NCBI GenBank assembly: GCA_046484345.1
Contig: JAWOJA010000067.1
Span: 22,905-86,904 of the forward strand
From: Kiritimatiellia bacterium
GTDB lineage: Bacteria; Verrucomicrobiota; Kiritimatiellia; CAIKKV01
Length of the DNA: 64,000 nt
Direction of reading: 5' to 3'
The position numbers were made by a program, and so were the translations under genes. Below, in pieces: positions 1 through 64,000 of the stretch. The notes beneath the pieces are model-generated. The model had not been told where the DNA came from. It saw only the letters and a program-made list of their open reading frames with translations, and made no database searches. Within the stretch, counting starts at the first letter, position 1, and each line of letters starts with the position of its first letter.

Positions 1-20
1 TGACGGAGGACGAGACTCAT
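1..20 (-). CDS. 5' end of a gene running off the left edge (MSLVLR...)
   Basis: ATG at 20-18 on the minus strand preceded by AAAGGAAG (RBS-like); only 6 codons are visible. Confidence 0.3.
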
Positions 21-107
21 CGGGACTTCCTTTCGTTTAATAAGACAAATGAAGCGCTTTAAAATAACAGGAGTAAGAATATGAATCAAGCATCAGTCTA
101 TTGGGGC

Positions 108-136
108 TTGATTTCGGAGCGGCAGGGCGATATAGT
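108..136 (+). promoter_or_regulatory. sigma70-type promoter for tRNA-Gln
   Basis: TTGATT(108-113)-N17-TATAGT(131-136), about 30 bp upstream of the tRNA. Confidence 0.6.
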
Positions 137-164
137 AAACCCGTTTTTACTGATCTTTTAAGAC

Positions 165-238
165 TGCCCGATGGTGTAATGGTAGCACAACAGACTCTGA
201 ATCTGTTTGTCAAGGTTCAAGTCCTTGTCGGGCAACCA
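165..238 (+). tRNA. tRNA-Gln (anticodon CTG)
   Basis: Acceptor stem TGCCCGA/TCGGGCA, D-loop TAATGGTA, anticodon arm ACAGA-ctCTGaa-TCTGT, T-loop GGTTCAAGTCC, encoded CCA end. Confidence 0.97.
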
Positions 239-248
239 ATTGAGGAAT

Positions 249-1523
249 TCAATCGATTCCGGCAGGAAGGCTGAACCAGAACGTGGCGCCCTGCTCCGGT
301 CCGGACTCCACCCAGATTCGCCCGCCATGGCGCTCCACGATTTTTTTGCAGATAGCCAAACCGATGCCGGTGCCCGGATATTCCTCCCGCCCGTGCAGTC
401 GTTCGAAGACTTTGAAAATCCGTTCGGAATCGGCTGGCGCGATTCCGATTCCGTTATCGGCCACATGGATCAGCCATTCGCCGGCATCCTGTTTGGCCCC
501 AATCGAAATTACAGGGCGGCGACCCTCCACGCGGAACTTGAGGGCATTGCCGATCAAGTTCTGGAACAACCGTTTCATTTGAGCCGCATCGGCCTTTACC
601 GTGGGCAGCGGGCTGACGGTGATCTCCGCGTGGAGTTCTTCTATGCCGGATCCCAGGTTGGCAATGGCGTCGTTGGCAGCGGCCGTCAGATCCATCGCCG
701 TCGGCTCCTTGCCTTCGGCGCCGACCCGCGCATATTCCAGCAGATCTTTAATCAGGGCCGACATGCGGCTTGCTCCGTCGACCGAAAAACCGATGAACTC
801 CTGCGCCTTCTCGTCGAGCTGCCCCTTGTACCTGTCCCTTAAAAGGGACAGGAATCCGCCCACCGCGCGCAGCGGCTCCTGGAGATCGTGGCTGGCGACG
901 TAGGCGAACTGTTCGAGATCTTTGTTGGACCGGGCCAGCTCCGCTTCCTTCTGGCGCAGCGCCGCCTGCTGTTCGTGTAGCTGCCGGATCAGGTCCGTGG
1001 AATTTTCCAGCTCGGTCAGGTTGGAGGCGACAACGCAGACGCTCGCGCCCTCGGGCAGGTTCAGCAGGTTGGCCGAAACGAGCGCCGGGACGGCCGTGCC
1101 GTCGCCGGCCTGCAGCACGAGGCGGAGTTTGACAGGGCGACTTTGCGCGGAGAGAATCAAAGAGGCGGCGGCCTCCCGATCGCTTTCGGAAACAAATTCT
1201 TGCATAGGATGTCCGATAATCTTCACCAACGGCCGCGTGACGAGCTGTCCGAACTGGGTGTTGCAGAACAGGATATTGCCGTCGAGCGTGACGGTGAAGG
1301 CGGCTTCCTGCATGGTCTCGATGATAAGCCTGTAAACCGTGTCGGCGCCCGCGAACGAAAAGATTTTACTATTGTCGTCCGAGCCGATGACGGCGTCGAC
1401 CTCTCCCTCGCGAATGGCGCGCAGCGTTTCCTCGGCTTCCGCCAAGCGGACACGCACCGCGTCAATTTGCTCCCGCAAAGACTGTCCCTTTTTTGTTTCT
1501 GTCATGTCGGGGGCTAGGGGCAT
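249..1523 (-). CDS. PAS-domain sensor histidine kinase downstream of kaiB
   Basis: H-box ASHDLQEPLR, N-box FQNLIGNALKF, G boxes DNGIGI and GTGIGLAIC, one PAS domain. Start set at ATG 1523 after AAGGAG, just past the kaiB stop; the ORF track's 1724 start overlaps kaiB. Confidence 0.92.
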   Translation of the reverse strand: MPLAPDMTETKKGQSLREQIDAVRVRLAEAEETLRAIREGEVDAVIGSDDNSKIFSFAGADTVYRLIIETMQEAAFTVTLDGNILFCNTQFGQLVTRPLVKIIGHPMQEFVSESDREAAASLILSAQSRPVKLRLVLQAGDGTAVPALVSANLLNLPEGASVCVVASNLTELENSTDLIRQLHEQQAALRQKEAELARSNKDLEQFAYVASHDLQEPLRAVGGFLSLLRDRYKGQLDEKAQEFIGFSVDGASRMSALIKDLLEYARVGAEGKEPTAMDLTAAANDAIANLGSGIEELHAEITVSPLPTVKADAAQMKRLFQNLIGNALKFRVEGRRPVISIGAKQDAGEWLIHVADNGIGIAPADSERIFKVFERLHGREEYPGTGIGLAICKKIVERHGGRIWVESGPEQGATFWFSLPAGID

Positions 1524-1525
1524 GG

Positions 1526-1852
1526 TTACTCCTTGGGGCGAATGTCCAGCCCGGCCAGGATCCTGTTTTGATCCGTAAGGTTGCCGATGAATCGCCTCAC
1601 CGGCGCAGGCTGGTTTTTGATCAGCGTGGGAACGGCCACGATCTGATCTCTCTTGGCGAGAGCGGGTTGCTGGTAAATGTCGATAACCTCCAGATCGCAA
1701 CGCCCTTCCAGGTGGGTCGAGCAAATATCGGTAATCGAGCGGATGGCGGCGGAGGAGCGTGGCGTGATGCCCGCCACATAGAGCCGCAACACGTAGTGTT
1801 GTTCACGGGAGGCCGTTTTTTTGAGGCGCGTTTTTTTCGGGCGCTCTTTCAT
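1526..1852 (-). CDS. kaiB: KaiB-family circadian clock protein
   Basis: YVLRLYVAGITPRS...LEVIDIYQQP...IVAVPTLIK...PVRRFIGNL, the KaiB signature. Confidence 0.95.
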   Translation of the reverse strand: MKERPKKTRLKKTASREQHYVLRLYVAGITPRSSAAIRSITDICSTHLEGRCDLEVIDIYQQPALAKRDQIVAVPTLIKNQPAPVRRFIGNLTDQNRILAGLDIRPKE

Positions 1853-1857
1853 TTTTG

Positions 1858-3558
1858 CTAATCCGCTTTTCGTGCCAGCGCTATTTGCCGCCGTCCCCTG
1901 TACGTAATTTTTTGCCGTTCACCGGCTTGGTTTTTGGCAATATTTAATTCCGCCCGGATGCCCGCGCGGCGCTTTGCAATGAGATCGGCCTGACCGCGCA
2001 AGGAGGACTGTTCCTGATCCAATTCTCGTTGTCGCCGCTCGGCTGTCTGTTGAGAGGCCACGGTTTTGGCCTCATCGCTGGCCTCCTGTACCAGGCGGGC
2101 GGAACCGGTGAGCACCTCGTCCGGGCCCACGTAGACGTCCACCAGTTGGATGCCGTCGCTGCTGAGATGGACCTCTCGCATCTGGTTGGAGTGAGCCATG
2201 CCCCGGCTCTTGAGCACGAAAAGGAGCCGGTTCCGCTCATTCCTCGATTCCAATATGCGAATCAGAATCCACGTGTCCATCAGAGATGAAATGTTGATGT
2301 CGTTTTGCCCAAGGGGGTCGCCGAACCACGTGAGAAAGGTAAACAGGGACGTGATCCCCATATTCTTCAGATAGTCGATGAGCCGGATCAGCATCAACCT
2401 CGCCTCGGGTTGCTCGCTCGTCGGCGTCAGGTCGGTAATCGAGTCGATGGCCATCGCGTCGGGTTTGAATTCGTTGACCAGTTTGTGAAGCGTTGCCAGA
2501 TGCATCTCCAGGCCGTACAAAGTGGGACGAACCGTATGAAACTTAAGCTGACCGGTTGTCCGCCATTTCTCGAGATTAATTCCTATGGAACGCATGTTCC
2601 GGATAATCTGATCGGCCGGTTCCTCAAACGAGACTAGCAGAAACTTGCCGCCGTCCCGGCAGATGCTTTCGGCGAATGCGCACGCCAGGCTCGTCTTGCC
2701 CGTACCGGGCGTGCCGGACATCAGGATGGTGCTGCCGCGGTAGTATCCTTTGCCGTCCAGCATGGCGTCCAGCCGAGGGATCCCGGTGGAGACCCGTTTC
2801 GAGGAAACGGTGTAGGACAGCCCAGCGGAACTGATCGGCAGTACGGAGAGGCCTGTTTCGTCGATCAGCGTGGGATACTCGTTCGTTCCGTGTTGCGATC
2901 CGCGGTATTTCACCACGCGCAGGCGGCGCGTTGAGATCTGGTTGTGAATCCGGTGATCCAGAAATATCACGCAGTCGCTGATGTACTCCTCGATGCCGTG
3001 ACGCGACAGCGACTTCTGGCCCTGTTCGCCCGTTATGATGGCGGTGACGCCCTTTTTCTTCAGCCATAGGAACAGGCGTTGAAGCTCCGACCGAAGAATA
3101 CCCTCATTTGTCAGACATGCAAAAAGCACATCAATGGCGTCCAGCACAACGCGCTTGGCGCCGACCTGCCGGATCATCATATCGAGTCGGACAAAAAGGC
3201 CTTCCAGATTATATTCGCCGCTCTCTTCCATTTCGCCTCGTTCGAGATGGACGTGGTCGATTGCCATCTTATTTTGACCGATCAGGCCGTTGACATCGAA
3301 CCCCAGAGAGGAAACGTTTACGGCAAGGTCCTCGGCGGTCTCCTCGAACGACATGAAGGCTCCAGGTTCGTTGAATTGGGTGATGCCGCGCACAATGAAC
3401 TCCATCGCCAGCAACGTTTTGCCCGATCCGGCGCCGCCGCAGACCAGCGAGACGCGCCCGCGGGGCAATCCCCCACACGTGACTTCATCCAAACCAGTGA
3501 TGCCGGTCGGGCATTTTCTCAATTTGGGAATAGCTCGGACGGTGTGTTTCTTTTTCAT
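1858..3558 (-). CDS. kaiC: KaiC-family double RecA-type ATPase with C-terminal coiled coil
   Basis: Two Walker A motifs (GGAGSGKT, GTPGTGKT), SFEE catalytic pairs in both domains, KYRGSQH and KSRGMAHS, phospho-site region ISSLMDTW, VLTGSAR tail. Confidence 0.96.
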   Translation of the reverse strand: MKKKHTVRAIPKLRKCPTGITGLDEVTCGGLPRGRVSLVCGGAGSGKTLLAMEFIVRGITQFNEPGAFMSFEETAEDLAVNVSSLGFDVNGLIGQNKMAIDHVHLERGEMEESGEYNLEGLFVRLDMMIRQVGAKRVVLDAIDVLFACLTNEGILRSELQRLFLWLKKKGVTAIITGEQGQKSLSRHGIEEYISDCVIFLDHRIHNQISTRRLRVVKYRGSQHGTNEYPTLIDETGLSVLPISSAGLSYTVSSKRVSTGIPRLDAMLDGKGYYRGSTILMSGTPGTGKTSLACAFAESICRDGGKFLLVSFEEPADQIIRNMRSIGINLEKWRTTGQLKFHTVRPTLYGLEMHLATLHKLVNEFKPDAMAIDSITDLTPTSEQPEARLMLIRLIDYLKNMGITSLFTFLTWFGDPLGQNDINISSLMDTWILIRILESRNERNRLLFVLKSRGMAHSNQMREVHLSSDGIQLVDVYVGPDEVLTGSARLVQEASDEAKTVASQQTAERRQRELDQEQSSLRGQADLIAKRRAGIRAELNIAKNQAGERQKITYRGRRQIALARKAD

Positions 3559-3737
3559 GGCCAGGGCACGAACCTTTCGGAAGACGCAGGCATAATAGAA
3601 AGCCTATCCTCCGCCGGCTATGGGCTGTTCACCCTACAAAGCGCGTTGCAGGTAGTCCGCCGGTGGCGATGGCGGGCTCGCCGCCGGGCGATAATTTCTA
3701 ATTGAGGGACAACACGCCGGGGCATCCGGCAGTCCCC

Positions 3738-5630
3738 CTAGCCCAGCCGGTTTTTTTTCAGCAGGACCGAGAGGATGGCAATGTCCGCCGGCGTGACCCC
3801 CGGAATGCGCGAGGCCTGGCCCAAGTTGTCAGGCCGTATTTTCTTTAACTTTTCACGCGTTTCAAACCGGAGAAAAGGCATGGAATCGAAGTCTAAATTA
3901 CTCATAAGCAGTTGGAGTTCAAGCACTTGCATCGATTGCAGCTGTTGCTGCTCGCGCTGGATGTAGCCTTCGTACTTGATGCGGATCTCGACCTGTGACG
4001 CTAACTCAGGGGGAAGCTCAGCCCCCTTCGGCAGGTCGGCATAATGGACCTCGGGGCGGCGCAGCCGTTGCGCCAGGGACCCGTCGGCAATAAAGCAGTG
4101 ATTCAACCGATCGATCTCAGATTCGATGCGGTGCTCCTCGGCTTCAATGGCGGCCAGGATAGCTGGCGCCAGCAGGCCCGCTTCCCGGGCACGTGAAGCC
4201 AATCGGTAACAGGCGTTGTCCTGCCTCAGCGAAAGTCGGGATTCGGAACGTGAGGTGAACATCCGGTACGGTTCATCAGTGCCCTTGGTCACCAGGTCGT
4301 CGATGAGAATTCCGATGTAGCTTTCCAGGCGAGAAATTTCAAATGGGGGCAGCCCCTTTATCTGGTGGACCGCATTCACCCCGGCCACAAAACCTTGTGC
4401 CGCCGCTTCCTCGTAACCGGTTGTGCCATTGATTTGGCCCGCAAAAAACAGCCCCCCCACCCGCTTGCTTTCCAGGGTGTGCTTGAGCTGCGTGGGGTCG
4501 GAGTAATCGTATTCAATCGCATACGCCGGTTGGAGAAAGACCGCTTTCTCCAGTCCAGGAATCGAACGGATCATCTTTTCTTGAACGGGCACTGGAAGAC
4601 TATTGCTCGTTCCGTTGGGATAAAGCTCGAGCGAATCGCGTCCCTCCGGCTCAATGAAGACATGATGCGCATCTTTGGAGGCGAATTTGACCACTTTATC
4701 TTCGATCGAAGGGCAATAACGGGCGCCCGTCCCCGAGATCAGCCCGCCATAAAGCGCGCTTTCGTGTAAGTGGGACTGAATGAGCGCATGTGTTTCCCGG
4801 GTGGTATGGGTTAGGAAACAGGGAAGCTGATGGTGGCCCAGCGGCCAGGGACGCAAAGCGGAGAGTGGATGTTCCATGTGGAACAGGGGGTTGTTTTGTT
4901 CCACGTGGAACAAGGACCATTCTCCCCTGCCCGTCCTGGAGAAAAAAGGAGGAGGCTCTTCACCCGGTTGGATGCTCATCCGGCTAAAATCAACCGAATC
5001 GCGGTGGAGTCGTGGCGGGGTCCCTGTTTTTAACCGGGCCATCGAAAATCCCAGCGCTTTGAGACTCTGGCCCAAGGAGACCGACGCCTCTTCCCCGATT
5101 CGGCCGCCGGAAACCTTTTCCTTCCCAATAAAAATCTCGCCATTAATAAAAGTTCCGGCGGCGATGATCAGGGCGCGACATTCAAGTTGTCGTCCGTCCC
5201 GTAGCTTTACTCCCGAAACATGCTCGCCGTTTGTTATAATCGACTCGACCATGCCGTCGACACAGGTGAGGTTGGGGGTCGAGTGCACCACGGCCCGCAT
5301 GCGGGTCGAATAGGCGGCTTTGTCGCATTGCGCCCGGTTCGCCCGCACGGCGGGCCCCTTTTTCGTATTCAAAACGCGGAATTGAATCCCGGTGTAATCG
5401 GTGTTGATGGCCATTTCGCCGCCCAGGGCGTCCAATTCGAATACAAGATGGGACTTGGCGATCCCGCCAATCGAGGGATTGCAGGACATTCTGCCGATGG
5501 CCAGGCGATCCATGGTTACGAGCGCGGTCTTGACGCCCAGGCGCGACGCGGCCAAAGCGGCTTCACAGCCGGCATGACCGCCGCCAATGATGATGACGGC
5601 GAAGGTGGAGGAGGGCAGGGAGGTAGCCAT
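3738..5630 (-). CDS. mnmG: tRNA uridine-5-carboxymethylaminomethyl(34) synthesis enzyme MnmG (GidA)
   Basis: [66 protein letters not shown]; start set at ATG 5630. Confidence 0.97.
4870..4885. promoter_or_regulatory. parS (ParB-binding centromere) site, one mismatch
   Basis: TGTTCCATGTGGAACA versus the parS consensus TGTTNCACGTGNAACA. Confidence 0.75.
4897..4912. promoter_or_regulatory. parS (ParB-binding centromere) site, perfect palindrome
   Basis: TGTTCCACGTGGAACA, a perfect 16-bp palindrome matching the parS consensus. Confidence 0.88.
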
Positions 5631-5632
5631 GG

Positions 5633-6997
5633 TTACTTGCCTATGCAAAAGCGTGAGAAAATCTGATCGAGCATGTCGTTATAGTAAGTCCGTCCGGTTA
5701 AACGACCCAGCAACTCGGCCGCTTCGCGCAAATGGGCCGCTGCTGGCACAAGCCCTTCGCCCGAAATCGTCTCCTCCAGGTCAAGTGCCGAAGATAGAGC
5801 TGAGCGGGCTTGGAAAAGCAACTGAAAGTGTCGTTCTGAAATCGTGGCATGCGGGGCTCTCTGCGGGTGACGATCCAACGCATTCGCAAGGGCGGTATGC
5901 AACGCCTGTAGCCCAGTGCCGTCTTTCAAGGACATAGTTAATATTTCGTAACCATCGTATTTGGAAGCGTTTACGACAGAGCAAAGGTCTGTTTTGTTCA
6001 TCAAGACAAACGTTTGTTTCGGCTTGGATTCGCGGATGCTGGCCAGGTCCGTCGTGGAAAACGGAATTGAGGCGTCGACCAGGTGTAGGCGGATGTCCGC
6101 TTTCTCTATGCACGCCTGCGCCCGCGCAATCCCCTCCTTTTCAATCGCACAGCCCGTCTCGCGCAGTCCGGCGGTATCGACCAGCCGGATCGGCAAGCCG
6201 TTCAATACAAACGTTTCCTCCAGGATGTCCCGGGTTGTGCCAGGAACCGGGGAGACAATGGCTCGCTCCCGGCCGAGCAATCGATTGAGTAGGGTGGATT
6301 TGCCGGCATTGGGGCGACCCGATATCACCACCAAAGCGCCCTCCCGGAGACGATGCCCTTCCTCCCATGTGGCGAGCAGTTCATCTAACGCATCAACCGT
6401 GTTTCGAACAGCTTGCATCGATTGTAGGGCCAAATCATCCGGAAAATCCTCTTCCGGAAAGTCCAGTGTGGCCTCCAGATCCGCCGCCGCGTGGATCACG
6501 CGATCATAAATCCCGCGCATCGTCTCGCTCAGCCGCCCCGCCAGTTGTTCCACGGCAGACGAGGCCGCCCGGGCCGATTGGGCGCCAATCAAGTCCATAA
6601 CCGCTTCCGCCTGCACGAGGTCCAGCCGGCCGTTGAGAAAAGCCCGCCGTGTGAATTCACCCGGCTCCGCCGATCGCGCACCGCACTCCAAAACACGGCG
6701 CAAGATGCGGCGCGCGCTTTCCTGGCCGCCATGGCATTGGATCTCGACCACCTCTTCGCGCGTATAGCTTTTTGGGGCACGAAAGATCAGTAACAGGCAT
6801 TCGTCCAAAATCCCTTCGGAGCCCAGCACTTTTCCATACACAAAGGTCCCGCCGGGCCGACGGGAGGGCGGGGGAGCGGCGCACCGGAAAAGCCGGTCGG
6901 CGATTTCCAAACTGGCCGGCCCCGAGAGCCGAATCACGGCAATGGCGGCCGTTCCCGGCGCCGTGGCGATGGCGGCAATGGTGTCCTGCGTATGCAT
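5633..6997 (-). CDS. mnmE: tRNA modification GTPase MnmE (TrmE)
   Basis: [46 protein letters not shown]-terminal FCIGK. Confidence 0.97.
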
Positions 6998-7218
6998 GAA
7001 GTTTCAGTATACAGCTTCACCCCGGATTTTGCCATCTTCTCGTGTGACTGTCGAAAAAGGTGGGGCAGGGGGGGGGCTGCGCGCCCGCTCGAGGACCGGA
7101 GATGAAAGAGGATGGGTCTTGCGGCCTGACCCGCTTTGTTTTAAAGTTAAAACAGAAACAAGAACTCCTCAAACATTTCCATATCCGGTTATGAACCGGC
7201 AGGCAAAGGAGCTGGGCG

Positions 7219-7695
7219 TTGAATGATTTAAGTGATGCGGCACGCGTGGATAAGGCGACCCAGGAGCCCTTTTCCATTTCCGTGCGCGTGACCTACGCCG
7301 ACACGGACCAGATGAACATGGTGTACCACGCCAACTACCTGGTCTATTTCGAGATGGCCCGAACGGAACTGCTGCGCGCCTACGGGTTGCCCTACGCGCG
7401 GCTGGAATCCCTCGGCGTGCTGTTGCCGGTTGTGGAAGCGCATTGCGCGTACCGAAGCCCCGCGCGCTACGACGACGTGCTGACCGTTCAGGCCGTTCCC
7501 GAAATCACGGGCAACGTCCGTTTCCGTATTCACTACGCCGTCTGCCGCGACGGGGAGCGCCTGGTAACCGGGTATAGCGACCACGCCTGCGTGGGGCGGG
7601 ACGGCCGGCCCCTGCGCAGGCATGGCGATTTGCAGCGCGTCCTGGAGAAGGCCATTGCCGAACGCGGGGCCGCCGCCCCGGGAGGAGGAGCATGA
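7219..7695 (+). CDS. YbgC/FadM-family acyl-CoA thioesterase
   Basis: RVTYADTDQMNMVYHANYLVYFEMAR hotdog-fold motif; start codon uncertain. Confidence 0.88.
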   Translation: MNDLSDAARVDKATQEPFSISVRVTYADTDQMNMVYHANYLVYFEMARTELLRAYGLPYARLESLGVLLPVVEAHCAYRSPARYDDVLTVQAVPEITGNVRFRIHYAVCRDGERLVTGYSDHACVGRDGRPLRRHGDLQRVLEKAIAERGAAAPGGGA

Positions 7696-8774
7696 CGGAT
7701 CCCCGTGTCACCGCCCAAGCCCGGATCCTGGTCCGCTACTGCGTGGACGCCCGCGAAGGGCAGCAGATCGGCGTCTCGGGCACCTCGCTGGCCGAACCGC
7801 TTCTCGAAGACGTCTGCGAAGAGCTGTACCGAATCGGCGCTTTCCCCGCGCTGCGCATGAGCCCCTGCAACCTGACGGAAAAGTATTTCCGCGTCGGGAA
7901 GGAGAACCTGTTTAAAACGCTGCCGTCGTTCCAGCTCGATTATGCCCGCCGGATGGATGCGACCATCGGCGTGCAGTCGGAGGGGAACACGCGCGGCCTT
8001 ACCGGCGCGGATCCCGCCCGGTTTTCCGCGCTGGCGAAAACCATGCGGCCGGTCCGGAAAATCCTGATGCGCAAGCGGTGGGTGACGACCGTGTTCCCGA
8101 CGGCCGCCTACGCCCAGGACGCCGAGATGAGCCTTTCCGAATTCGAAGACTATGTCTTTGCCGCGCAGTTTGCGGACGAGCGGGACCCCCTGCGGCGCTG
8201 GGCCGAACTTCACCGCCTGCAGGAGCGGCTGATTGGCAAGCTGAAGGGGGCGGATAAAATCCGCATCGAGGGGCCCGACACCGGTCTCACTTTCTCCGTC
8301 AAGGGGCGCACCTTTATCAACTCCGACGGAAAACGGAACATGCCCAGCGGCGAAATTTTTACCGGCCCGGTTGAAGACTCGGTCGAGGGGCACATCCGGT
8401 TCGATTTTCCCGTGTGCGTTCAAGGGCGGGAAGTGGCCGGCATCCGGCTCGTCTTCAAAAAAGGAAAAGTGGTGGAGGCGTCGGCCGACAAGAACCAGGC
8501 GTTCCTGCTCACGATGCTTGATTCCGATCCGGGCGCGCGCCGCCTGGGCGAACTGGGCATCGGCACGCATCCGAAAATCAACCGGTTCATCCGCAACATC
8601 CTGTTTGACGAAAAAATCGGCGGCACCATCCACCTGGCGCTGGGGCAGTCCTATCCCGAGACGGGCGGGCGGAACAAGTCGTCCCTGCATTGGGACCTGA
8701 TCCGCGACTTGCGCAAAGGCGGGCGGCTGACGGTCGACGGCCGGGTGTTCCAGAAAGACGGGCGATTTGTGTAG
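7692..8774 (+). CDS. M29-family aminopeptidase (AmpS/AmpT type)
   Basis: NMPSGEIFTGP, GARRLGELGIG, LFDEKIGGTIHLALG, SSLHWDL. Confidence 0.92.
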   Translation: MTDPRVTAQARILVRYCVDAREGQQIGVSGTSLAEPLLEDVCEELYRIGAFPALRMSPCNLTEKYFRVGKENLFKTLPSFQLDYARRMDATIGVQSEGNTRGLTGADPARFSALAKTMRPVRKILMRKRWVTTVFPTAAYAQDAEMSLSEFEDYVFAAQFADERDPLRRWAELHRLQERLIGKLKGADKIRIEGPDTGLTFSVKGRTFINSDGKRNMPSGEIFTGPVEDSVEGHIRFDFPVCVQGREVAGIRLVFKKGKVVEASADKNQAFLLTMLDSDPGARRLGELGIGTHPKINRFIRNILFDEKIGGTIHLALGQSYPETGGRNKSSLHWDLIRDLRKGGRLTVDGRVFQKDGRFV

Positions 8775-8840
8775 CGCGGCATGCGCCGGAGCGATATTCT
8801 GCAGGGGCGGGCGGCAACTTCCAACGAGGCGAGGGCGGAG

Positions 8841-10037
8841 ATGATTTCGAAAGCGTTGATTGACCGATTGTTCGGGGCGGCCTCCATCCAGCGATGGAAC
8901 GACCATGTGCGGCCCGTCGAATTGACCGAATTGGACAAACAGGCCCACAAGGCGTTCATCATGTTCCTGCTCGCCAAGTTTGAGGAAGACCGCCAGCCCA
9001 ATCCCCCGCTCGACTGGGCTTTTCTCATCGACGGATTGATTTTTGAATTGCTGCCGCGCGTGGTGCTGACGGATATCAAGGCCCCGTTTTTTCACCGGCT
9101 CATGAAGACCCACGGGGACAAGGTGAACCGGTATGTGCTCAAGGAGCTGGAACCGGAACTGGAATGGATGGGCGATTTCCACACGCGGCTGGCCGCCTAC
9201 CTGAATGGGGACCGGGAGGGGAGCCTGGAGCGCCGCATCCTGAAGGCCGCCCATTACCTGGCCACGCAGTGGGAATTCCGCCTGGTCTATCACAGCGGGC
9301 CGTTCCTCTACGATATCGATAAAACCCGGGCGGGGATCGAGAACCAGCTTGAGGACTACATCGACCTGTTGGGCGTCCGGAAGATCAGTCTCAAGCAGAA
9401 GGCCTATGGCTTTGTGGATCTTTGCGGGCAGCTTCGCTTTCAGCAGCGCTGGGCGCAGACCCCGCGCATGCCGAGCACGTCGGTGCTCGGCCACTCGCTC
9501 TTTACCGCCGTCCTGACTTACCTCTTCGAGACCGGCCGCGGCTTTTGTCCCGCCCGCCGCCGCAACAATTTTCTCGGCGCACTGATGCACGATCTTCCGG
9601 AGGTGTTCACGCGCGACATCATTTCGCCGGTCAAGCGGTCGTTCGAGGAGCTCGAAAAATTTGTGGAACAGGAAGAGCGTTTCCTGGTTCGCGATTCGCT
9701 GTTGCCGCTTTTGCCGGACACCTGGCACGACCAGATGATCTATTTCATCGAAAAACCGTTCGAAAACCGGATCCGCGAAAACGGCGAGCGCCGCACGGTG
9801 ACGCTGGAAGAGCTGGATGCCACCTACAACACGGATGCTTTTGACGGGGTGGACGGAGCGCTCATCAAAAGTTGCGATCTCCTGAGCGCCATGATCGAAG
9901 CCGGCAAATCGATTGAAATCGGAATTGGCTCTCCCGCGTTGCGGGCGGGGGTGAAGCAGATCATGAAGGACCGGCAGAAAAAAACGGACAACTCCGTGCC
10001 GCTCGATTATTTTGAAATGTACAAACCGGCGGGCTGA
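8841..10037 (+). CDS. HD-domain protein with tandem YfbR-like domains
   Basis: Two similar units: SIQRWNDH...TDIKAP and QQRWAQ...VLGHS...MHDLPEVFTRDIISPVK; start ATG 8841 (alternative 8781). Confidence 0.8.
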   Translation: MISKALIDRLFGAASIQRWNDHVRPVELTELDKQAHKAFIMFLLAKFEEDRQPNPPLDWAFLIDGLIFELLPRVVLTDIKAPFFHRLMKTHGDKVNRYVLKELEPELEWMGDFHTRLAAYLNGDREGSLERRILKAAHYLATQWEFRLVYHSGPFLYDIDKTRAGIENQLEDYIDLLGVRKISLKQKAYGFVDLCGQLRFQQRWAQTPRMPSTSVLGHSLFTAVLTYLFETGRGFCPARRRNNFLGALMHDLPEVFTRDIISPVKRSFEELEKFVEQEERFLVRDSLLPLLPDTWHDQMIYFIEKPFENRIRENGERRTVTLEELDATYNTDAFDGVDGALIKSCDLLSAMIEAGKSIEIGIGSPALRAGVKQIMKDRQKKTDNSVPLDYFEMYKPAG

Positions 10038-10562
10038 TCAATAGGCGATGATGGCGAAGACGGGGCGGGGGGTCAGCTTCTCGCGGCCTTTCAGAAATTC
10101 CAGCTCGATCAGGAAATCGATCTCCACCACGCAGGCGCCGCTTTTTTCCAGCAGCTCCACCGCGGCCAAGGCGGTGCCGCCCGTGGCCAGCAGGTCGTCG
10201 ATCAGCAGGACCTTTTCGCCGGGCTTCACGGCGTCCACGTGCATGGCGATTTCGGCCGTGCCGTATTCCAGCGCGTAAGCCTGGTCGAGCGTCTTGAACG
10301 GCAGCTTCCCTTTTTTGCGGATGGGGACCAGGCCGGCTTTCAGCGCGTACGCCACCGCCGACCCGAAGAGAAAGCCGCGCGCGTCAATGCAGGCGACCTT
10401 CTGGATGCCGGCTTGCGCGTGCCGTGCGACGAAGAGATCCACGGCGGCCCGGAAGAGGGCCGGGTCGCCGAGAACGGGGGTGATGTCTTTGAACAGTATC
10501 CCGGGCTTGGGGAAGTCCGGCACGTCACGAACCGCTATTTTCAACGCTTCCAGGAATGACAT
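10038..10562 (-). CDS. apt: adenine phosphoribosyltransferase
   Basis: VPDFPKPGILFKDITP, DARGF, YALEYG, PRPP motif VLLIDDLLATGGT. Confidence 0.97.
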   Translation of the reverse strand: MSFLEALKIAVRDVPDFPKPGILFKDITPVLGDPALFRAAVDLFVARHAQAGIQKVACIDARGFLFGSAVAYALKAGLVPIRKKGKLPFKTLDQAYALEYGTAEIAMHVDAVKPGEKVLLIDDLLATGGTALAAVELLEKSGACVVEIDFLIELEFLKGREKLTPRPVFAIIAY

Positions 10563-10581
10563 ACCGGACCTCCTTTAGGGA

Positions 10582-13314
10582 CTATTTTTTTTCCGACTTC
10601 AGGGCCGCCTGGGCCGCCGCGAGGCGGGCCAGCGGAATACGGAACGCGCTGCAGCTCACGTAGTTCAGCCCGGTCTTGTAGCAGAACTCCACCGTGGCCG
10701 CATCGCCGCCCTGTTCGCCGCAGATCCCGATCTTGAGGTTCTTGCGGGCGGAGCGGCCCCGTTCGGTCGCGATCTTGACCATCTCGCCCACGCCGTCGAG
10801 ATCGAGGGTCTGGAACGGATCGGCCGGCAGGATATTCTTGCTCTTGTAATCCTCCATGAACTTGTCCGTGTCGTCCCGGCTGAAGCCGAAGGTCATCTGC
10901 GTGAGGTCGTTCGTCCCGAAGGAGAAGAACTCGGCCTCGGAGGCCATGCGGTCGGCCAGCAGGGCGGCCCGCGGGATTTCGATCATGGTGCCGAACAGGT
11001 AGGCAAGGGCTTTGAGGTTGTACTTCACGGCCACTTCGCGGTTCACCCGGTCGCAGATGGCGCGCTGGTGTTTCAGCTCGGCCACGTCGCAGGTCACGGG
11101 GATCATGATCTCCGGCTTGCACTGTTTCTTCTGGGTGATCAGTTCGGCGGCGGCCTCGAAGATCGCTCGGAACTGCATTTCCGCCACTTCGGGATAGGTG
11201 ATGCCGAGGCGCACGCCGCGGTGGCCCATCATGGGGTTGGATTCGTGCAGTTGTTCGGCCCGCTCCCGGACCTCCTTCACCGTGATGCCGATGCTGCCGG
11301 CCAGTTCCTTCTGCTTGGCGGGATCGTTCGGCACGAATTCATGCAGCGGCGGATCCAGCAGGCGGATGGTGACGGGCAGGCCGTCCATGACGGCCAGCGT
11401 GGCCTTGATGTCGCTCTTGACGAAGCGGAACAGCTTGGAGAGCGCCTTCTTGCGCTCGTCGGGGGTTTTGCTGAGGATCATTTTCCGAAGCAGGAACAGA
11501 GGCTCGTCGCTGCCCTTGCCGTAGAACATGTGTTCCGTGCGGAAGAGACCAATGCCCTCGGCGCCGAACTGGCGGGCGACGCGCGCATCCTCGGGCGTGT
11601 CGGCGTTGGCGCGCACGTCCATCTTGCGGAACTTGTCCACGCTGGTCATGAACTTCTGGAAGCGGGGATTCTCGGTGGCGTCGATCAGCTTCACGGCGCC
11701 CTTGTAAACGATGCCGCGTGTTCCATTGAGGCTGGCCCAGTCGCCTTCCTTCAGGGTCTGGCCGTCGGCCGCCAGTTTGCGGGCGGCCGCGTCCACGTGG
11801 AGCGCGCCGGCGCCCACGATGCAGCACTTGCCCCAGCCGCGCGCCACGAGCGCGGCGTGGGAGGTCATGCCCCCGCGCGCGGTCAGGATGCCCCGCGCCA
11901 CGCGCATGCCTTCGACGTCCTCGGGGCTTGTCTCCTCACGCACGAGCAGGACGGTCTTGCCGGCCTTCGCCCACTCCACGGCCTTTTCGGCCGTGAAGAC
12001 GATCTGGCCGACCGCGCCGCCGGGCCCGGCGGGGAGCCCCCTGGCGAGTTGGGTGGCCGATTTTTCGGCCGCCGGATCGAGAATCGGGTGCAACATTTCG
12101 TCGAGCTGGGCGGGCTTCACGCGCAGGACCGCCTCTTTTTCGTTGATCATGCCTTCCTCGAGCATGTCCATGGCCATGTTAAGGGCGGCCGTGCCGGTGC
12201 GCTTGCCGGTCCGGGTCTGAAGCAGGTAGAGCACGCCGTCCTGGATGGTGAATTCCAGGTCCTGCATGTCCCGGTAATGCTTCTCCAGGCGGGTGCGGAT
12301 GGTGTCGAGTTGCCTGTAGACGGCGGGCATGGCCTTCTCAAGGGACTCGAGGTGCTGGGTGCCTTCGGTTTTCATCGCCTCGTTGATCGGGTGCGGCGTG
12401 CGGGTGCCGGCCACCACGTCCTCGCCCTGCGCGTTGGCGAGCCATTCGCCGTAGAAGCGCGGATCGCCCGTGGCGGGATTGCGGGTGAAGGCCACGCCGG
12501 TGGCGGAGGTGTCGCCCAGGTTGCCGAACACCATGGCCTGGACGGTCACGGCGGTGCCCCATTCATCCGGAATGCCCTCGATGCGCCGGTAGGAGATGGC
12601 GCGCTTGCCGTTCCAGCTTTTGAACACGGCGCCGATGCCGCCCCAGAGCTGGTCCTCGGCTCCGTCCGGAAAGGCCTTGCCGAAGACTTCCTTGACCCGG
12701 GCCTTGAAGAGATCGCACAGCTCGCGCAGGTCGGCCTCGGTCATGTCGACGTCGCTCTTGTAGCCTTTTTTCTTCTTCAGCTGGTCCATCATCCGGTCGA
12801 GTTGCTTGCGGATGCCCATGTCGTCCTTGGGCTCGATGCCCTCGGCCTTTTCCATCACGACGTCGGAATACATCATGATCAGGCGGCGGTAGGAGTCATA
12901 GACGAAGCGGGCGTTGCCGGTCCGCTTGATCAGGGCCGGAATCGTGGCGGGGGAAAGGCCGATGTTCAGCACGGTTTCCATCATCCCGGGCATGGACTGG
13001 CGGGCGCCCGAACGGCAGGAGAGCAACAGGGGTTTTTCGGTGTCGCCAAACTTCATTCCCATCTCTTTTTCGGTGGCGGCCAGGGCGAGGGCCACTTCCT
13101 GCTTCAGGCTGGCGGGGAATTTCGACTTGTTGGCGAAGAAGTCCACGCAGCATTCGGTGCTGACCGTAAAGCCGGCGGGCACGGGGAGGCGCAACTTACA
13201 CATTTCGGCCAGGTTGGCGCCCTTTCCGCCCAGCAGGTTCTTCATCGAGGAATCGCCATCGGCCTTGGAGCCGCCGAAGGAATAAACATATTTGCGCGCC
13301 GCACTCTTGGCCAT
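10582..13314 (-). CDS. ppdK: pyruvate, phosphate dikinase
   Basis: LLGGKGANLAEM, SMPGMMET, GGMTSHAA (phospho-His), GIGLFRTEHMF, FSFGTNDLTQ, GICGE. Confidence 0.98.
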   Translation of the reverse strand: MAKSAARKYVYSFGGSKADGDSSMKNLLGGKGANLAEMCKLRLPVPAGFTVSTECCVDFFANKSKFPASLKQEVALALAATEKEMGMKFGDTEKPLLLSCRSGARQSMPGMMETVLNIGLSPATIPALIKRTGNARFVYDSYRRLIMMYSDVVMEKAEGIEPKDDMGIRKQLDRMMDQLKKKKGYKSDVDMTEADLRELCDLFKARVKEVFGKAFPDGAEDQLWGGIGAVFKSWNGKRAISYRRIEGIPDEWGTAVTVQAMVFGNLGDTSATGVAFTRNPATGDPRFYGEWLANAQGEDVVAGTRTPHPINEAMKTEGTQHLESLEKAMPAVYRQLDTIRTRLEKHYRDMQDLEFTIQDGVLYLLQTRTGKRTGTAALNMAMDMLEEGMINEKEAVLRVKPAQLDEMLHPILDPAAEKSATQLARGLPAGPGGAVGQIVFTAEKAVEWAKAGKTVLLVREETSPEDVEGMRVARGILTARGGMTSHAALVARGWGKCCIVGAGALHVDAAARKLAADGQTLKEGDWASLNGTRGIVYKGAVKLIDATENPRFQKFMTSVDKFRKMDVRANADTPEDARVARQFGAEGIGLFRTEHMFYGKGSDEPLFLLRKMILSKTPDERKKALSKLFRFVKSDIKATLAVMDGLPVTIRLLDPPLHEFVPNDPAKQKELAGSIGITVKEVRERAEQLHESNPMMGHRGVRLGITYPEVAEMQFRAIFEAAAELITQKKQCKPEIMIPVTCDVAELKHQRAICDRVNREVAVKYNLKALAYLFGTMIEIPRAALLADRMASEAEFFSFGTNDLTQMTFGFSRDDTDKFMEDYKSKNILPADPFQTLDLDGVGEMVKIATERGRSARKNLKIGICGEQGGDAATVEFCYKTGLNYVSCSAFRIPLARLAAAQAALKSEKK

Positions 13315-13408
13315 ACCCGTCCTCTTTCTTTAGTGGATCATAAAGGGGCTCAACGTCGCTTTTCGCGCCATTCATTCAGGCCTTCGGGCCAATGGAAAAG
13401 CGGGAGAC

Positions 13409-13436
13409 ACTTTAACACGAAGCCCCGGCAAGTCAA
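13409..13436 (-). promoter_or_regulatory. putative sigma70 promoter for ppdK
   Basis: Minus strand TTGACT-N16-TAAAGT with TG extension. Confidence 0.4.
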
Positions 13437-13609
13437 GCACAGGCCTTGGCAGGGCAAACGCATCAAAAAACCGTTGAACCGGCCAAAAACTGGCATGGTT
13501 CTTGATCGGGCGGGTCACCCGGTGGCCGCGTAGGAGGCCCCGCTCCCAGCTCTGCTGGTTGTAACAGGCCCCGGCCGGCCCTTGGCGAATTCCGTGTCCC
13601 TGGACGGTC

Positions 13610-13649
13610 CGCAGGAGCCGGGGAACCGGCCGGTTCCCCGGCTCCTGCG
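13610..13649. repeat. 40-bp perfect palindrome with no spacer
   Basis: CGCAGGAGCCGGGGAACCGG|CCGGTTCCCCGGCTCCTGCG. Confidence 0.95.
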
Positions 13650-13871
13650 CTCCTCGAAAGCGCTCCCGGCTGGCCCGTCTTGTCCATTCCAGGGTACGCG
13701 CCCGGGCGCGGGATCTCCCGTCCGTGCTGTGACTGGTACCGAGACCGATAATGCCGATTTTTACTGGATTTAGAGGCGGATAAAGCCATATAGATCAAAT
13801 TGAATGAATAAGTTGCGTTTTTCCACAGGTTCCGTAAAATGATTCGCTAACTTGGCTAAAGGGAAGTTCCA

Positions 13872-14879
13872 ATGAAAACGTATAATGTCTGCATCGTGGG
13901 AATCGGCGCCGTCGGAACCGAAATGGTCCGGGTGCTTAAAAAACGCAATTTCCCGATCAAAAGCCTCACCATTTTGGCCCGTTCCGAACGCACGGAAGTG
14001 ATCGACGGGGTTGGTTACCCCGTCAAGGTTGCTTCTGCCGAGGCATTCAAGGGCATGGATTTCGCCTTTTTTGCCGGCACGGAAGGCTCCAAGGGCGCCT
14101 CGCAAACCCTGGGTTGGGAAGCGGTTAAGGCAGGCTGCGTGGTGATCGACAACGGCGATGATTTCCGCATGGATCCGAACGTTCCGCTCGTGATTCCGGA
14201 AATCAATCCCGAGGCGTTGAAACAGCACAAGGGGCTGATTGCCAACCCGAACTGTAGCACAATTATTGCCCTGATGGCGTTGGCGCCCCTGCACAAGGCC
14301 GCCCGCATTGTCCGCTTTACGGCGGCCACCTACCAGGCCGTTTCCGGAACCGGAGCGCCGGCCGTGCGGGAGTTGGAAAACCAGATCAAGGCCTGGGCCG
14401 CCGGCCAGCCGGCCCCCAAGCCGGAGCAGTATCCCCATCCCATCGCCTTCAACGTGTTGGCCCAGATCGGCAGCTGCAAGGACGATTCGGGCGAGACCAC
14501 CGAGGAAATCAAGATGCGCAAGGAAACGCATAAGATCCTCGGCGACAACAGAATCCGCGTTTGCACCACCTGTGTGCGGGTGCCGGTTTTCAATGCTCAT
14601 TCCGAGGCGATTTTCGTGGAATTCGAAAAGCCGATTACCCGGGAGCAGGCACGGGACCTTCTGGCCAAGGCCCCAGGCGTGGTTCTGGTGGACGACGTCA
14701 AGAACAGCCAATATCCGATGCCCATCGAGGCGTCGGGACAGTACGATGTGCGCGTCGGGCGCATCCGGCGGGACCCGAGCGTGGAGAATGGTTTGGCCTT
14801 GTTCGTGGCCGGCGATAACATCTGGAAGGGCGCGGCCCTGAACGCCGTGCAGATTGCGGAGAAGCTGATCCAGGAATAA
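13872..14879 (+). CDS. asd: aspartate-semialdehyde dehydrogenase
   Basis: IANPNCST (catalytic Cys), TYQAVSGTG, CVRVPVFNAHS, DNIWKGAALNAVQIAE. Confidence 0.96.
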   Translation: MKTYNVCIVGIGAVGTEMVRVLKKRNFPIKSLTILARSERTEVIDGVGYPVKVASAEAFKGMDFAFFAGTEGSKGASQTLGWEAVKAGCVVIDNGDDFRMDPNVPLVIPEINPEALKQHKGLIANPNCSTIIALMALAPLHKAARIVRFTAATYQAVSGTGAPAVRELENQIKAWAAGQPAPKPEQYPHPIAFNVLAQIGSCKDDSGETTEEIKMRKETHKILGDNRIRVCTTCVRVPVFNAHSEAIFVEFEKPITREQARDLLAKAPGVVLVDDVKNSQYPMPIEASGQYDVRVGRIRRDPSVENGLALFVAGDNIWKGAALNAVQIAEKLIQE

Positions 14880-14898
14880 GCGCGATTGGCCCCATAAG

Positions 14899-14932
14899 AA
14901 CCCGACGGCTGTAAAGCCTTCGGGTTTATTTA
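14899..14932. terminator. intrinsic terminator between convergent genes
   Basis: Stem AACCCGA-c-GGCT / GTAA loop / AGCC-t-TCGGGTT followed by a T-rich tract. Confidence 0.7.
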
Positions 14933-15091
14933 TTACTGGTTCATCCCGGGGAAGGTGGGGACCCCTTCATTGGCGGACGGGACATTCCACGGGTGCTCGG
15001 AATCGTCGGGGGTGGTCATGCAACCGGAAAAAACGGTTGCCATCAGAAAAAGCGCGGCAAAAAAGACCAGATTAAAACCCGCCCTTTTCAT
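14933..15091 (-). CDS. small 52-aa lipoprotein (absent from ORF track)
   Basis: MKRAGFNLVFFAALFLMATVFSGC-MTTPDDSEHPWNVPSANEGVPTFPGMNQ: basic N-terminus, hydrophobic core, FSG|C lipobox. Confidence 0.75.
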   Translation of the reverse strand: MKRAGFNLVFFAALFLMATVFSGCMTTPDDSEHPWNVPSANEGVPTFPGMNQ

Positions 15092-15190
15092 CGTTATACC
15101 AAGGGTTTGTAAAACTGGATTTCAAGGACCTGCACCGCGATTAAACCGATGAAGCAGAGGGTCGCGAGCAGGGCCAGCACCGCGTAAATC

Positions 15191-16120
15191 TTAATAGAAG
15201 ACATTGTCGCCGACCTCCGGATCGTCCTGCTTCATGTTCGAGACCATGTCGCCTATCGCCAAGCGGTACTGGTCGTTCACGTCGCTGATCTTGACCTTGC
15301 CGACCCACTTATCGCCGCGATGAACCGTTAACTCGAGCCCCGCATATAGGGCGGCGGAGTCGTTCATGGCAATGACCACAAAATTCCAATTCTTGTTCAC
15401 CAGGACAAGGGAGCCCTTGGCACCGGGCTGGATGTCGCCCATGGCGCCGGTAATGTTGGAGCCGCCGCCCTTGGGTTTCATTTTTTCGATGATGGCATTC
15501 AAGGTCCTGATCTCTTCGTCGCGGTCCGCGATGGTTTCCTGCATCTTGGCGACCTTCTCTTGCAGATCGGCGGCCTTGGTGACGGCCTCTTCGAGCTTGG
15601 CCTCGAGTTCGGCGATTTTCGCGGCGCGTTCCGTCACGTCCTTCTGAAGGGTGGAAACGTTTTCCTGCAGTTGTTTCTTTTCGTCTTCGAGTTTCACGAT
15701 ATCCGCTTCGAGGGCCGCGATCTTGTTGGTCGCGATTTCGAGCTCCTGGATCTTCTGGCTCAGCGCGGAGCGGGTGTCGTTCAGGCGGCTGAGCTGGACG
15801 GCGGATTTGCCGATCAGCAACTTCATGGTGTCGTCCATGATCGCCGACTTGTTGGTGTCGGCGGTCTCCGGGGGCGCAAGCTTGTACTTGAGCAACTGTG
15901 GCAGGGCGATCTGGGTGTTCATTTTGGGATTTTCGGTCTGGGTCAGGTCATCAGTCTGCTCGGCCTCGATGTTGGCGGAGAGCTCCAACACTTTTTGCGC
16001 CATATCCTGCACGTGCCCCTTCAGGGTTTCGCGCTTCTGGAAAAGCTGAATTCCCAGAAAGAGGGCGCCGATACCAAGAAGGAAAAGAAAAACAACAAGA
16101 ACGCGAAGCAACTTACCCAT
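15191..16120 (-). CDS. membrane-anchored coiled-coil protein with C-terminal beta domain, hypothetical
   Basis: N-terminal TM helix, long heptad-rich K/E/L region, C-terminal GSLVLVNKNWNFVVI...VGKVKI. Confidence 0.85.
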   Translation of the reverse strand: MGKLLRVLVVFLFLLGIGALFLGIQLFQKRETLKGHVQDMAQKVLELSANIEAEQTDDLTQTENPKMNTQIALPQLLKYKLAPPETADTNKSAIMDDTMKLLIGKSAVQLSRLNDTRSALSQKIQELEIATNKIAALEADIVKLEDEKKQLQENVSTLQKDVTERAAKIAELEAKLEEAVTKAADLQEKVAKMQETIADRDEEIRTLNAIIEKMKPKGGGSNITGAMGDIQPGAKGSLVLVNKNWNFVVIAMNDSAALYAGLELTVHRGDKWVGKVKISDVNDQYRLAIGDMVSNMKQDDPEVGDNVFY

Positions 16121-16164
16121 GCTGACTCCCTAGGGATGGATGCGGATTTATAAATACTTGTGTC

Positions 16165-16194
16165 ACTATAGGAATCCCACCCCCCGCTTGTCAA
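16165..16194 (-). promoter_or_regulatory. sigma70 promoter for the 16120 gene
   Basis: Minus strand TTGACA(16194-16189)-N18-TATAGT(16170-16165). Confidence 0.65.
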
Positions 16195-16305
16195 CGAAAA
16201 ATACCGCGTTACAACGCTTCCTTGAGGGCTTCTTTTGCATTGGGCGTGTCACTTTTTTCCGAATGAAGATTGAATTCCCCCCGGGAAGATGATAAAAATT
16301 AAGAG

Positions 16306-17841
16306 TTGAACACCAGAAGGGATGGCTCATCCGTGAATCCGGAATCCGGCGACAATAAAAACGACGTGCTGCTCGACTTGAATTTCGTGCCTAATTGGGC
16401 TCGAAAACCACCCGAGGCGAGCCCTTACGCCGACACCACGCGGGAGGATGGCGGATATTCGCGGTCCCATCACCGGGATGAACGCCGGGACGGGCGGGAC
16501 CGGGAGCGCAATGAACGGTTTCGCAGGCGCGAAGGGAAAGACCGCACGGAGCGGGACATGCCCCGCGCGCCTCGCCCGGCCATGGCTGGCGAGGGCCAGG
16601 CCCCCGAGCGCGCCACCTCGGGCGATTGGGATCGCGGCGGCGCGACGCGCGGCCCGCGTCAGGAGGCCCTGCCACCGCCGTTTCCGGTCGAAGTGACCTT
16701 TGTTCCCGAACGGGCCGGCCTCATTACCATCGCCCGCCGCATTGCCAAAGTGGGCCGCGCCTTTTCCTTGTTTGACGTGGCCTCCCTGTTTTTGAGTCAG
16801 CCGGACTATTTTACGCTCAAGCTGTCGGGGCAGGACGTCCAGCCGGCCGACGGCGCTCCGGCGCCCGCGGATCCGGAAGCCGCTCCGGTTCTTGAAAAAA
16901 CGATCCTGTATCAGTGCCGGGAATGTAAGCAGATCTTTTCCGATCGCGCGCAGGCGGCGGGCCATGCCATGGCCCGGCATCTCGAACAGTTTTACAAGCG
17001 CGAAGAGCAGGTGGTGGAGCCGCCCCAGGGCGCCTTCACCAGCGTGGCCCGGTGCGGGCTGTCCGGCGAATTGCTCGGCCCGCCCAACCACCACAGCTTT
17101 AACGATCGGTTGCTGGAGCTACATCGGACCCGGTACTCGCACCTGGCCCTTGATGATTACCGCCGCCGCATCGAGAACGTTCATGATGCCGCCCTTCTGG
17201 AACAGTGGAAGGAGCAGATGAAAAAGCGGACGGTTTACAATGTGATCGGGAAGCCGGAAACGCCTCCGTTGCAATCGTTTGCGGAAGTAGAAAAGCATTT
17301 TTCCGAACATTTGGCCGCCGATATGGTGAAAGAGGGCGGCTCGTTCACGATTGCGGGCCCGGTCTCGCGGGAATTGGAAGACCGGCGCTTGCGGCGCGCG
17401 GTGATGGATGCCTGGCATCGGGAAAATCGGTTCCCCCTTCGGCTTTCCATTACTCTTCGGCTCGCATTCCGGCACTTGGGGCTGCACACGTTCAAGACGG
17501 CGGCCGGCGGTAATTTTGTGACCGCCATTGTGCCGTCCGTGCTGGATCCCGAAACGGCCATTCCGCTCATCAAGGAAATTCTCCAAGTATTGGAGCAGAA
17601 TCCGGGCACCGAAAAGGCCAAACTGCTGGAAACCTTGCGGCCGGGCGCGGTTCCGGAGTCGCCCGAGGCGCACGAGCTGATATCGCAGCTTCGCTGGCTG
17701 GTGGACAAGGGGCATGTCATTGAATTTTCAGACGGCCGACTGGCCGTTCCCCGCAGTGCCGTTAGAAAGGTGCAGCAGGCCAAGCGCGAAGAACGCCGCC
17801 ATGGCGGGAGGCCGGGTCGCCAGGAAGCGGAGTCTGCATGA
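16306..17841 (+). CDS. hypothetical protein with R/D/E-rich N-terminus, C2H2-type zinc finger and probable C-terminal winged helix
   Basis: CRECKQIFSDRAQAAGHAMARH (C-x2-C-x12-H-x4-H); C-terminal ELISQLRWLVDKGHVIEF; ATGA overlap with the next gene; start uncertain (TTG 16306 or GTG 16333). Confidence 0.8.
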   Translation: MNTRRDGSSVNPESGDNKNDVLLDLNFVPNWARKPPEASPYADTTREDGGYSRSHHRDERRDGRDRERNERFRRREGKDRTERDMPRAPRPAMAGEGQAPERATSGDWDRGGATRGPRQEALPPPFPVEVTFVPERAGLITIARRIAKVGRAFSLFDVASLFLSQPDYFTLKLSGQDVQPADGAPAPADPEAAPVLEKTILYQCRECKQIFSDRAQAAGHAMARHLEQFYKREEQVVEPPQGAFTSVARCGLSGELLGPPNHHSFNDRLLELHRTRYSHLALDDYRRRIENVHDAALLEQWKEQMKKRTVYNVIGKPETPPLQSFAEVEKHFSEHLAADMVKEGGSFTIAGPVSRELEDRRLRRAVMDAWHRENRFPLRLSITLRLAFRHLGLHTFKTAAGGNFVTAIVPSVLDPETAIPLIKEILQVLEQNPGTEKAKLLETLRPGAVPESPEAHELISQLRWLVDKGHVIEFSDGRLAVPRSAVRKVQQAKREERRHGGRPGRQEAESA

Positions 17842-20663
17842 GACGAGCGGGCTCCATCTGGGTGGTCGGGGTTGCGACGGTGCTTCTTTTCATAGGGGCG
17901 TTGCCGGGGCGCGCTCAAAGCGAGGACGCCTTGCAGCGCGAACTGAATTTCTGTTCCGCTCTGGTGAAGTGGCGTTTCTCCGACTACGCCACGCGGCTGG
18001 TGGATAATCTGGAAAAAAACAACCCTTCCGAAAAGGGGCGCCTGGCCCGCGTGCGGGTTGAAATCCTGACTTCCCAGGGCAAGGCCGACGAGGCGCGGGC
18101 CTTGATCAAGACCTTTCCGCCCGACAGCACGGCCACTTATGGCATGTTGCTGGCTCTTGGCGATTCCTTGTACGGCATGGGCAAGCTGAACGAGGCCAAG
18201 GCGGTTTACCGGGGATTTTTCGCCAATTTCGAGAAGGGCCCACCGCCGGAAATCGCCAAATTCTACCAGGAATCGGCTTACAAATATTCCCAGATGATGG
18301 CCATGACGGGGAACGACAAGGAAGCCCTGCTGGCCTATGAGTTCGTTTTGCTGTCCAAGCCGGAGCCGGATGTCGAACGCCGCCTGCAAATCGAGATGGC
18401 CGAGCTTTGCCTGAAAGTCGGTCGGCAGGAAAGCGGCAAGGTGCGAGACGACTATTTTGCCCGCGCCAAGAAATTGTGCGAGCTTGTCCAATGGAAGGGC
18501 CTGGACCTCTGGTTCGGGCAGTCCGTGGTGATTCTGGCTCATATTGAGCAACTCAAGGGCAACCGCAAGGGGGCCATGGACACCATCACCACCTATCTGC
18601 CCATGCTGAAGGAGCTGGACGACGCCTTGAAGGCCGAGAATTATCCGCTGAAGCTTTCGCCCATGGCCCAATGCCGCTACATTCTCGGCACGTTGTATGA
18701 AGACGAGGCCCGGGCGCTGATCGTGGAAGAGAAAAAGGACGAGGCGGTCAAGGCTTTCGGCCAGGCGCTCAACCACCTGTATAACGTGTTCGTCAAATAT
18801 CCCGATTCCACGTGGGCGCCGGATGCGGGAGCGCGGGCCGAGCGCATGGCCACGGACCTTAAGGATATGGGTTTCAAGGTCAAGCTTCCCGAAATCAATC
18901 TCGCCCCCGTCATCGAAGCGCAGCTCAAAGAGGCGCGCCTGCTGTTTTCCCAGCAGGATTTCAAGGCCGCTTGCGCCAAGTATCTGACGGTATTGAATGT
19001 TTTTCCGGAGCAACCCGGATCGGTTCAGTCGCTGGGCGAGCTGGGCCAATGCTACCTGAACCTTCAGGACAAGCTGTTCATGCGGGTGGTGGTGCAGGAG
19101 CTGTCGGATCGGTACGGTGCGCGCGCGAATTTCCGGGACGATGCCGGGACGGCCCTGGTTCGCCTGGCCCGCGCGGCGGAAGAGATCAACGATAACGAGT
19201 CTCTGGCTTTCTTGAACCAGCTCTTTTTCGAAAAATTCTCCGACCACAAGCAGGTGCCCAGCATGCTTTACCAGTCCGGCGAACGGCAACTCGAAAAGGA
19301 AAATTACGACTTGGCCGTCTCCTATTATTCACAGGTGGCGCAGGATTATACGAACGCCTCGGTTTATCTGGCCTCCCTCAACCGCCTGTCGCTCTGTTAC
19401 ACAAAACGGGGCGATTGGAGCAACGCCGTTGACGTGCTCACCCGCTACACGGCCGAACTCCCGTTCGGGCCCCAGCTGGCATCCGCCCGTTTCCGGCTGG
19501 CCGATGCCAACCGGCAAGTTGACCGGCTGATTCCGGCCATCAACGAGTATTTCAAGCTGATCAAGGGGCTCACCGAGGAGGAGGCGAAATATGCCTCCAC
19601 GCCCGACGAAAAGGCGGCCAATCGCAAGCTGCTGGAGCAGGCCATGTTCTGGAAGGCCTATTGTTATTCCCGGTTGCGCGAGCCGGCCGATAAAGTCTCC
19701 TCCCACCAGGCCCAGGCGGCCGAGGATTACGCGGCCTTTTTGAAGATGTTTCCCAAATCGGAACTGTCGCCCAGCGCGCTGAGCAGCCGGGGCGTGCTGC
19801 TGTTGATTCTGAACCGGAATGCCGAGGCCGCCGAGTGTTACGACCGTCTGTCGCGCGAATTTCCTCAGTCCGAGCAGGCGCGCAACGCCGTTTTCGCCCG
19901 CGGAACCAGCTTGCTGGAAATGGGCCAGAAGGACCAGGCCGCCAAGGTGTTCGAGGAGATGTTCGCCAGTCCCGGCAAGTTCGGCGCCCCCCAGTTCTAT
20001 CAAGCCGGCCGCGTCATGCTCGAACAGAACGAGAACGGCATCGCCATTCGCGCCTTCGAACAGGCGTTGCGGGGGAAACCCGAAAAAGCCCTGGAGGAGG
20101 CGTTGCGCTATTATCTGGGCATGGCCTATTCGGCGAACGGCGACACCCGGAATGTGATCAGGCATCTCGAAGCCCTCAAGGCGCTCAATGCCAGTTCCGG
20201 ATTCACGGTCGAAGCCGGGTTCCTGCTGAGCAAGGCCTACGCGACGATGGGCAAGCAGGAAACGGCCGAAGAGCCCCGGTTGAAAATGTTCAACAGCGCC
20301 ATCCGCGTCATGAACCAGGCCAGCCGCCTGATGACCAAGCCGGAGGAGCGGGCCCGTCGCGATTTCGAACTCGCCGGCATCCAGATCCTGAAAGGGGATC
20401 CCGAAAGCGCCATTGCCTCCCACCAGCGACTCGTGCTTTTGAGCGATTATGGGAACGCCAAGGTGCGCCCCGTCATCGAGCAGGCCTTTGAGGCGGTCAT
20501 GCCCCTGTTGCTCGAGCGCGATATGAACCAGGACCTGATGGACAATGCGACGCTGTATCTGCAGCAGTTTCCGAACGGCCGGTTGATGGTGCAGGCCCGG
20601 CAGTGGCGCGAGAAGGCGCAACAGAAAATGGCCATGGCCGGGGCGGCGCCGGTTGCTCCCTGA
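17838..20663 (+). CDS. large exported TPR-repeat protein
   Basis: Signal peptide ending in ARA/RAQ-like cleavage region; many helical repeats with YP/FP-x-S turns (KYPDSTWAPDA, MFPKSELSPSA, EFPQSEQA). Confidence 0.85.
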   Translation: MRRAGSIWVVGVATVLLFIGALPGRAQSEDALQRELNFCSALVKWRFSDYATRLVDNLEKNNPSEKGRLARVRVEILTSQGKADEARALIKTFPPDSTATYGMLLALGDSLYGMGKLNEAKAVYRGFFANFEKGPPPEIAKFYQESAYKYSQMMAMTGNDKEALLAYEFVLLSKPEPDVERRLQIEMAELCLKVGRQESGKVRDDYFARAKKLCELVQWKGLDLWFGQSVVILAHIEQLKGNRKGAMDTITTYLPMLKELDDALKAENYPLKLSPMAQCRYILGTLYEDEARALIVEEKKDEAVKAFGQALNHLYNVFVKYPDSTWAPDAGARAERMATDLKDMGFKVKLPEINLAPVIEAQLKEARLLFSQQDFKAACAKYLTVLNVFPEQPGSVQSLGELGQCYLNLQDKLFMRVVVQELSDRYGARANFRDDAGTALVRLARAAEEINDNESLAFLNQLFFEKFSDHKQVPSMLYQSGERQLEKENYDLAVSYYSQVAQDYTNASVYLASLNRLSLCYTKRGDWSNAVDVLTRYTAELPFGPQLASARFRLADANRQVDRLIPAINEYFKLIKGLTEEEAKYASTPDEKAANRKLLEQAMFWKAYCYSRLREPADKVSSHQAQAAEDYAAFLKMFPKSELSPSALSSRGVLLLILNRNAEAAECYDRLSREFPQSEQARNAVFARGTSLLEMGQKDQAAKVFEEMFASPGKFGAPQFYQAGRVMLEQNENGIAIRAFEQALRGKPEKALEEALRYYLGMAYSANGDTRNVIRHLEALKALNASSGFTVEAGFLLSKAYATMGKQETAEEPRLKMFNSAIRVMNQASRLMTKPEERARRDFELAGIQILKGDPESAIASHQRLVLLSDYGNAKVRPVIEQAFEAVMPLLLERDMNQDLMDNATLYLQQFPNGRLMVQARQWREKAQQKMAMAGAAPVAP

Positions 20664-20715
20664 TTTGAAAGTTAGAATGAAAACAGGCAAACCGAGAACG
20701 AAAAAGGACCTGAAA

Positions 20716-21510
20716 ATGAAAAAAACAATCTTATCCGGCTGGCCGCTGGCCCTTTCGACGGTGCTCGCCATGGCGGCCCCGGAGCTTCGGGCCGATCGGG
20801 TGATCATGAAGTCCGGCCAGGTCTTCGAAGCCAAGTCCATCCGCTTCAAGCCCAGCGCGCAGGAGTACAGCGTGGTCACGCTCGACAACATCACCACGCC
20901 GATTCCCGCTAAAAACGTGGAAAAGGTGGAGGTCCCCAAGCCGGCCGCCCTGGCCGCGGCCCAGGCGAACGTGGCGGCGGGCAAGTACGACGCGGCCATC
21001 GGTCCGCTGGGTGCCATCATCACGGAAAACGTGGGGTTGGAGTGGGACAACACGGCCCGCGACCTCCTGGGCCAGGCCTATCTGGGCAAAAGGGACGGCA
21101 AGAAAGCGGTCTCGATCTACAAGGAATACCTGGAAAACGTGCCGGCTGAAAAAGTGTCGCTGGACATTCGCCGCCGTTACTGGGATGCCCTCAAGATCGC
21201 CGAGATGTTCCCGACGCTGAAGAACGACCTCGAGAAGGTCATCAAGGAGGGCAGCCGCCCCATGGCCGCCCTGGCGCAGATGATGCGCGGTGAAATGTAT
21301 GCCGCGCAGGGACAGAAGAACGAGGCGCTCTTGGATTTTCTCCGCACCGCGTTGCTCTATGAGGACGTCAAGCCTATCCAGCCGGAGGCGCTCTTCAAGG
21401 CGGCCCAGCGCCTGGACGAATTGCGCGATCCGCGGGCGGCCGAGTTGAGGAAGAAGCTGGCGCAGGACTATCCCAACAGCCCCTATGCGAAAAACGCGGG
21501 CGGTGGGTGA
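20716..21510 (+). CDS. exported TPR protein
   Basis: Signal peptide, DRVIMKSG beta start, ALLDFLRTALLY and C-terminal DYPNSPYA; ATG 20716 after AAGGA. Confidence 0.8.
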   Translation: MKKTILSGWPLALSTVLAMAAPELRADRVIMKSGQVFEAKSIRFKPSAQEYSVVTLDNITTPIPAKNVEKVEVPKPAALAAAQANVAAGKYDAAIGPLGAIITENVGLEWDNTARDLLGQAYLGKRDGKKAVSIYKEYLENVPAEKVSLDIRRRYWDALKIAEMFPTLKNDLEKVIKEGSRPMAALAQMMRGEMYAAQGQKNEALLDFLRTALLYEDVKPIQPEALFKAAQRLDELRDPRAAELRKKLAQDYPNSPYAKNAGGG

Positions 21511-21564
21511 CGGAATCGTGATTAAACATAGCGGACAGCGGGAAAGAGTCAAAGGAGCAGGGTA

Positions 21565-22407
21565 ATGAAAAAATGGCTGACAGGGTTCACGGTGGCGGCG
21601 GTGTTGGCGATGATGGGCGCGGCGATTCCGGAAAGCGCGATCGCCCAGGACGAGGCGGGCGGGGATGCGGTGGTTGCGGCAGCGGCCCCCGCGGAAGACG
21701 CCGGCAAGATGCAGCTCGACAAGGATGTGGCCGCCGGCGATGCCGCCGCCAAAACATCAACCTCCCCCGGGTTTATGGATATCGTGAACAGCAGCGGAAC
21801 CATGGGCACGTTCTTGTGGTTGGCGCTTCTGATCGCCTTGTTCGCGGGCATCTACTTCATTGTGGACGGCATTATTCTGATCCGCGTCAACCGCGTCATG
21901 CCGCAGACCCTGCTCGCAAAGGTCCGAGAAGCCATGAGCCAGGGGGATGTGGCGTTGGCCCTGGAAAGTTGCAAAAACGAGCCCTGCCCGATGGCCAACA
22001 TTCTGACCGCCGGCTTCTCCCATGTGGAGGAGGGGTTTGACGTGATCCAGGAGGCCATCGGCATTTCCGCCGATTTCGAGAGCGAACAGATGATGCAGCG
22101 CATCCAGTACCTGACGCTCGTGGCCGCCATCTCGCCCATGCTTGGCCTGCTCGGCACGGTGCAGGGCATGATTTACGCCTTTTTCAACCTGGCCATCATG
22201 GGCTCGGGCGCGGCGCAGACTGGAACGCTGGCCCTGAACATCGGCCAGGCCCTTTACACAACCGCCGCCGGATTGTGCATCACTATTCCCGTGATGTCCG
22301 TCTATCACATCCTGCGCAACAAGGCCAACAAGATCATCCTGCGCATGCAGGCCCACACCATGGAGCTGGTCAAGGACCTGCGCAACGTGGAAGTCGTTTC
22401 CGAGTAA
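21565..22407 (+). CDS. MotA/TolQ/ExbB proton channel protein
   Basis: SPMLGLLGTVQGMI and IGQALYTTAAGL. Confidence 0.93.
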   Translation: MKKWLTGFTVAAVLAMMGAAIPESAIAQDEAGGDAVVAAAAPAEDAGKMQLDKDVAAGDAAAKTSTSPGFMDIVNSSGTMGTFLWLALLIALFAGIYFIVDGIILIRVNRVMPQTLLAKVREAMSQGDVALALESCKNEPCPMANILTAGFSHVEEGFDVIQEAIGISADFESEQMMQRIQYLTLVAAISPMLGLLGTVQGMIYAFFNLAIMGSGAAQTGTLALNIGQALYTTAAGLCITIPVMSVYHILRNKANKIILRMQAHTMELVKDLRNVEVVSE

Positions 22408-22445
22408 CCGGAAGTTCCCGGTTTTCGGGATAAGGAGGCTGCCCT

Positions 22446-22865
22446 ATGGCCAGACTCAGCAGAGAAGATGCGGCGCTGGATATGACGCCCATGATCGACA
22501 TGGTCTTTCAGCTCATGATTTTTTTCCTGGTCACCATCAAAATGGACCAGGACCAGATCAATGAGTCGATCCGGCTGGCCAAGTCGCCGCATGGCCCGTC
22601 GATCGAGGAGCGCGATCCCCGGACCATCACCATCGAGGTGGACCGGAGAGGCCGCATTTCGCTGGGAGGGACCTACATGAGGCCCGACCTGCTGAAGGCC
22701 ATCCTGCAGGGCTCCATTTACAAGACCGGGTTCGGCATTCCCATCCTCATTCGCGGCGACCTCACGGCGCCGCACCAGGACATCCGGCGCGTGATGGACA
22801 TCTGTTCGGGCGTGGGCTTGTGGCGCATCCAGTTCGCCGCCATCCAAAAGGAAGCCAAGAAATGA
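22446..22865 (+). CDS. ExbD/TolR family protein
   Basis: LDMTPMIDMVFQLMIFFLV, ILIRGD. Confidence 0.93.
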   Translation: MARLSREDAALDMTPMIDMVFQLMIFFLVTIKMDQDQINESIRLAKSPHGPSIEERDPRTITIEVDRRGRISLGGTYMRPDLLKAILQGSIYKTGFGIPILIRGDLTAPHQDIRRVMDICSGVGLWRIQFAAIQKEAKK

Positions 22866-23266
22866 AACGCACCCGGCGAACCGTTTACGAAGAGGCCAAG
22901 CTGGACATGACGCCCATGATCGATTGCGTCTTCCAGTTGCTCATCTTTTTCCTGGTTTCCATGAAGTTCGAGGACATCATCGCCCATCTCGATGTGTATC
23001 GGCCCGCCCCGGATCCCCAAGCGGTGCCTCAGGAAAAAGTGGACGACTTGGTTACGATCGGCATCTTTGTCGATGGTTACACCATCAACGACAAGCCCAT
23101 GGGCCTGGAATCCCTGGACCGCATGCTGGGCAAGCTCGCCGGGTACAGCAAGACCCAGACCATCCTGATCAAGTGCGCCCCGGACTCCCCCCACGAAAGG
23201 CTCATCCAACTCCTGGATCTTTGTTCCAAGAACAAGCTGCAAAATCTTTCCGTGCTCAGCATGTAA
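22862..23266 (+). CDS. ExbD/TolR family protein (second copy)
   Basis: LDMTPMIDCVFQLLIFFLV; ATG 22862 overlaps the upstream stop. Confidence 0.92.
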   Translation: MKRTRRTVYEEAKLDMTPMIDCVFQLLIFFLVSMKFEDIIAHLDVYRPAPDPQAVPQEKVDDLVTIGIFVDGYTINDKPMGLESLDRMLGKLAGYSKTQTILIKCAPDSPHERLIQLLDLCSKNKLQNLSVLSM

Positions 23267-25059
23267 TGCCGGCCCGCATCCAGATTCTGTCCGATGTGGT
23301 GGCCAATCAGATTGCCGCCGGGGAAGTGGTGGATCGGCCCGCTTCCGTGCTCAAGGAGTTGATGGAAAATGCCCTGGACGCCGGGGCCACGCAGATCGAC
23401 GTCGACATCCAGGCGGGCGGCATCAAGCGCATCGCCGTTTCGGACAACGGCTGCGGCATGGACCGGGACGACGCGCTTCTGTCGGTCGAGCGCCACGCCA
23501 CCAGCAAGATCCGCGAGGCGGAGGACATTGCCAACCTGGCGACGCTCGGGTTCCGCGGCGAGGCGCTTGCCGCGATCGCCTCCGTCTCCCGCTTCCGGCT
23601 GGTCACCCGCCCCGCCGGGGCGCAGTCGGGCACGGAGCTCACCCTGGCCGGCGGCCGCCTCGGGGACGTCCGGGAAGCCGGCGCCCCGCCAGGGACGACG
23701 TTCGAGGTGCGCGACCTGTTTTTCAACATGCCCGCCCGCCGCAAATTCCTCCGCGCCCCGGAGACCGAGGCCGGTCACCTGCGCCTGGCTTTTCTGACCC
23801 AGGCTCTCGGCCATCCGGAAACCGGCATGAACCTGAGGGCCGAAGGCCGCACGCTTTACAGTTTGGCCGGCGGCGCTTCCCTGGCCGACCGCATTCGCGA
23901 CCTTTTCGGGGCGGAGTATTTGTCCCGCCTGCGGCCGGTTTCGCATACCGCGGGAAGCGTGGCCGTGAGCGGTTTTGCCGGCGTTCCGGAGGCGGCCCGC
24001 CTCGACCGCGGGGAGCAATATCTTTTCATCAACGGCCGGCCCGCCACCGCCCCGTCGCTGGCGCGCGCCCTGCGCGAAGGCTATCACACCCTGCTGGCCT
24101 CGGATCGCAACCCGGTGTTGTTCCTGTTTTTAAAAGTGCCCGCCGACCGGGTGGACGTGAACGTGCATCCCACGAAACGCGAGGTCCGCTTCCGCGACCA
24201 CAACGAGGTCCGCGACGCCGTGATCGGCGCCCTGCGCCGCGCGCTGGCTTTTGACGGCGCCGCGCTGCTGGCCGCCGCCGCCGCCGCGCCGCCCCCGCCG
24301 CCCGCGGGGCCGCCCCGGTATGGCGCCGCGTTCCCGATCGCCGATCTGCCGCCCGCCCGCGCCTTCCGCTATCCGCGCCTTCCGCAGTCCCCGGGGCCTG
24401 GCGAAAGCGCGGGGGCATCGTTCCCCATACAGGATCAAACGCCTGGGCCGACTCCGGCGGCCGAAGCCGGGCGAAGCCCCTGGGACTGGTGCCGGATTCT
24501 GGGCCAGGTCGGCTCGCTCTATGTGGTCCTGGAAACCGCCGACGGCCTTGTCCTTCTGGATCCGCACGCCGCCCACGAGCGCGTGCTCTTCGAACGCTTC
24601 ATGAAGGCCCTGGCGGCCGGCAACGTGGAAAGCCAGAATCTTCTTGTCCCTGAGACCGTAAACCTTCCCCCCGCTTACGGGCAGGCCTGCCGCGGCCACA
24701 TCGAATTGTTGCGGCGCCTGGGGTTCGGGCTGGCCGAGTTCGGCGGCGACACCGTGGCCGTGGACGCGCTGCCGGTTCTGTTCGGCGATGTTTCCGCGGC
24801 GCGGCTGCTGCCCGACATCCTCTCCGAGCTGGAGGCCGCCGGGTCGGGCCCTTCCCGCGCGCGGTGGAGCGAGGAGCGGCTCGCCGAGGCCGCCTGCAAG
24901 AGCGCCGTCAAGCAGCGCGACCGCCTGACGCTGGCCGAGATCGAAAAGCTGGTGCTCGATCTCGCGGCCGCGGACATGCCCTACACCTGCCCCCACGGGC
25001 GGCCGACCATGATCTGGCTTTCGTTCCCCGAATTGCACCGCCGCTTCGGGCGCACATGA
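23266..25059 (+). CDS. mutL: DNA mismatch repair endonuclease MutL
   Basis: NQIAAGEVVDRPASVLKELMEN, HATSKI, GFRGEALA, DVNVHPTK, DPHAAHER, ACK, CPHGRP; TAATG overlap with exbD. Confidence 0.97.
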   Translation: MPARIQILSDVVANQIAAGEVVDRPASVLKELMENALDAGATQIDVDIQAGGIKRIAVSDNGCGMDRDDALLSVERHATSKIREAEDIANLATLGFRGEALAAIASVSRFRLVTRPAGAQSGTELTLAGGRLGDVREAGAPPGTTFEVRDLFFNMPARRKFLRAPETEAGHLRLAFLTQALGHPETGMNLRAEGRTLYSLAGGASLADRIRDLFGAEYLSRLRPVSHTAGSVAVSGFAGVPEAARLDRGEQYLFINGRPATAPSLARALREGYHTLLASDRNPVLFLFLKVPADRVDVNVHPTKREVRFRDHNEVRDAVIGALRRALAFDGAALLAAAAAAPPPPPAGPPRYGAAFPIADLPPARAFRYPRLPQSPGPGESAGASFPIQDQTPGPTPAAEAGRSPWDWCRILGQVGSLYVVLETADGLVLLDPHAAHERVLFERFMKALAAGNVESQNLLVPETVNLPPAYGQACRGHIELLRRLGFGLAEFGGDTVAVDALPVLFGDVSAARLLPDILSELEAAGSGPSRARWSEERLAEAACKSAVKQRDRLTLAEIEKLVLDLAAADMPYTCPHGRPTMIWLSFPELHRRFGRT

Positions 25060-25072
25060 AAAGGAGGCGCGC

Positions 25073-27061
25073 GTGATCATCCTGGGCGATCGTCCTTTTG
25101 ATAGGGATGCCGGCGGGCGGCTCAAGTCGCGCATCGCCACGGTGTTCCTGCGGACGCCGGGGCTGGTGACCCTGCCGGGGATTCACGCCACCCAGCGCGC
25201 GGCGTGGGCGCACGCCCTTAACGCCGGGCGCGCCGCGGAAGGCCGACCCGCCCTCGACCCCGCGGAGCAGGAAGCCGAGTGGAACGAATCCGTGGATCTG
25301 ATCATCGAGCCGGACGCCATCCTCATCCGTCCCGATCCCGAGGCGATGGGCCTTTCGTTCCGGGCCGACGAGCTTCTCCAGGAGCTGGTCTCGAAGCGCC
25401 GGATCCGTTTCCTGTACGCCACCAATCCCCAGGTGCGGAACGCCCTGCGCGACCGGGGCGAATATTGGCGGATGAGCGGCCTGCCGCGGACCGCGGAGGA
25501 AATGCGGGCCATGCTTGAGTCCTCCCGCCTTTCCATCGGCGGCGGGGTGATCTATTATTACAACCGCCTGACCGGCACGCGCTACATCACGCTGTCTGCT
25601 TTTCGGGGCCTTGGCGGTCTCGGCTTCGGCGAGCTTCTTCTGCATTTGCTGGAGATCCAGACCCACAGCCGGCGGCTGAACCGGTTTGGAAGCCCCGAAA
25701 TCGACTTCTTCCTGGCAGGCGTTGCCTTCGGGGCGGCCGATTTCGAGCGGTATGATTTCGGCGCCCTGGCGCCGGAGGCGTTGCGGGCCGCGCACGGGGA
25801 TCTCACGCTCCGGTTCGAGCGGGCCGTTCCGCCCTCTTTGCGCGAGGACGATCCGGCGGACATGGAGTGGCGCAACCGCATGTTCAGCGTGTTGCTCGGT
25901 CGCCGCGACGAAGCCATCAGCGACGATCTGCTGAGGGGGCTCAGTCCCGAATTTTTCATGCAGGTCGAATGGCTGCCCGGCGGGCGCATCGAGGAGGGCG
26001 AACTGATTTTCGACAGCGTGTTCGACGAGCTGGACCGGGAGCCCGACAATGCCGTCCTCCGCCGGCTCTGCGATTTGCGCGCCCGCGCTTTCATCTTCAA
26101 TTACATCCGCGAGTATGGGGACATCGAGCACGTCAACATCGGCCGGATCAGCCGGTCGCTGTCTCATCGCGTCAACGACGGGCAGGCCCGTCACACAGTC
26201 TACATTGCCCAGGTCAAGGACCCCGAACGCGCCGAACCCGTGGTGCACATCCTGCGCGTACAGAAGTGGGGCGTGCCGGAACACCTTGACGCCGGCAAGG
26301 AGTTTTTCGCGGCGGTTATGGAATCGGACGAATATGTGGACTACGTGCTGGACCGCCGGCTGGGCTGCCGCCAGCTGGGCATGAACCTGCCGCCCCGTGT
26401 CGTCACCCGTCGTATCCAGGAGCGGTATACGGGTCCCGCCCGGCGCTATGCGGGCGCCACCTACTGGCTCACCTGTTTTGAGCGCGATTATATCGATGGC
26501 CGGGCCACGGACAAGCTTCCGCCCGCCGCCTACCGCGATCCGGTCTTCGCCGGGCGGCTGGCCGTTCTGCTCGGCGAGGCGGCGGCTCCGAACCTGATCG
26601 TGGGCTGCGCCGGCCGTTCGGGGGTTCCCATCTTCGACGATGGCGACGAGATCGCCTGTTTCGACGCGGAGGGGCGGCTCCTCCGCCTCGCGGTTTCGGA
26701 CCACACCGGCGCCTTTACGGATTTCACCTCGTCTTTCGACCGCCTGGCGCCCGCCTACGCGGAGCCGATTCGCCGCCGCGCCGCTCTGGTGGGCGACCCC
26801 GACGCATTTACGGAGGCCTTCCTGGACGGTTTCACTCGGCGCTTCGCGCACATCCGGGAGGGGTATCGGCGCCACCGTCGGGCCTTTCGCGCCCTGTTCC
26901 GGTACCGGCCGCGCGATGAGAAGGGGAGCTTTGCCTGCCGGTGGGACCGCGTTTTGGACCGCCTCGAGACGGCCGATCCCGGGGCGGTGGCCGCGATCAT
27001 CCGCGACCACGCCGGCGGCGCCCCGTGTGTCTCTGAACGGGACATGAAGACGAAGGGGTAA
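25073..27061 (+). CDS. hypothetical protein (662 aa), possible atypical kinase-like C-terminal half
   Basis: Long ORF with AGGAGG RBS filling the gap between mutL and the DMT gene; function not recognised. Confidence 0.8.
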   Translation: MIILGDRPFDRDAGGRLKSRIATVFLRTPGLVTLPGIHATQRAAWAHALNAGRAAEGRPALDPAEQEAEWNESVDLIIEPDAILIRPDPEAMGLSFRADELLQELVSKRRIRFLYATNPQVRNALRDRGEYWRMSGLPRTAEEMRAMLESSRLSIGGGVIYYYNRLTGTRYITLSAFRGLGGLGFGELLLHLLEIQTHSRRLNRFGSPEIDFFLAGVAFGAADFERYDFGALAPEALRAAHGDLTLRFERAVPPSLREDDPADMEWRNRMFSVLLGRRDEAISDDLLRGLSPEFFMQVEWLPGGRIEEGELIFDSVFDELDREPDNAVLRRLCDLRARAFIFNYIREYGDIEHVNIGRISRSLSHRVNDGQARHTVYIAQVKDPERAEPVVHILRVQKWGVPEHLDAGKEFFAAVMESDEYVDYVLDRRLGCRQLGMNLPPRVVTRRIQERYTGPARRYAGATYWLTCFERDYIDGRATDKLPPAAYRDPVFAGRLAVLLGEAAAPNLIVGCAGRSGVPIFDDGDEIACFDAEGRLLRLAVSDHTGAFTDFTSSFDRLAPAYAEPIRRRAALVGDPDAFTEAFLDGFTRRFAHIREGYRRHRRAFRALFRYRPRDEKGSFACRWDRVLDRLETADPGAVAAIIRDHAGGAPCVSERDMKTKG

Positions 27062-27415
27062 ATGAACGGCTATTGGATTCCCATTTTGCTTCTGACCGTC
27101 TCGAATGTCTTTATGACGTTCGCTTGGTACGGGCATCTCAAGTTCAAGGCGTCACCCCTGTGGATTGTGATCCTCCTGAGCTGGGGCATCGCCTTTTTGG
27201 AGTATTGTTTCCAGGTGCCGGCCAATCGGATCGGGCATCGGACTTTTTCTGCCGCGCAGTTAAAGACGATTCAGGAAATCATCACCCTGGTGGTTTTCAG
27301 TGTTTTCTCCATCGTGTATCTCAAGGAGGACTTCCGCTGGAACTATGCGGCGGCGTTTATCCTGATTGTGGCCGCCGCCTGTCTGATTTTTTCGGGCAAA
27401 CCGTCGTCTTCATAA
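27062..27415 (+). CDS. DMT-family small membrane protein (DUF486 type)
   Basis: SNVFMTFAWYGHLK, SWGIAFLEYCFQVPANRIG, QLKTIQEIITL. Confidence 0.92.
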   Translation: MNGYWIPILLLTVSNVFMTFAWYGHLKFKASPLWIVILLSWGIAFLEYCFQVPANRIGHRTFSAAQLKTIQEIITLVVFSVFSIVYLKEDFRWNYAAAFILIVAAACLIFSGKPSSS

Positions 27416-27416
27416 A

Positions 27417-27983
27417 ATGGCCGGGGAAGAGCAAAGGAGCGGAAGCATGGGCAAGGCATGGGCCGTTGTGGGCGCGCTGGCGGGGCTGGCGTTCGCGGGA
27501 GGATGCGGAACCGCGAACGTGACGTTGCCGCGCGGTAATCGGATGACGCCTGCGGAAGCCGTAACGGTCATCGAACGGGCGGCCCGGCTTAACGCCTTGT
27601 CGGATCCGGCGGCGCCTGCCGAAATCCAGGGGCCTGTCTGGGCCGATGCCGGCGGCTGGTACGTCCGGGAAGGGGGGCGGCTGGCCCGCTTGTATTATAC
27701 AGACATCGATGCCGTTCGCATCAGTTATGCCCAGGGTGGTGGGCTGGCCGCTTCGGCCTGCGTGGCTGGGTTGATGGGGCCATTCAGTTTCGCCTATGTG
27801 GAGGTCGTCATGAAAGACGCCAAGGTGTGGCGCCTGATGACCGATCCGCGCGGAGATCCGGGCGTTTTTTTCAACTGCGCCCCCTTGTGGCTCGTGACCT
27901 TTCCACGCCCGATGCGGAAGACGAAACGGGTCGGGCAATCCTTTGAGCTGATGCGGGTTCGTGCGGGGATCCGGTCGCTCTGA
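27417..27983 (+). CDS. putative lipoprotein
   Basis: Hydrophobic segment ending FAGG|C; start may be ATG 27447. Confidence 0.65.
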   Translation: MAGEEQRSGSMGKAWAVVGALAGLAFAGGCGTANVTLPRGNRMTPAEAVTVIERAARLNALSDPAAPAEIQGPVWADAGGWYVREGGRLARLYYTDIDAVRISYAQGGGLAASACVAGLMGPFSFAYVEVVMKDAKVWRLMTDPRGDPGVFFNCAPLWLVTFPRPMRKTKRVGQSFELMRVRAGIRSL

Positions 27984-28103
27984 AAGCCGCCCGCGGGGAA
28001 TGCGTGTTTTTCTATCCTTGTTTCTGTGCTTCGTTTTGTTAGTTTAAGAGCCGGAGGCAAGGTGCCGAAGGATCTGTCCGATCTTGAATCAGAAGGGGTT
28101 GCC

Positions 28104-29261
28104 ATGAACGACATTGCCACATCCGGCCGCCGCCAGGCCAATATCATGATTGTGGACGACATGCCGGCCAATCTCCAGTTGCTGGTTCATTTTTTGCGCA
28201 GTGAAGGCTACAAGGTGCGGCCCGTCACCAGCGGCGCGGCCGCTCTCGAGCTGGCCCGCCACATCACGCCCGATCTGGTCCTGATGGATGTAAGCATGCC
28301 CGAACTGGACGGCTATGAAACCTGCCGCCGGATGAAGCAAATACCGTCGCTCAAGGACATGCCGCTCGTCTTTCTCAGCGCGATGGGGGATTTGCTCGAC
28401 AAGGTCCGGGCCTTCGAGGTCGGCGGCGTCGATTACATCACCAAGCCATTTCACATGGAAGAAGTGCGGATCCGCATCGAAACGCATCTGCGGCTGGCCC
28501 AGTTGCGCGGCGAGATGGCGGAGAAATGCCGCCAGCTGGAACTCTCCGAGAAAATGCGCGGCCAGCTGGTTCATCTGCTGATCCATGACATGCGCACTCC
28601 GCTTTCCAATATCGCCTCCTCGCTGGAGCTGGCAAGCCTGTCCAAGGCCCTGACGGCCGACGATAAGGCGGGGCGCTACCTGGGAGACGCGAAGGATTCC
28701 ATCGGGGTCCTGCAACAGATGATCGCCGACATCCTCGATGTCTATAAAATGGAAAGCGGCGGGAAATTGGTGCAACTCACCCCGGTTTCGATCAACGGGA
28801 TTATCCGGGATGCCGTTCGCATCATGGGCGGCCTGATGAAACACCACCGTTTCACCTATTCCCTGCCGCCGCCGCAGTGGGAGGCGCTTTGCGACCCGGC
28901 GCTGACCACCCGGGTGCTGATCAATTTCCTCAGCAACTCCGTCAAGCATTCGCCCAACGGGACCACCATCGCCCTTCTGGTGGAGGACGAGGACGAGCAC
29001 ATCCGTTTTTCGGTCGTCGACCAGAGCGCCGGCGTGCCGCCGGAAGTCGCCGACCAGCTGTTTGACAAGTTCGGTCGCGTTGGCGGCGAGGGGGCGGGGA
29101 AGAATTCCATGGGCCTGGGGCTGGTCTTCAGCCGCATGGTGGTGGAGGCCGAAGGCGGGGAAATCGGGTTTCGCGTCAAAACGGGCGGTGGAAGCATTTT
29201 CTGGTTCACGCTGTTGAAACCGTCGGACGGAAAAGGAAAAGAAACAGCGTCGGGCCCATGA
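28104..29261 (+). CDS. hybrid response regulator-histidine kinase
   Basis: REC domain (IMIVDD, DLVLMDVSMP, DYITKPF), H-box IHDMRTPL, GLGLVFS. Confidence 0.92.
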   Translation: MNDIATSGRRQANIMIVDDMPANLQLLVHFLRSEGYKVRPVTSGAAALELARHITPDLVLMDVSMPELDGYETCRRMKQIPSLKDMPLVFLSAMGDLLDKVRAFEVGGVDYITKPFHMEEVRIRIETHLRLAQLRGEMAEKCRQLELSEKMRGQLVHLLIHDMRTPLSNIASSLELASLSKALTADDKAGRYLGDAKDSIGVLQQMIADILDVYKMESGGKLVQLTPVSINGIIRDAVRIMGGLMKHHRFTYSLPPPQWEALCDPALTTRVLINFLSNSVKHSPNGTTIALLVEDEDEHIRFSVVDQSAGVPPEVADQLFDKFGRVGGEGAGKNSMGLGLVFSRMVVEAEGGEIGFRVKTGGGSIFWFTLLKPSDGKGKETASGP

Positions 29262-31639
29262 AGATAGGGTTTTCACTTTTAGTGGTTTTTGGCTGCGCCA
29301 TTTTCCAGGCTACGGCGAAAGAGTTATCCGGTCCGGCGGTCTCGGCGGTTTCGCTGGAGGAGCGGGCCGCGCTCACCCCGGAGGAAACCGGGTGGGTGGA
29401 CCGTCATCCTGTGATCCGGTTCGGATTCAACACCGACTGCCCCCCTTTTTCCTTTGTGTCCCACAGGGGGGAATCGGCCGGCATGGTGGCGGATTACGAA
29501 TTCCACATCTCCCGGTTTATTGGGTTCCCCTTTGCCCTGCAAACGCATTCCACGGCGGAGCTCGAGGACATGGCCCGGATGGGGCGGCTGGACGTCCTCG
29601 CGAACGTGGAGGAATCGGCCCCGCTTCAATCGGGTTTTATCCGCACCCACCCCTACGTGTTCTCGCCCATGGTGGTGGTCATGCGCGAGGGGGCCCCCTA
29701 CGTGGAAAACCTCTCCTCCCTGAAGGATAAGCGGTTTGTCGAATTCAATCCCTACCCGTCGGCACTGATGCGGCTGCGACGGGACTACCCCTGGTTGCAA
29801 CCGGAAAGCGCCCAGAGTGTCGAGCGGGGCCTGGAGCTGGTGCGGGCCGGCAAGGCCGACGCGTTTATTGGCGTTATGGCCACGGTCATTCCGGCCCTTA
29901 ACCGCATTGACGGCAACTTGCGTGTGGTTCTTTCGACGCCTTACGAGATCCGCCTCGCCTTTGCGGTTCGGGAGGACTGGCCGGTCCTGGCGGGGATCAT
30001 CAACAAGGCTTTGGCCGCCATTCCCGGAGAGGAGCGCGATCGCATTCACAACGCCTGGGTGGTGGTGCCGCGGGACCGGTTCAATTGGCGCGCCCTGGTG
30101 TCGCTGGTGCTGGCCGGCCTCGGGCTCGCCGGTGTTGTCATCGTCATCATTGTCATTCGGAACCACATGCTGTCGCGCGAGATCGCCGTCGGGCTCAAAC
30201 ACGAGGCCGATATGCGCCAGGCCCGCGATGCGGCTTATGCGGCCAGCCAGGCCAAGAGCATGTTTCTGGCCAACATGTCCCACGAAATTCGGACGCCCCT
30301 GAATGCCATTCTCGGCTTTGCCCAGGTGCTGGCGCGGGATGCCGCCTTGTCTCCGGAAAGCCGGGAACAAGTGGAGACCATCGCCCGCAGCGGGGAGCAC
30401 CTGCTGGGGCTGATCAACGACATTCTCGAAATCTCCAAGATCGAGGCGGACCGCGTTTCGGTTGAGCCCGCGCCCTTCGATCTGTTTGAGCTGTTGCGGG
30501 ACATGGAGGCCATGTTCCGAGTCCGCACCCGTGCCAAGGGGGTGGAGCTGAAGCTCGGCCTGGATGCCGGTGTCCCCCGGCGCATTGTTTCGGACGTTGG
30601 CAAGCTGCGCCAAATCCTGATCAACCTGATCGGCAATGCGGTAAAATTCACCCGCAACGGGCGCGTGCTGATCCGGGTTTCCGTCTTTGCCGCCTCGGAC
30701 CGCGGCATCCTGTGGTGCGAGGTGGAGGATACCGGTCCCGGCATCAGCGCCCGGGACCGGGAAAAGATATTTGAGACCTTCATGCAGGGGGAGGGGCTGA
30801 TGGGCACAGGAAGCGGGACGGGCCTCGGCCTCTCCATCAGCCGCCGCTATGCCAAGCTGCTGGGCGGCGAAATCGCCCTGGTCTGGACCGAACCCGGGAA
30901 AGGGAGCATTTTCCGCTGTGAAATCCCCTACGATCTTCCCCCGGGGGCCGAGGCCGGCCCGGTGGAGCCCAATGCGGTTATCAGCCGCGCGGTCATGGCC
31001 GGGCAGCGCCCGCCCCGGATACTGGTGGTGGATGATGAATCGATCAACCGCCGCGTGATTGTCCGCGCTCTGGAGTCGCTCGGCTTCGAGATCAGCGAGG
31101 CGTCCAACGGCCAGGAGGCGCTGACGCAGTACGGGGCGATCTTGCCCGACCTCGTGCTCATGGACATCCGCATGCCCGTCATGGACGGCATCGAGGCCAC
31201 GAAAAAGATTCAGGAACAGTTCAAGGATCGCGCCTGCCCGGTGATCGCCCTGACCGCCAGCGCCTTCGAGAGCGACAAGGAACGCATCCTGGCCGCCGGC
31301 TTGACCGGCTACGTCCGCAAGCCGTTCAAGCTGGTGGAATTGCTCGACGTTTTCCGGACGCATTTGCCGGTCCAGTACGAATATGCCGCATCGGGGGCCG
31401 GGGCTGAAAAACGGCAGGACGAATACGCGCTTTCCGATGCCGCGAAATGGCCGGCTGAACTGCGGGCCGCCCTGTGCAAAGCGGCCCGCGGGGCGGATGT
31501 TGCCGAACTGGAGGAGCTCTTGGCGGGGCAGCGGCAGTCGCCGGCGGTTGACGCTTTGCGCCGCCTGCTCGCCGCCTACGATTATCCGGCCATCGGCGCG
31601 GCCCTTTCGGACCCGCCTGCCGGTTCGAAGACAAGCTAA
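29258..31639 (+). CDS. hybrid sensor kinase with periplasmic substrate-binding domain
   Basis: Signal peptide, BvgS-like LTPEETGW...PPFSF domain, TM helix, FLANMSHEIRTPLN, HATPase, REC (DLVLMDIRMP). Confidence 0.93.
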   Translation: MKIGFSLLVVFGCAIFQATAKELSGPAVSAVSLEERAALTPEETGWVDRHPVIRFGFNTDCPPFSFVSHRGESAGMVADYEFHISRFIGFPFALQTHSTAELEDMARMGRLDVLANVEESAPLQSGFIRTHPYVFSPMVVVMREGAPYVENLSSLKDKRFVEFNPYPSALMRLRRDYPWLQPESAQSVERGLELVRAGKADAFIGVMATVIPALNRIDGNLRVVLSTPYEIRLAFAVREDWPVLAGIINKALAAIPGEERDRIHNAWVVVPRDRFNWRALVSLVLAGLGLAGVVIVIIVIRNHMLSREIAVGLKHEADMRQARDAAYAASQAKSMFLANMSHEIRTPLNAILGFAQVLARDAALSPESREQVETIARSGEHLLGLINDILEISKIEADRVSVEPAPFDLFELLRDMEAMFRVRTRAKGVELKLGLDAGVPRRIVSDVGKLRQILINLIGNAVKFTRNGRVLIRVSVFAASDRGILWCEVEDTGPGISARDREKIFETFMQGEGLMGTGSGTGLGLSISRRYAKLLGGEIALVWTEPGKGSIFRCEIPYDLPPGAEAGPVEPNAVISRAVMAGQRPPRILVVDDESINRRVIVRALESLGFEISEASNGQEALTQYGAILPDLVLMDIRMPVMDGIEATKKIQEQFKDRACPVIALTASAFESDKERILAAGLTGYVRKPFKLVELLDVFRTHLPVQYEYAASGAGAEKRQDEYALSDAAKWPAELRAALCKAARGADVAELEELLAGQRQSPAVDALRRLLAAYDYPAIGAALSDPPAGSKTS

Positions 31640-31680
31640 GAGGTTCAAAATTCGGACTGACGGAGGGGGGGACAGAAGCG

Positions 31681-32013
31681 GTGAATGAGTCGCTGAAGGA
31701 AATGTGGGAGCTGTTCGAGTTGGAGGAGTTTCCGGAAGGAAGCCGGCTGCGGGAGGTCGAAGGCCTGCGGTTCGAGCAGGTGGATGCCCTTGCGGCGGCC
31801 TGCGTCTCCGCCTTCATCCGGCTCGGCGCTTTGGATGCGGAATGCTGCGCCGTGCTCGAGGAGAATCTCCGCCGGCTGAACGTCATGGCCGACCTCGCGG
31901 ACGAGGCCGATCAGCCCTACTTTATCCGTCTTCGCGATATCGCCCATGCCGTGCGGGACCGGGCCGCCGCGCTCAATCCGCCAGCTCCCGCTGCCGGCCC
32001 GGGCGAACGGTGA
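31681..32013 (+). CDS. small helical hypothetical protein
   Basis: 110-aa ORF with GGAGG RBS; 3' end overlaps the convergent gene by 41 bp. Confidence 0.6.
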   Translation: MNESLKEMWELFELEEFPEGSRLREVEGLRFEQVDALAAACVSAFIRLGALDAECCAVLEENLRRLNVMADLADEADQPYFIRLRDIAHAVRDRAAALNPPAPAAGPGER

Positions 32014-33136
32014 TGGCTTTTAGAGGGTGGGCGGGGCAGTCGTTCTCACAGGCGCCGCAACCCCGGCAACGATCGGCGATGACGACGGGACAGTTGACCC
32101 CTTTCCGCTCCACCGCTTCGATCGCGGAGTAGGGGCAAAACTCCTGGCAGACCATGCAATAGAGGCCGTCTTGCCAGGCCAGGCAACGGCTTTTCTCCAC
32201 CACGGCCGTGCCGAGGGCCAGCTTCCGTTTCTGCTCCAGGCTCAAATGGCGGATGGCGCCCGTCGGGCAGACCTCCGTGCAGGCCTTGCATTGCTCGAAA
32301 CAGTAGCCTTTTCCATAGCGCATGAGCGGCGCCAGGAGCCCGCCCAGGCCGGCCTCGCCCAGATCGGGGTGGAGGATGGCGTGCGGACAGGCTTTCACGC
32401 ACGCCCCGCAACGGGCGCATAACGCCTTGAAGGAGGCCTCCGGGGCCGCCCCCGGAGGGCGCAGAACGGGGTCGCTTTCCGATTTCCGGGCCAGCAACAG
32501 GGCGGCCGCGCCGCCGGCGGCCGCGCCCAGGAAGAGCCGGCGGGCCGGATCGGGCTCGCGGCGCGTCAGGCGGGCCAGGGCGTGCAGCTGGTCCTGAAGG
32601 CCGCCCAGGGGACACAGGCGCAGACACCAGAGATGCGGGCGCAGAAGGCTGATCGCCATCACCAGGAGGAACCCTGCCGCCAGCGGCGGCAGGCCGGCCT
32701 CCAGGGGGCGGCGCCACGCGCTGAAAAAGGCGTTGAACAGGGCCAGCGGGTCCAGCCCCAGCGCAAGAGGAAGGCCGGTGGCGGCGGCGCCGAGGATCAG
32801 CCAGGCCAGCCAGCCGCCCAGTTTCGGCCACGCGGCAAACCGGTTGACGGATCCGCGATTCAGCCGGCCGGCCGCTTCCGCGCAGAAGCCCGTGGGGCAG
32901 AGGTGGAAACAGAACCAGCGCCTGTGCCGGAAGGCGAGGAGCAAAACAGGAACACCAAGGGCGGCCGCCGGCCAGAAGGCGCGCCGGGCCAGCGCGCCGC
33001 CCAGGGCCAGCAGGGGGCTCAGGGAGGGAAAGAGGCTGGCGGCCGGACCCCAGGGAACGAGCTGGAGCGCCAGTACGAGGGCGAGCAGCGTCGCAACCGG
33101 GTGTAGGATCCGCCGGAGCGGAGGCCCCGCCCTCAC
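31973..33136 (-). CDS. membrane 4Fe-4S protein (NapH/NapG-like fusion)
   Basis: TM helices with CFHLCPTG and CLRLCPLG, LRPPGA, CARCGACVKACP, CMVCQEFCP, CRGCGACENDCP. Confidence 0.9.
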   Translation of the reverse strand: MRAGPPLRRILHPVATLLALVLALQLVPWGPAASLFPSLSPLLALGGALARRAFWPAAALGVPVLLLAFRHRRWFCFHLCPTGFCAEAAGRLNRGSVNRFAAWPKLGGWLAWLILGAAATGLPLALGLDPLALFNAFFSAWRRPLEAGLPPLAAGFLLVMAISLLRPHLWCLRLCPLGGLQDQLHALARLTRREPDPARRLFLGAAAGGAAALLLARKSESDPVLRPPGAAPEASFKALCARCGACVKACPHAILHPDLGEAGLGGLLAPLMRYGKGYCFEQCKACTEVCPTGAIRHLSLEQKRKLALGTAVVEKSRCLAWQDGLYCMVCQEFCPYSAIEAVERKGVNCPVVIADRCRGCGACENDCPAHPLKAITVRPGRQRELAD

Positions 33137-34032
33137 GCCGTTGCCTCCACGATTTTGATGGCGGTCAGGTCGCCGCAGCCGACGCCCATGTCGTGGGCCA
33201 TGCGGATAAACGGAATGTCGAACGGTTTCAGCCCGAAGAGGGTGGTGGCGACCGCATCGCAGGCCACGGGATCGAGGCCCACAATGATTTTATCCGGATA
33301 TTTCATTTCGCCCGGTCCGCGCGGCCCTTTCGTGGTCATGATGCGGGTGGCGTCGATGATGACCAGGGCGGGCTTCACCGCCGTGCTGAAGTCGGCGATG
33401 CACTGGTGCAGGTTTTTGCGGTGCCAAGAGCCGCGATTTTTGTCCGACCCCATCCAGTTTTTCATTGAGAGCGTGAGCGTGGCCGCGCCGTGGTTTTTGG
33501 CCACCGGCATGTTGACGAGGCAGTCGCAGTCGAGCACGTCCACGGGAACCAGGGCTTCCTGGATGGCGACCCCGCGGGGAATCGCGATCTTGCGGAATTC
33601 GGATTCCTTTTCGGGCTTGTAGAGCCGGGCCCGGGTGTCTTTCAGGGCCGCCTCGATGCCGCTCATGGCAAAGGCCTGGGCGGTGGGCGAACAGGTCAGT
33701 TCGGGAAGCGAGATGGACTTGGCCCCCGCGGCGAAAGCGCCGAGGCAGAAAGCCCGCACCAGTTCGGGGTGGGTGTTGGCGCCATCTTCCGGTTTGACGG
33801 CCCAGGCCGCATTGGGCTTGAGAGTCACTCTCGCATCTTTTTTTACGAAAGTGCCCCAGCCGCCGGCCAGCTCCATGCCTTTTTGGAGCATGGCGGAAAT
33901 GTTTTTACCCTGCACGACCCAGACGGTTGGCGCGGGGCCCGCCGCTGGGGCTGTTTCGGCAAACAAGCGGGGTGTGGTGAGGCTTCCGATGGCGGCGACG
34001 GTGGTGGTTTTCAGGAAATCGCGTCGATTCAT
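33133..34032 (-). CDS. DUF362-domain protein with Tat signal
   Basis: MNRRDFLK, LKPN, NTHP, PVAKNH, SMKNWMG, DPVACD. Confidence 0.9.
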   Translation of the reverse strand: MNRRDFLKTTTVAAIGSLTTPRLFAETAPAAGPAPTVWVVQGKNISAMLQKGMELAGGWGTFVKKDARVTLKPNAAWAVKPEDGANTHPELVRAFCLGAFAAGAKSISLPELTCSPTAQAFAMSGIEAALKDTRARLYKPEKESEFRKIAIPRGVAIQEALVPVDVLDCDCLVNMPVAKNHGAATLTLSMKNWMGSDKNRGSWHRKNLHQCIADFSTAVKPALVIIDATRIMTTKGPRGPGEMKYPDKIIVGLDPVACDAVATTLFGLKPFDIPFIRMAHDMGVGCGDLTAIKIVEATA

Positions 34033-34062
34033 GATAAACTTCCTTTTTTATAAGGAGGTAGT

Positions 34063-35994
34063 TTACACGAAAAAGGCGCGCGTGAAAAGCTTTGGATTGG
34101 CCTGCAGGCTCCTGTGTTGCCCGTAGGTCGGATGACCGATTTCAACGCCTTCCGCATTGGCCACGACCAGCATCCAGTCAAGTCCGATTTCCGAAGGCGG
34201 CAGGGAGTTTGCGGCCAGAAAGGGTTTGAACGGTATCGAAAGCGACACCTCGCACCCTTCGGCTGTGTGAGTAACTTTAATGTTCAGGGCGAGTGGGCGG
34301 CCCGATTTGGTCCGGGCCTCTCCCGGCTCGTTGAGCCCGATATAGATCTGCTCAACGCCCTCTTCGTAAGAATTACGGGCCCCCCGGGAATGGGGGCGAA
34401 GGTCGACGAAGAGCTCGAGCCGGGCGCCCGGCAGTTCGCCCGGCTTGGCCAGCCCTTCGAGCTTTGAGCGCAGGGCCAGACGGGCGTGAATGGCTTCGGC
34501 ATCGCGCCGCAGAAAGACCCGGTACCCGACTGCGGCGGCGGCTTCGGGTTCGCGGAAGGTGCGCGGATCGATCACGGCCTCGTGCCGGCGCCAGCCGCCG
34601 GCCGGGATGAGGAAGAAGGGCAGGGCCACGGGCGTGAATCGTTCTTCGCCGCCGCCTTCGGTCCGAAGCGAGCCGCGCAAAAAGCCCACGCCATCTGGCA
34701 CCGTCAGCGAAACGGTTTGACGGAAGGATTTGTCGGTGGCCAGTTCGCCGGTTTTTATTGCTTCAGGCTGGACGGTTACGCCCTCTTCCAAGGAGACAGT
34801 GGTGGTGAAGGGGGCGGCCGGCCGGGTTAGATTGCGGACCACGACGAGGCCCTTCAAGCCGCTGGCCAGGGAGAGCGTGGCGCCGAATTCCTTGTAGGTG
34901 TCGTCCAGTTCCTCCATGACCCGGCGCAACAGGCGGGGAATGGAAAGTTTTTGCGGGCAACGGCTCAAACAGGACCCGCATTCGGTACAGGCCGCGCCCG
35001 TCCGGTTCAGGGAGGCGTAGGCCCTTTTGGCCGTCGCCGTCAGGCCATAGAGCTTGAATTCGTTGTAGATGCGGAAGTTTTCCGGGATGTCCACCCCGGC
35101 GGGGCAAGGCAGGCAGTAGCCGCAGGCCGGGCAGTTGATGCTTGAAATGGCGCGAACCCGGGCCAGCTCCTCTTCCAGGGCTTTGATCTGGGCGGGGGTG
35201 AAGGGATCCTTCTCCGAAACGATACGGCAGTTTTCCTCGACCTGCGAAAGGGTGGTCATGCCCGAGATGGCGAGGCTCACCCCCGGATGGGCCAGCACGA
35301 AGCGAAGCGCCGCTTCGGGCGTGGATGGGGCTTCCCCCTTGAGCAACGCGCGGATGCGTTCGCTGTCCACGCCCAGGCGGCCGCCGCCCACGGGGCCCAT
35401 GACGACGACCCCGACGCCCAGCTCGCGGCAGCGATCGAGGGCTCCTTCGAGGTCGCGGTACAACAGGTTGTACTGCACGGTGATGGAGTCGAATTCCCCG
35501 GTTTCCGCCAATTTAATCAGCGCCGGGGCGGAATCATGAAACGAGCAACAGATGTGGCGGACTCGCCCGTCCGCCTTGGCCCGCTTCATCAGGCGCAACT
35601 TGCCGGGCTCGCGGATCTGCTTTTCAAAGACGTCCCACGTCAGCCCGTGGAAGTTGTAGATGTCGAGGTGGTCCGTCTGCAGGAGCTTGAGCGACTCGGA
35701 AAGGCGGGCCAGCCAATCCTCGTCGGAGGCGGCGTGGGAGGGGTTTTTGGTGGAAATGACGACCTTTTCGCGCAAGCCGTTTGCAAAGGCCTCGCCCAGA
35801 ACGCGCTGGCTGTCGCCCTGGCAGTAGCCCACGGCGGTGTCGAAGTAGGTCACGCCCAAGTCGACCGCCCGGTGCAGCATGGGAATGGCCAGCTCGCGGA
35901 CGATTTTGCCATCGGTTCCCATGGGAAGCCGCATGCATCCGAAGCCCAGGCGCGAGACCTGAGGGCCGCGGATGCCCAGTTGCGTGTAACGCAT
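34063..35994 (-). CDS. aldo/keto reductase with Fe-S domain and long C-terminal extension
   Basis: LGFGCMRLP, YFDTAVGY, CPACGYCLPCP, CTECGSCLSRCPQ, then about 270 further beta-rich residues. Confidence 0.9.
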   Translation of the reverse strand: MRYTQLGIRGPQVSRLGFGCMRLPMGTDGKIVRELAIPMLHRAVDLGVTYFDTAVGYCQGDSQRVLGEAFANGLREKVVISTKNPSHAASDEDWLARLSESLKLLQTDHLDIYNFHGLTWDVFEKQIREPGKLRLMKRAKADGRVRHICCSFHDSAPALIKLAETGEFDSITVQYNLLYRDLEGALDRCRELGVGVVVMGPVGGGRLGVDSERIRALLKGEAPSTPEAALRFVLAHPGVSLAISGMTTLSQVEENCRIVSEKDPFTPAQIKALEEELARVRAISSINCPACGYCLPCPAGVDIPENFRIYNEFKLYGLTATAKRAYASLNRTGAACTECGSCLSRCPQKLSIPRLLRRVMEELDDTYKEFGATLSLASGLKGLVVVRNLTRPAAPFTTTVSLEEGVTVQPEAIKTGELATDKSFRQTVSLTVPDGVGFLRGSLRTEGGGEERFTPVALPFFLIPAGGWRRHEAVIDPRTFREPEAAAAVGYRVFLRRDAEAIHARLALRSKLEGLAKPGELPGARLELFVDLRPHSRGARNSYEEGVEQIYIGLNEPGEARTKSGRPLALNIKVTHTAEGCEVSLSIPFKPFLAANSLPPSEIGLDWMLVVANAEGVEIGHPTYGQHRSLQANPKLFTRAFFV

Positions 35995-35995
35995 A

Positions 35996-36148
35996 TCAAT
36001 ATCCCCGATTCCAGAGTGGTTCGATGTCGGCCGCGTTTGGCATGATCAGCACACAGGTCTTGCCGGCGTCCATGTGCGTCTTGATCCGGAGGACTTTTTC
36101 GTCGCGGAATGGAACCCACTGGGAAGGGGAATAACGGAATTCGGACAT
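35996..36148 (-). pseudogene. 50-codon mini-gene, probable internally deleted remnant
   Basis: GAGGAG RBS, MSEFRYSPSQWVPFRDEKVLRIKTHMDAGKTCVLIMPNAADIEPLWNRGY, stop 1 bp before the AKR start. Confidence 0.5.
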
Positions 36149-36333
36149 GGCGGGACTCCTCATTTGATAAAATCTTGCGCAGTTTTCCTCCGGAGCGCAT
36201 GGGGGCAGTATGGAGGGCGGGGGCCGCGGGTGTCAAGAAGGAGCAATACCCCGGTGCGGGTGGGTGGCGGGATGTAAAATCTGGACAAACCCATGCGGCC
36301 GGGTATTCTTGTTGAAATCATAAGGGGTGCTGG

Positions 36334-37434
36334 ATGACATCACGGGAACGGGTGCTAAAGACGTTGTGTTTCGAAGAGCCGGACCGCGTTCCGGTCGATC
36401 TGGGGGGGGTGAAAGCCTCGGGCATTTCCGTGGAAGCCTATGTCCGGGTGTGCCGCAAGCTGGGCATCACCGACGTCCCCAAGCTTTGTGACGCCCGACT
36501 CATGACCGCCTGGGTGGAGGAGCCCATTCTCAAGGCGTTTCATGCGGATGTGGCGCCCCTGGACCTATCGATGGTGGAAGCGCAGCTGGCGCCGGTCGCC
36601 AACTGGGTTCCGCGCACCCTGTTCTCCGGCGAGTCGGTCCTCTTCCCGCCCGGCCCGACGATTGGGGAAGAAGCCGGCGGCGGCTGGAACCTGCCGGATG
36701 CCGGCGGCGCGGAGGACATCCCCGATGCCACGCTCGATGCGATGGCCCGCCATTCGAAGGAGATGTTCGAGGGCACGGAATACGCCTTACTGGGCTGGGG
36801 CCGGTCCAACGTGACCTTGGGCCGGCCGAGCGACTGGAGGGTGATGCTCATGACGGAGCCCGAGCTGTGCCACGAGAGGATGGGCCGATCGGTGGACGCG
36901 AGCATCCGGTGCCTGAACCTGCTGCACCAGGCGGTGGGCGATCGCGCGTTCGCCTGGGGAATTGCGGCGGACGACGGCGGCGCGCAGCGCGGGGAGTTCA
37001 TCAAGCCCGAGCTATGGGCGGAGCTGATCAAGCCTCATTACGCGCGGCTGTGCGGTTGGATCCACGCGAACACGCCATGGAAAACCTTTCTGCATTCATG
37101 CGGCTCGGTTTACCACCTGATCCCACATTTTATCGAGGCCGGTGTGGATATACTGAATCCGATTCAGGCCTCGGCCGCGAACATGGATCCGGCCCGACTG
37201 AAGGCGGAGTTCGGGCGGAAGCTTGTGCTCTGGGGCGGCGGGTGCGACACCCAGCGGGTGCTGCGGTCGGCCTCGCCGGAGGGCGTGCGCGCGCGGGTGG
37301 CCGAGCGGATGGCGATCCTCAAGCCCGGTGGCGGATATGTGTTCAATCAGGAACACAACATCCACCGGGATGTGCCGCCCGAAAACATTCTGGCCCTGTT
37401 CGACGCCGCCCGCGAGTTCGGCGCGTACCGCTGA
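36334..37434 (+). CDS. uroporphyrinogen decarboxylase / MtaA-CmuA methyltransferase family protein
   Basis: MTSRERV...PDRVPVDLGG, FLHSCGS, DILNPIQ, WGGGCDTQ, GGGYVFNQEHNI...VPPENI. Confidence 0.88.
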   Translation: MTSRERVLKTLCFEEPDRVPVDLGGVKASGISVEAYVRVCRKLGITDVPKLCDARLMTAWVEEPILKAFHADVAPLDLSMVEAQLAPVANWVPRTLFSGESVLFPPGPTIGEEAGGGWNLPDAGGAEDIPDATLDAMARHSKEMFEGTEYALLGWGRSNVTLGRPSDWRVMLMTEPELCHERMGRSVDASIRCLNLLHQAVGDRAFAWGIAADDGGAQRGEFIKPELWAELIKPHYARLCGWIHANTPWKTFLHSCGSVYHLIPHFIEAGVDILNPIQASAANMDPARLKAEFGRKLVLWGGGCDTQRVLRSASPEGVRARVAERMAILKPGGGYVFNQEHNIHRDVPPENILALFDAAREFGAYR

Positions 37435-37549
37435 ACGGGGTCAGGCTCCGCCGCGCGACTCATCCAAAGCGAAGAACGACCTGAGGGTTTCCCCGATATC
37501 CCTTTTGGCCTCATCCGGGCATGATTTCTCAATAGCTGAGGAGTCACGG

Positions 37550-40500
37550 ATGGCCAACAATGGAACCATGTTGAAGGTCCTGCACATCGAGGACAATCCG
37601 GCGGATGCCGTTTTTGTCCGCGAGCTTCTCGCCGACACCGGCTCGCGCTGGACGCTCGCCCATGTGCGCCGCCTGAGCGAGGGGCTGAAAATTCTCGGCG
37701 AGCAGAGTTTCGACGGCGTGTTGCTGGACCTGGACCTGATCGACAGCCGCGGGCTCGAAACGCTGGAGACCGTCCATCGCGTCTACCCGTCCGTTCCCAT
37801 CGTGGTGCTGAGCGGATTCAAAGACGAGACGTTCGGGTATAAGTCCCTGGAAAAGGGAACTCAGGATTACCTCGTCAAGGGCCAGGTCAACGGATCCATG
37901 CTGGTGCGAGCCATGCGCTACGCCATCGAGCGCAAGCGGACCGACCTGGCGCTGCAGGAAAGCGAGGCGCGCCTGCGCAGCCTTTTCCAGGAGGCGGCCA
38001 TCGGCATGACCATGCTGTCTCCGGAGGGCCAGTTCATCTCGGTCAATCCGGCTTTTTGCGAATTCCTCGGCTACACCGAAAAGGAGCTGATGGGCAAATC
38101 GTTGCGGGAAATCACATTTTTGGAGGACTGGCAGAAAACCTCCGTGCTCATGCACCAGCTGCTGACCGGAGAGGGATCCGTTCATCGATTTGAAAAAAGG
38201 TACAGATACAAGACCGGCGGCCTCGTCTGGGGAGAGACCCGGGCCGTGCTGGTGCGCGACGGCCTCGGCAAGCCCGCCTATTTCGTGGTGCAGGTTGTGG
38301 ACATCACCGCCCGCAAGCTGGCGGAAAACGCGCTACGCGAGAGCGAGGCCCGTTTTCGCACGCTGACGGAAAGGGCGACGGACCTTGTCCTGATCCTGGA
38401 CGGACGCGGCGAGATGCTGTACAAAAGCCTCAACGTCGAACACATCCTGGGCTTTCCGGAGAAGGTGGCGCTGGGCGAAAAGATAGCGGACCTCGTTCAT
38501 CCCGACGACCGGGCGGAGCTCAACCGCTTGATGATGGAGGGGGTCGAGCAGCCGGGCGCGATCCGGAAGGGCGAGTTGCGCCTGCGGCACCGCACGGGCG
38601 CCTGGCGGGTCATGGAAGCCGTTGCGCGCAATCTTCTGGACGACCCCGTCATCCAGGGCGTGGTGTTGAACATGCGCGACATCACCGAGCGCAAGGAGGC
38701 CGAGACGGCGCTGAAGGAGAGCGAAGAGCGGTTCCGGATTCTCGTGCAACGGGCGCCGGAAGCCATCGCGGTGTTTGATGTCGATTTGGGACGTTTCGTG
38801 GATGTCAACTTCAACGCCGAGCGGCTTTTCGGTTGCACGGCGGAAGAGTTGCTTCGCGCGGGTCCCGGAAATTTCTATCAAGACCGGAAGCCGGATGGAA
38901 AGCCGGTCGCCGAAAGTGTTCCGATGCACATCGAGCAGGCCTTGGCGGGCAACGAAGTTGTTTTTGAACGCCTGCTCCACAACGCCGAAGGGCGGGACGT
39001 GCATTGCGAGGTGAGGCTGGTGAGGCTTCCGTCGTCCACCCGCCGGCTGTTGCGGGCCAGCTATGTCGACATCACCGAACGGAAGCGGGCGGAAGAAAAC
39101 GTGGTCGAATCCCGGCAGATGCTAAAAGCGGTTATGGACACAATTCCGGTCCGCGTTTTCTGGAAGGATCGCGAATCAAAGTTCCTGGGCTGCAACAAAC
39201 ATTTTGCGTTGGACGCCGGGTTTAAGGATCCCGAGGAGCTGGTCGGCAAGGATGATTATCAAATGGGCTGGCGCGATCAGGCCGACTCGTATCGGGCCGA
39301 TGATAAAAAAATCATGGAAAGCGGCGTTCCCGTATTGAATTACGAGGAGCCCCAAACGGCGAAAACGGGAAAAAAAAGTTGGCTGAAAACGAGCAAGGTT
39401 CCGTTAAAAAACTCAAAAGGCCAAATCATCGGCGTACTGGGAACATACGAAGACATTACCGAACAAAAGCAGGCGGAGGAGGCGTTGCGGATGGCCTACC
39501 AAAAGCTGACCCTCCATGTCGAGCGGACGCCTGTGGCCGTGATCGAATGGGATCGGGATTTCCGGGTCACCCGCTGGAATCCCGCGGCCCAGGCGATGTT
39601 CGGATTCAGTTCCGCGGAGGCTGTCGGGCAGCATGCCTCATTTATTCTGCCCGAATCGGTCCGCCCCCACGCCGACAAGGTTTGGCAGGCTTTGTTGAAA
39701 AAAGTCGGCGGGGAAAGAAGCGCAAACTGGAACGTCCGCAAGGATGGCGCGTTGATTTTCTGCGAATGGCACAACACATCGCTCGTGGACGCGCAAGGAA
39801 ACGCGACAGGGGTTGCTTCCCTGGCGCAGGATATTACCGAGCGCAAGCGGGCGGAGGAGACGCTGAAAGAAGCCAAGGAAGCCGCCGAACGGACCGCGGG
39901 CGAACTGGCCCGCTCCAACCGGGACTTGGAGGAATTCGCCCGGGTCGTCTCCCACGACCTGAAAGAGCCGCTGCGCATGGTCACCGGATTTCTTGAACTG
40001 CTCCAGTCCAAGAGCCGATCGGCGATGGACGTCAAAAGCAATGAATACATCGATTATGCGGTCAACGGCGCGCAACGCATGAAAAAGCGGATCGAGCGCC
40101 TGCTGGAATACTCGCGCGCCGGAGGGCGCGCGAGGGAGCTGGCGCCGACGTCACTGGAGAAGGCGCTGAATGTGGCCCTGCTGAATTTGAAGGATCGGAT
40201 CGACAAAACCGGGGCGATTGTTTCGCACGAACCGCTGCCGGAGGTGATGGCGGACGCCGAGCAGCTAACGCAGGTGCTGCAGAACCTGGTCGGCAATGCC
40301 ATCAAGTTCACGAAGGGGCGTCCCGAAATTCATGTTGGCGCCTCAGTCCAGGACGGCAACTGGCTGGTATCCGTGCGTGACAACGGCATTGGGATAGACC
40401 CGAAATGTAAAGACCGCATCTTCCAGGTTTTCCAGCGGCTGAACGAGCCCGAGCAATACGAAGGCGACGGAATGGGCCTCTCGATTTGCAAGAAGATCGT

Positions 40501-40657
40501 GGAGCGCCACAACGGGCGCATCTGGGTGGAATCCGAAACAGGCCGGGGATCGTCCTTTTACTTCACGCTTCCGCAACCGCCCCGCCCCTCGCCGCCGAAG
40601 GCCGCCGGAGAAACGACCTCTCCGTCATCCCGAATGCGGGAAACAGTGGCGGTTTGA
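37550..40657 (+). CDS. REC - five PAS - histidine kinase
   Basis: N-terminal REC (LHIEDN, LLDLDL), five PAS/PAC units each ending DIT.RK or DITEQK, SHDLKEPLR, HATPase; start ATG 37550 after GAGGAG. Confidence 0.93.
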   Translation: MANNGTMLKVLHIEDNPADAVFVRELLADTGSRWTLAHVRRLSEGLKILGEQSFDGVLLDLDLIDSRGLETLETVHRVYPSVPIVVLSGFKDETFGYKSLEKGTQDYLVKGQVNGSMLVRAMRYAIERKRTDLALQESEARLRSLFQEAAIGMTMLSPEGQFISVNPAFCEFLGYTEKELMGKSLREITFLEDWQKTSVLMHQLLTGEGSVHRFEKRYRYKTGGLVWGETRAVLVRDGLGKPAYFVVQVVDITARKLAENALRESEARFRTLTERATDLVLILDGRGEMLYKSLNVEHILGFPEKVALGEKIADLVHPDDRAELNRLMMEGVEQPGAIRKGELRLRHRTGAWRVMEAVARNLLDDPVIQGVVLNMRDITERKEAETALKESEERFRILVQRAPEAIAVFDVDLGRFVDVNFNAERLFGCTAEELLRAGPGNFYQDRKPDGKPVAESVPMHIEQALAGNEVVFERLLHNAEGRDVHCEVRLVRLPSSTRRLLRASYVDITERKRAEENVVESRQMLKAVMDTIPVRVFWKDRESKFLGCNKHFALDAGFKDPEELVGKDDYQMGWRDQADSYRADDKKIMESGVPVLNYEEPQTAKTGKKSWLKTSKVPLKNSKGQIIGVLGTYEDITEQKQAEEALRMAYQKLTLHVERTPVAVIEWDRDFRVTRWNPAAQAMFGFSSAEAVGQHASFILPESVRPHADKVWQALLKKVGGERSANWNVRKDGALIFCEWHNTSLVDAQGNATGVASLAQDITERKRAEETLKEAKEAAERTAGELARSNRDLEEFARVVSHDLKEPLRMVTGFLELLQSKSRSAMDVKSNEYIDYAVNGAQRMKKRIERLLEYSRAGGRARELAPTSLEKALNVALLNLKDRIDKTGAIVSHEPLPEVMADAEQLTQVLQNLVGNAIKFTKGRPEIHVGASVQDGNWLVSVRDNGIGIDPKCKDRIFQVFQRLNEPEQYEGDGMGLSICKKIVERHNGRIWVESETGRGSSFYFTLPQPPRPSPPKAAGETTSPSSRMRETVAV

Positions 40658-40675
40658 AGGCGACGCAATCCGCGA

Positions 40676-41650
40676 TCAGGGGGCGGACAGAATCCATTTG
40701 AAAAAAAGCGGAACGGTGGCCAGGCTCAGGAGGGTTCCCAGGAAGACCGCCTTCGCGCTGAGCAGGGAGTCGCCGTTATAGCGTTCGGTGAACATCGTGC
40801 AGGAAAGCGCCGGCGGCATGGCGGCCACCAGCAGGAAGCTGAATCGGGGCGCCTCGGGAAGGGGCCAGCCGCAGGCGGCAAGAAGCCGGACCAAGCCAAG
40901 CGCGACCAGCGGGGCCGCGACGAGGCGCAAGGCCAGCACGCCCCAGAGCGCCGGTTCGGGCCGCAGCGCCGACAGCGGCCGCTCGCCCAGGCGGGTCCCG
41001 ATCACGAGCAGCGAGAGCGGAATCGTCAGCGCGCTGAGCAGGTTGGCCGCTTCCAGCACCGGTTTCAGAAAAGGAACACCGGCCGCATCGTTTCGAAGGG
41101 ACGGAACATAGACGGCCAGCAACAGGCCAACAAGTGTGGCGAGAATTCCGGGATTCACCACCACATGGCGCAGCGATTCGCGGGGGGTCATGCCCGGGTT
41201 CAGCGTGGCAATCCCGATGGTCCAGATGGCGGCGGTGCAGCCCACATTCATGAGCAGGATGGAGCGGACCCCCTCCGCGCCGAAGAGGCCCTCGGCGATT
41301 GGCAGCGGCAGGTAGATCCAGTTGGTCAGCGAAACGAGAAAAACGACTGTCCGGCGCCGGACCGGATCGCGAACCAGCGGCGAGGCGATCAGCCCGACGG
41401 CTTCGCCGATGGCGATGACCAGGAAGCCGAGAAGGGGAATGTACCAGTGAAGCCGGAGGGTGTCGCCGTCGACGGTGCGGAGGAATTGCGAGATGATGTA
41501 AGAGGGGTAGACGAAGTCGACGAGGAACCGGCTCAGCGTGAGGCTGGCTTCAGTCTTCCAAAGCCCGCGTCGGCTGACAAGCCAGCCGACGACCATGAGG
41601 AGAAACAGGGCCGACGTCTTTTGAAGAACCACAAGCCAGCCGCTGCTCAT
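40676..41650 (-). CDS. AEC (auxin efflux carrier) family transporter
   Basis: About 10 TM segments, NWIYLPLP, NPGILA, AAMPPA, TLLSLATVP. Confidence 0.88.
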   Translation of the reverse strand: MSSGWLVVLQKTSALFLLMVVGWLVSRRGLWKTEASLTLSRFLVDFVYPSYIISQFLRTVDGDTLRLHWYIPLLGFLVIAIGEAVGLIASPLVRDPVRRRTVVFLVSLTNWIYLPLPIAEGLFGAEGVRSILLMNVGCTAAIWTIGIATLNPGMTPRESLRHVVVNPGILATLVGLLLAVYVPSLRNDAAGVPFLKPVLEAANLLSALTIPLSLLVIGTRLGERPLSALRPEPALWGVLALRLVAAPLVALGLVRLLAACGWPLPEAPRFSFLLVAAMPPALSCTMFTERYNGDSLLSAKAVFLGTLLSLATVPLFFKWILSAP

Positions 41651-42325
41651 TTATTTCGCTGGCTCTCCGGCGGGAGCTTCGTCCGCTTTGACGGCGGGCG
41701 CCTCGACCGAAGCCGGAGGGATATTTCCAACCGTGGCCGCGGGCTTGACAACTTCAGCCGCCGGCGGATTCTTGTCGAACTTTACGGGCGTGCGCTTCTG
41801 GCCGGGCTCTCTGGGCGGGGGGGTGGCGTAGCGGTTCTGTTCGCGTACCCGGGCGTTGACGTCGCGGAGCATGAAGCCGTAGCGCTTGGAGAGTAGCTTC
41901 CATTCGCCGGCCGAGAAGGAATAGAACGCGTCGAGGTTGTTCACCAGCATGGCGGGGTCGAAGGTTTCGAACCGGGCGATGGGGGGAAAATCGGTCGACT
42001 CTTCCAGCACGGCCGGCGTTTCGAGTCCCATGAAGATGACTTTCTGGGGCTTGCGCGCCAGGCGGGCACCCGAGCGGAATTCGGCCAGGGTGAGGGGCCG
42101 CCATTCGCGGCCGGTCCAGTAGTTCAACTCCGGCGCCTCGGGGTCCTCCGTGACTCGCCAGGAGACAACCTCGGCATTGCGCAGGCTCTGCATGTCGAAA
42201 GCCAACTGCACCATGCGCAACCGGGCGGGAACGACGAGCAAGGTTGAGGCGGGCTGGGCGGCCGGGAGAGCCAAGGGGAAAAGAAGCGCTAGAGCCAACG
42301 CGGCGGTGATCGATATTTTTTTCAT
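41651..42325 (-). CDS. exported hypothetical protein with Pro/Ala-rich tail
   Basis: Signal peptide MKKISITAALALALLFPLALPAA; start set at ATG 42325. Confidence 0.75.
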   Translation of the reverse strand: MKKISITAALALALLFPLALPAAQPASTLLVVPARLRMVQLAFDMQSLRNAEVVSWRVTEDPEAPELNYWTGREWRPLTLAEFRSGARLARKPQKVIFMGLETPAVLEESTDFPPIARFETFDPAMLVNNLDAFYSFSAGEWKLLSKRYGFMLRDVNARVREQNRYATPPPREPGQKRTPVKFDKNPPAAEVVKPAATVGNIPPASVEAPAVKADEAPAGEPAK

Positions 42326-42454
42326 GGACCGAACCTTTCCTGAAGACGGCAAAAGAGTACCGCGCCGGGAAAAGGGAAACAAGGAAAAACGGGTAATCGC
42401 TCAGTTATCGGGCGCATTGCAGAACTGCAGGTGGCTTTTTAAACATCAAGCGAC

Positions 42455-42482
42455 AGGGGTCAAGTCCCGACAAACGACAAAA
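42455..42482 (+). repeat. left 28-bp inverted repeat
   Basis: AGGGGTCAAGTCCCGACAAACGACAAAA; 25/28 identical to the reverse complement of 43468-43495. Confidence 0.9.
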
Positions 42483-42499
42483 AGATTGGGGAGCGGAAA

Positions 42500-43436
42500 G
42501 AGGGCCGGTGCGGAGGCGTATCGGCATTGGCCGAGCGCTGGTACGAGAGCGCCGCGCTGGAAGACTTTTGGGCGTGAGTGCGCAGGCGGTCAATGATGCT
42601 TCGAGTTTTTGCTCTACGATGTGACCAGCACGTTTTTCGAGGGCGAGGCCGAAAAGAATGAAAAGGCCCAGCGGGGTTATTCTCGCGATAGCCGGCCGGA
42701 CTGCAAGCAGGTGTGCATCGGCCGGGTGGTGACGGCGGAAGGCATGCCGGTGGGCTACGAGGTGTTTGCGGGCAACCGCAACGACGTGACCACGCTTAAA
42801 GAGGTGGGCGAGTCGATGGCGCGCAAGTACGGGAAACCCAACCGGATCTGGGTGGTCGACCGGGGCATCGTTAGCGAAGATAATCTGGAGTTTTTACGCG
42901 AGCGCGGCGCCCATTATCTGGGCGGCACGCCGAAAAGCGAGCTCAAGCGCCACGAGGGAAAGTTGCTCGACAAGAGCGATTGGAGCCTTGTGCGCGAGGG
43001 TTTGGAAGTCAAGCTGATCGACAACGGCAGATCGGCCGCTGGCTGGGCCGCAATCCGGCCGCCGAACGGCTCTTTGACGTGACGGTCGTTCATGACGAAC
43101 AAGATCGGGCGGATGGCGTGACGATCCAGGAGCGGCCCGACCGGTTGGACTGGACGACCTTGGCGCAAGGGGCTGGGCACCTGCGCCCGGCAATTGCTTC
43201 TGGAACTCGATGAACTTCGATGTGTGGACGTCGTTTTGCCGGTGGCTAACGGTCCGGAACTGCGGTTACGCATGGTGGTCAAACCCGAAAAACCGCTCGC
43301 TTTCCTTCTGGCCAAGCTCGGCTTGGCCCTGCCAAAAGGATCAAAAAGGTGGAAAATGAAGTGGAGAAAAACGAGGGCTGATCCGTGAGTTTCCTGGGGA
43401 ATAGCTATTTTCGGGCTCGAAACTGACGAACTCGGG
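42500..43436 (+). mobile_element. degenerate IS1634-family transposase remnant
   Basis: Fragments in several frames: LAERWYESAALEDF, LYDVTSTFFEG...RGYSRDSRPDCKQV...YEVFAGN, IWVVDRG, LRCVDVVLP...ELRLRMVVKPE...LGLALP; frameshifts and deletions; ends AACTGACGAACTCGGG. Confidence 0.85.
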
Positions 43437-43467
43437 CTAAAGCAGATTGCCGCTCAAGTGAGGAACG

Positions 43468-43495
43468 TTTTGTCGGAAGTCGGGACTTGACCCCT
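43468..43495 (-). repeat. right 28-bp inverted repeat
   Basis: TTTTGTCGGAAGTCGGGACTTGACCCCT. Confidence 0.9.
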
Positions 43496-43646
43496 ATTGA
43501 CCATAGAGGAGAATGAAAAGCTTGCCACTCCTCAACTAACAACATATGTTTAAAACCGTTTTTGGGTGGCACACTTTCCGATTGCCGGCAACAGCATTGG
43601 CCATTTGGTGCGACTATAACGGTACTTGGTGAAAGGAACAGCGAAA

Positions 43647-44060
43647 ATGAAGGAACTGGAAGAGGGCGAGACGCTGGCGTTGGATTTTGACAAAATCGCG
43701 AAGATTGCCGCCAAAACGAGCAGCGGCGTCATTCCCGTGGCCGTGCAACATGCCGACACCGGGGAGGTGATCCTCGTGGCCTACACGAATGAGCTGGCGT
43801 TCCGCAAGTCGCTGGAGGCGCGGTCGCTCGTGCTCTGGAGCACCTCGCGCAACGAGTTGTGGGAAAAGGGCAAGACCTCGGGCGAATCCTTCGACCTGAT
43901 CGCCGCCTACGTGAATTGCGAACAGAACTCGCTTCTCTATAAAGTGCGCCCGCGCCGCGGCGCGATCTGCCACACCAAAAACAAGGCCGGGCAGCCCCGG
44001 AATTGTTACTATCGCCGGATCGACTTCGCGACCACCAAGCTGATCAACCAGGATCCGTAA
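43647..44060 (+). CDS. hisI: phosphoribosyl-AMP cyclohydrolase
   Basis: IPVAVQHADTGEVILVAYTN, WSTSRNELWEKGKTSG, ICHT...NCYYR. Confidence 0.9.
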   Translation: MKELEEGETLALDFDKIAKIAAKTSSGVIPVAVQHADTGEVILVAYTNELAFRKSLEARSLVLWSTSRNELWEKGKTSGESFDLIAAYVNCEQNSLLYKVRPRRGAICHTKNKAGQPRNCYYRRIDFATTKLINQDP

Positions 44061-44066
44061 GGCTTT

Positions 44067-45746
44067 TCAGCCGCCGGCTGTCACGTTTCCCCGCAAGCTG
44101 GCCAAGAAGAGCTGATGGGCGTCGATTTGCTTGGTGAGACTGCTTTCGATCGTGGCGCTCAATGACTTGAGCTGGTCTTCCTTCACGGCGAGAGCATCCA
44201 TTTTTTCATTCATGGTTTTGAGGGTGACGGCCAGATCGGCCGCCTGGGCTTCCTGTTCCTGGACCTTTTTGCTCAGCGACTGGACAGCGGCGTCCTTCTG
44301 CGCGAGGGTTGATCGGAACTCCTCTTCTTTTGATTTTAGCTGGGAGGCCTGGCGCTCGGCGTTGGCTTCCAAGTCGAGAACCTGTTTCAGCAGGTTTTCT
44401 GCCTCGGCGTCCTTTTTGGCTGCCGTTATTTCCCATTCCTGGGTTTTGTCTTTAAACTGCGCCGTCAGCCCGCTGACCTGCTTTTCGAATCCGCTCATTT
44501 TGGCGGTTACGGCCAGCAGCTCTTGATTTTTGGCCGTGAGGCTTGCGGTCAGCTCCTTGACCTGGGGTTCGAGCGCCTGCAGGTCCTGCAGTAGTTCGTC
44601 GACGTCCTCGTCCTTTTTTGAAAGGGCGGTCCGCATTTCTTTTTCTTTGGCTTCGAGTCCGGCCGAAAGTTCGCGAAGGCGGGTCTCCAAATCAGCGGTC
44701 TGGCAGGCCAGGCTGCGGATTTGATTTTCTTTTTTGGACAAGGCCGATTGGAACTCGTCGTCCTTCTCTTTCAACTTCCCCGCGAGATCGCGAGCCTGGG
44801 TTTCCGCTTCGCGGGCCTTCCGGAGAAGGGCCAGGTCGTTTTTGATTTTTTCGCGGCTGAATTGGTTGAGGATTTCCTCGGCGGCGAAGGCGGTCTCCCG
44901 AGCTTCGGCCACTTCCCGGCGGAGTCGTTCCAAGTCATCATGGCTAGTAGTTTGAGGTGCCGAAATTGAAGACTGGGTGATGGGGTCGGCGGTCGGCGGT
45001 TCGGGCGCTTGGTTGGATTCCGGGTCGGTGATCGTGGCGGGGGCGTTCTCCGCAGGCTGTTCCGGCCCGGTGTCCGCTTGAAGCTCGGGGGGCGAGGAAG
45101 CACTGGGTGCGTTGGAGGAGTCAGCGGAAGAAGGGGCGTTCGGGATAACGGGAGAGGCGGGATCGACGCGCACAATCCGGAAGCAGTCCCTGCACCGGAC
45201 TTTCTTGCCCGCCAGGTTTCGGCGTAGCGGGTAGCTCTTTTGGCAATTGGGGCAGGTGAATGCGACTTGGTTTCCGGCGGCGGCGGGGGCGGCATGTGAC
45301 GGCGTGTTTATTTCGGATTCAAGGAGGGTGGCCACAATGAGATCGGATTCGCCGTTTCCAAGAAAGGCCTGGTGTAATGCCATTTCGGTGTGGGACGAAA
45401 ACATGGAGGGAGCCAATGCCGTTTGCGTCACAGCCGTTACTGGCTGCTCCGGCAGTGCTGGCCGGGCTTCAGTTGAGGGCTCTGGCGTGGGAAGGGAAGA
45501 CGGCGGATCGGGAGCCGCGACCGGTTCCGCAGGAGCCGAAGGGATCGGATCGGGCGGCGGGGTGGCGCGGTCACTGGGGGTGTCAGGCCCCGCCTCAGCG
45601 GTGTTCCCGTAGTTTTCCAGTTGTTCCTTTGTGATGGAGATGCGCACTTTGCATTTCATGCAGGGCACGCCGCCCTGACTCAATATAATTTTTCTTTTTG
45701 TTTTGATGTCTCGGCCACAACGCGGGCAAGTGACGGTGATCGACAT
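44067..45746 (-). CDS. zinc-ribbon / Pro-rich / coiled-coil hypothetical protein
   Basis: CPRC..CMKC and CPNC..CRDC ribbons, P/A/S-rich linkers, about 270-aa coiled coil; start set at ATG 45746. Confidence 0.8.
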   Translation of the reverse strand: MSITVTCPRCGRDIKTKRKIILSQGGVPCMKCKVRISITKEQLENYGNTAEAGPDTPSDRATPPPDPIPSAPAEPVAAPDPPSSLPTPEPSTEARPALPEQPVTAVTQTALAPSMFSSHTEMALHQAFLGNGESDLIVATLLESEINTPSHAAPAAAGNQVAFTCPNCQKSYPLRRNLAGKKVRCRDCFRIVRVDPASPVIPNAPSSADSSNAPSASSPPELQADTGPEQPAENAPATITDPESNQAPEPPTADPITQSSISAPQTTSHDDLERLRREVAEARETAFAAEEILNQFSREKIKNDLALLRKAREAETQARDLAGKLKEKDDEFQSALSKKENQIRSLACQTADLETRLRELSAGLEAKEKEMRTALSKKDEDVDELLQDLQALEPQVKELTASLTAKNQELLAVTAKMSGFEKQVSGLTAQFKDKTQEWEITAAKKDAEAENLLKQVLDLEANAERQASQLKSKEEEFRSTLAQKDAAVQSLSKKVQEQEAQAADLAVTLKTMNEKMDALAVKEDQLKSLSATIESSLTKQIDAHQLFLASLRGNVTAGG

Positions 45747-45853
45747 GACAGCCCCTTTCTTCTCAGCTCGAAGAAGATAAAATCTATAACTCACAGCCGC
45801 GCAAGTCAAATTGTAAAATAATAGAAGGGCCCGGCGCTTTCAATGAAAAACGG

Positions 45854-46221
45854 TCAATTGGGGATCATCTTTTTGGTCATGCCGCCGCCGACCACGAAAT
45901 TCTGGCCGGTGATGAAGCCGTTGGCCGGATCGGCCAGGAAGAGGGCGAGGCGGGCGATATCGTCGGGCGTGCCGTCTTTTGAAACGGCTTCACATCGATC
46001 CAGCCCGGGCTGATGCAGTTGACCCGCACCTCCGGGCCGAAGCCTCCTCGCCCGCATCCGTCTGCACAAACCGGGCCGAGGGACCCAGTTCGGTTTCGGC
46101 CGCGCGGCCCGCCTCGGGGTCGAGTTCGGCGAGCGGCACGGCATAGCCCGCCTCGATCAGGCGCCGGGCGGTGATTTGTCCGATGCCCTGGCCGGCTCCG
46201 GTTGCCGGCGCGGTTTTTCAT
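45854..46221 (-). pseudogene. SDR-family oxidoreductase remnant
   Basis: TGAGQGIG, VRVNCISPGWID and GTPDDIARLALFL...FITGQNFVVGGGM spread over different frames; the central YxxxK region is missing. Confidence 0.85.
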
Positions 46222-46223
46222 GG

Positions 46224-49200
46224 TTATTTCTCCAGTGTGAGCAGGTCCTGCACTTCTTCCCAGGTGAGGGCCTGGAGGATGGACTCGTCGGTTGAAAGCG
46301 TGGCGTCGATGACCGCTTGTTTGCGTTTTTGCATTTCGAGGACCTTTTCCTCGATCGTGCCGCGCGTGAGGAGCTTGATGCCGTAGACGGTGCGTTTCTG
46401 GCCGATGCGGTAGGCGCGGTCGGTGGCCTGCTGTTCCACGGCGGGGTTCCACCAGGGATCGTAATGGATGACCATGTCGGCCCCGGTGAGGTTGAGGCCC
46501 GTGCCGCCGGCCTTGAGGCTGATGAGGAACAGGGGGATCTCGCGGTCGGAGTTGAACTGGTGCACGATTTTTTGGCGTTCTTTTGTGGAGCCGTCCAGGT
46601 AGCAGAAGGGGATCTGGCGCGACTGCAGTTCCTGTTTGAGGATGGTCAGCATGGAGACGAACTGGCTGAAGACGAGGATGCGGTGGCCGCCGTCGAGCGC
46701 CTCGTCGAGCAGTTCGAAGAAAAGGTCCGTCTTGGCCGACGGCTGGCCGGGCGGCAGGCCGGGCAGCTTGAGCAAATCGAGATGGCAGCAGGCCTGGCGC
46801 AGCTGGAGGAGCGTCTTGAGAATTTCAATGGTGCAGCGCTTGAAGCCCTGGGTGGCCACCATGTCCTCGAGCTTGCGGCGGGAGGACTCGACCAGCGCGC
46901 GGTAGACCTGTTTCTGTTCGGGGGCCAGGGAGCAGAGCGCCACGCGCTCGATCTTGGGCGGCAGGTCTTTGGCCACATCGGCCTTGAGGCGGCGGAGCAT
47001 GAAGGGGCCAAGCTTGCGGCGCAGCCGGATCTGGGCCTCCTCGCCCTCGAAACCGCCCCCGGCGATCGGCGCCTCGTAATGACGGCGGAAGGAATCGTGG
47101 GAGCCCAGGTAGCCTGGCATGAGGAAGTCGAGGATGGACCAGAGGTCGGAGACGCTGTTTTCGATGGGCGTGCCGGTGAGCACCAGGCGCTGGGCGGCCC
47201 GGAGGCGCTTGGCGGTGATGGCGTTCTGGGTCGAGCGGTTTTTGATGTGCTGGGCCTCGTCGAGCACGAGCACGGAGAAGTCAAAATTCAGGTACTGGTC
47301 CACATCCCGGCGTATCAGGGCGTAGGAAGTCACGACCAGGTCGGATTCGGGGATCCGGCCCCAGAGGGTGTGGCGGTCGTTGCCGGTCAGGCACAGCACC
47401 CGCAAGCCCGGGGCGAACTTGGCGGCCTCCTCGGCCCAGTTTTCCACGAGGCTGGTGGGGCAGATGATGAGGGCGGGCTTGCCCACATATTCGGGATGGC
47501 GCCGTTCGAGCGTCAGCCAGGCGAGGGTTTGGAGGGTTTTGCCCAGGCCCATCTCGTCGGCCAGAATGCCGCAGAAGCCGTTGCGTTCCAGGAACCGGAG
47601 CCAGGCGATGCCGTCTTTCTGGTACGGCCGCAGGACGGCCTGGATGGCGGGCGTTGCCACGGCCTCGATGGTGACCTTGCCGGCCTGTTCGGCGGCCTGG
47701 TCGCGCCACGGGGCGGGCATTTCCACGTCCACGCCGTCGAGCGCGTCGATGGAGGACTTGACGTAGGCGGAGTAGAGGCGGGGCAGCCGGAAGGTGCCGG
47801 GGCGGGAGCCCTCGGTGCTGGCGCAGTCGCGGAACACGCGGTTCATGGATTCCACGGCGTCGATGTCGATCAGCACCAGTTTCCCGTCGCGGTGGATGAA
47901 CGATTCGCCCTTGAGAATGGCGCGCTGGATATCGGCCATGGGAAGGGTCTGGCCGTTGAGTTCGTAATCGAAGCCGATTTCGAACCACTCGTGATGGGGA
48001 GCGTCGGTGACGCGGATGACGGGCGTCACGGAGGGGAGCTCTTCGAGGTAGGGGGCCACGCGGCCTTCGAGTTCGACCTTCCAGCCCGCCCGGCGCAGGG
48101 TGGGCAGCTTGCTGCCGATGAAGCTGAGCACTTCGCGCTCGCCGACGATATGGCTGAGGGTGTCGCCCGTTTCGCCGCTGAAGCCGAAGTGCCGAAGGTT
48201 GTCGAGGGCGCGCCGTTCGCTGTGGGGGCTGCGGACGAAGTAGCGCAGGGGGTCGGCCGGATCGGGCAGGCAGAAGCGGGCGTTGGGATCGGCCACCTTT
48301 CCGGCGACCAGGCTTTTGCCGTCATACTCGGCATAGAGGATGGCGGAGAGGGAGGCGGGGCTGCCCCGCACGGCCAGGCGGAATGTGGGAGTGGCCGGCT
48401 CGATGGTAAACCACTCGGTGGACACCTCCGTATCGACCCGGATGAGCTTGGCGAGGTTGGGCAGTTCGACTTCGAAAAAGCGGGGCACGGCGGGCCGCGG
48501 GATGCGGACGGTTCCGTTGTACAGGTCGTGCAGGGGGTCGGGCAGCAACGTTTCGAGGGGCCAGAAGCGGCCGTTGCTGAAGACCCAGGCCTTGGAGTCG
48601 TGGGCGAGGTGGAAGGGCGGGGTCTCATCGGCCCCGTAAGGAATTTCGGTGTGCAGATTCAGCACCAGCTCCCCGGATTCGGTATCCAGGTCGATGCGCA
48701 GGCGGGAGGGCAGCCTGGGGGTCATGACCTCCAGGGGGTCGGACCGGCCGTCCTCGTAGAAGGGGCGGCCCTCGTGCAGATCGAGGAGATTGAGAAAATC
48801 GAATTTGGAAAGGGTCAGGGTGCCGCCCGGGGGGCCCCCGGCGATATCTTCCAGCACGAAGAGGACGGCCTCGTCGCGGCGGGGGAAGGCGAAGGTGGTT
48901 GTCCGGGGCACGGCGTCGAGCGGATGGCGGGCGCCCTCGTATTCCGCCTCGAGCGTCACGGGCACGCAGCCGCGGCTCCAGCCCTCGCGCCATTCGCGGT
49001 ACAGGGTGAGACGGATGGCGGCGGGAACGGAATCGGGGGTGCCGGGTGGCGCCCGGCGGATGTAAATGCTTTCATCGATGGTGGCGAGTTTCTGGGCCCG
49101 CAGGCGCTCTTCTTCCCGGCGCGGCTCGCGCTGGGGGTCGTGTTGGCGGTGGAGCAGGGCCAGGCCGAGGGCGATGACGTGGCTGCAGATGATGCCGCGC

Positions 49201-49424
49201 TCGGTGCTGTCCCGGCAGGGGCAGGCGTTTTCGGCGCTGCCGTTGGGGAGGATGCGGGCGGCGGTGCGCATGGCGCGCCCGGCGCGCAGGATGGTGCCGC
49301 GGATGTGGGGCGGCTCGAATTCCGCCTCCTTGACCAGTCCGTTTTCGAAAAGTATCTGCCCGTCGCGGAACACGGAGGGGCCCGCCCAGTCGACCAGCAT
49401 TTTTTGCGTAACCGGAAAACTCAT
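46224..49424 (-). CDS. SWIM zinc finger + SNF2-family helicase
   Basis: CPC...CSH SWIM, LADEMGLGKT, DEAQ, LTGTPIEN, DPWWNP, DRAYRIGQ; start ATG 49424 overlaps the prmA stop. Confidence 0.95.
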   Translation of the reverse strand: MSFPVTQKMLVDWAGPSVFRDGQILFENGLVKEAEFEPPHIRGTILRAGRAMRTAARILPNGSAENACPCRDSTERGIICSHVIALGLALLHRQHDPQREPRREEERLRAQKLATIDESIYIRRAPPGTPDSVPAAIRLTLYREWREGWSRGCVPVTLEAEYEGARHPLDAVPRTTTFAFPRRDEAVLFVLEDIAGGPPGGTLTLSKFDFLNLLDLHEGRPFYEDGRSDPLEVMTPRLPSRLRIDLDTESGELVLNLHTEIPYGADETPPFHLAHDSKAWVFSNGRFWPLETLLPDPLHDLYNGTVRIPRPAVPRFFEVELPNLAKLIRVDTEVSTEWFTIEPATPTFRLAVRGSPASLSAILYAEYDGKSLVAGKVADPNARFCLPDPADPLRYFVRSPHSERRALDNLRHFGFSGETGDTLSHIVGEREVLSFIGSKLPTLRRAGWKVELEGRVAPYLEELPSVTPVIRVTDAPHHEWFEIGFDYELNGQTLPMADIQRAILKGESFIHRDGKLVLIDIDAVESMNRVFRDCASTEGSRPGTFRLPRLYSAYVKSSIDALDGVDVEMPAPWRDQAAEQAGKVTIEAVATPAIQAVLRPYQKDGIAWLRFLERNGFCGILADEMGLGKTLQTLAWLTLERRHPEYVGKPALIICPTSLVENWAEEAAKFAPGLRVLCLTGNDRHTLWGRIPESDLVVTSYALIRRDVDQYLNFDFSVLVLDEAQHIKNRSTQNAITAKRLRAAQRLVLTGTPIENSVSDLWSILDFLMPGYLGSHDSFRRHYEAPIAGGGFEGEEAQIRLRRKLGPFMLRRLKADVAKDLPPKIERVALCSLAPEQKQVYRALVESSRRKLEDMVATQGFKRCTIEILKTLLQLRQACCHLDLLKLPGLPPGQPSAKTDLFFELLDEALDGGHRILVFSQFVSMLTILKQELQSRQIPFCYLDGSTKERQKIVHQFNSDREIPLFLISLKAGGTGLNLTGADMVIHYDPWWNPAVEQQATDRAYRIGQKRTVYGIKLLTRGTIEEKVLEMQKRKQAVIDATLSTDESILQALTWEEVQDLLTLEK

Positions 49425-50296
49425 GCCCTCTCCCACCATCCGCTGGTCCATCCCTCCAGCGTCATTTGTTTTCGTTCTTGAAATCCGCAGGCGACAAAGG
49501 CTTCCGCTATTTCCGGGTATTGCCGCACCAGGATGCCGGCCAGCAAAAGTACGGCGCCGGGGCGCGGATTGCAAAGGCGTTTGGAGAAAAGAGGCGCCGC
49601 GATTTTCAGAATCGGGGCCTCGATGTTGGCGGCCACCACGTCGAAGGACGCCGGCGGCGCATAGGCCAGCACATCGGCCGTTTCAAGAGCCGCCGGTGCG
49701 GCATTGTGGCGGCAGTTTTCGGCGGCCTGTTCGACGGCGGAGGCGTCGAGGTCGATGGCCGTTACGGGGCCGAACCCCAGCTTGACCGCCGCAATGGAAA
49801 GAATGCCGGAGCCGCAGCCGGCATCCAGCAGGGTGCCGGTGCGGCCGGAGGCGGCCAGTTCGTCCAGGAAGCATATGCAGGCGCGGGTGGTGCCGTGCTG
49901 GCCCGTGCCGAAACACATGCCCGCGTCGATGACCACTTCGCGGTCGCCGGGCCGAAGGGGCAGGGTTTCCCAGGAGGGGCGGACGATGACGCGGTCGGAA
50001 ACCCGTTCGGCGTGGAAAAACCGTTTCCAGCTCTCCGCCCAGTCCTCGCGGGGAATGGCATCCACCGCGATTTGCCAGGGTTCGCCCCGGCAGAGTTCGC
50101 CCGTCAGCCGGGCGAGGTCGGCGGCGGCGAGGTCGGCGGCGGCCTGGTCGGGCGCGAACATATCCACGCGGGCCAGCGTGCCCTCGGCATCCGTCCAAAC
50201 CGAAACGGCATAGCCGGCGCCCGGCAGAGCCTCCTCCAGCACCTCGGCCAGGGCCGGGATTGTCGAGATGGAAATGCGGAAAAGGGTATGGATCAT
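49421..50296 (-). CDS. prmA: ribosomal protein L11 methyltransferase
   Basis: DWAESWKRFF, GMCFGTGQHGTT, LDAGCGSGILS, VAANI. Confidence 0.92.
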   Translation of the reverse strand: MIHTLFRISISTIPALAEVLEEALPGAGYAVSVWTDAEGTLARVDMFAPDQAAADLAAADLARLTGELCRGEPWQIAVDAIPREDWAESWKRFFHAERVSDRVIVRPSWETLPLRPGDREVVIDAGMCFGTGQHGTTRACICFLDELAASGRTGTLLDAGCGSGILSIAAVKLGFGPVTAIDLDASAVEQAAENCRHNAAPAALETADVLAYAPPASFDVVAANIEAPILKIAAPLFSKRLCNPRPGAVLLLAGILVRQYPEIAEAFVACGFQERKQMTLEGWTSGWWERA

Positions 50297-51300
50297 GGGG
50301 TGTCGGTTTTCTTGAACGATCGCCGGACATAGGGCTTGGCGGTGGAGGGGGCGCCGTCGGGGCCCAGGGCCTGCCGGTTGCAGCCCGCGAGGGCCAGCAC
50401 CTCATCCGCGGTTTTGAAATGACATTTCACCGTTTCGAGCAGCACGGCGGGCCCGTGCTTGCGCACCAGGTCGAGGGCGGTTTCCTTGACCAGGGCGGAG
50501 GCGCCTTTCGGAATCTTCACGCCGTAGCGCTCCTGCAGCTCGAGCAGGGCGGCGAGGAACCGGTCGCGCGCGAGAATGGAGGCGGCGGCCACGGCCATGT
50601 CGGATTCGGCCTTGTGGCGCTGGTCCAGCTTGATCGTCTTGCCGCGCGTCAGCAATGCCCGTTCGATCAGTTTTTTGTCGGCAAACTGGTCCGAAAGGGC
50701 GCGGGGGCAGTCGGGTGCTTTTTCGAGCACATTTTCGATGGTGCGGGCATGGCCCCAGGCGAGCATGCGGTTCACGTTGCGCATTTTTCGGTACAGTTCG
50801 TTGTATTTGCGCGGGCTGACGGCGATGACCGACACCTTGTCGCCCACCCGTTCGCGGATGGCGCGGGCGAGTTGGCGGGCCTTGGCGTCGCTCGTGATGC
50901 GCTTGCTGTCCTTGATGCCGATTTCGCGGAAGACCTTGATGAGCGGGGCGGTGACATAAACGGCGGCGACGACGAGCGGACCGAAGAAATCGCCCTTGCC
51001 GCTTTCGTCCACCCCGATGTGGGCCGAGGATCCATCGGGATCCACCACGTCTTCGTAACCGATCTTAACTTTCTGCAGCACAACGGGTTCCATGTTGAAC
51101 AGGACGAAATCGGAGGCGCCTGAACCCTGGACGAGGCATTTGCCGCTTTTGTAGAGCGAGACGCGAAAGCCGTTCCCTTCGACCGCGATGCGGGTGTGTT
51201 CGACCTGCACGGGCCGGTAGTTGCCGTTTTGGAGCAGCGCGATCAGCGCCTGTTGCTGAGGTTCGCTGAGCACGAACGTGAAGGAATTTTGGGTCGGCAT
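50293..51300 (-). CDS. rnhC: ribonuclease HIII
   Basis: N-terminal TBP-like domain (YKSGKCLVQG), IGVDESGKGDFFGPL, DSK, AVAAASILAR. Confidence 0.93.
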   Translation of the reverse strand: MPTQNSFTFVLSEPQQQALIALLQNGNYRPVQVEHTRIAVEGNGFRVSLYKSGKCLVQGSGASDFVLFNMEPVVLQKVKIGYEDVVDPDGSSAHIGVDESGKGDFFGPLVVAAVYVTAPLIKVFREIGIKDSKRITSDAKARQLARAIRERVGDKVSVIAVSPRKYNELYRKMRNVNRMLAWGHARTIENVLEKAPDCPRALSDQFADKKLIERALLTRGKTIKLDQRHKAESDMAVAAASILARDRFLAALLELQERYGVKIPKGASALVKETALDLVRKHGPAVLLETVKCHFKTADEVLALAGCNRQALGPDGAPSTAKPYVRRSFKKTDTP

Positions 51301-51387
51301 AACGGTAAAAGTTAGCACACAAAGGGCGGGATGTCACAAGAAAAACGCCGTCTTGGCTTTCGGCGTCCCTTGTGGTAGGATGGGGAC

Positions 51388-52290
51388 ATGATGAAGTGGG
51401 TAATCCAGTGTCTCCTTATTTTTGCCGCCGGCGCCATTCTGGCCGCCGACGGGACGGGGGGCGATTTTTCGCGTTATTCTGTGATCATGGAGCGTCAGCC
51501 TTTTGGTCTTCCCCCGAGCGCCGCGGCTCAGGCGGAGGGCGGGGCGCCCGTGGCGGCGGATTCCTTTGCTTCGCACGTCCGGTTGACCGTCCTGATGCAG
51601 GAGGACGGCGGGCAAGTCCGGGTGGGCTTTGTGGATAAGAAGCAGAAGGACAAACTGTACATGCTGGCGGTGGGCGAGCGGGAGGACGACTACGAGGTCC
51701 TGGAAGCGAATCTGCCCGAAGAAATGGCCAAGATCCGCAAGGGGGCCGAGGAGCAATGGCTGTCGATGAAAGCGGCCGGGGCCGTTGGCGCGCCGCCGCC
51801 TCTTCGCGTCATGGACATCCGGCCGTCGGACGGCTCCGCCACGGGGATGATTTCAGGGTTGCGCCGCCAAACGCGGTATGCCGCTCTGCGCCGGGCCGAA
51901 ATCGAGAGGGAAAAGCTGGCCGAAGACGCCAGGAAGCGGGGAGTTTTCCGCGAACCGCCCGATGAAGACGACGACGAGGAGGAGGTGACGCCGCCGCCCC
52001 CGCCGCCCGACGTGGAGGAAGAGGACGACGACGAGGGCGACAACAGCGGCGAGATTGCGGTGACGGTCGCCCAGCCCGGGGATGAGGACGACGAGGAGGA
52101 CGAGGCCGACGAGGATCAGGTCGTCCGGGAGGCGGAGATCCAGCAGCATCTTCAAAATTACCAGAAGGTCTTGATCAAGGAGGGGTTGCCCCCGTTGCCG
52201 GTCCCCCTGACCGCCAAGACGGACGCCGAACTAGTTAAGGCGGGCGTTCTGCAGCCGCTCCCGGCGGCGGACGACGAGGATGAGGAGTAG
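51388..52290 (+). CDS. exported hypothetical protein with long acidic tract
   Basis: Signal peptide, YSVIMERQPFG, D/E-rich segment, C-terminal GLPPLPVPLT...LVKAGVL. Confidence 0.8.
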   Translation: MMKWVIQCLLIFAAGAILAADGTGGDFSRYSVIMERQPFGLPPSAAAQAEGGAPVAADSFASHVRLTVLMQEDGGQVRVGFVDKKQKDKLYMLAVGEREDDYEVLEANLPEEMAKIRKGAEEQWLSMKAAGAVGAPPPLRVMDIRPSDGSATGMISGLRRQTRYAALRRAEIEREKLAEDARKRGVFREPPDEDDDEEEVTPPPPPPDVEEEDDDEGDNSGEIAVTVAQPGDEDDEEDEADEDQVVREAEIQQHLQNYQKVLIKEGLPPLPVPLTAKTDAELVKAGVLQPLPAADDEDEE

Positions 52291-52298
52291 TGGATCGG

Positions 52299-52964
52299 AT
52301 GAACAGCGCGGTGGTGCTTCTTTCGGGGGGGTTGGACTCCAGCGTTCTGCTGCACGAGGTGCGGCGCCGCGCGGGGGGCGGAGCGCTTCACGCGCTTTCC
52401 TTTTTTTATGGCCAAAAACATGCGCGCGAGCTGGAAATGGCGCAGGAGCAGGCGCGCCGGGCGGGCGTGGCCTCCCACCAGCTGGTGGAAATTACCTTTT
52501 TTGGAGACATGATCCGGGGGGCCTCGGCCCTGACCGATGAGGCGATTCCGGTGCCCGATCTCGCCGCTCTTTCGGCGGCGCAGCGGGCGCAGCCGCCGAC
52601 GTATGTGCCCAACCGGAACATGGTGCTGCTTGCGCTGGCGGCGGCCCGGGCCGAAGCGATCGGGGCGCGGGATGTTTTCTACGGGGCGCAGCGGCAGGAC
52701 CGGTACGGCTATTGGGATTGCACGCCCGAATTCGTCGGGCGGATGAATGAGGCGCTGGCCTTGAACCGCGGCGGGGCCGTCCGGGTGCATGCGCCCTTTG
52801 TGGATTTTTCTAAAGCCGACATTGTCCGGTTGGGGGTGGAGTTGGGCGTGGATTTTTCCCGCACCTGGTCCTGTTACCGGGGCGTTGCGCCCGCCTGCGG
52901 AACCTGTCCCACCTGCGTGGAGCGCGCGGCCGCGTTCCGCGAGGCCGGCGTGGCCGACGGCTGA
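52299..52964 (+). CDS. queC: 7-cyano-7-deazaguanine synthase
   Basis: LSGGLDS, YGQKH, TYVPNRN, YWDCTPEF, TWSCY, CGTCPTC. Confidence 0.95.
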   Translation: MNSAVVLLSGGLDSSVLLHEVRRRAGGGALHALSFFYGQKHARELEMAQEQARRAGVASHQLVEITFFGDMIRGASALTDEAIPVPDLAALSAAQRAQPPTYVPNRNMVLLALAAARAEAIGARDVFYGAQRQDRYGYWDCTPEFVGRMNEALALNRGGAVRVHAPFVDFSKADIVRLGVELGVDFSRTWSCYRGVAPACGTCPTCVERAAAFREAGVADG

Positions 52965-53044
52965 GGGCGCCGGACCGATTTGGATTGTGTAACCCCGGTT
53001 CGGTGATAGGATATGGCCGATACCCCAATGTGAGCGAGGATGTG

Positions 53045-54088
53045 ATGAAAGTGGCGATTGTCGGATATGCGCAGGCGGGCAAAAAGACCCTTTTCAAGTT
53101 GTTGACCAACCGGGACATTCCCCAGGGCCGCAAGGAGGACGAGGCGGTGGAGGGCGTGTCGCCGGTTTTCGATCCGCGGGTGGAGACGCTGGCGAAAATC
53201 TGCAAACCGCAGAAGACGCGTTACGCCGAAACGGTCATGGTGCTCTGTCCCGACGTGCCCGAGGGCGGCAAAGGCGCCTGGATGGATTCGGCCCGCAAGT
53301 GCGAGTTGCTTTGCGTGGTGTTGCGGGCCTTCACGGCCCCCGAGGTGTTTCATCCCCGCGGCACCGTGGATGCGGAACGGGACCGCTCCGACCTGGCCAC
53401 GGAAATCCTGTTTTCCGATGTGGACATGACCGACAAGCGGCTCGAGCGGATGGCCAAGGAAAAGCGGGCCGGCCAGACCGTGGCGCAGCAGCTCGAGGAG
53501 AAGGCCCTGCTCAAATGCCGCGAAGCGCTCGCCAAGGGGCAATGGCTCAAGGACGCCGGGCTGGACGAGAACGATTTGAAAGCCATCCGCACCCTTGGCC
53601 TGCTGACGCTGATGCCGGTTATCTGGGTGTATAACGTGGATGAGTCGGGCGTGCAGGCGGCCCTGGAGGCTGAACAAGCCGATCCGGCCGCGATCGTGGT
53701 ATCCTGCAAAATCGAGCGCGAAATCATGGCCATCGAGAACCGGGATGAACGCGCCGCCTTCTTAAGCGAAGTCGGCTTTTCCCAGTCCGGCCTGGAGCGG
53801 CTGAACGCGGCGGCCTACGACGCGCTCGGGCTGATGTCGTTTTATACGGCCGGCCCGGACGAGGTGCGCGCCTGGACCATCCGCAAGGGGAGCCCGGCGC
53901 CGGTGGCGGCGGGCAAGATCCACAGCGACATCGAGCGCGGGTTCATTCGGGCCGAAGTGACCAAGTTCGACGACCTGGTGGCGGCGGGCGGCGAGGCGGA
54001 GGCCAAGGCCAAGGGCAAGACGCAGGTCAAGGGGCGGGACTACGTCATCGAGGATGGGGACATCTGCCACTTCCGCTTCAGTGTTTAG
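53045..54088 (+). CDS. ychF: YchF/Ola1-family (DUF933) ATPase, divergent
   Basis: FYTAGPDEVRAW, AAGKIHSDIERGFIRAEV, DYVIEDGDICHFRF; atypical P-loop GYAQAGKKT. Confidence 0.85.
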   Translation: MKVAIVGYAQAGKKTLFKLLTNRDIPQGRKEDEAVEGVSPVFDPRVETLAKICKPQKTRYAETVMVLCPDVPEGGKGAWMDSARKCELLCVVLRAFTAPEVFHPRGTVDAERDRSDLATEILFSDVDMTDKRLERMAKEKRAGQTVAQQLEEKALLKCREALAKGQWLKDAGLDENDLKAIRTLGLLTLMPVIWVYNVDESGVQAALEAEQADPAAIVVSCKIEREIMAIENRDERAAFLSEVGFSQSGLERLNAAAYDALGLMSFYTAGPDEVRAWTIRKGSPAPVAAGKIHSDIERGFIRAEVTKFDDLVAAGGEAEAKAKGKTQVKGRDYVIEDGDICHFRFSV

Positions 54089-54477
54089 GGTGGGGGCGGA
54101 CTCCCGGGATCGGCCGGCATGTAAGCCTGGATGCAGTCGAGGAAGTTTTTCATCCGCACCGGTTTTGCCATGAAATCGGAACAGCCGGCCCGGAGCGCCT
54201 GGTCGCGATCGCTGCCCAGGGAATGGGCGGTTACGGCAATGACGGGGATCGCGCTCGTGAGCGGGTTTTGTTTCAGCCGGCGGGTGGCCTCCAGCCCGTC
54301 CATGCCCGGCAGGCCGATGTCCATGAGGATCAAGTCCGGTTTTTCCTGTTCCGCCATCGGCAGGCCCAATTCGCCGGATTCGGCCCAGAGGACCTTGTGG
54401 CCGACGGACTCCAGCATCAGGGAGAAGAGCTTCATGTTGGTGGGGTTGTCTTCCACCATGAGAATGGTTCCCGCCAT
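54085..54477 (-). CDS. single-domain response regulator (DivK-like)
   Basis: MVEDNPTN, PDLILMDIGLPGMDG, IAVTAH, KP. Confidence 0.93.
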   Translation of the reverse strand: MAGTILMVEDNPTNMKLFSLMLESVGHKVLWAESGELGLPMAEQEKPDLILMDIGLPGMDGLEATRRLKQNPLTSAIPVIAVTAHSLGSDRDQALRAGCSDFMAKPVRMKNFLDCIQAYMPADPGSPPPP

Positions 54478-54479
54478 GG

Positions 54480-57074
54480 TTAATCCTTGGTCGAAGGGGT
54501 GATGTCGAAAGGCAGAACGCAGATGAAGCGACTGCCTTTTTCGCAGCCCTCACTTTCGACCCAAACTTGACCACCATGCATGTTAACAAAGCGGCGGGTC
54601 AGAGCCAAGCCCAAACCGGTGCCGGCCGGTTTGCGGTGGGGGCTGTTTCGGATTTGGAAAAATTCCGCGAAGATGGAGTCGTGGAAGGCGGGGTCCACGC
54701 CAATACCGGTGTCGCAAACGGTGATTTCGACGCCCGGGAACGAGATGGCCGGCTGGCGTTGGAGAATATGCGGCGTCGCATAGGGCGCGGGGAAGGGGGG
54801 CGCGGCCAGGGCCGCCTCGGGGGTGGGCAGCGCCCGCAGGGTGACGAGAATTTGGCCGCCTTCCGAGGTGAACTTGACGGCGTTTGCCAGGAGGTTGGAT
54901 AAGACTAGTTTCAATTTGGCGGCATCGGCCTGAACGACCAGGTCCCGGGCGGAATCCTCCACGACCAGGCGCAGCGAGAGCCCCTGGTTTTCGCAACTCG
55001 GGCCGAAGGGGGCCACGCACTCGTTCAAGAGCGGATAGAGGGCCACGGGCCCCGGCTGGAGGATCATGCTTCCGGTTTCCACCTTGGAGATGGTCAGGAT
55101 GTCGTCGATCAAGCCCTGCAGGTGGGTGCCGCTTTCAAGAATATGCTTCACGTATTCGGTTTGCTTGGGGCTGAGCGCGCCGAAAGAGGGCTCCAGCAGG
55201 ACCTCGGAAAAGCCGATGACGGCGTTCAGCGGGGTGCGCAGCTCGTGCGAGATGCCGGCGAGGAAATCGTTCTTGGTCCGGCTGGCGGCCTCGGCGGCGT
55301 CGCGGGCGACCTGGAGTTCGGCGGCCATTTTTTCCACCTTGTCCGCCCATTCGCTCCGCTCGCGCTCCAGGCGCTCCCATTTTTCCTGGAGCGATTGTCC
55401 GGCGTCCCGGCCGAAGGAGGCCATCAGGCGGACGGGATTGCCCATTTCGTCGCGCACGACGGCGGCTTCGAACTGCACGGGCCGGACGGACCCGTTTTTG
55501 ACGCGGACCTCGAGGTGGCCGTAGACCTTGCCGTTCTGCAGGGCCTGGCGCAGCAGCTCGGCGGCCTGTTCGGGGTGGTCGGCCAGGGCGGTCAGGGGCT
55601 GACCGAGCAGTTCCTCCTCGCGGTCGCACTCCCAGATGGCGAGGAAGGCGGGATTGACGTAGAGCAGGCGGCCCTCGGTGTCGAGACAGGCCATGGGCAG
55701 CGGCTGGGTCTGCAGAAGGGCCTCGGGCAGCAACAGGCGCCGCTCCTGGCGGTCCAGCTCCTCGCGGGCGCGCAGTTCCTGCAGGCGGAGCCCGAGGTGA
55801 TCCGCCAGCGGCTGGAGATAATCCAGCTCCGCGGCGTCGAAGGCTTCCGGATCGGCGGCGTAGAGGGTGAGGGCGCCGAGGACCGATTCGTCGGCGGCCA
55901 GGGGAAGGGCTGCGACGGAGCCGTAGCCCCGGCGGGCCGCCTGTTCCCGCCATGGGAACCCGGAGGGATGGGTGGGGATTTGCCGGATGACCGCCGGTTT
56001 GCCCGAGCGGATGGAGGCGCCGGTGGGTCCGCCGGCGGGATCGGCGGGATCCCAGCTGACGTGAAGGGTGGAGAGAAACTCCGGCTCAAAGCCGGCCTGC
56101 GCGACGGGCCGGACGCGCCTGGCGCGGCCCGTTTCCGCCCAGCCAGCCCAGGCCATGGGGTAGCCGCCTTTTTCGACCAGCAACCGGCAGACGGCCTGCA
56201 ACAGGTTTTTTTCCTCCTGTGCCCGGGCCAGAAGCGCGTGGGCGCGGTTCAGAATTTCCAGGAGACGCACGGTTTTATCCCGCGAAAGCGGCGGGCCGGC
56301 GGGCTCCGCCGATTCAGGGATGGGCGGTTTCGCCGCCGGGGTGGGGGGCGCGGGTTGAACTGGGGCCGCCGGCGGCGTGGGCGGTTTCGCCGCCGGGGTG
56401 AGCGGTTCGGCGCCTGAGGCGGTCAAGGTCTGCACGGCGTGGGCGAATTCCGCTTCCGCCCGGCTGACGCTGAGGAACACGCCCGGGGGCAGGTGGAAGG
56501 GGTTTTCGTGCACCTGGACGCCCATGAGGATCCAGTGATGGGTCTTGATGATTTCCAGGAGCAGCGCCGGGCGCGGCGATTTTTTGGCGTAGAAGCAGAC
56601 GAGCAGGCTTTTTTTGGCGAAAACGGCCGTATTCTGCATGGCCTCGAAGGTAATCAGCCGCTGACCGTCCCCGGAAGAGGGAAAAAAAACATCCATGAAC
56701 GCCAGGGTGCAAAGGCCGGTAAAGCCCTGGGCCTGGGCGCGATAGGCCGCCGTTTCGAAAAAGGCGAGAAGTGCCTGAGGATCGGGTCCCTCGTGCCGGC
56801 GCGCGGTGGCGGCGGGAAAAAGGAACGCGAGCTGTCCGGTCTTGACCAGGGAGTGGGCGGGAATGTTTTTCTGTTCGATCAGGCGGAGCAGTTCATCCTG
56901 GTCCGTTTCATCGAGGACACAGAGTATTTTTTGGCGACGGCTGACGGCCTGCTCGATCAGCAAGGCGGACATCTCCAGTTTTTCCGCTCCGCTGTCATAC
57001 AGGCAAACGGCATGATCCCCCAGTTGTAAATTAGCCAGGGTTCCGCTCGCTCGTTGCTCGGTTGTTTCGCTCAT
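54480..57074 (-). CDS. MEDS-GAF-PAS sensor histidine kinase
   Basis: N-terminal GDHAVCLY...CFY (MEDS), GYPMAWAG...SVAALPL (GAF), PAS, SHELRTPLN, GTGLGL. Confidence 0.92.
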   Translation of the reverse strand: MSETTEQRASGTLANLQLGDHAVCLYDSGAEKLEMSALLIEQAVSRRQKILCVLDETDQDELLRLIEQKNIPAHSLVKTGQLAFLFPAATARRHEGPDPQALLAFFETAAYRAQAQGFTGLCTLAFMDVFFPSSGDGQRLITFEAMQNTAVFAKKSLLVCFYAKKSPRPALLLEIIKTHHWILMGVQVHENPFHLPPGVFLSVSRAEAEFAHAVQTLTASGAEPLTPAAKPPTPPAAPVQPAPPTPAAKPPIPESAEPAGPPLSRDKTVRLLEILNRAHALLARAQEEKNLLQAVCRLLVEKGGYPMAWAGWAETGRARRVRPVAQAGFEPEFLSTLHVSWDPADPAGGPTGASIRSGKPAVIRQIPTHPSGFPWREQAARRGYGSVAALPLAADESVLGALTLYAADPEAFDAAELDYLQPLADHLGLRLQELRAREELDRQERRLLLPEALLQTQPLPMACLDTEGRLLYVNPAFLAIWECDREEELLGQPLTALADHPEQAAELLRQALQNGKVYGHLEVRVKNGSVRPVQFEAAVVRDEMGNPVRLMASFGRDAGQSLQEKWERLERERSEWADKVEKMAAELQVARDAAEAASRTKNDFLAGISHELRTPLNAVIGFSEVLLEPSFGALSPKQTEYVKHILESGTHLQGLIDDILTISKVETGSMILQPGPVALYPLLNECVAPFGPSCENQGLSLRLVVEDSARDLVVQADAAKLKLVLSNLLANAVKFTSEGGQILVTLRALPTPEAALAAPPFPAPYATPHILQRQPAISFPGVEITVCDTGIGVDPAFHDSIFAEFFQIRNSPHRKPAGTGLGLALTRRFVNMHGGQVWVESEGCEKGSRFICVLPFDITPSTKD
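56321..56400. repeat. 23-bp direct repeat in a Pro/Ala linker
   Basis: TGGGCGGTTTCGCCGCCGGGGTG at 56321-56343 and 56378-56400, encoding TPAAKPP twice. Confidence 0.85.
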
Positions 57075-57141
57075 TTTCTAAAACTTATAAATCATCCTAC
57101 TATATTATAGGATAAAACCGTACAGAGAGTAAATAAAAGAT

Positions 57142-57912
57142 TTAAGCGGGTTTTCGGATTAAGTCCAGAGCCAATGCGCGGCTACGGAGTTGAAAATCCA
57201 GGTGGTAAGCGATGAAGTCGGCCAGGACGGATTGTACTTCCGCCTGTTGGGGGACGGAGGGGACGGCGACGGCCGCCCGGGAGGCTGTTTGGCTGGAGTC
57301 CCAGGCCCGGAGCAGGGCCAGCGTGCCGGCGGTCATGACGCTGGCGGAGTTTGAGTCCCGGTGTTCGCATTGGCGGCACAGCACGCCGCCTTGACGCGCC
57401 GACACGCGAAGGCGATTCAGGCCGTCCGCGGCCGGATCCCGGCCGCACAGCGGACAGCGGCCCACGGCGAGTCCGAGTCCGAGTCGTTTGAGGGCGGTCA
57501 GTTCGAACCAGTATAGAAGGCCGGGCGAAGCGCCGCGCTGGGCCAGGGTGTCGATGGCGGTTTCGAGGAGTTCGAAAAGATCGTCATGCGGCACGCCTGG
57601 CGGGGTGATATGGGAAGTGAAGTCGCAAAAATAGGAGGCGCAGGCGGCGGCCCGCCAGTCGGTTCGCAACGCATCGCGCGTTTTAAGGGCGGCGCACTCC
57701 TTGAGGATGAGGACGCGGGACGCGCGCCGGTAGAAGAGCACTTCGCAGGTGTAGAAGCAGTCGAGCTGACCGAGGAACGGACTGCGCGGCCGCTGGGCGC
57801 CCTTGGCGAGCAGCCAAGTGCGCCCCACGCCGAGGATCAGGCAGTCGGCCAGCAGGGAGGTGCGTGAGTAGGGAAGTGTGCGCAGGATCAGACCGTCGGT
57901 TTTGAGGATCAT
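57142..57912 (-). CDS. recO: DNA repair protein RecO
   Basis: MILKTDGLILR..YSRTS, AKGAQRPRS, CPLC...GGVLCRQC zinc motif. Confidence 0.9.
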   Translation of the reverse strand: MILKTDGLILRTLPYSRTSLLADCLILGVGRTWLLAKGAQRPRSPFLGQLDCFYTCEVLFYRRASRVLILKECAALKTRDALRTDWRAAACASYFCDFTSHITPPGVPHDDLFELLETAIDTLAQRGASPGLLYWFELTALKRLGLGLAVGRCPLCGRDPAADGLNRLRVSARQGGVLCRQCEHRDSNSASVMTAGTLALLRAWDSSQTASRAAVAVPSVPQQAEVQSVLADFIAYHLDFQLRSRALALDLIRKPA

Positions 57913-58391
57913 GCGAACCCCGCGAGCGGCTCCAGCAGGCCGGCCGCCCGCGCCGCCCGGATCCAGCCTGTTTCGCGGCGTCTCATGAGGCGGCGGTCGG
58001 CGGGTGTGTCATCGACCCCGCCCGTGAGATGATCGCAGCCGTGGGCCAGGTACAGGGCCAGCTCGCGGGCCGCGCCCCCGTACCGGGGGCCCAGTTCGCG
58101 GGCCAGTTCCGCGTTGATGATCAACTCCCCGTTCCAGTCGGGCAGGCCGGGGGCGGGCGCATAGGTGAGGGTGATGACATCGGTCGATTCGTCCTTGCCG
58201 AAAACGGCGGCATTATAGGGGCGCATGCCGGCGTGGCCGACGAAAATGACCTCCACGGCGCCCCAGCTCCGGGCCGCGTCCGCGCGGCGGGCGCGGTTCA
58301 TCAGGAAAAGCACCAGCGCCCGCAGACCGGCGGGGGGGATCGGCCGGACGCGGCTGGCGTGATGCAGGCGGATGAGAGGGGATTTCGGCAT
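57909..58391 (-). CDS. ybeY: rRNA maturation endoribonuclease YbeY family
   Basis: TDVIT, GELII, ELALYLAHGCDHLTG...M; start set at ATG 58391. Confidence 0.85.
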   Translation of the reverse strand: MPKSPLIRLHHASRVRPIPPAGLRALVLFLMNRARRADAARSWGAVEVIFVGHAGMRPYNAAVFGKDESTDVITLTYAPAPGLPDWNGELIINAELARELGPRYGGAARELALYLAHGCDHLTGGVDDTPADRRLMRRRETGWIRAARAAGLLEPLAGFA

Positions 58392-58462
58392 TGAGGCGCT
58401 CCGGCAAAGAGCATACACTGTTGCGCGACGGAATGGAAGCGCGGGAAGGAACGGGCGATCGC

Positions 58463-59611
58463 ATGGTCACGGGAAAGAAAAATACGGCGCCGCTGACGCT
58501 TGTTTTTGGCAACGATTCCTATTGGGTCGAGGCGTCGGCCAAGGAATATCTGGACCGGCGGGTTCCGGAATCGCAGCGGGTCTTCGGGCTGGACACCATC
58601 GACGGCATGGTGGAGTCGGGCGGGGCGGCCTCGCTGGCGTTGCGCAAATGCCTCGAATCGCTGGACACGCCCGCCTTCATGGGCGGCGAGAAGGTGGTCT
58701 GGCTGAAAAACGCCTCCTTCCTGGCGGCCTCCGGCCGCGCCACGCGTGGCGAGGAGGTCAAGGGTTGCCTCGAGCGGCTGACGGTCCTGATAAAAAAGGG
58801 GCTGATGCCGGGCGTCTTTTTCCTTATCACGGCGCCGGGACTGGACAAGCGTTCCGCCTTTTACAAGGCCTGTGAAAAAGTCGGGGAGCTGCGCGAGTTC
58901 ACCATCACCGACAAGAGCTACCAGGTGGACGAACAGGCCGCCGGGATCATTGGTAAAGCCCTGGCGGACGCGGGCTTGACGGCGGACAACGACGTGGTGG
59001 TGGCGCTGGCCCAGCGCGAGGGGTGCGACACGCGCCAAATTCGGAACGAGGTGGAGAAGCTCAGCCTGTATGCGGGCGAGCGCCGGCGGATCACCGTGGC
59101 CGACGTGGAGGCGGTGGTCTGCGCGGTGCGCGGGTCGCAGCCCTGGGACCTGGCCGACGCGGTGCTGGGCCGCGACCTGGGCAAGGCGCTCCAGGTGCTC
59201 AACCGCCTGTTGTTTCAGAAGACCAATTCTGTTTTCCTGGTGACGGTTCTGGAGGGCCGGTTCCGCGAACTCCTGGCCTACCGCGAGGCTTTGGACCGGG
59301 GCTGGTTGCGGCCGCCTCCGGCCTATGGGCGGGGCGGCGGCGGCTGGGAGGGGATGCCGGAGGAGGCCGCGACACTCATGACGGGCATCTTGGGAAAAGA
59401 TCCGCGGGCGTTGCCGGGTTTTGTGACGGGTATCCGGGCCAAGCAGGCGATGGTATTTTCCAAGCCGGCCATCCGCCGGATCCAGAAGCGCCTGCTCGAG
59501 GCCCATCGGCTGATGGTGACGAGTCCGACCGACCCGCAGTGGATTCTGGAACTGCTTCTGATCCGCATTCTGGGGCGGCGGCCGGCGGCGCGGCCGCGGG
59601 TTTCGGGCTGA
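58463..59611 (+). CDS. holA: DNA polymerase III delta subunit
   Basis: LVFGNDSY, TPAFMGGEKVV, NEVEKLSLY, ITVADVEAVV, WDLADAV, LELLLI. Confidence 0.88.
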   Translation: MVTGKKNTAPLTLVFGNDSYWVEASAKEYLDRRVPESQRVFGLDTIDGMVESGGAASLALRKCLESLDTPAFMGGEKVVWLKNASFLAASGRATRGEEVKGCLERLTVLIKKGLMPGVFFLITAPGLDKRSAFYKACEKVGELREFTITDKSYQVDEQAAGIIGKALADAGLTADNDVVVALAQREGCDTRQIRNEVEKLSLYAGERRRITVADVEAVVCAVRGSQPWDLADAVLGRDLGKALQVLNRLLFQKTNSVFLVTVLEGRFRELLAYREALDRGWLRPPPAYGRGGGGWEGMPEEAATLMTGILGKDPRALPGFVTGIRAKQAMVFSKPAIRRIQKRLLEAHRLMVTSPTDPQWILELLLIRILGRRPAARPRVSG

Positions 59612-59620
59612 GCCGCCGTG

Positions 59621-60889
59621 CTATTCGTGGCGCAGGGCCTCGATGGGGTCGAGCTGGGAGGCGGCGATGGCGGGGTAGAGGCCGAAGACGATGCCGATGC
59701 CGACGCTGATGCCGAAGGAGAGGAAGAGGCTCCAGAGCGGCGTGGCGGTGGGCATGGCGGTGAAGCGGGTGATGACCATCGGGATGAGCAGGCCCATGGC
59801 CACGCCGATCAGGCCGCCGAGTCCGGACAGCACGCTGGTTTCCACCAGAAATTGCAGGGCGATGTGGCTGCGTTTGGCGCCGATGGCGCGGCGGATGCCG
59901 ATTTCGCGGGTCCGTTCGGTCACCGACGCCAGCATGATGTTCATGATGCCGATGCCGCCCACGAGCAGGCTGATGCCCGCGATCGAGCCCAGCACCACGT
60001 TGAATGTGCGCCGCGTGGTTTCCGCCTGCCGGAGCAGTTCGAGCGGGACGCTGACCTTGTAATCCTCGCGTTTATGAAACCGTCGGAGCATGGCCGTGAT
60101 GGCCTTTGCCGTGGGTCTGACCGCGTCCGTTTCGCGGACTTCGACGATCAACTGGTGCAGTTCCACCAGTTCCATGCTGCGGGAGCCTGAGTCCAGGATG
60201 ATGTTCAGCTCCCCGAAACGTTCGAGGCAGACGCTTAGCGGCACGTAGGCATCGACCTCCTGGTCGGGCGTCTGCACGGCGGAGTTGGCTCCCTCGTTCT
60301 TTACGATGCCGATCACGGTGAAATGGACGCTGTTCATGGAAATGCTTTCGCCGAGGATGCCGGTGCCGGCGAGAAGACGCCGCGCGCCATGTTCGGTCAG
60401 GACGCACACGGGGGTGGAGGCGGCAGCGTCCCGGGCCGAGAGCACGCGGCCGGCCAGGATGGGTCGGGCGACCAAATCGAACCAATCGGGCGTGGTGCCG
60501 ACGATGCGCATGTCGAGTTTGCGGTCGCGATACCAGCCTTCGGTGCGGATCAGGCGCGCGGGCACGGTCCGTTTGACGGAGGGAATCGAAGCGGCGATGC
60601 GGTGGTTGTCCTCGTAAAGGAGGCCGTAGATGGCGACTTGGCTTCTCTGTTGGGCGCCGGCCTGCTCGTCCTCGGCCGCCTTCTGGGAGGTCAGGATGAT
60701 GTTGTGGCTGCCCAAACGGCTGATCTGGGCGAGGGCCTGGCGGCTGGCGCCTTCGCCCACGGAGAGCATGGCGATGACGCTGGAGACGCCGAAGACGACG
60801 CCCAGGGTGGTGAGCAGGGCCCGGGTCTTATGGAGCATCAGGTCCTTGACGCCCATTCGGAAAAGACGCGTGAAGCGGGCGGAGGTCAT
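59621..60889 (-). CDS. MacB-like ABC transporter permease
   Basis: [59 protein letters not shown]. Confidence 0.95.
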
Positions 60890-61578
60890 GCCCCCCCCCC
60901 TTCGATGGCGTGGATCTGGCCGTCGCGCATGTGGACGCGGCGGCCGGCCCAGGCGGCGATGTCGTTTTCGTGCGTCACCATGACGATGGTGCGGCCGCGC
61001 TTGTTCAGGGCGGTCAGCAACTCCATGATTTGGATGCCGGTTGCGGAATCGAGATTGCCTGTCGGCTCATCGGCCAGAATCAGCGACGGGTCGGTGGTGA
61101 GGGCCCGGGCCACTGCCACGCGCTGTTGCTGGCCGCCGGAAAGTTCCGAAGGCCGGTGATGCAGGCGGTTGGAGAGGCCGACCGTGTGGAGCATTTCGCG
61201 CGCGCGAACGGCGCAGAAGTCCGGGTCGTGGTCCAAGTAGACCAGCGGCAGTTCCACATTCTCCTGCACGGTGAGCTGGGGGATCAGGTTGAAGCTCTGG
61301 AAGATGAAGCCCAGGTGATGCAACCGGATGTCGCTCAAGGCGTCGTCATCCAGCCGGGCGACGTCCTTGCCTTCCATGAAATAGTGTCCGGAGGAGGGCC
61401 GGTCGAGGCAGCCAATGAGATTCAGGAGGGTGCTTTTGCCCGATCCGCTGGGCCCCATGATAGCCGTGAAGCTGCTCCGGGGGAAGGCCAGTGAAACGCC
61501 TCGAAGCGCCTCCACGTGGATGGCGCCGGTGCGGTAAACCTTGCGGATTTTCTCCAGCCGGATGACATCGTCAGGCAT
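60886..61578 (-). CDS. ABC transporter ATP-binding protein (LolD/MacB type)
   Basis: [29 protein letters not shown]; start set at ATG 61578. Confidence 0.95.
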
Positions 61579-63139
61579 TGGTTTTTTCCTGGCCCTTCTT
61601 CTCCTCCGCCCCGCCGGCCGCCGGCCGTTGCTTGTCCGCATCCGCCGGCCGCTGCTGGTCCTGACTTGGAAGCGGCGGGGCCAGCAACACGGATTCTCCA
61701 GCCTTGAGGCCGGATTTGATGAGGACCATCCGGTTGTTGTCGAGTCCGACTTCCACGCGGCGGGCTTCGGGCGTTTGGCGGTTCAGGACGTAGACGATGG
61801 ATTCCCCGTTCAGGCGGGTGACGCATTGGACCGGCACGGAGATGGCGTTTTTGTATTCGTTGATCACGATTTCGGCGCGGCAGTTCATGCCCGGGCGCAG
61901 TCCTTCCGCGTTGTCCGCAAAATAGACCTCGCAGATGTAGACTTTGAGATCGGGATTCATCCAGGAGCGGTTGGCGTCGGGCAGCACGCCGATTTTGCCA
62001 AGCATGCCGTAGAAAACCTGATCCGGCAGGGCATCGAGTGTGATGCGCACGAGCATGCCTTCGCGCACCTTGGCCAGCGCGGATTCGGGAATGCGGATTT
62101 CCACCAGCATGGCGGAGTCGGCGGGCAGGTGGATCAGCTCCTGCCGTTCGATAACCTGCTGGCCCACCGCGAGGGGCTCCTGGTTCCAACGGCGGCCCGG
62201 AACGCTGGTCGCGTAGACAACCATGCCGTTGGACGGGGCGGTGATGTGGCAGGCTTCGATCTGCAAGCCGGTCTTCTCGAGCGCGAGCTTCTGCCGGATG
62301 TGCTCGGAATCCCTGGCCCGCAGCTCGGCTTCGGCCTGCACGATATCGGAGGATGCTTTCCGCCGGGTGCGGTCGAGCGCCATTTCGGCCTGGCTGACCT
62401 CGCTTTTGCGCTTCTCCAGCTCCTCGACATGGGTGTATTTATTGAGCAGGTTCAGCTTGTTCTGCGTCAACTCAATGGTCAAGGCGGCCCGTGTGCGGGC
62501 CAGCTCGTCGCCCTGCAGTTCGGACCGGGTGATGTAGCCGGAGTCGGCGAGTTTGCGCGACCAGATGAGCTTGTCGTCGGCCCGCTGGAGCTCCTCGTTG
62601 GCGATGGCGATATCGGATTCGGCCTGGCGCAGGAGGTTGGGGTACTCGCCTTCCGTGTACTTCTCCAGGTTGAGCTTGGCGAACTTCAGCGTCAGTTCGG
62701 CCTTTTCGATGTCGGCCTGGGCCTGGTTGCGCGTGACTTCCAGCCTTTCGCGGGCCGAGGTGAAGCCGGCGGCGGTGTTCTCCACCTTTATCAGCTGTTC
62801 ATTCTGGCGCTCCACGATGGGGCTGGAGTCGAGTTCCACGAGCAGGTCGCCGGTTTGGACGATGCGGCCTTCGGGCACGATCGAGAGGATGGTGTTGCGG
62901 CCCTCGGCGGTGGATCGCACGATCACCTTGCCCTTGCTCTGGATGGTGCCGTTCTCGATGACGCTGATCATGAGGGGGCCCTCGATCGCCTGGAAGACGG
63001 GCTCCAGGCTGGCGGGAGTGCCGCCCCCGAATCGCATCATGACCGGGACCAGCACGGCCGCGGCGGCAAACAAGGCGGCGCTGGTGCGCCGCAGGCGGCT
63101 GTTCAGGAGCCGCTTAAGGTGTTGAATAATTGTATTCAC
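61571..63139 (-). CDS. HlyD/MacA-family periplasmic adaptor
   Basis: VPEGRIVQTGDLLVELD, long coiled coil, ITAPSNGMVVY, LRPGMNC, SGLKAGESV. Confidence 0.9.
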   Translation of the reverse strand: MNTIIQHLKRLLNSRLRRTSAALFAAAAVLVPVMMRFGGGTPASLEPVFQAIEGPLMISVIENGTIQSKGKVIVRSTAEGRNTILSIVPEGRIVQTGDLLVELDSSPIVERQNEQLIKVENTAAGFTSARERLEVTRNQAQADIEKAELTLKFAKLNLEKYTEGEYPNLLRQAESDIAIANEELQRADDKLIWSRKLADSGYITRSELQGDELARTRAALTIELTQNKLNLLNKYTHVEELEKRKSEVSQAEMALDRTRRKASSDIVQAEAELRARDSEHIRQKLALEKTGLQIEACHITAPSNGMVVYATSVPGRRWNQEPLAVGQQVIERQELIHLPADSAMLVEIRIPESALAKVREGMLVRITLDALPDQVFYGMLGKIGVLPDANRSWMNPDLKVYICEVYFADNAEGLRPGMNCRAEIVINEYKNAISVPVQCVTRLNGESIVYVLNRQTPEARRVEVGLDNNRMVLIKSGLKAGESVLLAPPLPSQDQQRPADADKQRPAAGGAEEKKGQEKTNA

Positions 63140-64000
63140 GCCATAGTCCTTCCGGGTTTACTTGGAGCACGCCAAGGCTCCGCTGTAAATTGAGTTCCGC
63201 CAGGCGCCGGTCCACGATGGCGCGGGTCAGCGCGTCCTGGGCCGATACCAAAGCGGCCTGGGCCTCGAGCACGTCGCGGATTTCGGCGCGCCCGGCCTGG
63301 AGGTAAATTTCCGTGCTGTTGACCCGCGTGCGGGCCAGGTCCACGGCGAGGGCCTGGATGCGGCCGGCTTGCCGGGTTTCCGCCAGGTTGCGAAGTCCTT
63401 CTCGCACGTCCAGCTTCACGCGGTCTTCCATGGCCTCAAGGTCGCGGCGGGCGCGCTCGAGCGCGATCAGGCTCGCGCGGTAGTTGTTCCGCTGGGCGGT
63501 GCGCTCCCACGGGGCGTCGAAGTCGAGCCCCGCAAAGGAGCGGGTGCGGTCCGTCCGCAGGGAAAGGCCGGCGAGGTCGTCCGCGCTCAGCTTCTCCGAG
63601 GTGTCCCGCGTGGAGACCCCGCCGCGGAAGGTCAGGCCGGCGCGCAGGGCGTCGCGGGATAGGGTCACGGCGCGCTCGGCATCGGCCGTGGCCTCCGCGG
63701 TGTTGAGGAGGTCGAGCCGGTTGGTCAAGGCCAGGGCGATGGCGCGCGGTTCGTCGATCGGCGGGGCGGGGGTGTTGGTCCCTTCGGCGGCGCCGGCCTC
63801 CGACAGGGCGGTCAGCTCCGCCTCCACCAGGGCGATCCGGGCGTCGCCCGGGAGGCCGAGAGTCAGCTTGAAGTCGTCAAGACTGCTCTCGAAGGATTGG
63901 CGCGCGGCGTTCAGACGGCTTTCGGCGCGGAGCACATCCTGGCGGGCCTGGTCAACCTGGATGCCCTCCAGGCGCCCGGCGTCGGCCATACGGCGGGCCC
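63114..64000 (-). CDS. TolC-family outer membrane protein (5' end outside the window)
   Basis: ALTNRLDL, VKLDVREGLRNL, AGRAEIRDVLEAQAAL; frame open towards the window edge. Confidence 0.88.
   Translation of the reverse strand, partial: ARRMADAGRLEGIQVDQARQDVLRAESRLNAARQSFESSLDDFKLTLGLPGDARIALVEAELTALSEAGAAEGTNTPAPPIDEPRAIALALTNRLDLLNTAEATADAERAVTLSRDALRAGLTFRGGVSTRDTSEKLSADDLAGLSLRTDRTRSFAGLDFDAPWERTAQRNNYRASLIALERARRDLEAMEDRVKLDVREGLRNLAETRQAGRIQALAVDLARTRVNSTEIYLQAGRAEIRDVLEAQAALVSAQDALTRAIVDRRLAELNLQRSLGVLQVNPEGLWREYNYSTP

Follow-up and report, generated by a model that had tools for sequence, protein, structure and literature searches.

The mnmG Locus and Its Loop Extension

The stretch of DNA analyzed here (the window; 64,000 nucleotides from an uncultured bacterium of the class Kiritimatiellia, phylum Verrucomicrobiota) carries on its minus strand a 636-codon frame (3738-5648) encoding MnmG, and the stop codon of mnmE is found 2 bases ahead of the mnmG ATG (table 1). 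The product of this frame matches the Pfam families GIDA (1e-151), GIDA_C_1st, and SAM_GIDA_C, and reaches 736.2 bits against the TIGR00136 equivalog (cut-off 524.85), in two matched stretches with the break at an insertion. The FAD motif GGGHAG is present, and in an alignment of 54 sequences the columns G16, G18, H19, G21, C50, and R304-Y305-C306-P307-S308 are invariant. The two cysteines of the catalytic pocket also align; in the 630-aa protein they are C50 and, within RYCPS, C306. The E. coli alignment and the available text of PMC12397908 match them to C47 and C277 of E. coli MnmG, given there as the two functionally important cysteines. An AlphaFold2 model of the protein (overall pLDDT 92.8, pTM 0.93) was matched by Foldseek to the MnmG chains 2ZXH, 3CP8, and 9HIP chain C, with TM scores of 0.87-0.92. 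The mnmG gene looks intact.

Within this otherwise intact protein, an extension of roughly 26 aa, flanked by PPPFFS and QLPCFLTHT, falls in insertion domain 2, the limits of which were taken from E. coli MnmG as described in the accessible part of PMC12397908. The loop counts 31 residues here (236-266 of 630 aa) versus 5 in E. coli MnmG; the alignment to the E. coli protein breaks at the extension, and that to the A. aeolicus protein shows 19 gap positions. Both alignments agree with an earlier note, made from the DNA alone, which had put the segment between the two flanks at about 25 aa longer than in typical MnmG. The stretch from GTPPR to RYCPS is 106 aa long here; most loci that carry the label of another phylum have 79-83 aa, and a few Bacteroidota 87-91 aa. 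AlphaFold2 predicts a helix at residues 232-242 followed by a coil without regular secondary structure at 243-270, and the mean pLDDT is 92 for residues 231-240 and 58 for residues 241-250.

Table 1. Features of the mnmG locus (positions in the window)
Feature	Position	Strand	Remarks
mnmG CDS	3738..5630	-	likely ATG at 5630; open frame up to TTG 5648; stop codon included
Lineage-specific MnmG loop extension	4833..4937	-	about residues 232-266 of the 630-aa protein; from alignments, loop lengths, and AlphaFold2
parS site 1 (probable)	4897..4912	.	perfect 16-bp palindrome TGTTCCACGTGGAACA; minus-strand read L-F-H-V-E-Q of MnmG
parS site 2 (probable)	4870..4885	.	TGTTCCATGTGGAACA, one central mismatch; minus-strand read L-F-H-M-E-H
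mnmE	5633..6997	-	TrmE_N, MnmE_helical, and MMR_HSR1 matches; immediately upstream of mnmG, same strand

Two Probable parS Sites in the mnmG Reading Frame

The consensus of chromosomal parS in Bacillus subtilis, Caulobacter, and Pseudomonas aeruginosa is TGTT(T/C)CACGTG(A/G)AACA. The available text of a gut Hi-C study, in which parS was detected by consensus, gives it as TGTTTCACGTGAAACA (PMC10197239). Two matches to the 16-bp inverted repeat TGTTNCACGTGNAACA are found inside the 636-codon frame on the minus strand, site 1 with no mismatch and site 2 with one. Their starts are 27 bp apart and they share one codon frame (xTG TTC CAC GTG/ATG GAA CAx), in which the coding strand reads first LFHVEQ (4897-4912) and then LFHMEH (4870-4885). 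The central CG mismatch may make site 2 the weaker of the two.

A scan of the window allowing up to two mismatches returned these 2 sites versus 0.08 expected, a number reached in 0/100 shuffles. Across the whole 2,725,482-base assembly, where 0.0004 perfect and 0.02 one-mismatch sites would be expected from base composition, they are again the only sites within two mismatches, and site 1 is the sole perfect parS. The positions, spacing, and common reading frame that the earlier note had reported for two parS-like 16-mers, as well as its statement that the window holds no further full parS, are thus borne out. Both sites are perfect in 3 of 4 genomes of the same genus; the assembly of the fourth (G001, 68% complete) does not contain mnmG.

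Distribution of parS in mnmG across the Kiritimatiellia

To describe the extent of this arrangement we used a class sample of 121 Kiritimatiellia genomes, mnmG being found in 117; it should be noted that most of the compared genomes are metagenome bins. A loop site with at most one mismatch occurs in 108/117 genomes, with one to three sites per loop (a single one in 28/117), and an exact site in 97/117. The class sample contains 169 exact sites genome-wide: the mnmG frame holds 153 of them, another 11 fall no more than 500 bp outside it, and 5 are found at other places. Exact sites occur in 98 genomes, 87 of which have them inside mnmG exclusively. The order level gives the same picture: in 31 genomes every exact site is inside mnmG, and just two one-mismatch sites are found elsewhere. 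Among the nine of 117 genomes lacking a canonical loop site (at most one mismatch), three carry a variant palindrome described below, G084, G101, and G108 have palindromes with changed outer bases, and G042, G058, and G064 yielded no palindrome with a CACGTG core. In loci labelled as other phyla the motif is absent and, mostly, so is the extra length.

The loop itself is variable. Its length differs between genomes, some of which have tandemly repeated units in it. Neighboring sites are spaced 27 to 543 bp apart (in 11 of 83 cases the spacing is not divisible by 3), and the linkers between them are variable and not conserved. In some genomes sites are located barely outside the open frame, 4 nt past the stop codon or 46-469 nt upstream.

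ParB, ParA, and Position in the Genome

In ParABS systems, ParB dimers recognize a 16-bp palindrome via a helix-turn-helix. They then form CTP-dependent clamps that slide to flanking DNA, and the resulting complex serves as a loader of SMC and as the cargo of ParA. This genome encodes a single ParB-family match (TIGR00180, 182.6 bits, at G000:C2:11889-12401; 180 bits by hmmscan), the recognition helix of which is GKARASVANTMRLL, and a ParA-like ATPase (AAA_31, 200 bits, contig C89) that is not adjacent to parB and was detected with a model pooling Soj with other ParA/MinD-like ATPases. Nor is parB next to parS: the two are on different contigs here, and in G045, G079, and G124, relatives with complete genomes, they are separated by 0.4-2.5 Mb.

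ParB was found in 120/121 genomes of the class, with a second ParB-family match in a few. To interrogate codistribution beyond the class, we tabulated 74 other genomes of the phylum: 35 have both ParB and parS in mnmG, 33 have neither, 5 have only ParB, and 1 has only parS, counts that overstate the statistical weight as related genomes are not independent. Four genomes without ParB were scanned whole, and no parS was found anywhere in them.

On contig C18 the cumulative GC skew reaches its minimum at about 21-23 kb. The gene dnaA is located at 19.4 kb, and the parS pair, located at 27.8 kb, is about 5-6 kb away from the skew minimum and 8 kb away from dnaA. The distance between dnaA and the mnmG sites in five relatives with complete or near-complete genomes comes to 22 kb, 68 kb, 524 kb, 1.24 Mb, and 1.94 Mb; closeness to the origin, measured from dnaA, is not general among relatives. 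An AT-rich valley around the sites was considered and rejected, the GC content showing only a shallow dip (0.556-0.59 over 19-30 kb of C18 vs 0.625 for the contig).

Conservation of DNA and of Peptide

In 30 order-level mnmG genes, all 54 of 54 FHVE peptides are encoded as TTC-CAC-GTG-GAA, a count that likewise overstates its statistical weight given the relatedness of the genomes; in the rest of these genes the same four codons are used at 49, 40, 25, and 58%. It is therefore the palindrome, and not the peptide alone, that relatives keep. The residues that do vary are those whose codons reach past the 16-mer, xTG giving L, M, or V and CAx giving H or Q. In other lineages this 16-mer encodes CSTWN or VPRGT instead: of 191 in-gene sites, 168 are in the FHVE frame, 13 in the VPRGT frame, and 10 in the CSTWN frame, and one protein (L042) contains all three. 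Synonymous sites that are frozen, the use of three frames, and a variant palindrome that changes symmetrically all amount to DNA conservation beyond coding constraint. As far as codons and frames can tell, this shows selection that keeps the DNA signal and not the peptide.

The main alternative at the protein level would be that FHVEH/Q is a selected MnmG motif, for instance one that contacts a metal or a nucleic acid through its histidine, with the palindrome as a side effect of codon choice. The prevalence of the FHVE frame speaks for it, as do the conserved residues adjacent to the sites (EW preceding site 1 and LRPWxPG following site 2), the confidently predicted helix that the first site adjoins, and the retention of FHV(K/R)Q, despite a decayed palindrome, in two 0.9-Mb genomes without ParB. 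However, a peptide motif does not account for the frozen synonymous positions, for the unrelated peptides drawn from one 16-mer, even within one protein, or for the sites just outside the open frame; in the variant palindrome the two half-sites are altered symmetrically and the peptide becomes CATWH, and loci labelled as other phyla do without the motif. We reject peptide-level selection on the codon and frame evidence and regard it as barely credible. The reading of the earlier note, a permissive and possibly surface-exposed loop extended to host the centromere, with the peptide as a by-product of selection on DNA, is supported. Relatives keep the palindrome, with frozen codons and three frames; a ParB is encoded; the sites are near the GC-skew minimum in this genome; and the insertion falls in a part of MnmG predicted to be without regular secondary structure. 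All of these checks, proposed in the note, favored it. A qualification is that EW and LRPWxPG are conserved as protein, and because of this the MnmG extension is not pure filler and not only a carrier of DNA.

A Variant Palindrome and an N-to-H Change in ParB

Three genomes (G077, G110, and G119) carry the variant palindrome TGTGCCACGTGGCACA, in which T4 of parS is changed to G and A13 to C, that is, in both half-sites. It is confined to the mnmG loop, with 3, 2, and 2 sites genome-wide, respectively. The ParB proteins of these three genomes have H at a position that is N in 33/33 ParBs from genomes without the variant, and that aligns with N178 of Caulobacter, a parS-contacting residue according to the available portion of PMC7383237. 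On the ParB tree, the paired state of H and variant palindrome requires 2 changes. Judging from these sequences, the N178H change and TGTGCCACGTGGCACA might represent a natural re-targeting of the centromere that arose twice and yielded an orthogonal ParB/parS pair; taken jointly with the reading of a centromere tied to mnmG discussed below, we consider this rather unlikely. The ParB/Noc study of Jalal et al. 2020 (PMC7383237), in the part available, likewise pairs a change in the recognition-helix region with a symmetric change of a palindromic target; there the specificity positions are 173, 179, 184, and 201 and the residue corresponding to N178 is conserved between ParB and Noc, whereas here it is this residue that changes.

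Other Readings of the Palindromes

The palindromes could also act in the mnmG mRNA, where a stable hairpin formed by the two self-complementary copies would adjust translation or the stability of the message. In an 83-nt stretch of the mRNA the two sites pair with each other, and the predicted folding energy is -36.1 kcal/mol (z = -4.56), a stability matched by 0/200 shuffles; the variant palindrome, changed symmetrically in its half-sites, would keep such an RNA stem as well. Yet a stem would allow many compensatory pairs, and what is fixed is one exact 16-mer of cross-phylum consensus; site presence follows ParB across families, and the variant palindrome is accompanied by a change in the ParB recognition helix. 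A hairpin as the primary role is disfavored by this link to ParB, by the genomes with a single site, and by the sites outside the transcribed frame, and we rate it as highly improbable. A shade less probable again is that another protein reads the palindromes with no role in segregation, such as a CACGTG regulator or a ParB paralogue controlling mnmEG. CACGTG cores are common regulator targets, a few genomes have a second ParB-family match, and the sites lie within an operon that they could block; but all 16 bp are conserved, well beyond the core, this genome has one ParB-family match only, sites are lost along with ParB, and the change at the N178 equivalent points to ParB itself. As for a chance match, or a small mobile repeat that left its footprint in mnmG, the variable loop length and the tandem units of some genomes would fit, but only 0.0004 perfect sites are expected per genome, the number of copies elsewhere in the genome is zero, and the sites hold one and the same place in the protein throughout a phylum, which leaves this as the least probable of all the alternatives, practically negligible.

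By far the most probable explanation, argued here from comparative sequence data, is that this pair of palindromes constitutes the centromere (parS) of the chromosome, encoded in-frame in an extended MnmG loop. We infer that ParB would bind and load its clamps at the mnmG sites, which would thereby serve segregation. The address of the centromere would then be the uncommon part: in this bacterium, as in most of the class, it would be not intergenic but in-frame, in a poorly ordered loop of insertion domain 2. It is the 16 bases that selection keeps, and the peptide, be it FHVEQ/H, CSTWN, or VPRGT, follows from the frame. The present parS variant is stop-free in all three frames; therefore copies could be gained, lost, or shifted in the loop without breaking the gene.

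Two codes would thus share the same bases, with a DNA signal dictating amino acids of a housekeeping enzyme and a loop that grows and shrinks to carry the signal. This predicts the place of ParB and SMC loading in Kiritimatiellia, Opitutales-like, and related Verrucomicrobiota, groups for which the literature searched yielded no mapping of the loading site. Synonymous recoding could separate the DNA function from the protein function, and lineages that lost ParB and have no sites provide natural controls. The candidate re-targeted ParB/parS pair might find use in the orthogonal labelling of DNA loci. For annotation, the case of mnmG is a warning that what looks like an insertion in a conserved enzyme can be a cis-acting DNA element instead of a feature of the protein.

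A further step, doubtful in our view and weighed jointly with ParB re-targeting, is that the centromere is tied to mnmG, ParB clamps being loaded inside mnmE-mnmG, an actively transcribed operon of an essential pathway. Transcription and segregation might then influence each other: ParB could act as a roadblock or a cell-cycle gate on mnmEG expression or, alternatively, transcription could clear and reset the ParB clamps. The conserved host gene could also shield a single centromere from deletion.

Comparison with Known parS Sites

A search of the literature, mostly at the level of abstracts, on parS together with mnmG/gidA, Verrucomicrobia, Kiritimatiellia, or coding regions returned no paper with parS in the MnmG loop. 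The text examined of the Hi-C study (PMC10197239) gives no gene positions for its parS sites, the available text of a ParB review (PMC7022226) does not mention gidA, coding sequence, intragenic, or similar location terms, and the accessible parts of two Kiritimatiellia papers (10.64898/2026.10.06.756941 and PMC5148204) contain no text on parS or ParB.

The sites described here resemble the known chromosomal parS of B. subtilis, Caulobacter, and P. aeruginosa in having the same 16-bp palindrome, in the presence of genes for a cognate ParB and a candidate ParA-like ATPase, and in their few, clustered copies, close to the GC-skew switch in this genome. They differ in that all copies are in one coding gene, with a loop length that tracks the number of sites, and in that parB is not next to parS. 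In B. subtilis, parS is also known within the coding region of spo0J (parB), and other scattered intragenic parS exist; the known cases are single sites in an unmodified gene. As in spo0J, codons and a protein-binding site overlap in the same bases. Unlike in spo0J, there is here a dedicated loop extension with one to four sites, which make use of all three frames, and the arrangement in mnmG is kept across a phylum-level group, in which it is usually the only parS location of the genome.

Two parS Sites in the mnmG Reading Frame

The earlier note had placed two ParB-binding parS sites within mnmG, and both are indeed found in its minus-strand reading frame (table), where they follow the coding-strand codon pattern xTG TTC CAC GTG GAA CAx. 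A consensus scan allowing up to two mismatches recovered these two matches in the window, against 0.08 expected by chance, and beyond them no match within two mismatches in the whole assembly (2.73 Mb, 104 contigs, 92.5% complete), bearing out the statement that the window holds no further full parS; from base composition, 0.0004 perfect sites and 0.02 with one mismatch would be expected per genome. In sequence the element is an ordinary parS, and by inference it would work like one. By direct reading, TGTTCCACGTGGAACA contains no stop codon in any frame, and its T/A variant TGTTTCACGTGAAACA has a TGA in one frame. In the mRNA (window 4850–4932, minus strand) the two sites pair into a long hairpin of −36.1 kcal/mol (z −4.56; 0 of 200 shuffles folded as well), which is probably a by-product and may have an effect on expression.

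Features of the mnmG region, with dnaA and parB on their contigs (window positions unless a contig is named)
Feature	Position	Strand	Evidence and remarks
PAS histidine kinase	249–1724	minus
KaiC-like double-domain ATPase	1858–3558	minus
mnmG	3738–5648 (open frame)	minus	Pfam GIDA 1e-151 and both C-terminal MnmG domains; TIGR00136
parS site 2	4870–4885		TGTTCCATGTGGAACA, imperfect (one mismatch); read from the minus strand as LFHMEH
parS site 1	4897–4912		TGTTCCACGTGGAACA, perfect palindrome; read from the minus strand as LFHVEQ
mnmE	5633–6997	minus	Pfam; directly upstream of mnmG
731-codon open frame	7533–9728	minus	No Pfam match
dnaA	C18:19419–19901
parB	C2:11889–12401		TIGR00180, 183 bits; adjoins an argC-like gene

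The host protein scores 736 bits against TIGR00136 (cut-off 525), and the enzyme with its parS loop looks functional because the FAD motif and both catalytic-pocket cysteines are invariant in a 54-sequence alignment. The proposal that this segment is longer than in typical MnmG was borne out: GTPPR to RYCPS spans 106 aa here, whereas most loci that carry the label of another phylum have 79–83 aa and a few Bacteroidota loci 87–91 aa. The Escherichia coli alignment breaks exactly at the insertion, with 31 residues (236–266 of the 630-aa protein) opposite five, and the Aquifex aeolicus alignment has 19 gap positions there. By the domain limits in PMC12397908, the insertion falls in insertion domain 2; that paper also describes an MnmG region that is unstructured in crystal structures, and the insertion lies upstream of it. 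An AlphaFold2 model built from the 54-sequence alignment (mean pLDDT 92.8; TM 0.87–0.92 against solved MnmG chains) has a helix at 232–242 followed by 243–270 without regular structure, mean pLDDT being 58 for residues 241–250 and 81 for 251–260.

Conservation of the DNA across Peptides and Reading Frames

The closest named records are Kiritimatiellia and Pontiellaceae (the MnmG of Pontiella sulfatireligans F21 is 56% identical), and many further matches are metagenome-assembled genomes labelled "Verrucomicrobia." Among 31 order-level genomes, all 30 mnmG genes (7 families, 12 genera) carry the loop extension with parS, the single genome without mnmG being 68% complete; at up to one mismatch, 27 genes have two sites and three have one. 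Whole-genome searches placed every exact parS of these genomes inside mnmG, and only two one-mismatch sites outside it.

With sites chosen by the peptide FHVE and not by DNA, 54 of 54 order-level peptides use TTC, CAC, GTG, and GAA, codons whose usage elsewhere in the same genes is 49, 40, 25, and 58%; in a wider set of 37 peptides the counts are 37, 35, 36, and 37. Because the genomes sampled are related, the counts are not independent observations; even so, with MnmG proteins only 56–71% identical, silent positions would be expected to have been randomized long ago. Variation in the flanking residues is confined to what the free bases permit (xTG as L, M, or V; CAx as H or Q), and the preceding leucine codon is TTG in 19 cases versus CTG in three in the order-level set, CTG being commoner in the class-sample frames.

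Elsewhere in the Kiritimatiellia this 16-mer stands in other reading frames and encodes CSTWN or VPRGT, and locus L042 has FHVEQ, VPRGT, and CSTWN within one protein. The class sample comprised 121 genomes, of which mnmG was fetched for 117, four without a match at E ≤ 1e-40 being left out and several frames cut by contig ends being kept. At least one loop parS with up to one mismatch occurs in 108 of the 117, and an exact one in 97; the frames are FHVE 168 times, VPRGT 13 times, and CSTWN 10 times, with no site in 9 genes, one in 28, two in 77, and three in 3. Of 169 exact sites genome-wide, 153 lie in the mnmG frame, 11 in its 500-bp flanks, and five elsewhere, and in 87 of the 98 genomes having an exact site all are inside mnmG. 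Neighboring sites are 27–543 bp apart (modes 45 and 48), and in 11 of 83 cases the spacing is not divisible by three. The 153 exact in-gene sites, symmetrized, have biased flanks (A 0.52 at −2; A or T 0.79 at −1) in genes of 53.5% GC, and the selected footprint may extend to 18–20 bp.

Loop length in the class sample is 97–372 aa (median 112). Very long loops, measuring 243–372 aa from GTPPR to RYCPS, occur in L223 (G100), L305 (G231), L226 (G062), L068, and L075, and hold two to four sites among low-complexity or repeated linkers. Family f30 (L149, L182, L194, L163, L184, and L185) has short loops of 99–100 aa with one parS and one or two extra sites 46–469 bp upstream of the open frame; here it looks as if the centromere were partly moving out of mnmG. 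In genome G084 the loop parS has decayed to SSTWNV.

The Site Accompanies ParB across the Phylum

ParB was found in 120 of the 121 class genomes. From the phylum sample of 161 genomes, 74 of the 108 outside the class were fetched; all families with listed coordinates were covered, f54, f64, and f68 being left out, and five were subsampled (f51, 15 of 25; f55, 10 of 15; f57, 8 of 15; f58, 10 of 15; f62, 1 of 5). An in-frame parS with up to one mismatch occurs in 36 of the 74, at the loop position in 33, usually as one FHVEQ that immediately precedes (L/I)PCW. In the other three, which are Akkermansia-like, it lies 237 aa after RYCPS. Akkermansia-like loci L269, L271, L273, L091, and L093 have no loop site and carry a perfect parS as MFHVEH in the C-terminal helical domain, likewise 237 aa past RYCPS, which is a second, separate in-frame location for the putative centromere.

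Both ParB and parS occur in 35 of these 74 genomes, ParB without parS in five, parS without ParB in one, and neither in 33, the last belonging to six families. Families f51, f58, f62, f65, and f70 lack a ParB match and also parS in mnmG, and searches of four whole ParB-less genomes found no parS anywhere. In two ParB-less 0.9-Mb genomes of family f66 (L237 and L238) the peptide is kept as FHVKQ or FHVRQ and the palindrome has decayed.

Three of the nine class genomes without the canonical loop site, G077, G110, and G119, have in its place the palindrome TGTGCCACGTGGCACA, altered in both half-sites and read as CATWH or VPRGT (mnmG loci L224, L222, and L200; ParB loci L312, L309, and L310). It occurs in 3, 2, and 2 copies, respectively, every one in the mnmG loop, and is absent genome-wide from the relatives G100 and G128. 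The ParB recognition helix of these three has H versus N in 33 of 33 ParBs from genomes without the variant (G000, the genome under study, with G100, G128, and 30 more). Judged by its spacing from the GKxR motif, which it follows by five residues, the position corresponds to Caulobacter N178, a residue that contacts parS (PMC7383237). In a midpoint-rooted maximum-likelihood ParB tree, with only five taxa in the clade concerned, G077 falls outside (G128,(G100,(G110,G119))), a placement that has starred support, so that two changes are required to explain the paired state.

The frozen codons, the three frames, and the co-occurrence with ParB support the reading of the earlier note, that a loop was extended to host a centromere and that its peptide would be a by-product of selection on DNA. 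Within the extension, EW ahead of site 1 and LRPWxPG following site 2 are conserved at the protein level, which counts against a pure DNA carrier. Intragenic parS sites are known, such as the one inside spo0J of Bacillus subtilis. In contrast to these, a dedicated, evolvable loop of a housekeeping enzyme hosts the sites here, and in most of a phylum-level group appears to be where the centromere is usually, and often exclusively, placed; frame-independent conservation, absence from ParB-less families, and the matched ParB/parS variant set it apart further. The literature searched yielded no description of parS in an MnmG loop, which would be a new form of a known element.

Partition Genes, Replication Origin, and Gene Neighborhood

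The genome scan gave a parB (table), with no parA next to it on contig C2; a ParA-like ATPase (AAA_31, 200 bits) lies on contig C89. parB adjoins neither parA nor parS, and is on another contig here and 0.4–2.5 Mb from mnmG in G079, G045, and G124, which are complete or near-complete relatives. The expected proximity of parS to the origin was found in this genome: the sites are 8 kb from dnaA and 5–6 kb from the cumulative GC-skew minimum of contig C18 (about 21–23 kb). Closeness is shown for this genome only, the complete or near-complete relatives being judged by the mnmG-to-dnaA distance alone: 22 kb (G079), 68 kb (G045), 524 kb (G124), 1.24 Mb (G185), and 1.94 Mb (G183). The minus-strand mnmE–mnmG pair (3738–6997) lies right of the skew minimum, where plus-strand skew is positive; if that minimum is the origin, transcription of the pair would therefore run head-on to replication. 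A shallow GC dip over 19–30 kb of C18 (0.556–0.59 vs. 0.625 for the contig; window 1–7000) covers dnaA, the skew minimum, and mnmG–mnmE. Directly downstream of mnmG lie the KaiC-like ATPase and the PAS histidine kinase, and at this GC content the 731-codon frame may be spurious, since plus-strand frames overlap it.
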